From: an uncultured Eubacteriales bacterium | GTDB taxonomy: Bacteria; Bacillota; Clostridia; Oscillospirales; Acutalibacteraceae | NCBI GenBank assembly: GCA_934729465.1 | Contig: CAKVEP010000010.1 | Location: 27,076 to 59,075, forward strand | Length of the DNA stretch: 32,000 bases | Reading direction: 5' to 3' | Shown here: positions 1-32,000 of the stretch, in pieces | Layout: the number at the start of each line of letters is the position of its first letter | Position numbering within the stretch: the stretch's first letter is position 1 | Translations under genes and position numbers: made by a program | Notes under the pieces: generated by a model | Database searches by the model: none | Seen by the model: only the letters and a program-made list of their open reading frames with translations | Told to the model about the DNA's origin: nothing

Positions 1-1746
1 AACGGCAAGGGCGTTAGTAAATTACGTTTGTGGGCTTCTAAGTCGAACGAATTTGATATGAGCATATTCAACAGTGGTGACTACATGCGTGCTATGGAAA
101 GAGATGCCATGGCAAAGGTTATTACTCGTGTTTTGTATCCTGAAGATAATCACCCCGAAGGAAAAAGTCTAAGAATTACTCAACAATACTTTTTAGTTTC
201 TGCGACTATCCAAGACATTATTTTCAGACATTTAAGAAATTATGAATCAATAGACTCCCTCCCAGACAAAGTTGCAATTCACTTAAACGACACTCATCCT
301 GTTTTGGCAATCCCTGAAATGATGAGAGTCTTAATGGACATTTGTGGTTACAATTGGGATGACGCTTGGAACATCGTCAACAGAACAGTCGCTTACACTA
401 ATCACACAGTTATGAAAGAGGCTCTGGAATGTTGGAACCAAGAGCTTATCCGCACTAAGCTTCCAAGAATATATCAGATACTCGAAGAAATAAATCGTAG
501 ATTTTGCCAAGATATGCACAATAAAAACGTGGACGGCTATCAAGTTGGCAGAATGGCTATTATAAACGACGGTTTTGTTAAAATGGCAAACTTAGCTGTT
601 GCGGCAAGTCATTGCGTGAATGGAGTGTCGGCGCTGCACAGCGACATTATCAAAAATACCGTCTTTAAAGATTTTTACCCCGTTATGCCCGAAAAGTTTA
701 AAAACGTTACTAACGGTATCGCTCACAGAAGATGGCTGTGTCAAGCTAACGAGGAGCTTTCCGATTTAATAAAAGAGCTTATTGGGGACAGCTTCATAAC
801 AGATGCGGCAAGGTTAAAAGAACTTGAGGCTTTTAAAGACGATAAAAATGTGTTAGCCCGACTTGAAAAGATAAAGTTTAACAATAAAGAAAGGCTTGCT
901 AAATATATTAAAGAAAATCTAAACATAAACATAAACCCGGAATCTATATTTGACGTGCAGGCAAAGCGTCTGCATGAATACAAACGTCAACTGTTAAACG
1001 TTTTAAACATAATCTCGGAGTATCAAATGTTAAGAAATAACCCTACCGCAGAGTTCACTCCTAAAACATACATTTTTGCAGCTAAGGCGGCTCCGGGCTA
1101 CTATTTCGCAAAAAAAATTATTCAATTAATCTATGAGCTTTCGACTGTTATAAACAACGACAAATCAATAAAAGATAAAATAAAAATCGTATTTTTAGAG
1201 GATTACAGCGTCAGCCTCGGAGAAATATTAATTCCCGCTGCTGAAATAAGTCAGCAGATTTCCCTCGCAGGAACCGAAGCTTCCGGTACAGGCAACATGA
1301 AATTTATGATAAACGGCGCCGTGACGCTCGGTACTATGGACGGAGCAAATGTTGAAATATTTGATGTTGTTGGCAAAGATAATATAGTAATATTCGGACT
1401 CACCGCCGAAGAGGTGGAGAAAATCAAAAAAGACGGATACAATCCCTTGGTTTACTACAATAACAATTGTATGTTAAAAAATATAGTAGACGAAATAAAC
1501 CGTGGCTTCGGCAACACAAACTTTACAGATATTTCTCACTCTCTCACAAACATAGACCCATTTATGGTTATGGCGGATTTCTCTGACTACAACAAAGCTC
1601 ATGAAAAAATAACCGATATGTATAAAGACAAAGAAAATTGGAATAAAATGTCTCTAATCAACATAGCAAATTCCGGAGTCTTCTCTGCCGACAGGGCGAT
1701 TCGTGACTACGCCGAAAATATTTGGGGAATTAAACCTATAAATTAA
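1..1746 (+). CDS. glgP: Glycogen/maltodextrin phosphorylase (GT35), C-terminal ~580 aa; the 5' end lies outside the window
   Basis: Frame 1 is open from base 1 to the stop at 1744-1746. The translation carries the pyridoxal-phosphate lysine motif EASGTGNMKFMINGA and the typical C-terminal FSADRAIRDYAENIW. Confidence 0.9.
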   Translation, partial: NGKGVSKLRLWASKSNEFDMSIFNSGDYMRAMERDAMAKVITRVLYPEDNHPEGKSLRITQQYFLVSATIQDIIFRHLRNYESIDSLPDKVAIHLNDTHPVLAIPEMMRVLMDICGYNWDDAWNIVNRTVAYTNHTVMKEALECWNQELIRTKLPRIYQILEEINRRFCQDMHNKNVDGYQVGRMAIINDGFVKMANLAVAASHCVNGVSALHSDIIKNTVFKDFYPVMPEKFKNVTNGIAHRRWLCQANEELSDLIKELIGDSFITDAARLKELEAFKDDKNVLARLEKIKFNNKERLAKYIKENLNININPESIFDVQAKRLHEYKRQLLNVLNIISEYQMLRNNPTAEFTPKTYIFAAKAAPGYYFAKKIIQLIYELSTVINNDKSIKDKIKIVFLEDYSVSLGEILIPAAEISQQISLAGTEASGTGNMKFMINGAVTLGTMDGANVEIFDVVGKDNIVIFGLTAEEVEKIKKDGYNPLVYYNNNCMLKNIVDEINRGFGNTNFTDISHSLTNIDPFMVMADFSDYNKAHEKITDMYKDKENWNKMSLINIANSGVFSADRAIRDYAENIWGIKPIN

Positions 1747-1779
1747 GCAAAATTTCTTTTAAGAAAGTGTGTCTATAAT

Positions 1780-3603
1780 ATGGTAATATTCAATTCAAGA
1801 GACTTAATATACAGAAATCCTTTCGGCGCAGTTGAAGAGGGAGTTTTTATACATTTTAAAATTATTTTAAAAAGGTCTCTCGGTTGTAGGTATTCAACGC
1901 TTAAGGTGTTTCAAGACGAAAGCTCAGAAGTAGAAAATATTAATATGTATTGGTGCGGAATGTATGGGGATAATCATGAAATGTGGGAATGCGATTATGC
2001 TCCTTCAAGAATGGGATTGTACTGGTACAATTTTGAGATAACAACAAACAGCTTTAAAAAGACAATAGGAAAAAGCGACTCAACCGGCAACGGCGTTCTG
2101 GACTGTGATAACAAGTGGCAGCTCACGTGTTACAAAAGGGACTTTAAAACTCCGAAATGGATGTATAACGGAGTAATGTATCAAATATTTCCCGATAGAT
2201 TTTATAATTCCGGAAAACCTAAAAATAATGTTCCAAAAGACCGTATTCTCCACGAAAACTGGCTTTCTCCACCAATACACACCCCAAACGATAAGGGAGA
2301 GTACCTTAATAACGATTTTTTCAAAGGTGATATTCAAGGTATCATCGAAAAAATACCTTATTTAAAAAAATTAGGTGTAACCTGCGTTTACCTCAATCCC
2401 ATTTTCGAATCTCATTCAAATCATAGATACGACACCGCCGATTACGAAAAAATCGACCCTCTCCTTGGAACAGAAAGTGATTACGATAATCTTTGTAAAG
2501 AACTAAGGAAAAACGGTATACACTTAATTTTAGACGGTGTGTTTAGTCACACGGGTCAAGACAGTAAATATTTTAACAAATTCTCAAGATACGACACCAT
2601 TGGAGCGTTTAATTCAAAGCAATCCGACTTCTATGACTGGTACAGCTTCGAGGAATGGCCAAATGTTTATAAATCGTGGTGGGGAATTAATTCTCTGCCC
2701 GAAACAAACGAAACCTGTAAATCTTTTAACGATTTCATCAACGGAGAACACGGTATTATAAGAAAATGGATTAAAAAAGGGGCTAGTGGGTGGCGTTTAG
2801 ACGTTGCCGACGAATTGCCTGATGAATTTTTATACGAGTTACGAAAAGCTGCAAAAAGCGAAAATCCTGAATGTTTTATCTTAGGTGAGGTATGGGAAGA
2901 CGCCTCAAACAAAATAAGCTACGGTCACAGACGAAAATTTATTTTGGGAAATCAACTCGACAGCGTTATGAATTATCCCTTTAAAGACGCTATCCTTGAT
3001 TTTGTTTGTGGGAAAGATAGCTTTCGTGTTATGGAAACAATACTTAGCGTATTAGAAAATTATCCTCCTCCCGTGATAAAGGTACTTATGAACCCTCTGA
3101 GCACCCACGATACTATTCGTGCAATCACTCTACTTGCGGGAACCCCTTATATTAATCAAGACAGAAATTTTCAAGCAACCACACGTCTATCAAAAGAGCA
3201 ATACGATAAAGGAATCATATTAATGAAATTAGCCTCCGCCATACAATTTACACTTCCGGGAGTTCCGTGTATATACTACGGCGACGAAGCTGGAGTAGAG
3301 GGGTATCTCGACCCGTTTAACAGAAAACCTTTTCCTTGGAATCACGAAAACGAAGAACTAATAAAGTGGCACATTTACCTTGCAAAATTAAGAAAAGACA
3401 ATGAAAAAGCTTTTTCGGGTAATTTTTCTCCTCTAAAAATACAAAAAAATTTTATATCATACATATGGCAAAACGAAAAAAGCTCTCTGCTTTGCTTTTT
3501 CAACGCAGGAAACGAAGAAGTTAGTGTTAATTTAAGCGATTTTAATTTCAGCGGCGAAGTTAAAATACAAGCTAAAAGTTGTAAAATTATAGAGAATAGA
3601 TAA
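1780..3603 (+). CDS. GH13 alpha-amylase-family glycosidase (neopullulanase/cyclomaltodextrinase-like)
   Basis: 607-aa ORF with the GH13 conserved regions: LILDGVFSHTG (I), GWRLDVADE (II, nucleophile Asp), GEVWED (III, acid/base Glu) and PLSTHDT (IV-like). Confidence 0.85.
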   Translation: MVIFNSRDLIYRNPFGAVEEGVFIHFKIILKRSLGCRYSTLKVFQDESSEVENINMYWCGMYGDNHEMWECDYAPSRMGLYWYNFEITTNSFKKTIGKSDSTGNGVLDCDNKWQLTCYKRDFKTPKWMYNGVMYQIFPDRFYNSGKPKNNVPKDRILHENWLSPPIHTPNDKGEYLNNDFFKGDIQGIIEKIPYLKKLGVTCVYLNPIFESHSNHRYDTADYEKIDPLLGTESDYDNLCKELRKNGIHLILDGVFSHTGQDSKYFNKFSRYDTIGAFNSKQSDFYDWYSFEEWPNVYKSWWGINSLPETNETCKSFNDFINGEHGIIRKWIKKGASGWRLDVADELPDEFLYELRKAAKSENPECFILGEVWEDASNKISYGHRRKFILGNQLDSVMNYPFKDAILDFVCGKDSFRVMETILSVLENYPPPVIKVLMNPLSTHDTIRAITLLAGTPYINQDRNFQATTRLSKEQYDKGIILMKLASAIQFTLPGVPCIYYGDEAGVEGYLDPFNRKPFPWNHENEELIKWHIYLAKLRKDNEKAFSGNFSPLKIQKNFISYIWQNEKSSLLCFFNAGNEEVSVNLSDFNFSGEVKIQAKSCKIIENR

Positions 3604-3669
3604 ATTTTTAAAAATCTAAAATTTGTTTTTATAAATTTATCTAAACTTAAAATTTTTTCAAAAAAACTC

Positions 3670-3698
3670 TTGACTTCTTTCACTCCTTACATTATAAT
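3670..3698 (+). promoter_or_regulatory. Sigma-A-type promoter of 5S copy 1
   Basis: TTGACT (3670-3675), a 17-nt spacer, then TATAAT (3693-3698). An A/T tract (aaaattttttcaaaaaaa) immediately upstream looks like an UP element. The RNA 5' end lies ~8 nt downstream. Confidence 0.65.
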
Positions 3699-3705
3699 AA
3701 TTTAT

Positions 3706-3821
3706 GTTAGTGTTGATGGTGATGAGGGTACACCTGTTCCCTTCTCGAACACAGTAGTTAAGCTCATTTACGTCGAAAATACTTGACCGGTGACGGTCCG
3801 GAAAGATAGATAGACGCTAAC
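3706..3821 (+). rRNA. rrf: 5S rRNA gene, stand-alone (no 16S/23S in the window)
   Basis: 116 nt. It contains CACCUGUUCCCUUCUCGAACACAGUAGUUAAGC, matching the conserved 5S helix III/loop C core. The termini GUUAGUGUU and GACGCUAAC pair to form helix I. There is a GACCG-GUGA-CGGUC hairpin in the helix IV/V arm. Confidence 0.8.
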
Positions 3822-3828
3822 ATTTATT

Positions 3829-3861
3829 AAGAGTAATCATTAAAATGATTACTCTTTTTTG
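3829..3861 (+). terminator. Intrinsic terminator after 5S copy 1
   Basis: 10-bp stem AGAGTAATCA (3830-3839) / TGATTACTCT (3846-3855) followed by a T-run. Confidence 0.75.
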
Positions 3862-3878
3862 TTGTTGTTTTTATTTTA

Positions 3879-4361
3879 TTATTCGAATTTTTTGGCAAGT
3901 TGATTTCCTCCAAAACCTCCTAAAGCGCCCATTCCAACTACAGTTGCTCCAGCGCCTATAACTCCCCCTACTACTGCTCCGATAGCAGTTTTCAATTTTC
4001 TTTCATCTTCGCTACGCTTACGGTTAGCGTCGTAACTAATTTTTCCTCCCAGTGCACCGAACATCCAAAATGTGTACTTTGATATCAATATACCTAAGGT
4101 AGTTCCTGCACCAGCTCCCAATGCCATTCCGACATCTCTTGTTGTCTTACTTCCTCCCGAGATTTCTTCTAATTCATCGGGGGTTAATTCTTTGCTAACC
4201 TCATGCACTCCTTCTATAATTAGATTTATTTCTTCATCAGTGAAGTCTAAACCTGCTTCGTGGAGCATATTTTTTACAGACTCAAAATCTGTTTGCCTTG
4301 CTAATTTCTCCATAAATTCCTTGTCGTTAACTACCTTTTCCAAAACTTTTTCATCTACCAT
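3879..4361 (-). CDS. Bacteriocin-like precursor: 70-aa Nif11-like leader ending in GG plus a 90-aa glycine-zipper core (paralogue 1)
   Basis: The N-terminus MVDEKVLEKVVNDKEFMEKLARQTDFESVKNMLHEAGLDFTDEE...LTPDELEEISGG fits the Nif11-type leader pattern (L..kv..D..f.ekL, eaGf.ft.eEl, ls.eELe.vsGG). The core has two Gly/Ala-rich hydrophobic segments (GMALGAGAGTTLG; IGAVVGGVIGAGATVVGMGALGGFGG) separated by a charged loop. An AGGAGG SD lies 9 nt before the ATG. Confidence 0.7.
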   Translation of the reverse strand: MVDEKVLEKVVNDKEFMEKLARQTDFESVKNMLHEAGLDFTDEEINLIIEGVHEVSKELTPDELEEISGGSKTTRDVGMALGAGAGTTLGILISKYTFWMFGALGGKISYDANRKRSEDERKLKTAIGAVVGGVIGAGATVVGMGALGGFGGNQLAKKFE

Positions 4362-4396
4362 TGTTTTATACCTCCTATAATTTAATTTGCAGGAAT

Positions 4397-4425
4397 ATTA
4401 TAACATTATACATTAGGTTTGTCAA
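4397..4425 (-). promoter_or_regulatory. Consensus sigma-A promoter of precursor 1
   Basis: On the minus strand: TTGACA (4425-4420), a 17-nt spacer, then TATAAT (4402-4397). Confidence 0.65.
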
Positions 4426-4472
4426 TACATTTTGTGCAAAAAATAAAACTTAAAATTTTTTCAAAAAAACCC

Positions 4473-4501
4473 TTGACTTCTTTCACTCCTTACATTATAA
4501 T
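4473..4501 (+). promoter_or_regulatory. Sigma-A-type promoter of 5S copy 2
   Basis: Identical to 3670-3698: TTGACT, 17 nt, TATAAT, with an upstream A/T tract. Confidence 0.65.
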
Positions 4502-4508
4502 AATTTAT

Positions 4509-4624
4509 GTTAGTGTTGATGGTGATGAGGGTACACCTGTTCCCTTCTCGAACACAGTAGTTAAGCTCATTTACGTCGAAAATACTTGATCGGTGACGGT
4601 CCGGAAAGATAGATAGATGCTAAC
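4509..4624 (+). rRNA. rrf: 5S rRNA gene, stand-alone, copy 2
   Basis: It differs from copy 1 at two positions, both C to T (4567 and 4618). Both fall in helices and leave a G-U wobble pair. Confidence 0.8.
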
Positions 4625-4631
4625 ATTTATT

Positions 4632-4664
4632 AAGAGTAATCATTAAAATGATTACTCTTTTTTG
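4632..4664 (+). terminator. Intrinsic terminator after 5S copy 2
   Basis: Same hairpin and T-run as 3829-3861. Confidence 0.75.
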
Positions 4665-4678
4665 TTGTTCTTATTTTA

Positions 4679-5161
4679 TTATTCAAAAGCTTTGGCAAAT
4701 TGATTTCCTCCAAAGCCTCCTAAAACGCCCATTCCAACTACAGTTGCTCCGGCACTTATAATTCCTCCTACCACCATTCCGACAGTAGCTTTCTCTATCC
4801 TTTCAAGTTCGCTACACTTACGGTTAATGGCATAACTAATTTTTCTGCCCAGTGTACTGCCTAACAAAAATGTGAGCACTGACGCCGGTAAACCTACGGC
4901 AGTTCCTATACCGGCTCCTATTGTCGTTCCGATAACTCTTGTTGTCTTACTTCCTCCAGAGATTTCTTCTAATTCATCGGGGGTTAATTCTTTGCTAACC
5001 TCATGCACTCCTTCTATAATTAGATTTATTTCTTCATCAGTGAAGTCTAAACCTGCTTCGTGGAGCATATTTTTTACAGACTCAAAATCTGTTTGCCTTG
5101 CTAATTTCTCCATAAATTCCTTGTCGTTAACTACCTTTTCCAAAACTTTTTCATCTACCAT
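4679..5161 (-). CDS. Bacteriocin-like precursor: Nif11-like GG leader plus glycine-zipper core (paralogue 2)
   Basis: The 70-aa leader is identical in protein to paralogue 1, with one synonymous nt difference seen. The 90-aa core is the same length but differs at 34 positions by my manual alignment. The C-terminal GATVVGMG.LGGFGGNQ.AK.FE is conserved. Confidence 0.7.
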   Translation of the reverse strand: MVDEKVLEKVVNDKEFMEKLARQTDFESVKNMLHEAGLDFTDEEINLIIEGVHEVSKELTPDELEEISGGSKTTRVIGTTIGAGIGTAVGLPASVLTFLLGSTLGRKISYAINRKCSELERIEKATVGMVVGGIISAGATVVGMGVLGGFGGNQFAKAFE

Positions 5162-5194
5162 TTTTATACCTCCTACAATTCAATTTATAGGAGT

Positions 5195-5223
5195 ATTATA
5201 ACATTATACATTTCATTTGTCAA
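5195..5223 (-). promoter_or_regulatory. Consensus sigma-A promoter of precursor 2
   Basis: On the minus strand: TTGACA (5223-5218), a 17-nt spacer, then TATAAT (5200-5195). Confidence 0.65.
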
Positions 5224-5322
5224 TATATTTTGTACAAAATTGTATAAATTTACTACCGTTTATCAAAAATAATTAATATCAGTAACTATTTTCTTTCAAA
5301 AAACCTTATAAAACAAACATAA

Positions 5323-5352
5323 CCACCTATTTGAATTATCCCAAATAGGTGG
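5323..5352 (-). terminator. Intrinsic terminator closing the serS-guaB-small ORF transcription unit (T-rich on both sides)
   Basis: 11-bp stem CCACCTATTTG (5323-5333) / CAAATAGGTGG (5342-5352). T-rich sequence follows the hairpin in both orientations. Confidence 0.6.
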
Positions 5353-5464
5353 TTTTACTATTTTTTTAATCCTGTTTTTTATTCTTAAACATATTAATCA
5401 TAAATCGCATATATTCCGTTCCTACGGAAATACCAATTCCTGTTGCTAAACCTGCGTCTATATT

Positions 5465-5581
5465 CTAAGCGCCTATTAAGTGAGCTACTTTAAAAAGTGC
5501 CAACCCAAGAGCAATTCCGCCAATTACTTTTAGCAATATTTCCGGAATGTAACTAATAAACTTGATTAACGATTTTATCAT
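5465..5581 (-). CDS. 38-aa hydrophobic peptide MIKSLIKFISYIPEILLKVIGGIALGLALFKVAHLIGA; the same frame stays open past the TAG for 32 more codons, to 5366
   Basis: Hand translation. It starts 30 nt downstream of guaB on the same strand, with only a weak SD (AAGAAGTGA). The post-TAG segment NIDAGLATGIGISVGTEYMRFMINMFKNKKQD also looks like coding sequence, so this may be a 71-codon gene with a premature stop. Confidence 0.3.
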   Translation of the reverse strand: MIKSLIKFISYIPEILLKVIGGIALGLALFKVAHLIGA

Positions 5582-5611
5582 GTCGGTCACTTCTTTTATA
5601 AATTAGTGTGA

Positions 5612-7087
<1,476 letters not shown>

Positions 7088-7115
7088 TCAAAAAACCTCT
7101 CCTTTTAAAATTCTT

Positions 7116-8390
7116 TTATTTTGTTATTTCTGTTGTGCCCATATATTTTTGCAAAACATCTGGTATTTTTACGCTTCCGTCTGCCATTTGGTAGTTTTCG
7201 AGTATAGCAGCGAACGTTCTGCCCACAGCTAACCCTGAACCGTTTAATGTGTGAACTAATTTTGCCTTACTCTTAACTTCGTCTTTGTACCTTATAGACA
7301 TTCTTCTTGCCTGATAATCCTCAAAGTTTGAGCAAGAAGATATTTCGACATACCTGTTATAAGACGGCATCCATACTTCTATATCATAAGTTTTAGCTGA
7401 GCAGAATCCTAAGTCGCCTGTCGACAAAGCAACAACTCTGTAAGGCAAGCCAAGGAGTTGTAGTATTTTTTCGGCGTCATTGGTTAAAGATTCAAGCTCA
7501 TTATAGGAATCCTCAGGCTTACATAATTTAACAAGCTCAACTTTGTTAAATTGGTGCTGTCTTATAAGACCCCTTGTATCACGCCCTGCCGAGCCCGCTT
7601 CAGACCTAAAACATGCTGAATAAGCACAGTATTTTATAGGCAAATCATCGCCTTGGAGTATTTCATCACGGTGATAGTTTGTTACAGGTACTTCCGCTGT
7701 TGGAATTAAATAATAGTTAGTATTTTCAAGCTTAAACTCATCTTCCATAAACTTCGGGAATTGACCCGTTCCATACAAAGAATCACTATTTGCTATATAT
7801 GGTGGTAAAAGTTCTTTATATCCGTTCTGACAGTGTGTATCCAAAAAGAAGCTTATTATAGCCCTTTCAAGTCTTGCTCCCAAGCCTTTGTAAAAATGGA
7901 ATCTCGCCCCCGTCACTTTCGCTGCTCTTTCAGCGTCGAGGATATCCAAATCTTTTCCTATATCCCAGTGAGCCTTTGGTTCAAAATCAAATTTTGTTGG
8001 GGTTCCCCATTTTCTTATTTCCAAATTTTCTGTGTCGTCTTTCCCTTTTGGAACACTTTCGTTTGGAACATTAGGTATTGATAGTAACATTTCAAGTTGC
8101 TTTTTTTCAAGCATATTTATGTCTGTATTATAACCGGATATTTTGTCTGATAATTCCTTCATTTCCCTCATTATTTCAGACACATCGCTACCCGACTTCT
8201 TTAATTTAGGAATTTCTTTACTAACAGTGTTTTGCTTTGCTTTCATTTTCTCAACCGTACTTATAAGACCTCTTCTTCTTTCATCGGTGTATAAAAGTTT
8301 GTCGATAAAAGTGTCTAAATCGCCGTTCCTACTTTTCACTGCTTCTTTTACCTTTTCAGGATTTTCCCTAACAAATTTAATATCTAACAT
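7116..8390 (-). CDS. serS: Seryl-tRNA synthetase
   Basis: 424 aa, with an N-terminal coiled-coil arm and class II motifs [21 protein letters not shown] and GSGLAVGRT. Confidence 0.95.
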
Positions 8391-8394
8391 AAAA

Positions 8395-8868
8395 CTATCT
8401 CCTTTTACTATATTTTCCCCTAAAAAGTTTATTCTCTAGCACCCAACCTAAGACTAGATATATAAATATTCCGGTAAGTAAACAAAAAAACTCGTGCACA
8501 ACAACCTCTAAGCTTGCTACTCCAAGTCCCCAAAATTTACTTATATATCCACTTAAAACTGCTACCGATAGACCTACAAATAGTGGAATTGATATATTCT
8601 TAGCGATATTTACGGTGTATGTCTTAAGCATCGCCATAAGAAGCGCTCCAAATACCGCATATTCTGTAAAAATCAGTCCTCCGATAACGTCGTTTGGGGT
8701 AAAAATTCTTTTAATATTTAATGCCTTCATTATACTATTTATTCCGTCAGACAACAATTTAATCTGCGACTGCGACGTTAATCCAAGACCCGGATAAAAT
8801 AAAATAATCCCCGCAGCCATCACAACCAAAACCGTTGTTACTACGCTTGAAAATCTTATATTCGACAT
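8395..8868 (-). CDS. Hypothetical multi-pass integral membrane protein (157 aa)
   Basis: The ORF is packed between spo0J (4-nt gap) and serS (4-nt gap). It has four to five hydrophobic segments. I do not recognise the family. Confidence 0.6.
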
Positions 8869-8871
8869 ATT

Positions 8872-9750
8872 TTAAATTTCCTCTACAAATCTTTTTTCTC
8901 TGCCAAGGAGTCTAGCAAGCTCAAACAAATCATCTTTACCATAAAATTCAATCTGTAAAACTCCCTTTTTGGCGCTATTACCAACGACTTTTACTTTTCT
9001 TCCCAGACATTCTTTTAATGATAATTCCACCTCATCAAAACCGGTGTCTCTCTTTGCGGCGGTCTTACAGCGACTATTTTTCTTATTTAATACGTTTTGT
9101 ATCATCTTTTCAACTTCCCTCACAGAAAGCCCCTGATTTACAACTATATCGGCAAATTTTTCGATATCTGCGTCCTTTTTCAATGCCAACAGCGCCCTCG
9201 CATGACCCGCAGAAAGACTTCCTTCTTCGAGAAAATCAATTACCTTTTTAGGTAAACACAATAATCTTAACACATTTGCGACATTAGACCTTGATTTTCC
9301 AACAGCCTTTGAAACTTCGTCTTGAGTGAAATTATACGTATCCATAAGCATTTTGTAGCCCTTGGCCTCTTCTATCACAGATAAATCTTCCCTTTGCAAA
9401 TTTTCAATAAGCGCAATTTGCATTACTTCAACATCGCTTAAATCTTTCACAACAACCGGTATTTCCGATAACGCCGCCATTCTTGCAGCTCTCCATCTTC
9501 TTTCTCCGGCAATTATCTGATATCTTCCGTTTTCAAGTTTTCTTACTATAAGAGGCTGGATTACGCCATGTTTTGAAATTGAATCGGCAAGCTCTATTAA
9601 AGCTTCTTCTTTAAACGCCTTTCGTGGTTGATTTCTGTTAGGCTCAACTTCAGATAATCTAAGAGTCTTTATCATGTCGGGATTGTTTAAGTCATTTTCC
9701 ATAAAAATAGCGTCCAGACCCTTGCCTAAACCACTTTTTTTAAGTGCCAA
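8872..9750 (-). CDS. spo0J: Chromosome partitioning protein ParB/Spo0J
   Basis: 292 aa, with the ParB box GERRWRAA, an HTH region and a C-terminal dimerisation tail. Confidence 0.9.
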   Translation of the reverse strand: MALKKSGLGKGLDAIFMENDLNNPDMIKTLRLSEVEPNRNQPRKAFKEEALIELADSISKHGVIQPLIVRKLENGRYQIIAGERRWRAARMAALSEIPVVVKDLSDVEVMQIALIENLQREDLSVIEEAKGYKMLMDTYNFTQDEVSKAVGKSRSNVANVLRLLCLPKKVIDFLEEGSLSAGHARALLALKKDADIEKFADIVVNQGLSVREVEKMIQNVLNKKNSRCKTAAKRDTGFDEVELSLKECLGRKVKVVGNSAKKGVLQIEFYGKDDLFELARLLGREKRFVEEI

Positions 9751-9764
9751 AATTAATTCACCTC

Positions 9765-10532
9765 TTAAACTTCATTGTTTTTACATATTTCTTCAGCTAA
9801 ATCAACATAAGCTTTCGAGCCTTTTGAAGATTTGTCAAAATACAAAATAGGCTGACCATAGCTCGGGGCCTCCGAAAGCCTCACTCCTCTTGGGATTACC
9901 GTGTTAAATACTTTCTTTGAAAAATGTTTTTTAACCTCGTCAACAACCTGCTGAGTTAAATTCAAGCGGCTGTCATACATCGTCATTAACACGCCCTCTA
10001 TTTCAAGCCTATCATTACACTGTCTTTTAATTCGCTTTACCGTGTTCATAAGCTGTGAAATTCCTTCAAGAGCGTAATATTCACATTGAGCCGGTATCAA
10101 AATTGAATCTGATGCACATAAAGCATTGGTGGTTATGAGTCCCAGCGACGGCGGACAATCTATTATTATATAATCATAGCTGTCTTTGACCGAAGATATA
10201 GCATCCTTAAGTCTTGAATCTCTGTTCGGCAAGTCGATTAGCTCCAAATCTGCGGCGGCCAAGTCTATGTTGGATGGAATTAAATCTAAATTTTTAAATT
10301 CCGTAGTCAATATAACGTCATTAACGTCCGTGCCGTCTACAAGCACATCGTAGGTCGACATAACTATACTTCTTCTGTCAAAACCCAGTCCACTCGTAGT
10401 GTTTCCCTGAGGGTCCACGTCTATAACAAGCGTTTTTTTACCCATGGAGCCCAGCGATGCCGACAAATTTATTGATGTTGTGGTCTTGCCCACTCCACCT
10501 TTTTGATTGGTAATAGCAATAATCTTCCCCAT
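9765..10532 (-). CDS. soj: Chromosome partitioning ATPase ParA/Soj
   Basis: 255 aa, with the deviant Walker A KGGVGKTT and the conserved IDCPPSLG. Confidence 0.9.
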   Translation of the reverse strand: MGKIIAITNQKGGVGKTTTSINLSASLGSMGKKTLVIDVDPQGNTTSGLGFDRRSIVMSTYDVLVDGTDVNDVILTTEFKNLDLIPSNIDLAAADLELIDLPNRDSRLKDAISSVKDSYDYIIIDCPPSLGLITTNALCASDSILIPAQCEYYALEGISQLMNTVKRIKRQCNDRLEIEGVLMTMYDSRLNLTQQVVDEVKKHFSKKVFNTVIPRGVRLSEAPSYGQPILYFDKSSKGSKAYVDLAEEICKNNEV

Positions 10533-10563
10533 TTCTGCCCTCCTTTCATCGTCTTATAATATA

Positions 10564-10572
10564 ATTATATCA
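10564..10572 (-). promoter_or_regulatory. Possible extended -10 promoter element for soj-spo0J
   Basis: The minus strand reads TGaTATAAT, ~35 nt upstream of the soj SD. I found no good -35. Confidence 0.35.
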
Positions 10573-10613
10573 CTCCTTTTAAAAAAAGGAAAGAGTGGAT
10601 ATAAATAAAAGGA

Positions 10614-10629
10614 TGTTTCACGTGAAACA
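10614..10629. promoter_or_regulatory. parS: parS centromere site (perfect palindrome); it also forms the stem of the rsmG terminator
   Basis: TGTTTCACGTGAAACA matches the Firmicute parS consensus TGTTNCACGTGAAACA. It sits inside the 22-nt palindrome GGATGTTTCACGTGAAACATCC, which is followed on the minus strand by TTTTATTTAT. Confidence 0.85.
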
Positions 10630-10654
10630 TCCGTATTTTTGTGTGAAACACACC

Positions 10655-11374
10655 TTATAATGGATTTTTTGCGATTTTTACTCCCTGACGTGGGTATTCG
10701 AGCGGCGTTTTCCTTACCTTTTCAATGATTATTATGTTCCTTTTTCCACTTCCGTCGGGCAAGTCAAAGAATTGTTTTCCGATAATCTTTCCGCCTAATT
10801 TAGTAATCGCATCTTTTGCGTTGTTAAGCTCTTCTTCAACATTTGGTCCCTTCAGAGCCACAAACTTTCCGCCAACCTTAACATACGGCATACAATATTC
10901 CGCTAACACATTAAACGATGCAACCGCCCTAGAAGTTACAAAATCAAATTTTTCTCTGTAATTTACATCTTTTCCACATTCTTCAGCACGTTTGTGGATA
11001 ACTTCATAATCGAGCTGTAATTTTTCGGATAGCTTGCTTAAAAAAACAAGTCTTTTATTTAAACTATCAATCAACGATAATTTTATCTGCGGACAAGCTA
11101 TTTTTACCGGAACTCCCGGAAAACCGGCTCCCGTACCTATGTCAACTAAGCTCGAGTTTTCAACAAATTTCACAGTCTTTGTTAAAAGAAGACTGTCTAA
11201 AAAATGCTTCGTTACAACTTGATTTGGTTCTGTGATAGCAGTTAAATTAGTGTGTTCATTATAAAGCAGCAAAAAATCCAAATATATTCTAAATTTTTCT
11301 AATTGTTCTTGAGATAATCGTATATTAAGCTTATCAGCGTTCACTTTTAAAATTTCAATAGCTTCGTTAAACAT
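10655..11374 (-). CDS. rsmG: 16S rRNA (guanine527-N7)-methyltransferase RsmG/GidB
   Basis: 239 aa, with the SAM-binding motif DIGTGAGFPG. It is in the conserved position after mnmG. Confidence 0.9.
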   Translation of the reverse strand: MFNEAIEILKVNADKLNIRLSQEQLEKFRIYLDFLLLYNEHTNLTAITEPNQVVTKHFLDSLLLTKTVKFVENSSLVDIGTGAGFPGVPVKIACPQIKLSLIDSLNKRLVFLSKLSEKLQLDYEVIHKRAEECGKDVNYREKFDFVTSRAVASFNVLAEYCMPYVKVGGKFVALKGPNVEEELNNAKDAITKLGGKIIGKQFFDLPDGSGKRNIIIIEKVRKTPLEYPRQGVKIAKNPL

Positions 11375-11391
11375 GAATTTTCTCCCTTAAA

Positions 11392-13257
11392 TTAAGATTT
11401 TCTCGCAAGCCATATCATCAACACGGATATGTCTGCAGGGCTAACCCCCGATATTCTTGACGCTTGCCCTAGGTTTATTGGACGCACTTTATTTAATTTT
11501 TCAATGGCCTCCAAACGAAGACCTTTTATTTCTGAATAATTTATGTTTTCAGACAAAATTTGTTTTTCTAATCTTCTCATTTCGTTAATTTGTTTGTTTT
11601 GGCGCTGTATATACCCCTCATACTTGACCTCTATTTCCACTTGCTCAAAGATATTTTCATCAATAGAAGGTCTTGAAACGTCTATTTCTTTCAAACATTC
11701 ATAATTAATTTGAGGTCTTTTAAGCAGGTCTACTAGCTTAATTCCTGTGTTTATCGGCGATGTTTCACGTGAAACAAGTATGTCATTCAACCTTTCGCTT
11801 GGCGCTATAACCGTAGTTTTTATGCGATTTAATTCTTTGTTTTTCAATTCCTGCTTTGCTTGGAATTTTTCCCATCTTTTGTCTGAAATCAAGCCTATTT
11901 CTCTTCCGATTGGCGTTAATCTTACGTCTGCGTTATCCTGACGTAAAACTAATCTGTACTCCGACCTCGAAGTCATCATACGATAAGGGTCATTTACGCC
12001 CTTAGTGACCAAATCATCTATAAGAGTGCCGATGTATGAGCTTGCCCTGTCCAAAACCAGCGACTTTTTGCCCTTAACCTTCAAAGCGGCGTTTATACCC
12101 GCAATTAGTCCCTGAGCCGCTGCCTCCTCGTAGCCCGAGCTACCATTAAATTGTCCGGCACCGTAAAGACCCGGAAATTCTTTAAATTCGAGCGTCGCAT
12201 AAAGCTGTAACGGGTCTATACAGTCATATTCTATAGCGTATGCAGGGCGCATTATCATGGCGTTTTCGAGACCTTTAATAGTGTGATAAAATTCAATTTG
12301 TACATCCTCCGGCAAAGACGACGACATTCCTTGTAAATACATCTCTTCTGTGTTTAGTCCGCAAGGCTCGATGAACAACTGATGTCTTTCTTTGTCTGCA
12401 AACCTGACAATCTTATCCTCCAGACTCGGACAATATCTAGGACCAACCCCCTCGATTTTACCGCTATACATCGGTGAACGATGTAAATTATCCATAATAA
12501 CCTTTTTAGTATTCTCATTTGTCCAGCTAATATGACACATAACCTTGTTTTGTCCGATATTTTCGGTGTCGTAAGAAAACGGTACGATTTTTTCATCACC
12601 CAGCTGCTCTTCAAGTCCCGAAAAGTCTATACTGGACTTCAAAACTCTCGCAGGAGTTCCCGTTTTAAATCTTCTTAATTTTACTCCCAATTCCTTAAGC
12701 GAATTCCCCAAAAATTTGGATGGAAATATCCCATCAGGACCGCTTTCATAAGACACTTCGCCAATAAAAACCTTGCCTCCGAGGTACGTGCCCGTGGCGA
12801 TAACCACAGCCTTTGCGCTATACACAGCTCCAATACGAGTTTTAAGCTTCCAAACTCCATCGACGTTTTTTATCTCCACGATTTCAGCCTGGCGTAAATC
12901 TAAATTTTTCTGTAATTCTAACTTGTGCTTCATCACGTCTTTGTACTTAGCCCTGTCAATTTGCGCCCTAAGAGAGTGTACTGCCGGTCCTTTGCCCCTA
13001 TTAAGCATTCTGCTCTGCAAAAAACATTCGTCGGTAGTCTTGCCCATTTCACCGCCAAGTGCGTCTATCTCTCTAACTAAATGTCCCTTAGCCGTGCCGC
13101 CTATAGACGGATTACACGGACAATTTCCAACTGCATCTAAATTTATAGTAAAAACAACCGTTTTACATCCAAGTCTTGCGGCGGCTAACCCTGCCTCAAT
13201 TCCCGCATGACCTCCTCCAATAACCGCAACTTCATACTTTTCTGCTTCAAAATCCAT
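11392..13257 (-). CDS. mnmG: tRNA uridine 5-carboxymethylaminomethyl modification enzyme MnmG/GidA
   Basis: 621 aa, with the N-terminal FAD fold [12 protein letters not shown]. Confidence 0.95.
11761..11776. promoter_or_regulatory. parS: Second perfect parS site, inside the mnmG coding sequence
   Basis: Identical 16-mer TGTTTCACGTGAAACA. Confidence 0.8.
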
Positions 13258-13281
13258 TAAAAAAACCTCTCCTAAATATAT

Positions 13282-14643
13282 TTATTTTCCAACGCAAAAT
13301 CTCGAAAAAATCTCGTCAACAACCTTTTCGCTCGCACGCTCACCCGTTAATTCCATAAGTTCCTGCACGGCGTCTTGAAGCGAAACAGTCGTTGCGTCAA
13401 GAGTCATATTAAGCTCAACAGACTCCGCCGCCTCGTTTACACACTCCAACGCTCTTTTTAAAATGTTTAACTGTCTTTCGTTGGATATCACCGTTTCAGA
13501 CGCATCAAATTTGCTCATACCAACCATTTCATACACCATATCGCTAAGTTTTTCCAGACCTTTTTGGTTCTTCGCAGACAAACTAACTATATTTTGCGTA
13601 AATTTTTTTATCTTTTCTTTGTCGATTTTCTGGGCTTTATCCTCCTTGTTTATTATGACAATTGTATTATTTTTGTCAATAAGCTGGAGTATCTGCTCGT
13701 CCTCTGGGGAAATATCTTCAGAGCCGTCGACCACCAAAAACACAAGTCCTGCCGTTCTAACGCTATCTTTGGCTTTATTTACGCCTATTTTTTCAATTAG
13801 ATTGTCGGTTTGACGTATCCCCGCAGTGTCTGATATAACAAGCGGCACGTCCCCAAGCATAACGGTTTCTTCGATAATATCACGAGTTGTTCCCGGAATG
13901 TCTGTAACAATCGACCTCTCGCACCCCGAAAGCATATTCATGAGAGTAGACTTTCCAACATTTGGTCTGCCTATAATCACAGTCTTTATCCCGTTTTTTA
14001 TTACACACCCAACATCATAACTGTTGATAAGTTTTTTCAAAGTGTCTTGAGTTTCGGCCAACTGTTTTTTCAACAAATCTACGCTTATTTGTGGAATATC
14101 GTCCTCGGGATAGTCGGCCCATGCACACAAATGTGAAACTATTTTCACGATACTATTTCTCATCTCGTTTATTTTTTCAACAACTACGCCGTCCCTTGTT
14201 GAAAAGGCCAGCTCGTTTTCCCTTGCACTTTTTGAAGAGATAATGTCCATTATCGCCTCGGCCTGAGTCAGGTCAATTTTTCCGTTTAGAAACGCCCTCT
14301 TTGTAAATTCGCCCGCCTTTGCAAGCTTTGCACCCGCATTCATAAGTACTCGCAAAACACGTCTCGTGATATAAAGTCCACCGTGACAAGATATTTCAAC
14401 CGTATTTTCGCCCGTAAAGCTGTGCGGCGCCCTATACACCAAAGCTATAGCGTCATCTATGTAAACATCGCCGTCCTTCACCTTCCCATATTTGGCTCTA
14501 TACCCCTTTAGCTCGCTTAATTTACTATTATCAAAGCTTTCAAAAACTTTGTCGGCAATGGCGATTGCGTCTTCCCCAGACACTCTCACCACTCCAATTC
14601 CGCCTATTCCCTGTGCAGTTGAAATTGCTGCTATCGTATCCAT
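13282..14643 (-). CDS. mnmE: tRNA modification GTPase MnmE/TrmE
   Basis: G1 motif GRPNVGKST, G3 motif DTAG, and the C-terminal FCVGK. I placed the start at the ATG giving MDTIAAISTAQG, the canonical MnmE N-terminus, not at the GTG at 14703 used by the ORF track. Confidence 0.9.
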   Translation of the reverse strand: MDTIAAISTAQGIGGIGVVRVSGEDAIAIADKVFESFDNSKLSELKGYRAKYGKVKDGDVYIDDAIALVYRAPHSFTGENTVEISCHGGLYITRRVLRVLMNAGAKLAKAGEFTKRAFLNGKIDLTQAEAIMDIISSKSARENELAFSTRDGVVVEKINEMRNSIVKIVSHLCAWADYPEDDIPQISVDLLKKQLAETQDTLKKLINSYDVGCVIKNGIKTVIIGRPNVGKSTLMNMLSGCERSIVTDIPGTTRDIIEETVMLGDVPLVISDTAGIRQTDNLIEKIGVNKAKDSVRTAGLVFLVVDGSEDISPEDEQILQLIDKNNTIVIINKEDKAQKIDKEKIKKFTQNIVSLSAKNQKGLEKLSDMVYEMVGMSKFDASETVISNERQLNILKRALECVNEAAESVELNMTLDATTVSLQDAVQELMELTGERASEKVVDEIFSRFCVGK

Positions 14644-14823
14644 AAAAATGTGAGCGTGTGTATAACCATCACGCCCACTACCCCTCCTTTTTCTCACATA
14701 CACTTCTTTTTTCTAACCAAAAACGAAAGTGGCAACCCCGAAAAATACAAATTTTTAGGTTTGTATTTAACCTCGAAGCTCCCACTTTTAATAAAATATC
14801 AATATAATTTTAAATATTTCTGT

Positions 14824-15555
14824 CTATTCTTCTTCATTGTAATCATCTGAAAATGTAGATTTATTAGTAACTCTATCAGAAAATTCCTTATCATACATAC
14901 GTCTTACTTCATATCTACCATTATTCCCGGGAGCTATTACAACGTGTCTGTCGCCATCAAACCCCTCCGACCACGAATAAACCCCATCCATCGTACACAC
15001 CACAGAATGAATAATTTTTCTCTCATAAGCCCTCATTGGCTCAAGCTCTATCTTCATTCCTGTTTCCTCGGCTCTGTATGCCATACGTCTGCCAAGCGCC
15101 TCAAGCGCACGTTTTCTTCTTTCCCTGTAATCCCCGGCGTTCACCCTGATTTTACAAAACTCATTATCCTCATTATTATTATTTGCCACAACAGAGCTTA
15201 AATATTGAAGTGCGTCTAACGTCTCGCCGTGACGCCCCACTATAAATTTTATGTCGTCTCCGGTTATATTTATCGCACATTCTCCGTCTTTTCTTTCCCC
15301 AACATTAACGTTAAGATTTTCAAGACCCATGTAATAAAGTACTTCTTTCAAAAATTCTTTAGCTTTTTCCTCTTGCGACACCTTAACGTAGGCTCTAACT
15401 TGAGCAAGTTTCCCGCCAAAAAGACCTAATTTTTTTCTTTCGGGCATTTGCAAAATTTCAAATTCCACCATTTCTTCTGGCACACCTAGTATATCACAAG
15501 CCTTTTTCTTTGCTAATACGACTGTTTCTTCTGATGCAAACGCTTCTTTTACCAA
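14824..15555 (-). CDS. khpB: Jag/KhpB RNA-binding protein (Jag_N, KH and R3H domains)
   Basis: 243 aa, with a KH GxxG (GRHGETL) and an R3H region (ERKIIH). It is in the conserved position after yidC. Confidence 0.85.
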   Translation of the reverse strand: MVKEAFASEETVVLAKKKACDILGVPEEMVEFEILQMPERKKLGLFGGKLAQVRAYVKVSQEEKAKEFLKEVLYYMGLENLNVNVGERKDGECAINITGDDIKFIVGRHGETLDALQYLSSVVANNNNEDNEFCKIRVNAGDYRERRKRALEALGRRMAYRAEETGMKIELEPMRAYERKIIHSVVCTMDGVYSWSEGFDGDRHVVIAPGNNGRYEVRRMYDKEFSDRVTNKSTFSDDYNEEE

Positions 15556-15586
15556 GTCAATCTACTCCTTGCAATACATTTTCATT

Positions 15587-16576
15587 CTATTTTTTCTTTT
15601 CTTTTTTTCCGTTATCTCTAAGATTTTCTTTGTTCTCCGGCAAAACCACTTCTTTTAGAGATTTTATCATCTGAATTTTACTTTCGTTAATCTCTAAAAG
15701 CGCAAGCCTCTTTGCCTCGGATTTTGCGTTGATTGTGTATTCATTACAATACTTCCCGAATATAACACTTTGAATCATTGCGATAATTGAATTTATTATC
15801 CAGTATATTCCAACTGCACCGGGGGTAGTATAGAGAACCCACGTAAAAAATAGCGGTAAAATATACGGTCCTATCTTTCCGCAACCGGGCATTTCCATTT
15901 GCTTGCCGCTGACTTTGTTTCTGACGTACGTAGACAGTACACCTATCGCAACATAAGCAACAGGAATAAGCCACATCATACTCTTAAACGAACTATTACT
16001 TGGCGTGTCTAGCAAATTCAAGCCCATAAAATTAAATCCACTGCTAAACTCCTCGACATCTGCGAGCTGTTCTTCCGATAGCATAGTAAGCTCACTTTTA
16101 ACGTCTGAAAATCTTCTAACAATCTCAAGTTCCGGATACTTAGCCGTCACCGACTCGCCTATTCCAGGGATTGTTGATAATTTTTGCACAGCCTGTGAAA
16201 CCGTTTGAGCCGGAATGTGAAGAGTGTTTTGAAGCGGCTTATTTACTGCTCCCAGAACCCCCATCATGAGTATAAGTGGCAAAAACATCGTCAGGCACCC
16301 TTTCATCGGGTTACCTTCTTGTTCGTAAAGCTTAGCTAGCTCCTCGTTGTATTTCTGCGGATTCTTTCCAAATTTTTTCTTTAGTTCCTCCTGCTTCGCA
16401 GCAAGCCTTGAGTTCGCCGCCATAGACTTTTGTTGTTTAAGCATAAGCGGAAACATCAAAATATTTATAAACAGCGTAAATAAAAATATCGCAACTCCGT
16501 AATTACTAACTGCATCAAAGAAAAACCACAATACATAACCAAATAAACTTCCTAAGAAATCAAATATAAATCCCAA
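15587..16576 (-). CDS. yidC: YidC/Oxa1-family membrane protein insertase
   Basis: 329 aa, multi-pass, with PLMLKQQKSM and a Lys-rich C-terminal tail. Confidence 0.9.
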   Translation of the reverse strand: MGFIFDFLGSLFGYVLWFFFDAVSNYGVAIFLFTLFINILMFPLMLKQQKSMAANSRLAAKQEELKKKFGKNPQKYNEELAKLYEQEGNPMKGCLTMFLPLILMMGVLGAVNKPLQNTLHIPAQTVSQAVQKLSTIPGIGESVTAKYPELEIVRRFSDVKSELTMLSEEQLADVEEFSSGFNFMGLNLLDTPSNSSFKSMMWLIPVAYVAIGVLSTYVRNKVSGKQMEMPGCGKIGPYILPLFFTWVLYTTPGAVGIYWIINSIIAMIQSVIFGKYCNEYTINAKSEAKRLALLEINESKIQMIKSLKEVVLPENKENLRDNGKKEKKK

Positions 16577-16603
16577 AATGAAGCTCTCCCAACTAATAAA
16601 CCT

Positions 16604-16834
16604 TTATTTTTTCTTTTTTTCAGGAACAGGGTCATAGCCCCCTCTGAACAGGGGGTTACACCTTAAAATCCTAAACAAAGAGAGAGCTAACCCTTTTAAA
16701 ACACCAAACCTCTCTATAGCTTCGATAGCGTATTCCGAGCACGTCGGCACAAACCTACACCAAGGTTTCGTGTCTTTGCAAGGCGAAATCTCTCTCTGAT
16801 AAAATTTAATAATTCTTATAAGCAGTTTTTTCAT
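16604..16834 (-). CDS. yidD: Membrane protein insertion efficiency factor YidD
   Basis: 76 aa with the [15 protein letters not shown] motif. Its ATG overlaps the rnpA stop (ATGA). Confidence 0.9.
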
Positions 16835-17166
16835 CAGATAACCCCGGCTTTTTTCATGTGAGCAGTCATTTCCCTAAGCACATCCTGCATTTTAGCTTTA
16901 TACGTTTTACTTCTTGCTACGAAAACAAAGTCACACTTTCCTTTTATCTTAGGATAAATTTCTCTAAAAGAGGTTTTAATAAGTCTCCTCGCCCTGTTTC
17001 GCTGCACAGCATTACCTATTTTTTTACTTGTTGTTACCCCTACTCTTTTTTGATGATTTCGGTTTTTGACAACATAAGTAATAAGTAGCGGCGACACATA
17101 AGAGCTTCCTTTATTGTAAGCCCTCCTGAAGTCCCTGTTTTCGCACAAAGTTAATAATTTATCCAT
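16834..17166 (-). CDS. rnpA: Ribonuclease P protein component
   Basis: RNR motif [18 protein letters not shown] placed the start at the internal ATG (MDKLLTL...), giving 110 aa. The 34-aa hydrophobic extension in the ORF track is not typical of RnpA. Confidence 0.85.
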
Positions 17167-17221
17167 AAAAAAAACCAGCCCTATTTCTGACTTAATAAAA
17201 AAAACAATACTTAAACAAAAA

Positions 17222-17246
17222 GAGACCACTAAAAAACAGTGGTCCC
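17222..17246 (-). terminator. Hairpin and U-run between rpmH and rnpA (possibly a partial terminator)
   Basis: On the minus strand: GACCACT, a 7-nt loop, AGTGGTC, then TCTCTTTTTGTTT. Confidence 0.45.
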
Positions 17247-17312
17247 GCTCGACGGAAGCACTCAGCACAATTTTATTAAACCCATAGTACTAAACGCAAA
17301 TCCAGTTTAATT

Positions 17313-17447
17313 CTAGTAAGTTAAGCGTTTTCTACCCTTAGCTCTACGACGTGCGATAACCTTTCTTCCATTACGGTCCGACATTCTTTTTCTAAAGCCA
17401 TGTTCTTTTTTTCTATGTAACTTCTTCGGTTGATACGTTCTTAACAC
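17313..17447 (-). CDS. rpmH: 50S ribosomal protein L34
   Basis: 44 aa from a GTG start preceded by GAGGAGGAG. The protein reads (M)[43 protein letters not shown]. Confidence 0.9.
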
Positions 17448-17486
17448 GACAACTCCTCCTCTCGCAAAACAAAAATTCCCTTTAAA

Positions 17487-17515
17487 ATTATATACTTTTA
17501 TATAAAACATGTCAA
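17487..17515 (-). promoter_or_regulatory. Consensus sigma-A promoter of the rpmH operon
   Basis: On the minus strand: TTGACA (17515-17510), a 17-nt spacer, then TATAAT (17492-17487). Confidence 0.65.
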
Positions 17516-17570
17516 CACCGAACTTTACGTTTATTTTAAGAGGTAAAATTTTTTATAATGTAAATTAGAT

Positions 17571-17611
17571 TTGTAATTTAATAGTTTTTATGGTATAATA
17601 ATGTTGGATAA
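17571..17611 (+). promoter_or_regulatory. dnaA promoter with an adjacent weak DnaA box
   Basis: TTGTAA (17571-17576), a 17-nt spacer ending in TGg, then TATAAT (17594-17599). GTTGGATAA (17603-17611) matches TGTGGATAA at 7 of 9 positions just downstream of the -10. Confidence 0.5.
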
Positions 17612-17665
17612 ATATGTCCTTTAATCGTATTAAAGACTCATTTTAACTCGGAGGTTTTTATTTTT

Positions 17666-18982
17666 ATGGAATCTTTTAACGAGGCGTGGGAGTTAATTTG
17701 TGATTTTTGTAAATCACGTATTACCGATGTTGCCTACAAAACTTGGATTAGTCGAATCGAACCTATAAAACTCGATTTCGATAATGGCACTGCTATATTA
17801 ATGGTGCCGAATGAATTTCACAGGCAGCTTCTAAACAGGAGCTACATGAATCTTTTAAACAGTGCTTTCAGCGAAATCTTCGGAGCTGGCTTCGATATTT
17901 GCTTGACTGTTCCTGATGAAGTAAACACAAACAACAAGAAAAATGACCAGAATCTTGCAATAGACTCTGAATACGAATTCACTTTCGACACATATATCGT
18001 TGGGTCTTCAAATAAATTCGCTCACGCTGCTGCATTGGCTGTTGCCGCAAACCCTGCGGGGGCTTACAATCCTCTGTTTATATACGGAAATTCCGGACTG
18101 GGAAAAACTCACCTTCTTTATGCAATTTGTAATGATATAAAGAAAAATCGTCCCGACATGACTACCCTTTATATAAAAGGCGATGATTTCACAAACGAAC
18201 TTATCGACTCTATAAGGAAAAACACAACAAGCGAATTTCATCAAAAATACAGAAGAACAGATATTCTCCTTGTGGACGACATCCAGTTTATAGCCGGAAA
18301 AGACTCTACTCAAGAAGAATTTTTCCATACCTTTAATTCTCTGTATGAAGCCAAAAAACAAATAGTTTTAACGTCAGACAGACCCCCAAAAGAAATTCAG
18401 ACCCTTGAAGACAGGCTTCGTACCAGGTTTGAATGGGGTCTAATTGCAGATATTCAGCCTCCGGATTTTGAAACACGTATAGCAATAGTCAAAAGGAAGG
18501 CTGAAAGTTTAGATATAAAAATACCTAACGAAGTATGCGAATACATAGCTAAAAAATTAAAAACAAACATTAGACAGCTCGAAGGAGCCGTAAAAAAGAT
18601 GAAAGCTCACCATCTTCTAGGCGGAGAACCTATGGGAATCCACACAGCTCAAATCGCTATTTCCGATATACTGAATAACGACCAGCCACCACCAATGACT
18701 GTCGAAAAAATCATAGAAGAAGTAGCACGTACTTTCGGAGTCACAGCTGCAGATATAAGGTCATCAAAAAGGTCTTCAACAATATCTAATGCTAGACAAA
18801 TTTCAATGTATGTAGTAAGGGAAATAACTCAGCTTCCTCTCGCTGCAATCGGAGAAGAATACGGTGGAAGAGACCATTCAACGATAGTTTACGCATTACA
18901 ACAAGTTGAAAAGAATATAAATAAGGATTCTAAATTAAAGGCAATGGTGGAAGATATAATAAAAAATATAAGAGACAGATAA
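17666..18982 (+). CDS. dnaA: Chromosomal replication initiator DnaA
   Basis: 438 aa, with the AAA+ Walker A GNSGLGKTHLL and the domain IV sequence GGRDHSTIVYA. Confidence 0.97.
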   Translation: MESFNEAWELICDFCKSRITDVAYKTWISRIEPIKLDFDNGTAILMVPNEFHRQLLNRSYMNLLNSAFSEIFGAGFDICLTVPDEVNTNNKKNDQNLAIDSEYEFTFDTYIVGSSNKFAHAAALAVAANPAGAYNPLFIYGNSGLGKTHLLYAICNDIKKNRPDMTTLYIKGDDFTNELIDSIRKNTTSEFHQKYRRTDILLVDDIQFIAGKDSTQEEFFHTFNSLYEAKKQIVLTSDRPPKEIQTLEDRLRTRFEWGLIADIQPPDFETRIAIVKRKAESLDIKIPNEVCEYIAKKLKTNIRQLEGAVKKMKAHHLLGGEPMGIHTAQIAISDILNNDQPPPMTVEKIIEEVARTFGVTAADIRSSKRSSTISNARQISMYVVREITQLPLAAIGEEYGGRDHSTIVYALQQVEKNINKDSKLKAMVEDIIKNIRDR

Positions 18983-19307
18983 AATATATTGTTTATAAAA
19001 GAGAAACAATAATGTTGAAACGATTTCAACTTATCCACAAAAGGTGTTGAAATCGTAATTTTTTACCTTTTTATTTTTCCACCAACTGTCAACATTTAAC
19101 ACACAATACTCCACTAATTTCCACAACTAAAATTAAAAGGCCTTTAAAACTCATTTATATTGGACAACTTGTTAACAAATGTAAAATATCTTTCATTTCC
19201 CATAAAATCAGAGTTTTATCATATTTTCAACTTTTGGACATTCCCTACTACTATTACTAAAATTATATACATATCTTACTCTCAAAAATAAGAAAGGACT
19301 TTTTTTA
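18983..19307. other. oriC: dnaA-dnaN intergenic origin segment (oriC): DnaA box, DnaA-trio-like repeats and an AT-rich unwinding region
   Basis: Perfect DnaA box TTATCCACA at 19031-19039. There are weaker box-like 9-mers (TTTTCCACC, ATTTCCACA). CTACTACTATTACTA at 19245-19259 is preceded by CCC and followed by AT-rich sequence. Confidence 0.65.
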
Positions 19308-20414
19308 ATGAAAATATCGTGTAAAAATTCAACACTTGTTGAATCATTGTCAAATGTACAAAGAGCAGTTTCAGCAAAATCAAATATGCCAGTTTTAGAA
19401 GGTATATTAATAACAACTAACGAAAATACAATACAGCTTTGCGGATATAACATGGAACTCGGAATAAAAACAACAGTTGAAGCAAAAATTGAAGAACCAG
19501 GTGCAATTATAGTTAATGCTAGATTATTAACCGACATAACAAGAAAATTACCTCAGGATACTGTGGTTATGGAAGTCGACAAAAATTTAACTGTTAAAAT
19601 AACTTCCGGAGAAAGTGAATTTTCCTTAATTGGAGTAGAACCATCAGAATTTCCGGAACTTCCAAAAGTCGATAATCCTAACACTATAAAAATTCAAGCA
19701 TCTGTACTTAAAAGTATGATTAAACAAACCATATTTGCTGTTGCGGAAACTGATTCTAAGCCTATACATACAGGTACTTTGTTTGACATTAGAGATAAAA
19801 AAATTAAGCTGGTATCTGTTGACGGTTATCGTCTTGCTGTGAGAAGTGAGCAGATAAAAGAAGATTTTGAATTAAGATTCGTAGTTCCAGGGAAAACGTT
19901 AAATGAAATCTTGAAGCTTCTTCCGGATGATGAAGAAAAAACCGTTGAAATTCTCGTTGGAATGCGTCACATAACGTTTATAATAGAGAAATATTGCGTT
20001 ATTTCAAGACTTTTAGAAGGTGAGTTCCTTGATTATCAGTCTACTATCCCCGAGTTAAGCTCAACTAAGATTATTTCGGGAACAAGAGATTTAATAGACA
20101 GTGTGGAAAGAGTTTCTCTTATGATTACAGACAGATTAAAAAGTCCTGTTCGCTGCGTTATGTCTGATAACAGATTAAGACTCTCTTGTAATACGTCCAT
20201 AGGCAAGGCTGTTGATGAAATTAATGTTTTGGGTATCGGCGACTCTATTGAAATAGGTTTTAATAATAAATACATGATAGATGCTTTGAAAAATACTAAT
20301 ACTGATGAAGTCGAAATACAAATGAATGGTCCGTTAAGTCCTATAAAGATTGTCCCGAAAGATGGGGATTGTTTCTTGTTTTTAGTTCTTCCGGTTCGTT
20401 TAAAATCAGAGTAA
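19308..20414 (+). CDS. dnaN: DNA polymerase III beta sliding clamp
   Basis: 368 aa in the conserved position. It has the typical N-terminus MKISC..S.L...L..V..AVS.KS..P.L.GIL. Confidence 0.95.
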   Translation: MKISCKNSTLVESLSNVQRAVSAKSNMPVLEGILITTNENTIQLCGYNMELGIKTTVEAKIEEPGAIIVNARLLTDITRKLPQDTVVMEVDKNLTVKITSGESEFSLIGVEPSEFPELPKVDNPNTIKIQASVLKSMIKQTIFAVAETDSKPIHTGTLFDIRDKKIKLVSVDGYRLAVRSEQIKEDFELRFVVPGKTLNEILKLLPDDEEKTVEILVGMRHITFIIEKYCVISRLLEGEFLDYQSTIPELSSTKIISGTRDLIDSVERVSLMITDRLKSPVRCVMSDNRLRLSCNTSIGKAVDEINVLGIGDSIEIGFNNKYMIDALKNTNTDEVEIQMNGPLSPIKIVPKDGDCFLFLVLPVRLKSE

Positions 20415-20426
20415 GGGGATGAATTT

Positions 20427-20645
20427 ATGAAAAAAGTTAATATAAAAGGCGAGTATATAAGATTAGATTCTCTTTTAAAATTTGTGGGTGCAGTCCAAAC
20501 CGGCGGAACTGCAAAAATTTTGATAACTTCGGGCGAGGTTAGTGTTGATGGCGAAGTGTGTACTATGAGAGGGAAAAAAATAAGAGAAGGAAATGTTGTT
20601 AAAGTAGAAGGCAAAGAATACGGGGTGCAGGCGAGTTGTACGTAA
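20427..20645 (+). CDS. yaaA: S4-domain RNA-binding protein YaaA
   Basis: 72 aa, with IRLDSLLKFVGAVQTGG.AK and GEV.V.GEV...RGKKI. It is in the conserved dnaN-recF position. Confidence 0.85.
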   Translation: MKKVNIKGEYIRLDSLLKFVGAVQTGGTAKILITSGEVSVDGEVCTMRGKKIREGNVVKVEGKEYGVQASCT

Positions 20646-21748
20646 CAAGAATGTCGTACAAGGGCTACAGAAATCTTTCCGACAGTCAAATAGAACTCGA
20701 CAGCGGAGTTAATATTATTTACGGCGAAAATGCTCAGGGTAAGACAAATTTCCTCGAAACCGTGTGGTTATTAGCGGGAGGTCGTTCTTTCAGGGGAACT
20801 AAAGATTCAGATTTAATAAAATTCGGAGCAGATACGGCGAGTATAAAAGGGGAGTTCTTTTCAGAAGAAAGAAACCAATCTATAGAGATTAAGATAAAAG
20901 ACGGAGCTCGAAAGGCGTTTTTGAATGAGGTGGACAGAGGCAGAGCTTCACAGATTGTTGGAACGTTTAGAGCTGTTATTTTTTCTCCGTCGCACCTTCA
21001 GCTTATTAAGGGGGGGCCCGACAACAGAAGACGTTTAATCGATACTATAATATGTCAACTAAAACCGACATACATTTCTGTTCTTTCAAGGTATAATCAG
21101 GTATTAAGGCAGAGAAACGCTTTGCTTAAAGAAATGTTTACAAAGAAGTTCGACCCTTTTGTTTTAGAGGTGTGGGACAAAAAACTCGCAGAATACGGCG
21201 CTTTTATAGTTAAGGAAAGAGTAAAATATGTTAAAATGATTGAAGAAAAGGCTAAGACTATCTATCAAGGAATATCCGGGGGCAGAGAAAATTTAAGCTT
21301 AAAGTACAGTACGGTGCTTCCTATTTCGGAAGATTTTAAAATTGAAGAGGTCGTACAAAAACTTAAAGAGAGGCTTTCCGACAGCAGAGACTACGATTCT
21401 AAGATAGGATACACTTCAAAAGGTCCTCACAGGGACGACATTGAATTCTTTTTGGACGGTAAACCTGTTAAAAAATTTGCTTCTCAGGGACAACAGAGGT
21501 CTTGTGTTCTGGCTGTAAAACTTGCTGAGGCGAGCGTTATGGAAGAGATGTCGGGGGAAAAGCCCGTGATTTTATTTGACGACGTTATGAGTGAGCTTGA
21601 CTTAGGACGCCAGAATTATATTATGAACTGTATAAATGGGTGGCAGGTTATAATTACGTGTTGCGAGGTGTCGGTTATGGAAAAGCTCAGGGCGGGTAAA
21701 CTGTTAAGGATAGAGCAGGGTAATTTAGCAGAAGAGAAGATGGTGTGA
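20636..21748 (+). CDS. recF: DNA replication and repair protein RecF
   Basis: Walker A GENAQGKTN, signature SQGQQRS and Walker B ILFDDV. The TTG start overlaps yaaA by 10 nt. Confidence 0.93.
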   Translation: MYVTRMSYKGYRNLSDSQIELDSGVNIIYGENAQGKTNFLETVWLLAGGRSFRGTKDSDLIKFGADTASIKGEFFSEERNQSIEIKIKDGARKAFLNEVDRGRASQIVGTFRAVIFSPSHLQLIKGGPDNRRRLIDTIICQLKPTYISVLSRYNQVLRQRNALLKEMFTKKFDPFVLEVWDKKLAEYGAFIVKERVKYVKMIEEKAKTIYQGISGGRENLSLKYSTVLPISEDFKIEEVVQKLKERLSDSRDYDSKIGYTSKGPHRDDIEFFLDGKPVKKFASQGQQRSCVLAVKLAEASVMEEMSGEKPVILFDDVMSELDLGRQNYIMNCINGWQVIITCCEVSVMEKLRAGKLLRIEQGNLAEEKMV

Positions 21749-21751
21749 GAA

Positions 21752-22009
21752 ATGTTTCTTCATTTAGGCGAAAATGTGGTCTTGAAAGACACTGACATTA
21801 TTGGTATATTTGATTTGGATAATACCACTGTTTCTAAAGTCAGCAGGAATTTTTTGGAGTGTATGGAGAAAAAGGGAAAGGTAATTAATGTGTCTGAAAA
21901 ATTGCCAAAGTCGTTTTTGGTAAGCGTGTATGGCGGCGAAGATAAAGTTTATATAAGTCAGATGTCGCCTTTAACGCTCAACAAGCGAAATCAGGAATTT
22001 TCTGTTTGA
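21752..22009 (+). CDS. remB: DUF370 / RemB (YaaB)-like small protein
   Basis: 85 aa, with N-terminus MFLHLGENVVLKDTDIIGIFDLD. It is in the conserved recF-gyrB position. Confidence 0.8.
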   Translation: MFLHLGENVVLKDTDIIGIFDLDNTTVSKVSRNFLECMEKKGKVINVSEKLPKSFLVSVYGGEDKVYISQMSPLTLNKRNQEFSV

Positions 22010-22030
22010 GATAAAATAAAATGATTTGAG

Positions 22031-22474
22031 GTGGTTGTTATAAAAAACAGGGCTGTGTTGCCGGACTGCCCATATTGTGGGGCAAGGCTTGGATATTTAC
22101 AATCTTTTGTTGTTAAGAACAGGTCGCTTTACAAATGCAGGAGTTGCGGAAAGAAATCTTGCGTTGATTTAAAATATGTGTTTTATAATGTTTTGTCTGT
22201 TGTGGCTGTGATTTGCGTGGTGATATTTGCGTTTTCACTTGCTGCGGGCGGAGGGTTTGTTTTGTTTGGATTGGCTGTAATTTTACTTGTGTTCTTAGGG
22301 TTTTACTCGGTTACACCTTACATGGTCATCCTAAAAAGAGCCACCGAAAAACAGGAAAAAAAGAAAAAATTCCAAAAAACGAAAAAAATTAAACAAACTA
22401 AAGATGTTTTACACGACGTTAAGACGGAAAACGCAGGTGATTTCGAAAAAGACAAAGACATATTTAGTAATTAA
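22031..22474 (+). CDS. Hypothetical zinc-ribbon membrane protein with a Lys-rich tail
   Basis: GTG start. It has CPYC...CRSC (two CxxC pairs), two hydrophobic helices and a KQEKKKKFQKTKKIKQTK tail. It is not part of the canonical origin cluster. Confidence 0.55.
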   Translation: MVVIKNRAVLPDCPYCGARLGYLQSFVVKNRSLYKCRSCGKKSCVDLKYVFYNVLSVVAVICVVIFAFSLAAGGGFVLFGLAVILLVFLGFYSVTPYMVILKRATEKQEKKKKFQKTKKIKQTKDVLHDVKTENAGDFEKDKDIFSN

Positions 22475-24469
<1,995 letters not shown>

Positions 24470-24512
24470 TATTGATTGCTCCGAGAGGGGTGAGTGCTGA
24501 ACTTGGGGCGTC

Positions 24513-24540
24513 TTGAAAATTTTTACATAAAAGATATAAT
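24513..24540 (+). promoter_or_regulatory. Promoter-like element in the gyrB-gyrA spacer
   Basis: TTGAAA (24513-24518), a 16-nt spacer, then TATAAT (24535-24540). Confidence 0.45.
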
Positions 24541-24579
24541 AAATATGAATGTCTAAATTTTAGTAAAGAGGAGAAATTT

Positions 24580-25320
24580 ATGGATAATAAAAATGTGCGC
24601 AATGATGACGATTATGGGGGAGTAGATAGTAATATGGATTTGTCTGAAGAAGATCGAGAGTGTTCCATTCTAAACGAGGAAAGAAAAATTGAAGAAGATT
24701 TAAAGCAAGCAGAAAAAGAAGACAGTGAAAAAGATGAAGAAGAACAGGCTGTTGAATGGGATGGCTCTGAGGCTTTCCGAGTGGAGGACAAAGACGCCGA
24801 AGATTATGAGGAAAACACAACCGGAGTAAGAATTACTTATAAGCTCGAAAAAGAGGAAATTTACAAAAGCTTGAAACACAGCAAAATTTATAAGAAAAAC
24901 GTATCTATGCAGGTTAAGCATACGGTTGTTCAGGTTATTTTAATTTTACTGCTTATAATTGCTTCGGTTATTATGAAAAATCGTGTGTATGCTTACACGG
25001 CTATGGTTCCGTTGGTGTCGATTATTGGAATATGGATTTTACCGATTGTAAGCATAAAAAAATTATCGAGGGATATGTGTAAAGACAAAAACGTCAGCAT
25101 TGAGATTTTTCCTGATGTTATAGAAGTTGACGTGAACGGAGTAAAAAGTGAAATCCTTTTGGATGGCGAGTGTGAATGCGAGGAGTTTGACGGATTAATA
25201 ATTTTAAACCCGTCGAAAGGCTCGAGTTTGATAATACCGGTAAGGTCTATTGAACCGGAATTTCTTCCGGATGTGCAGGCTATGATTGTTTCGGGGACGC
25301 TGCCGAGGAAAGAGGATTAA
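24580..25320 (+). CDS. Hypothetical membrane protein: acidic N-terminus, two TM helices and a C-terminal domain (possibly YcxB-like)
   Basis: 246 aa with a strong SD (AAAGAGGAG). It has an E/D-rich first 80 residues and two adjacent hydrophobic helices, then a ~90-aa domain. The family assignment is from memory of that architecture only. Confidence 0.65.
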   Translation: MDNKNVRNDDDYGGVDSNMDLSEEDRECSILNEERKIEEDLKQAEKEDSEKDEEEQAVEWDGSEAFRVEDKDAEDYEENTTGVRITYKLEKEEIYKSLKHSKIYKKNVSMQVKHTVVQVILILLLIIASVIMKNRVYAYTAMVPLVSIIGIWILPIVSIKKLSRDMCKDKNVSIEIFPDVIEVDVNGVKSEILLDGECECEEFDGLIILNPSKGSSLIIPVRSIEPEFLPDVQAMIVSGTLPRKED

Positions 25321-25347
25321 CCTAGACGGTGAAAGGGTGTAAATTAG

Positions 25348-27807
25348 ATGGAGTTGGACCAAGAAAATGAAATTGTGGAACAAAAGGTTATTGACGTTGA
25401 TATAGAAAAAGAAATGAAAAAATCTTTTTTGGATTATTCAATGTCGGTAATAGTTTCAAGGGCGCTGCCGGATGTTAGAGATGGACTTAAGCCTGTGCAC
25501 AGGAGGATTTTATACACGCTTTTTGAAGATGGACTCGGTCCTGATAAGGCGTATAGAAAATGTGCAAACACGGTAGGTTCTGTGTTGGGAAGGTACCACC
25601 CTCACGGAGATGCGTCTGTGTATGACGCTTTAGTAAGGCTAGCGCAAGACTTTTCAATGAGGTATATGCTTGTTGACGGTCACGGAAACTTCGGTTCGGT
25701 TGACGGTGACCCTCCGGCTGCTTACAGGTACACGGAGTCCAGAATGAGCAAGATTGCGGTTGAAATGCTAACTGACATAGAAAAAGAAACTGTTGATTTT
25801 ATGTCTAACTACGACGACAGACTCAAAGAACCTGTTGTGTTGCCGTCAAGGTTCCCGAACCTTCTGGTTAACGGCTCAACGGGTATAGCTGTTGGAATGG
25901 CAACGAACATTCCGCCTCACAACATGAATGAGGTGGTTAATGCGGTAAGCTTTTTAATCGACAATCCCGATGCTGAGCTTTCTGAGCTTATGGAATACAT
26001 TAAGGGTCCGGACTTCCCGACTGGTGGAATTATTATGGGTCACTCCGGTATAAGGGCGGCGTATGCAACCGGTAGAGGTAAGATAACGGTCAGGGCTAAA
26101 ACCGAAATCGTTGAGGGGAAAAACGGTAGGTTCAAAATAATCGTTACAGAGTTGCCGTATCAGGTGAATAAGGCAAGGCTTATTGAGAGTATTGCCGACA
26201 TGGTCAAGGATAAAAAAATCGAGGGTATATCAAATATAGACGACCACTCAGACAGAAATGGTATGCACATCGAAATAGACGTTAAAAGAGACGCTTCACC
26301 ACAGATTGTTTTAAATCAGTTGTATTCATACTCTCAGCTCCAGATAACATTCGGGGCTATCATGCTTGCGATTGTGGGCGGCGAACCTAAAATTTTAACT
26401 CTCAAACAGATGCTTGAGCATTACATAAAATTCCAGATAGAGGTTGTTACTAGGCGCACCAAATTTGAACTCAGAAAGGCCGAAGAGAGAGCTCATATTT
26501 TAGAAGGCTTAAAGGTCGCTCTTGACTATATAGACGAAGTTATAGCAATTTTAAGGTCTTCAAAGTCTGTTGCGGAGGGCAAGGAAAGACTTTCCCAAAG
26601 ATTCGGGCTTGACGATGTTCAAACTCAGGCGATAGTTCAGATGCCTCTTGGAAGGCTTACTGGTCTTGAAAGAGAAAAAATAGAGAATGAATTAGCTGTT
26701 CTTGCTGATAAAATCAAGGATTTTAAAGACATATTAGCAACTCCTGAGAGACTGCAAGGTATAGTTAAAGAAGAGCTTATGGCGATAAAGGAACGCTTTA
26801 AAGACGAAAGACGTACTGAAATTGTCGCAGTTAGCGGCGAGGTTGACATAGAGGATTTGATTCCTAAAGAAGAGTGCGTTGTGACTATAACACGTTTTGG
26901 ATACGTTAAAAGACAAAAAATGGATAACTATAAACTCCAAAAGAGAGGTGGAAGAGGCGTTTCGGGCATGACTCGTCGTGAAGAAGACGTTGTTTGGGAA
27001 ATGTCGATAGCAAATAGTCACGACTATTTAATGTTCTTTACTAATCTCGGAAAGGTTTACAAAATAAAATGTTATGAAATTCCCGAAGGCTCCAGAACCT
27101 CAAAGGGTATAAATGTTGCAAATCTAATTCCGATTTCCGGTGATGAAAGAGTAACCTCTATGATAAGGGTTCCGGAGTTTGAAGACGGCAAATATCTTGA
27201 TATGGTTACAAAATTCGGAATAATCAAGCGTACGGAACTAAACGCTTTCAGCACGACGAGAAAGGGCGGAATAGTTGCGTTGGTTCTCGACGACGGCGAT
27301 GAGCTTTCTTGGGTTCGCTTGACGGGTGGCAACGATGAATTGATTGTCGCAACGAAGAAGGGAAAGGCTATCAGGTTCCACGAAACAGATGTTAGGTGTA
27401 TGAGCAGAAAGGCAAGAGGAGTATTTGCCATGCGTTTGGACGAAGGCGATATTGTTACCGGAATGATAGTGGTTGACAAGGAAAGTAAGGTTCTTACCAT
27501 ATCCGAGACGGGCTACGGAAGACTTTCTGACGTTGAGGATTACAGACTTCAGTCCAGAGGCGGAAGAGGTGTAACTAATTATCATTTCGAGAAGTATGGC
27601 GATGTTGCTGCTATAGGAAACGTTAAGCCCGACGAAGACGTTATTATAATTTCTGAAAACGGTGTTATTATTAGAATCGTTGGAAGCTCTATACGTGAAT
27701 GTGCAAGACCTTCTAAGGGCGTTAGAGTGATGAGGACAGCAGAAGACAACAAGGTTGTTGCAGCTACTTGTATTCCTCACGAGGAAGACGAAATCCAAGT
27801 AGAATAA
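25348..27807 (+). CDS. gyrA: DNA gyrase subunit A
   Basis: 819 aa, with the QRDR sequence [17 protein letters not shown], the active-site Tyr region [10 protein letters not shown], and C-terminal beta-pinwheel repeats. Confidence 0.97.
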
Positions 27808-27859
27808 AACTTTTAGTGGTGGCACATGAATGTTATATTTAAGGGCGATGAGGCTTTAA

Positions 27860-28003
27860 ATGGGACTTATTAAAACAGTATTGCTGAGCGCTTTCGGGAC
27901 TATCGTATGCGGCAGTGTTATTGAGCGGTGGCTTACCCGTAAAATATCTGTTGCGATGAATACCTTAAAAGAACGTATGATAAAAGAAAAACACATAAAT
28001 TAA
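27860..28003 (+). CDS. Micro-ORF P1, 47 aa: MGLIKTVLLSAFGTIVCGSVIERWLTRKISVAMNTLKERMIKEKHIN
   Basis: Hand translation. A GAGG lies 7 nt before the ATG. There is no terminator between gyrA and this ORF. It is a paralogue of P3 (KTVLL; K[IV].[SV]A[MT].N). Confidence 0.5.
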   Translation: MGLIKTVLLSAFGTIVCGSVIERWLTRKISVAMNTLKERMIKEKHIN

Positions 28004-28009
28004 AACGAG

Positions 28010-28040
28010 AGTCGGTCGCTAACGGTCGGCTTTCCTTTTG
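28010..28040 (+). terminator. Possible terminator after P1
   Basis: 9-bp stem AGTCGGTCG / CGGTCGGCT (three G-U pairs) with loop CTAA, followed by TTCCTTTT. Confidence 0.4.
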
Positions 28041-28076
28041 GTGATACACAATAAATTAAAATTTTATAATAAATAA

Positions 28077-28105
28077 TTGACATTTTATTAAATTAATATT
28101 ATAAT
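28077..28105 (+). promoter_or_regulatory. Consensus sigma-A promoter (P2 module)
   Basis: TTGACA (28077-28082), a 17-nt spacer, then TATAAT (28100-28105). Confidence 0.65.
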
Positions 28106-28135
28106 TAAAACAAAGGAGGGAATTTAAAAAAGTTT

Positions 28136-28285
28136 TTGATAATTTCTGTAGGTAATTTATTAGGTGCAGCTGCTGTTGCAGTTCCGACGATTATAATTTG
28201 GAATAGTAAAGTAAATGCAATGGAAAATGAAGCTACACAGATAATTAGAGATGGAGTCAGAAAAGCTATTAATAAAAATAGTTAA
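28136..28285 (+). CDS. Micro-ORF P2, 49 aa if TTG-initiated: (M)IISVGNLLGAAAVAVPTIIIWNSKVNAMENEATQIIRDGVRKAINKNS; an N-terminally truncated paralogue of P4
   Basis: It aligns codon for codon with P4, but the ATG and the first 8 codons are replaced by the promoter/SD module. The only in-frame start is a TTG ~15 nt after GGAGGG, so this may be a pseudogene. Confidence 0.3.
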   Translation: MIISVGNLLGAAAVAVPTIIIWNSKVNAMENEATQIIRDGVRKAINKNS

Positions 28286-28309
28286 GTTGAACTAAAAATT
28301 AAAAAACAG

Positions 28310-28338
28310 TTGACATTAAGTTGTGTTCATGTTATAAT
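28310..28338 (+). promoter_or_regulatory. Consensus sigma-A promoter (P3)
   Basis: TTGACA (28310-28315), a 17-nt spacer, then TATAAT (28333-28338). Confidence 0.65.
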
Positions 28339-28368
28339 TAAATTAATAAAGGTAAAGGGGAAATTTAA

Positions 28369-28539
28369 ATGCAAATTTTAAAAACAGTATTATTAGTTGC
28401 TTTGAGTAGAGCAGTAACTATTGGTGTTTCTGTAGGGGTAGTATGGGTAACTGTTTGGGCTATGAAGAAAAAGGTTGTTTCTGCCACACGTAATGTAATG
28501 AATGCTTGTGTTGAAGAAGCTGCTTTGGCAGGAAGATAG
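28369..28539 (+). CDS. Micro-ORF P3, 56 aa: MQILKTVLLVALSRAVTIGVSVGVVWVTVWAMKKKVVSATRNVMNACVEEAALAGR
   Basis: Hand translation. An AAAGGGG SD lies 8 nt before the ATG, and the consensus promoter is 30 nt upstream of the SD. Confidence 0.6.
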   Translation: MQILKTVLLVALSRAVTIGVSVGVVWVTVWAMKKKVVSATRNVMNACVEEAALAGR

Positions 28540-28662
28540 ATTTAGGCGGAATATTTATAGTTGTTGCAAGGTGATAGGTTTTATATATTACTAAAAAATT
28601 TCGTAATATGTTTAATTGAAAATATAATGGTGCAATTTAATATATTAGAAGGAGAATTTTAA

Positions 28663-28824
28663 ATGATAGATTTTTTAAAAAAGTTTTTGATAATTTCTGT
28701 AGGTAATTTATTAGGTACAGCTGCTGTTGCAGTTCCGATGATTATAATTTTGAATAGTAAAGTAAATGCAATGGAAAATGAAGCTATACAGATGATTAGA
28801 GAAGTTATTAATGGAAATAGTTAA
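28663..28824 (+). CDS. Micro-ORF P4, 53 aa: MIDFLKKFLIISVGNLLGTAAVAVPMIIILNSKVNAMENEAIQMIREVINGNS
   Basis: Hand translation. An AAGGAG SD lies 8 nt before the ATG. Its own promoter is unclear (a TATAAT at 28623-28628 with a poor -35), so it may be read through from P3. Confidence 0.55.
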   Translation: MIDFLKKFLIISVGNLLGTAAVAVPMIIILNSKVNAMENEAIQMIREVINGNS

Positions 28825-28849
28825 GTTGAACTAAAAATTAAAAAAACAG

Positions 28850-28878
28850 TTGACATTTTATTAAGTTAATGTTATAAT
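28850..28878 (+). promoter_or_regulatory. Consensus sigma-A promoter (P5 module; homologous to the P2 module)
   Basis: TTGACA (28850-28855), a 17-nt spacer, then TATAAT (28873-28878). Confidence 0.65.
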
Positions 28879-28910
28879 TAAAGCGAGAATAAAACAAAGG
28901 AGGAATTCAA

Positions 28911-29021
28911 ATGAAAACTTTTAAAAAAATATTGATGATTTATACAGCTAATGTTCTAAGTTTAGCAACTGTTAGAGGAATAGAAATATTAATTTGTACG
29001 AAAACAGATTGGCTTAGTTAA
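28911..29021 (+). CDS. Micro-ORF P5, 36 aa: MKTFKKILMIYTANVLSLATVRGIEILICTKTDWLS
   Basis: Hand translation. An AAAGGAGG SD lies 7 nt before the ATG. Confidence 0.55.
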   Translation: MKTFKKILMIYTANVLSLATVRGIEILICTKTDWLS

Positions 29022-29057
29022 TAAGTGCATTTTCCTAAGTTTATGCTATGAGAAAGG

Positions 29058-29083
29058 CTAGCTGGTAACAGCTAGTTTTTTTT
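29058..29083 (+). terminator. Intrinsic terminator after P5
   Basis: CTAGCTG, loop GTAA, CAGCTAG, followed by eight T. Confidence 0.75.
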
Positions 29084-29125
29084 ATTAAGGAGCAAAAATA
29101 AGTTTTAAATTTATTTTAAAAATAG

Positions 29126-29154
29126 TTGACTTTGAGTTGAATCTATGTTTTAAT
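29126..29154 (+). promoter_or_regulatory. Sigma-A-type promoter (P6)
   Basis: TTGACT (29126-29131), a 17-nt spacer, then TTTAAT (29149-29154). Confidence 0.55.
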
Positions 29155-29184
29155 TGAATTAACAAAAGTAAAGGAGGAATTCAA

Positions 29185-29295
29185 ATGAAAACTTTTAAAA
29201 AAATATTGATGATTTATACAGCTAATGTTCTAAGTTTAGCAACTGTTAGAGGAATAGAAATATTAATTTGTACGAAAACAGATTGGCTTAGTTAA
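29185..29295 (+). CDS. Micro-ORF P6, 36 aa, identical to P5
   Basis: It is the second copy of the 274-bp unit. Confidence 0.55.
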   Translation: MKTFKKILMIYTANVLSLATVRGIEILICTKTDWLS

Positions 29296-29331
29296 TAAGT
29301 GCATTTTCCTAAGTTTATGCTATGAGAAAGG

Positions 29332-29357
29332 CTAGCTGGTAACAGCTAGTTTTTTTT
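29332..29357 (+). terminator. Intrinsic terminator after P6
   Basis: Identical to 29058-29083. Confidence 0.75.
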
Positions 29358-29399
29358 ATTAAGGAGCAAAAATAAGTTTTAAATTTATTTTAAAAATAG

Positions 29400-29428
29400 T
29401 TGACTTTGAGTTGAATCTATGTTTTAAT
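29400..29428 (+). promoter_or_regulatory. Sigma-A-type promoter (P7)
   Basis: Identical to 29126-29154. Confidence 0.55.
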
Positions 29429-29458
29429 TGAATTAACAAAAGTAAAGGAGGAATTCAA

Positions 29459-29590
29459 ATGAAATTAACTGGAAGAGCTTTGTTTGATAATTTTAGCAAA
29501 TATTTAGTTTCGATTTCAATTAAAATAAGAAATGAATTAAATAAAAATACTCAAGTGCTACCGCCTAACAAGAGGCAAGAAAAGAAATAA
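29459..29590 (+). CDS. Micro-ORF P7, 43 aa, basic and not hydrophobic: MKLTGRALFDNFSKYLVSISIKIRNELNKNTQVLPPNKRQEKK
   Basis: It uses the same promoter/SD/ATG-AAA module as P5 and P6 but has an unrelated body. A strong terminator follows. Confidence 0.4.
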   Translation: MKLTGRALFDNFSKYLVSISIKIRNELNKNTQVLPPNKRQEKK

Positions 29591-29624
29591 TTTGATTTAT
29601 AAATGCATATATTGAATAAAGTTG

Positions 29625-29657
29625 AAAGTCAGCTAGCAAAGGCTGACTTTTTATTTT
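29625..29657 (+). terminator. Intrinsic terminator after P7
   Basis: AAAGTCAGC (29625-29633) / GCTGACTTT (29642-29650), followed by TTATTTTTATT. Confidence 0.75.
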
Positions 29658-29948
29658 TATTAAAATTTAATTCATGTTTAATAAATATTAAAGTATATGA
29701 GTTGAATTTTTAATTGCTTTTGTGTTAGCATATGCTTTAATAATGAGTATAATTAGCAATTTAGATATCAGAAATTTATTTTAAAGAAACGAGGTTGGTT
29801 TTAATAAGTTACAATTTAGCAAGGTATTTGAGATGCTTTATAGGAAACCTGATAACTTATGGATTTTTATATTGGCGTTTTAAACCTTATGTTGATGAAT
29901 ACATCGTAAAAGGTGTGAATGGGGCGAAAAATATAAGAAGCAAAGCAG

Positions 29949-32000: not shown

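Follow-up and report, generated by a model that had tools for sequence, protein, structure and literature searches.

A stand-alone 5S rRNA gene within a copy-number-variable array of putative class-II-like bacteriocin precursor genes from uncultured gut Clostridia

Why do a 5S rRNA gene and the gene for a bacteriocin-type precursor peptide lie together in a unit that is tandemly repeated? This question is raised by an array within a 32-kb stretch of clostridial DNA (the window, meaning the whole stretch analysed), in which dnaA and the skew minimum lie ~14 kb away from the array. The anatomy is real and unusual, and in searching the literature we came upon no account of linked 5S and bacteriocin genes. 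A first-pass annotation had claimed a series of 5S and peptide elements here, all of which were found where it had placed them. Judged from its sequence, the locus encodes class-II-like bacteriocin precursors in an array of variable copy number, inside which lies a genuine, stand-alone 5S gene.

The array in the window consists of two repeat units. Unit 1 (3643–4445), on the amylase-gene side, carries a 5S cassette and the type-A precursor gene. Unit 2 (4446–5242), on the guaB side, carries a 5S cassette and the type-B precursor gene. Both were delimited by the unit alignment, repeat families D1–D3 and the junction sequence. The period from unit to unit varies with the segment compared: the alignment and the repeat families give 803, 800 or 798 nt. 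Each unit is composed of two convergent transcription units with a single hairpin between them, and the gap between the genes is ~60 nt. The pattern TTGACW-N17-TATAAT occurs eight times in the window as compared to an expectation of 0.05, and four of these eight matches lie inside the 5S–peptide units.

Is the 5S gene part of an rRNA operon? In an rrn operon, the 5S gene directly follows the 23S gene within one transcription unit, whereas each 5S gene of the array has its own promoter. On the plus strand of unit 1, an A/T tract (AAATTTTTTCAAAAAAAC) and the promoter TTGACT-17-TATAAT (3670–3698) together occupy positions 3648–3698, and the same promoter is found at 4473–4501 (plus strand) in unit 2. 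The 5S genes themselves, copy 1 at 3706–3822 (117 nt; 82.1 bits, E 3e-16) and copy 2 at 4509–4625 (82.9 bits), both on the plus strand, match Rfam RF00001 (gathering score 38) at full length, with model positions 1–120 of 120 covered by both copies. The first base of the match is a G, seven bases 3′ of the −10 hexamer. The intrinsic terminator starts 6 nt past the 3′ end of the 5S gene and comprises a hairpin and a T-run (3829–3862 in unit 1, with the hairpin at 3829–3856, and 4632–4665 in unit 2, with the hairpin at 4632–4659; both plus strand); the peptide gene, which converges on it, shares it at its own 3′ end. The first-pass annotation was right about the gene, its promoter and its terminator, while its length of 116 nt gives way to the 117 nt of the Rfam match. 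The 32-kb window contains no other Rfam match, no LSU or SSU rRNA and no tRNA; the related 20-kb loci likewise lack LSU rRNA, SSU rRNA and tRNA matches. Therefore, the 5S genes stand alone in the window.

The base pairing of the 5S gene is supported by covariation. At two positions, copy 2 has a U where copy 1 has a C, and both of these changes convert a G–C pair of the Rfam structure into a G–U pair. The gene aligns without gaps with the 5S genes of related Clostridia, five of which were seen linked to 23S. In an alignment of 16 sequences that includes these five, 93.4% of the cells pair and 12 pairs have changed on both sides, values that were reached by none of 500 shuffles; when the partners were slid by 1–3 columns, 32–51% of the cells paired. 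Consensus helices 1–5 are maintained with compensatory changes. The 5S sequence is also conserved across strains and in the divergent lineage L015, where an A–U to G–C change in helix II preserves the structure. The rrn-linked 5S genes of relatives used for comparison were those among the matches listed in a scan of GTDB genomes for a pattern taken from loop C and helix III of 5S rRNA, which is too widespread, with at least 120 matches in many phyla; the species of the window was not among the matches listed. Ruminococcaceae UBA6413, the closest named relative sampled among the matches listed, has a 5S gene 90% identical to that of the window, and it shares the usual 23S–5S linkage with the other relatives among those matches. 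The stand-alone 5S is a genuine, probably working gene typical of its clade, with expression predicted from its promoter and terminator. Replication forks from the nearby origin would meet the 5S genes head-on, an unusual orientation for a heavily used rRNA gene.

What does the convergent gene encode? The type-A precursor gene (3879–4361, minus strand) encodes 160 amino acids, of which the Nif11 leader and GG site correspond to 4152–4361 and the 90-residue glycine-rich core to 3882–4151. Its control region (4371–4425, minus strand) contains an AGGAGG ribosome-binding site (4371–4376) and the promoter TTGACA-17(TG)-TATAAT (4397–4425). The type-B gene (4679–5161, minus strand) also encodes 160 amino acids, with a leader of identical amino-acid sequence and a core ~58% identical to that of type A; it is preceded by an AGGAGG site (5169–5174) and the promoter TTGACA-17(TG)-TATAAT (5195–5223), together spanning 5169–5223 on the minus strand. 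The description of this gene as a strongly promoted double-glycine-leader precursor with an AGGAGG site was confirmed: the two leaders exceed the cut-offs of both Pfam Nif11 (PF07862; 25.4 and 25.3 bits vs 23.8) and TIGR03798 (37.2 and 37.0 bits vs 32.3). The leader ends in LTPDELEEISGG/S (residues 59–70), and its GG is invariant in all nine aligned family members, a cleavage motif that we take to fit the double-glycine leader consensus. The cores of ~90 residues are rich in glycine, with GxxxG-type motifs and two hydrophobic segments, and have no conserved cysteine, which rules out a lanthipeptide or sactipeptide identity. Weak class II bacteriocin matches coincide with the first glycine-rich segment and the GG site before it. 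TIGR03949, the model of the lactobin A/cerein 7B family, scores 20.5 bits for type B and 13.9 for type A, both below the cut-off of 21.5, and Pfam Bacteriocin_IIc scores 19.0 and 10.5 bits, below 27.1. An AlphaFold model built with nine sequences has a confidently helical leader and a core of low confidence, with a pLDDT below 50 for residues 58–116. A PDB sequence search gave only a marginal match to a Nif11 domain (E 0.11), and PADLOC reported nothing significant.

The 32-kb window contains no C39-peptidase ABC transporter (PCAT), modifying enzyme or clear immunity gene, and none was found up to 10 kb from the array in three related loci (L001, L002 and L014), so that the bacteriocin assignment is drawn from leader and core composition; a PCAT could be encoded at a distance in the genome. 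This composition suggests that the precursors are putative unmodified class-II-like bacteriocins. The family to which they belong, long glycine-rich Nif11/GG peptides of uncultured gut Clostridia, is unannotated and small: recognised by sequence, it comprises 7 clusters among 5.8 billion proteins. No relative was found in IMG/VR viral contigs or PLSDB plasmids, on which basis an origin as phage or plasmid cargo is rejected.

The two units have diverged in a mosaic manner. Their identity is 97% in the 5S part, ~100% in the leader and 79% in the core. Between units, the leader has a dS of 0.025 and a dN of 0, while the core has a dS of 0.23 and a dN/dS of 1.17, rising to 2.7 over residues 71–100. 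The 5S gene, promoters and leader are near-identical between units, and the cores are old and diverged. The number of units varies as well. All two-unit strains have a single, identical duplication junction, so the duplication had one origin; loop contigs from other samples represent further identical units in runs. These loops, of 803 + k and 800 + k bases, have a terminal overlap equal to the assembler k-mer and give units of 803, 803 and 800 bases. The statement that the 5S and peptide genes were duplicated as one unit is borne out by this junction and these contigs. Where a strain has a single unit, this is of type A in L003 and of type B in L010, L011 and L140, and chimeric cores were found in two cases (L002 and P0003). 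Types A and B, each with its own promoter, adjoin in most two-unit strains, and A–A and B–B arrays also exist. A scan of JGI metagenomes with the peptide profile yielded one more contig, from the same species.

How do the two transcription units meet? The stop codon of the peptide gene lies 22 nt from the hairpin, close to the ~20 nt proposed earlier. Folded in the 5S direction, the hairpin reaches −16.8 kcal/mol (z −5.5); in the peptide direction, where it is followed in the window by AAUAAAUGUU, the value is −14.6 kcal/mol. A terminator scan found none on the peptide strand. The absence of a U-run in the peptide direction, to which the first-pass annotation had drawn attention, thus holds in the window; it does not hold as a conserved trait, since in L015 the hairpin is followed by UUUUU when read in the peptide direction.

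Is the adjacency confined to one species? Two divergent lineages, L015 and L016, whose peptides are ~40% identical to that of the window, retain the order of peptide, hairpin and convergent 5S, so that the adjacency is not a one-off. The hairpin and the convergent order are kept in three lineages with differing hairpin sequences. The genes flanking the pair in L015 and L016 are the same neighbours in rearranged (inverted) form, with breakpoints directly beside the pair; no second 5S copy was seen at the far end of the inferred inversions. All carriers of the pair constitute one narrow clade with a common neighbourhood of guaB, zapA, amylase and phosphorylase, and descent would explain the linkage. 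The peptide also has four full-length relatives at a greater distance (L017, L018, L143 and L144), none of which has a 5S gene in the available flank. One of them, L017, has two tandem peptide paralogues without a 5S gene, and in another, L018, the peptide gene is convergent with an orthologous amylase gene (62% identical to that of the window) at a distance of 105 bp, again without a 5S gene. The claim that the two genes behave as a single genetic module is thus supported by joint duplication and by retention in L015 and L016, and weakened by the confinement to one narrow clade and by the four relatives that lack the 5S gene.

Two further 5S contexts emerged from a protein database search with a spurious ORF overlapping the 5S gene. 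In L141, from a different species, the 5S gene is followed by tRNAs. L142 has an A/T tract, promoter and 5S gene identical to those of the window, preceded by ~330 nt of unrelated GC-rich sequence; its similarity to the window starts at the A/T tract, and the upstream sequence, searched against Rfam up to an E of 1 and against phages, plasmids and viral contigs, matched none of them. The same promoter–5S cassette may therefore occur without the peptide, with the reservation that L142 is a single 507-bp scaffold that could be a chimera. The contigs of L016, L006 and L142 end within the 5S gene. The locus shows no sign of a transposase, an integrase or a target-site duplication, and, judged by inspection of the ORF list, there is no apparent recombinase gene around it.

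We propose that the pairing of 5S and peptide is probably a product of history, through descent and proximity, rather than a regulatory device. In the ancestral locus, the peptide gene would have been convergent with the amylase gene, and a 5S cassette would have been either gained or kept in the gap between them. One illegitimate recombination in A/T-rich sequence would then have duplicated the peptide gene, carrying the 5S gene along because it sits between the breakpoints. Subsequently, unequal crossing-over and gene conversion would change the number of units, to one, two or a run of identical ones, and hold the 5S gene, promoters and leader uniform between units, while the cores, as alleles that are old and diverged, would persist under selection that is relaxed or diversifying. 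In each unit, the A/T tract and the near-consensus sigma-70-type promoter would start the 5S transcript at the G that is also the mature 5′ end. The precursor would be strongly promoted and strongly translated, and a PCAT encoded elsewhere would cleave and export it as a peptide of ~90 residues. We infer that 5S and peptide are not coupled. The head-on orientation of the 5S genes counts against this historical account, and the persistence of the pair through at least two flanking rearrangements, with both promoters intact in every unit, would be expected of a selected module as well.

Could the 5S gene itself have driven the amplification? If the rrn operons lacked 5S genes, the cassettes would be the main or only source of 5S rRNA and the peptide would be a passenger. 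A complete cassette with a strong promoter and terminator, close to dnaA and the skew minimum, would suit such a role; its head-on orientation to replication would not. The absence of an rrn operon from the 32 kb is consistent with this idea, yet the relatives among the matches listed, including Ruminococcaceae UBA6413, have the usual 23S–5S linkage. The conservation of the 5S gene across strains and L015, with its structure-preserving change in helix II, and the hint from L142 of further independent promoter–5S cassettes also speak for 5S dosage. However, single-unit strains are common, L017 duplicated its peptide gene without any 5S gene, and the maintenance of divergent cores suggests the peptide as the target of selection. 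Overall, we regard amplification for 5S dosage as unlikely. A somewhat smaller chance is given to the cassette being a dispersed repeat that landed beside the peptide gene and acts as a recombination substrate or landmark, its copies seeding inversions, duplications and deletions, an activity that we consider equally doubtful; the link would then be a by-product. L142, with the shared cassette behind unrelated sequence, points to this, although it may be chimeric. The rearrangement breakpoints beside the pair in L015 and L016 would also fit, but the inferred inversions have no second 5S copy at their other end. The L018 peptide–amylase junction without a 5S gene and the contigs that end within the 5S gene, as a repeat would cause, agree with the same idea, against which stands the lack of a transposase, integrase and target-site duplication. 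Moreover, it overlaps with the historical explanation more than it excludes it.

It is quite improbable that the pair is a functional convergent module, in which a growth-rate-controlled 5S promoter with a G start would oppose peptide readthrough over the weak side of the hairpin; similarly improbable is the mechanism by which polymerase collision or antisense RNA would couple bacteriocin output and 5S supply inversely. All four promoters are of consensus grade, and in the window species the AAUAAAUGUU tail and the lack of a detected terminator on the peptide strand would permit readthrough; the UUUUU tail of L015, however, indicates that such leakiness is not conserved. The convergent order and hairpin are kept in three lineages despite differing hairpin sequences, and the pair is undisturbed by the flanking inversions, but with a gap of only ~60 nt, breakpoints would seldom land between the two genes by chance. 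In addition, the overlap at stake is only 117 nt, the 5S terminator shields the peptide gene from 5S transcription, and the wider peptide family works without a 5S gene. By analogy with the rrn promoters of Bacillus, a 5S promoter that starts with G would sense GTP. A selected module might set such a promoter against head-on peptide readthrough and thereby switch the two outputs oppositely with growth state, which we consider very unlikely. The accompanying features, a hairpin that would terminate well in one direction only and an amplification that would raise both outputs and leave the circuit intact, appear just as remote. Among the three meanings suggested by the first-pass annotation, the most modest, which treats the 5S gene as a landmark or a neighbour in recombination, fits best.

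If the pairing is only historical, the locus would be a natural example of an rRNA gene cut down to a minimal promoter-to-terminator cassette, and of concerted evolution and diversifying divergence adjacent to one another within one 800-bp repeat. It would also illustrate how metagenome assemblers collapse a variable tandem array into unit-length loop contigs. If the pairing is functional, it would represent a new means of tying antimicrobial output to ribosome synthesis, a function that none of our findings requires. The Nif11/GG peptide family provides candidates for synthesis and bacteriocin testing.

How does the array compare with known systems? Convergent gene pairs with a common terminator or transcription interference are a general bacterial phenomenon. 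As in such pairs, two strong promoters face each other across a hairpin, which lies ~22 nt away from the stop codon on one side and 6 nt past the 3′ end of the RNA gene on the other; unlike in those pairs, one partner is an rRNA gene, the hairpin asymmetry is not conserved in L015, and interference is only conjectured here.

Nif11-type double-glycine precursors, the family of TIGR03798, were reportedly described by Haft et al. in 2010. Prochlorosin ProcA peptides form one array of such precursors. A conserved leader joined to a variable core is the known pattern of Nif11 precursors encoded in tandem or in clusters, as in LahA1–9 from Lachnospiraceae bacterium C6A11, which the PCAT protease domain LahT150 cleaves (PMC6363468). 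The window precursors share with the ProcA and LahA1–9 arrays a leader of ~70 residues that passes the family model, a GG motif, a near-invariant leader next to a hypervariable core, side-by-side paralogues and a gut Firmicute host. They differ in their glycine-rich cores of ~90 residues without conserved cysteine, and thus without a lanthipeptide signature, in the absence of a nearby LanM, PCAT or other maturation gene, and in having a promoter for each copy and an rRNA gene between copies. With class IIb and other glycine-rich class II bacteriocins (TIGR03949, Bacteriocin_IIc and microcin V), they have in common the double-glycine leader, the glycine-rich cores with GxxxG-type motifs and the adjacent encoding of two different peptides. 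However, they score below the cut-offs and their cores are two to three times longer; in contrast to class IIb genes, theirs are transcribed separately, and the A and B peptides are probably not obligate partners, because some strains have just one of the two types.

Clostridia are known to carry extra single 5S genes (PMC3519856), and Francisella genome papers also use the term “orphan 5S”. The 5S genes of the window resemble these in being intact, full-length and unlinked to 23S and 16S in the available sequence, and in belonging to a low-GC Firmicute-type genome. They differ from them in being self-contained, with a predicted start at the mature 5′ end and a terminator 6 nt past the 3′ end, and in lying, head-on to replication, inside a tandem unit that they share with a protein gene and whose copy number varies among strains.

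Each of the two tandem units (3643–4445 and 4446–5242), which are 93% identical overall, carries a 5S rRNA gene on the plus strand. The two genes (3706–3822 and 4509–4625) give full-length Rfam matches of 82.1 and 82.9 bits, respectively (gathering score, 38), the only Rfam matches in the 32-kb window, where no tRNA gene was found either. A TTGACT-17-TATAAT promoter lies upstream of each gene on the same strand (3670–3698 and 4473–4501), and the 5S match begins at the G seven bases 3′ of the −10 hexamer. A terminator hairpin with a 12-bp stem and a T-run starts 6 nt past the 5S 3′ end (3829–3856 and 4632–4659, plus strand). Alignment of the window 5S with its counterparts from related Clostridia requires no gaps, and five of those counterparts were seen linked to 23S genes; the closest among the matches listed, from Ruminococcaceae bacterium UBA6413, is 90% identical. 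When the Rfam 5S structure is applied to this alignment, 93.4% of the cells are paired and 12 pairs are changed on both sides. None of 500 shuffled controls reaches these values, and shifted registers pair only 32–51% of the cells. The two window copies differ at two sites, both G-C to G-U when read against the Rfam structure. Judged by its sequence, the window 5S is a normal, constrained 5S gene.

The convergent precursor genes are 160-codon ORFs on the minus strand (type A, 3879–4361; type B, 4679–5161), each with an AGGAGG site and its own TG-extended promoter (a perfect TTGACA-17-TATAAT). Eight copies of the promoter pattern TTGACW-N17-TATAAT lie in the window, where chance would give 0.05; four of them belong to the module. 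Both ORFs exceed the curated cut-offs of Pfam Nif11 and TIGR03798, and their leader ends in LTPDELEEISGG, which we take to fit the double-glycine consensus. The convergent anatomy, both promoters, the AGGAGG site and the Nif11 leader are thus all where the first-pass annotation placed them, and the 5S gene as well, with the sole correction that it measures 117 nt rather than 116. The predicted structure of the core peptide is of low confidence; antimicrobial function, export and cleavage are presumed from family membership.

How did the array arise? The junction AAGTTTT/ATTTTTTGCACAAAATG is identical in all two-unit strains, which suggests that a single duplication, within an A/T-rich stretch, is ancestral to them all, and bears out the earlier claim that the pair was duplicated as one unit. 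Among single-unit strains, L003 carries type A, and L010, L011 and L140 carry type B. In three unit-length contigs (L004, L005 and L013; 922, 858 and 855 bases), the two ends overlap by exactly the assembler k-mer (119, 55 and 55), which leaves units of 803, 803 and 800 bases. Metagenome assemblers therefore appear to have collapsed arrays of identical units, and the copy number in those samples is at least two and may be higher. The window's two units have diverged in a mosaic fashion: the 5S parts are 97% identical and the leaders have a dS of 0.025 and a dN of 0, whereas the cores have a dS of 0.23 and a dN/dS of 1.17, rising to 2.7 over residues 71–100. Protein-level selection alone cannot explain this tenfold gap in dS, which implies that gene conversion or recombination homogenizes the 5S, promoters and leader while two old core alleles persist. 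Chimeric A/B cores occur in contig L002 and protein P0003.

The peptide family is very small. Among 5.8 billion proteins, a word-indexed search returned five clusters with a single-sequence query and seven with a profile, and 1.84 billion cluster representatives, searched exhaustively with HMMER, gave only four matches at E up to 1e-10. The proposed survey of relatives for the 5S–precursor adjacency gave a divided answer. All close relatives come from gut metagenomes, share the guaB–amylase locus and have a convergent 5S in every unit. The adjacency also extends to L015 and L016, whose peptides are 44% (best local match) and 41% identical. In L015, with a guaB C-terminus ~88% identical to the window's (translations compared by reading), the order is guaB, peptide, hairpin and convergent 5S (88 bits; own TTGACA-17-TATAAT promoter), followed by the phosphorylase in the orientation opposite to the window's. 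In L016, zapA lies upstream, and the contig stops 34 nt into the convergent 5S, those 34 nt matching the L015 5S 3′ end exactly. The pair thus stayed intact while surrounding segments were inverted. The adjacency is missing from the available flanks of four more distant full-length relatives. The most telling is L018, where the peptide gene and an amylase gene (product 62% identical to that of the window) converge on a spacer of only 105 bp that contains an ordinary terminator. L017 has two tandem paralogues and no 5S, so that tandem pairs seem typical of the peptide family at large; these divergent Nif11/GG glycine-rich precursors (5360–6495; 190 and 164 aa, ~70 nt apart) adjoin an ABC sugar-type transporter. 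L143 and L144 show no 5S within the ~100 and 290 nt of downstream sequence at hand. Viral contigs and plasmids yielded no copy.

The module lies ~14 kb left of dnaA (17666–18982) in a replication-origin region with rnpA, yidC, dnaN, recF, gyrB and gyrA, and the cumulative GC skew is minimal at ~19–20 kb. On one flank are a GH13 amylase (1780–3603) and glycogen phosphorylase, and on the other a small membrane ORF, guaB, serS and parB/parA. The peptide genes are co-directional with replication, and both 5S genes are head-on, transcribed towards the origin (~17–20 kb), as is the L015 5S if its guaB keeps the window orientation relative to the origin. Since rRNA genes are normally co-directional with replication, a head-on 5S is unusual. 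Neither the window nor the 10 kb examined around the locus in related contigs showed a C39-peptidase ABC transporter, a modifying enzyme or a recombinase.

Two features lie between guaB and the module. A strong two-way terminator-like hairpin (5321–5354; 13–15-bp stem, AACCACCTATTTG...CAAATAGGTGGTT) stands between the module and the guaB/small-ORF transcription unit. The small ORF (5372–5590, minus strand), glycine-rich, has an in-frame TAG after ~38–41 codons in four of five strains; L014 (9581–9796) has TCG (Ser) there, giving a 71-aa protein, and the 32 codons beyond do not differ among the five. A polymorphic pseudogene is one possible reading, a candidate immunity or accessory peptide another. 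Downstream of gyrA, a low-GC stretch (27856–30520; 25–30%) holds at least nine small ORFs of 36–56 aa, each combining a single hydrophobic segment with a charged tail; several have an AGGAGG-like site, and none has a Pfam match. Three perfect TTGACA-17-TATAAT promoters (28077, 28310 and 28850) lie among them, and a perfect 274-bp tandem duplication (28896–29464) yields two identical 36-aa ORFs. Leaderless bacteriocin-like peptides and small membrane toxins are both possible identities.

What links the 5S gene to the peptide gene? Each of the three lineages has a stable hairpin, in differing sequence, that separates the peptide stop codon from the 5S 3′ end (folding z-scores, −3.2 to −6.4). The lack of a U-run in the peptide direction, on which antisense readthrough had been proposed, holds for the window, where the tail is AAUAAAUGUU and a terminator is predicted on the 5S strand only, but not for L015, where UUUUU follows the corresponding hairpin. 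Leaky termination into the 5S has thus not been conserved with the pair. Joint duplication and retention in L015 and L016 agree with a true convergent-transcription module of 5S and peptide; with this asymmetry absent from L015 and the 5S from the available flanks of distant relatives, the module interpretation survives only in part, and such a module is quite improbable.

The best-supported reading, which we hold to be probable, is that a genuine stand-alone 5S gene would have come to lie within an array of class-II-like Nif11/GG bacteriocin precursors whose copy number varies. The 5S and peptide genes would be autonomous, linked because they lie ~60 nt apart and are inherited and duplicated together. 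5S dosage might instead have driven the amplification and carried the peptide along as a passenger. Tandem precursors also occur without a 5S gene, in L017, and we regard the dosage explanation as unlikely. The 5S cassette might also be a dispersed recombination substrate, an idea partly compatible with the embedded-gene reading. L142, a 507-bp scaffold found by a protein-database search with a spurious ORF overlapping the 5S gene, has an A/T tract, promoter and 5S gene identical to the window's, directly preceded by ~330 nt (1–345) of GC-rich, hairpin-rich sequence that contains GGGGAGTGCAGAGGGG twice and a perfect hairpin, GCCTACTTTCTC/GAGAAAGTAGGC, and that matches no Rfam family, no phage, plasmid or viral sequence and none of the other sequences compared. 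The scaffold is either chimeric or a peptide-free copy of the cassette in a second genomic context, and counts, with little weight, against a role of the 5S gene that is specific to the peptide. We give the dispersed-substrate idea only a slim chance.

The literature searched holds no description of a 5S–bacteriocin linkage. Both kinds brought together here are known, the orphan 5S gene and the Nif11 precursor array. In clostridia, extra single 5S genes have been described before (PMC3519856), and Nif11 precursor families such as LahA1-9 (PMC6363468) are known to combine a conserved leader with a hypervariable core, a pattern that the window precursors share.

Follow-up and report, generated by a model that had tools for sequence, protein, structure and literature searches.

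Putative exported glycine-zipper peptides with Nif11-type leaders encoded beside 5S rRNA genes in an uncultured gut Clostridia bacterium

Results and Discussion

Two neighbouring genes of an uncultured human-gut Clostridia bacterium, an organism common in the gut, putatively encode precursors of cationic 9-kDa glycine-zipper peptides that would be cleaved after a double glycine (GG), left unmodified and exported by a transporter encoded elsewhere in the genome. A probability of about 0.5 is assigned to this reading, which is supported by the Nif11-type leader, a conserved motif recognized by peptidase-domain ABC exporters (PCAT/C39) and the combination of an acidic leader with a basic core. 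The two precursors, termed A and B, probably belong to a new, fast-evolving family of the Nif11-leader class, which itself is well known; no report of the family was found in the full-text literature on Nif11 and glycine zippers or on Nif11 and unmodified gut bacteriocins. Both genes were analyzed within a 32-kb stretch of DNA, referred to as the window.

Genomic Setting and Tandem Duplication

The window represents the oriC region, with dnaA at position 17666 and the GC-skew minimum at ~19–20 kb. Both ORFs described in an earlier reading of the letters alone (the sequence-only reading) were recovered on the minus strand, each encoding 160 aa (Table 1). They are located between guaB and an amylase gene, ~13 kb from oriC, a site occupied without exception by the family members found. 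Precursor A is identical to database protein P0018 (10 contigs) and precursor B to P0040 (16 contigs). The pair arose through tandem duplication of an ~800-bp unit composed of a 5S rRNA gene and a precursor gene, which is visible in region 3643–5245 as direct repeats spaced 800–803 bp. Identity between units 1 and 2 amounts to 96–100% in the 5S block, 62–88% in the core, 100% in the leader and 84–88% in the promoter/UTR. The same allele pair was independently assembled in a further locus (L102).

The 5S genes beside each precursor had been missed in the sequence-only reading, as had the tandem duplication and the location at oriC. A 5S gene adjoins every family member examined, in three lineages; in L011 and L092 the order differs, the 5S gene being located upstream and divergent. 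Near oriC the 5S genes run head-on to replication, which is an odd orientation. The hairpin following 5S copy 1 is a predicted terminator on the plus strand only, and on the minus strand AAUAAAUGUU comes after it. An AGGAGG ribosome-binding site is present at each precursor gene. An inverted repeat (TTTTGNNCAAAA) preceding the −35 boxes was considered as an operator and dropped, as it is missing in L095.

Between guaB and precursor B, a small membrane-protein ORF is interrupted by an in-frame stop codon. Its counterpart is intact, with 69–71 aa, only in L001, L097 and L098, in which the first core is of type B', and is broken in 12 other contigs. A Pfam search assigned no family to these small ORFs. 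The split ORF is either a weak candidate for an immunity gene or a gene in decay.

Table 1. Features of the precursor locus (positions refer to the window).
Feature	Position	Strand	Remarks
Tandem repeat unit 1	3643..4445		5S rRNA gene with promoter; hairpin; precursor A with promoter
5S copy 1 promoter	3670..3698	plus	TTGACT-17-TATAAT, 11/12 matches
Stand-alone 5S rRNA copy 1	3706..3822	plus	RF00001 82.1 bits (gathering score 38), full model 1–120; convergent with precursor A
Intergenic hairpin, 5S copy 1–precursor A	3829..3856	plus	U-tract on plus (5S) strand only
Precursor A	3879..4361	minus	160 aa; leader (aa 1–70) 4152–4361; core (aa 71–160) 3882–4151; stop 3879–3881
Precursor A promoter	4397..4425	minus	TTGACA-17-TGnTATAAT, 12/12 matches, then AGGAGG ribosome-binding site
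Tandem repeat unit 2	4446..5245		5S rRNA gene with promoter; hairpin; precursor B with promoter
5S copy 2 promoter	4473..4501	plus	11/12 matches
Stand-alone 5S rRNA copy 2	4509..4625	plus	Rfam 82.9 bits; convergent with precursor B
Intergenic hairpin, 5S copy 2–precursor B	4632..4659	plus	
Precursor B	4679..5161	minus	160 aa; leader 4952–5161; core 4682–4951
Precursor B promoter	5195..5223	minus	12/12 matches, TG-extended −10
ORF for small membrane protein, guaB–precursor B interval	5366..5590	minus	In-frame TAG splits ORF: 41 aa and 32-aa remainder

The Leader and Its Double-Glycine Motif

The sequence-only reading had proposed a Nif11-type leader, and profile searches bore this out: TIGR03798 was matched with 37.2 (A) and 37.0 bits (B) at a cut-off of 32.3, and PF07862 with 25.4 and 25.3 bits at a gathering score of 23.8. 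Residues 7–70 aligned to positions 10–68 of the 68 positions of TIGR03798, reaching the GG, and this model was matched by 11 of 12 family members at E ≤ 0.1. The top PDB sequence match was 9zn4_A, annotated as ‘Nif11 domain-containing protein’ (E 0.0019). Judged by these profile matches, the leader belongs to the Nif11-like leader precursor family TIGR03798/N11P, in which the average GG position is 70 (Haft 2010).

The leader is acidic (pI 4.25, net charge −13) and ends in ELEEISGG in both precursors. Its cleavage motif, KELTPDELEEISGG, is of the form L(−12)xxxE(−8)L(−7)xxI(−4)xGG, with the GG at position 70. The residues at −12, −8, −7 and −4 and the GG are recognized by ComA and LahT, and LahT150 cuts Nif11-type leaders of a Lachnospiraceae strain (Bobeica 2019). 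Among homologues down to 28% identity, L59 (−12) and both glycines (G69, G70) never vary, E63 (−8) and L64 (−7) are kept in at least 90%, and position −4 is occupied by I or V throughout; these PCAT-recognition residues represent the most conserved part of the leader's C-terminal half. Precursors A and B were the sole ORFs of the window matching a regular expression for the GG-leader motif. Furthermore, no other precursor with this leader was found in the databases searched; a dedicated exporter would thus serve one or two substrates only, which counts against export.

Composition and Family Tests of the Cores

Codon-by-codon comparison reproduced the differences reported previously: the cores are equal in length and differ at 34 of 90 residues, 18 of 35 in the first Gly-rich helix (71–105), 7 of 19 in the charged loop (106–124) and 9 of 36 in helix 2 and the tail (125–160), and the C-terminal GATVVGMG.LGGFGGNQ.AK.FE is kept in both. 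At the nucleotide level, 60 of 273 bases differ, the stop codon included. The near-absence of Cys was likewise found, with none in core A and one (C116) in core B. Each core is cationic (pI 10), contains 7–8 overlapping GxxxG motifs and 11–15 Ser and Thr residues, and consists of G, A, V and I to 46–48%. Helix 2 shows TM-grade hydropathy (peak 1.9–2.0) and helix 1 of core A a marginal, sub-TM value (1.27). The invariant core positions among homologues are glycines, namely G82, G86, G90, G105 and G128.

The description of the cores as glycine-zipper and bacteriocin-like stood in so far as they are rich in glycine zippers and cationic, but all bacteriocin and glycine-zipper models stayed under their cut-offs, which counts against the export and bacteriocin reading. 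TIGR03949 (class IIb lactobin A/cerein 7B) scored 20.5 bits for B and 13.9 bits for A (cut-off 21.5) and matched just 4 of 12 relatives at E ≤ 0.1. Scores and gathering thresholds were 19.0 and 27.1 bits for PF10439 (Bacteriocin_IIc), 17.3 and 27 bits for PF17508 (Microcin V), and 14.1 and 25 bits for PF13488 (Gly-zipper_Omp). No curated family was found for the core, HMMs from PADLOC (anti-phage defence) and PHROGs (phage) gave no significant match (best E 0.012–0.09), and tblastn against plasmid and phage collections yielded no match to the precursors. An AlphaFold2 model based on a 12-sequence alignment reached a mean pLDDT of 56.6, with 32–66 in the core, and the best Foldseek match of this low-confidence model in the PDB had an E-value of 1.4; both results also count against this reading.

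Distribution, Recombination and Selection

When 1.84 billion proteins were searched exhaustively, family members turned up solely in a single Oscillospirales-like clade of gut and rumen. With residues 57–160 as query, HMMER matched the family, a distant relative (P0009) and low-complexity giants; P0006–P0008 and P0010 are such giants and were discounted as relatives. The family was not found in a scan of GTDB representative genomes, and a scan of metagenome contigs added two further loci only, both of the same species. In total, ~35 intact protein alleles occur on more than 200 contigs. Taken together with the ribosome-binding sites, the promoters matching at 12 of 12 positions and a leader dN/dS of ~0.1, they indicate that the precursor genes are real and in use.

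In most contigs, two genes lie side by side and encode differing Gly-zipper cores. A single precursor gene was found in the diverged lineages L095 and L011/L092. Among contigs of the same species, L104 contains A alone and L005 and L006 contain B alone, a pattern that assembly collapse could mimic, and the two cores of L103 are both A-type and nearly identical, differing by 15 nt.

Within the window, the leaders of A and B are identical in protein, as noted earlier, and differ at 1 of 210 bases, a synonymous change in codon 68 (TCG/TCT). Silent differences amount to 1 in ~40 silent sites in the leader and 13.3 in 66.5 in the core; this contrast is not a matter of chance (Fisher P 0.015; Poisson P 0.003). 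The earlier notion of a conserved leader with a variable core holds for the window only; the population, however, contains two old leader alleles (29–30 of 210 nt differ, dS ~0.65), which combine freely with core types across strains, i.e., assort independently. Moreover, helix-1 types and tail types occur in each of their four possible pairings, and the upstream slot differs among strains. Recombination, both among paralogues and among alleles, swaps leaders and cores as independent modules. Since leader alleles recombine freely with core types, the identical leaders of the window are attributed to recombination or gene conversion. Simple concerted evolution was rejected as their cause because L097, L098 and L103 hold two leader alleles per locus.

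Purifying selection preserves the leader, while diversifying selection acts on the core, chiefly on helix 1. The two leader alleles, L1 and L2, are separated by 17 silent and 12 replacement changes (dN/dS ~0.1), and purifying selection extends over the whole 70-aa leader, beyond its last 13 residues. Cores A and B show a dN/dS of 1.17, rising to 2.5 for helix 1 alone, and cores B and C differ by ~24.5 replacement versus 0.5 silent changes (P 0.008). Segregating silent and replacement changes number 17 and 12 in the leader and 10 and 52 in the core (Fisher P 7e-5). Furthermore, the neighbouring GuaB retains 85–89% identity across lineages whose precursors share only 28–42%. The core dN/dS, the shuffled helix-1 and tail types, the variable upstream slot and the contrast with GuaB are indicative of antagonism-like evolution.

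Export, Immunity and Maturation Genes

In agreement with the sequence-only reading, no ABC or C39 gene was found in the window, and no immunity gene in the window or the 9–10 kb beyond either end. Within these ~51 kb, genes for a PCAT, immunity or a maturase are absent, which counts against export, and the combination of Walker-A, signature and C39 motifs was not found across 110 fetched loci. The orphan position of the precursors was thereby confirmed; it is a documented property of N11P precursors and not an anomaly, their genes being known to lie far from export genes and maturases (Haft 2010). In the rumen relative L092, a radical-SAM/SPASM cassette (16155–18110) is located ~6 kb from the orthologous precursor, and this cassette is missing from the syntenic stretch in the present species.

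Class II bacteriocin genes are normally located beside a matched immunity gene. In this family, cores are shuffled without a linked variable partner, and the sole small membrane ORF nearby is a pseudogene in the majority of strains, which argues against a bacteriocin. Vertical inheritance at a housekeeping site and apparently constitutive consensus promoters are likewise atypical for bacteriocins and count against this function.

Proposed Function and Alternative Explanations

If the peptides are exported, each precursor gene would be under the control of a separate, perfect sigma-A-type promoter, and a PCAT from another part of the ~1.4-Mb-plus genome would recognize the leader. This PCAT would cut after Gly70 and then export the peptide; further modification is regarded as improbable. 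The released peptide (9126.5 Da for A or 9002.4 Da for B, the latter with one Cys; predicted pI 10.0 for both) would comprise two Gly-zipper helices with a charged loop between them and may insert into the membranes of competitors, as class II bacteriocins or class II microcins do. Most likely, the peptides would act singly rather than as an obligate pair.

An uncleaved membrane protein of the producer, with a cytoplasmic Nif11-like domain, a Gly-zipper hairpin in the membrane and a housekeeping or stress role, is a possible but unlikely alternative. It would fit the core-genome position near oriC at the same site across lineages, the consensus promoters, the lack of exporter and immunity genes within ~51 kb, the purifying selection over all 70 leader residues and the invariant core glycines. 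However, if the protein stayed uncleaved, there would be no reason for the upkeep of the PCAT-recognition residues, which are the best conserved, and the extension of the TIGR03798 alignment to the GG, the acidic leader joined to a basic core with dN/dS ≥ 1 and the sub-TM helix 1 of A also speak against it. Moreover, a basic loop inside the cell would force the 70-aa acidic N-terminal domain across the membrane without a signal peptide. Still less probable is a true RiPP, for which enzymes encoded elsewhere would perform leader-guided modification (Ser/Thr dehydration, radical-SAM chemistry or acylation) before export. N11P leaders usually guide maturases (Haft 2010), precursors may be located far away from them, and the Ser and Thr content of the cores, the cassette near the L092 precursor and selection on the full leader are compatible with such maturation. 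On the other hand, the cores differ from modified ones by their 0–1 Cys, by invariant glycines in place of modifiable residues and by a length of 90 aa, far above that typical of RiPPs; the average core in the related NHLP family beside LanM-like proteins is 26 residues, the only value given being this average (Haft 2010). Furthermore, a maturase is absent within ~51 kb, and the radical-SAM cassette is missing from the syntenic stretch. Unmodified members are also allowed in the N11P family (Haft 2010).

Joint action of A and B as an obligate two-peptide toxin, as in class IIb bacteriocins or, following the resemblance raised by the sequence-only reading, Caulobacter CdzC/CdzD, is considered very unlikely. 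Adjacent genes with different cores in most contigs, GxxxG motifs typical of two-peptide bacteriocins and the TIGR03949 score of B, 1 bit below the cut-off, are in its favour, but the idea was weakened by the single-gene loci L095 and L011/L092 and by the near-identical A-type cores of L103. The loci with A or B alone point in the same direction, assembly collapse being possible there, as do the lower G/A/V/I content (46–48% versus 75% in Cdz) and the lack of neighbouring genes for type I secretion or a CdzI-like protein. The least probable alternative links the precursors functionally to the 5S genes: convergent transcription from the strong 5S promoters, which are under growth-rate control, might damp the precursors during fast growth, or read-through might give anti-5S RNA, tying peptide output to the growth state. 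Such a module would be in line with the constant 5S neighbourhood in three lineages, the odd head-on orientation near oriC and the U-tract on the 5S strand only, owing to which precursor transcripts may run into antisense 5S. However, the convergent geometry is not conserved, given the divergent order in L011/L092, and common ancestry of the site explains the linkage. A broader version, in which a vertically inherited core-genome module of 5S gene and GG-leader peptide is tied to rRNA-type transcription by convergent interference or antisense read-through, peptide release reports the growth state or responds to it and the hypervariable core serves strain discrimination and not linked-immunity warfare, is held to be highly doubtful, too.

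For the exported, unmodified peptides, the findings would extend Nif11-type leaders to long glycine-zipper cores predicted to be unmodified in a common uncultured gut bacterium. The locus also represents a compact natural case of module shuffling, with an old, purified leader and fast-diversifying cores within an 800-bp repeat. If active, the peptides would be candidates for narrow-spectrum antimicrobials or for a role in strain recognition in the gut, and the missing linked immunity and export genes raise the question of how scattered precursors are handled.

Comparison with Known Systems

The contact-dependent glycine-zipper bacteriocins CdzC/CdzD of Caulobacter are likewise small proteins encoded by two adjacent paralogous genes, with a presumed N-terminal leader, extended GxxxG zippers and probably no modification. 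In contrast, Cdz proteins total 84–86 aa, carry an RTX-like signal, are encoded together with cdzAB (T1SS) and cdzI, and their mature form consists of G/A/V/I to 75%; no sequence similarity to the precursors was detected, and single-gene relatives exist in the present family. Hence, a GxxxGxxxG zipper in a small leader protein is shared with Cdz-like systems, but neither the secretion and multi-TM immunity genes nor the G/A/V/I content of ~75% is.

Class II microcins (microcin V, PF17508) and class II bacteriocins (PF10439; TIGR03949) share with the precursors a GG leader for PCAT cleavage and a Gly-rich, cationic, unmodified mature peptide, each predicted here, with GxxxG helices thought to insert into membranes. 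They differ by leaders of 15–25 aa instead of a 70-aa Nif11-type leader and by adjacent exporter or immunity genes, which are absent here, and their three HMMs remained under cut-off. The TIGR03949 class is defined by two complementary peptides and an immunity gene in one operon, whereas the present family includes single-gene lineages and has no conserved immunity ORF.

Closest in leader architecture are N11P precursors such as the prochlorosin ProcA and LahA1-9 of Lachnospiraceae C6A11, with a Nif11-type leader of ~70 aa scoring above cut-off and the GG at 70. The L−12/E−8/L−7/V(I)−4 motif read by LahT150 is the same, and so are the location of precursor genes away from export genes and the paralogous copies with divergent cores. 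Their cores are short and rich in Cys, Ser and Thr, whereas those described here comprise 90 nearly Cys-free residues with a predicted two-helix Gly-zipper. LanM, cyclodehydratase and PCAT are not in view here, and the present precursors occur in 1–2 copies per genome, in a fixed place on the chromosome next to a 5S rRNA gene.

Nif11-type leaders and glycine-rich cores

Both 160-aa precursors, A and B, consist of a leader (residues 1–70) and a core (residues 71–160). The leader belongs to the Nif11 family, as had been proposed by the sequence-only reading: scores for A and B exceeded the cut-offs of TIGR03798 (37.2/37.0 vs. 32.3 bits), whose alignment extends as far as the double glycine (GG), and of PF07862 (25.4/25.3 vs. 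23.8 bits). The best PDB sequence match of the family profile was a ‘Nif11 domain-containing protein’ (E 0.0019). The GG lies at position 70, which is also its average position in Nif11-derived precursor peptides (N11P), a type often encoded far from its own modification and export genes (Haft et al. 2010). Furthermore, the final 14 leader residues (KELTPDELEEISGG) comprise L-12, E-8, L-7, I-4 and GG. These represent the ComA consensus, the recognition motif of peptidase-domain (C39) ABC exporters (PCATs), and occupy the pockets of LahT, which cuts Nif11-type leaders of a Lachnospiraceae strain (Bobeica 2019). Homologues as distant as 28% identity all share L-12 and GG; E-8 and L-7 are retained in at least 90% of them, and I or V always occupies position -4. 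AlphaFold2 confidence (pLDDT) was 72–86 for residues 1–50, dropping to 53–61 ahead of the GG.

No curated family fitted the cores, all scores being below cut-off (TIGR03949, 20.5 vs. 21.5; PF10439, 19 vs. 27.1; PF17508, 17.3 vs. 27; PF13488, 14.1 vs. 25). They contain 19–21% Gly and seven to eight GxxxG motifs, and carry a net charge of +5 to +6 (pI 10), whereas that of the leader is -13. Membrane-spanning hydropathy was observed in helix 2, but not in helix 1 of A. A Foldseek search with the AlphaFold2 model, in which core pLDDT reached only 32–66, returned no match.

Tandem organization and genomic setting

Codon-by-codon comparison showed that the leaders of A and B differ by one synonymous base (codon 68) and the cores by 34 residues and 60 bases, in agreement with the earlier counts. 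Within the core, the first Gly-rich helix is the most divergent part (18/35), followed by the charged loop (7/19) and helix 2 plus tail (9/36). Moreover, two 5S rRNA genes absent from the sequence-only reading were identified, each converging on one precursor gene with a hairpin in between. The locus is a tandem duplicate of a unit ordered as 5S promoter, 5S gene, hairpin, precursor gene and precursor promoter; identity between the units amounts to 96–100% in the 5S block, 62–88% in the core, 100% in the leader and 84–88% in the promoter/UTR. Both precursor genes possess a perfect promoter (TTGACA-17-TGnTATAAT) and the ribosome-binding site AGGAGG; the 5S promoters show 11/12 matches. Since the hairpin U-tracts lie on the 5S strand only, precursor B transcripts could run antisense through 5S copy 2 into gene A.

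Features of the precursor locus, its surroundings and related contigs (window positions unless a contig is named)
Feature	Position	Strand	Remark
Tandem ~800-bp units	3643–5245		two copies
5S rRNA gene, copy 1	3706–3822	+	stand-alone, ~82 bits
Hairpin, 5S copy 1/precursor A	3829–3856		U-tract on 5S strand only
Precursor A	3879–4361	-	160-aa ORF
5S rRNA gene, copy 2	4509–4625	+	stand-alone, ~82 bits
Hairpin, 5S copy 2/precursor B	4632–4659		U-tract on 5S strand only
Precursor B	4679–5161	-	160-aa ORF
Small two-helix membrane ORF	5366–5590	-	between guaB and B
Conserved membrane-protein ORF	8395–8868	-	157 aa, between parB and serS
Conserved ORF	24580–25320	+	246 aa, between gyrB and gyrA
Small-ORF array	27860–30516	+	downstream of gyrA, ~ten ORFs of 36–56 aa
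274-bp tandem duplication in array	28891–29438		two identical 36-aa ORFs
rnpA-yidC-jag-mnmE-mnmG-rsmG-parA-parB-serS-guaB		-	origin-region genes
dnaA-dnaN-recF-gyrB-gyrA		+	origin-region genes
Second GG-leader ORF, rumen relative	L011 11908–12267	+	equivalent to L092 3499–3849 (-)
Two-gene insert, rumen relative	L092 1353–3392 with 3499–3849		679-aa protein and second GG-leader ORF
Radical-SAM/SPASM gene, rumen relative	L092 16155–18110		~6 kb from precursor

The window represents the replication-origin region (GC-skew minimum at ~19–20 kb) of an uncultured, Oscillospirales-like member of the Clostridia known from human-gut metagenomes, Hadza and Nepal samples among them; the amylase of the nearest GTDB representative is only 58% identical. 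The precursor locus, flanked by guaB on one side and an alpha-amylase/glycogen phosphorylase pair on the other, has the same GC content as the window (0.35–0.37). Both 5S genes, situated ~13–15 kb to the left of the inferred oriC, belong to the plus strand and are thus head-on to replication, an unusual orientation for rRNA genes.

The otherwise textbook synteny is interrupted by the 246-aa and 157-aa ORFs, which have no Pfam family and also occur in related contigs. The small ORFs downstream of gyrA, for which no Pfam family was found either, each encode one hydrophobic helix and a charged tail, and several have perfect 12/12 promoters of their own (28077, 28310, 28850). Their array has a GC content of only 0.26–0.30, and gene calls for these ORFs also exist in other strains (L110, L111), where their number varies. 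The ORFs look like type I toxins or small membrane peptides.

The earlier statement that neither an exporter nor an immunity gene is present in the window was upheld; the window holds no maturation gene either, and no gene of these three kinds was found in the 9 kb past its left end (ZapA, dUTPase, MreBCD, PBP) or the 10 kb past its right end (small unknown ORFs, DegV, Dus, Alr, ProRS). The small membrane ORF next to B is intact (69–71 aa) only in L001, L097 and L098, contigs with B' as first core. It contains one or two stops in twelve contigs including the window (TAG at codon 39 in the window and 11 others; L005–L008 have a further stop at codon 11), so that it may at best represent a decaying or allele-specific partner.

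Allele shuffling and selection

Across contigs, core A occupies the downstream slot almost without exception, and the upstream slot is taken by B, B', C or an A-like core ending in a B tail. Two leader alleles, L1 and L2, differ at 29–30 of 210 bases (silent changes, 17; replacement changes, 12; dS ~0.65, dN ~0.07) and combine freely with core types: window gene A and its counterpart in L010 are unlike at 3 core but 29 leader bases, and L097, L098 and L103 carry L2 upstream and L1 downstream. Moreover, all four combinations of helix-1 and tail type were found (P0018, P0029, P0004, P0037), demonstrating recombination within the core. The window's identical leaders accordingly stem from recombination or gene conversion; a conserved leader with a variable core, as described previously, applies to the window but not universally, given the two alleles.

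Leader and core are under markedly different selection. The leader has a dN/dS of ~0.1, silent changes being in excess (P 3e-6). For core A vs. B, the overall dN/dS is 1.17, with helix 1 at 2.5 and helix 2 plus tail at 0.54, and between cores B and C ~24.5 replacement changes stand against 0.5 silent ones (P 0.008). Codon changes that segregate (silent/replacement) number 17/12 for the leader and 10/52 for the core (P 7e-5).

Distribution of the precursor family

Five clusters of the family were recovered from 5.8 billion proteins by a word-indexed search, and their number increased to ten after profile search; exhaustive HMMER with residues 57–160 against 1.84 billion representatives retrieved only the family and one distant relative, P0009. 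Three groups were recognized: the window's species (~35 protein alleles, >200 contigs), P0009 and P0012 (35–42% identity), and the rumen proteins P0011, P0013 and P0014 (28–30%). Plasmid and phage collections contained no precursor match. Wherever context is visible, the guaB-amylase-phosphorylase-zapA stretch holds or adjoins a precursor gene, and a 5S gene adjoins it in the window's species, L095 and L011/L092. GuaB is 85–89% identical across these lineages, indicating that the precursor evolves far faster than its neighbours, yet is vertically inherited.

The rumen relative also encodes a second Nif11-like GG-leader ORF (116–119 aa, unrelated core) between rsmG and parA, adjoining a 679-aa protein without Pfam match; this two-gene insert is missing from the window. 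Its radical-SAM/SPASM gene, flanked by ORFs of 125 and 89 aa without Pfam match, looks like part of a RiPP cassette, which the window's species lacks in the corresponding syntenic stretch.

Interpretation

The sequence-only observation was confirmed and its interpretation partly supported. In the favoured reading, to which a probability of about one half is assigned, a PCAT encoded elsewhere would cleave and export the GG-leader precursors, and the released, unmodified, cationic two-helix glycine-zipper peptides (9.1 and 9.0 kDa) would each act singly on competitors' membranes. Of this picture, the gene structure, the leader's family membership, the duplication, the recombination and the pattern of selection are established, and cleavage, export and activity are inferred. 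The main rival, although an unlikely one, is that the precursors are instead uncleaved membrane proteins resident in the producer: their place in the core genome and the lack of partner genes nearby are in its favour, whereas the specific conservation of the residues that a PCAT recognizes, the opposite charges of leader and core and the diversification of the core speak against it. Maturation into a modified RiPP appears less probable still.

The idea that A and B form an obligate two-peptide system was weakened and is now considered quite improbable, since lineages with a single gene exist and L103 holds two nearly identical cores. Contigs of the window's species with just one unit (A in L104; B in L005/L006) have low coverage and could reflect assembly collapse over the repeats of the 5S region (240 bp) or the leader (219 bp), a problem of which the single-gene state of diverged lineages is free. 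Functional coupling of 5S and precursor transcription is given the least credence and is weakened by the gene order in L011, which is amylase-precursor-5S-guaB rather than amylase-5S-precursor. A and B are new, narrowly distributed members of the Nif11-leader/double-glycine peptide class, with an uncharacterised glycine-zipper core in an unusual genomic setting.
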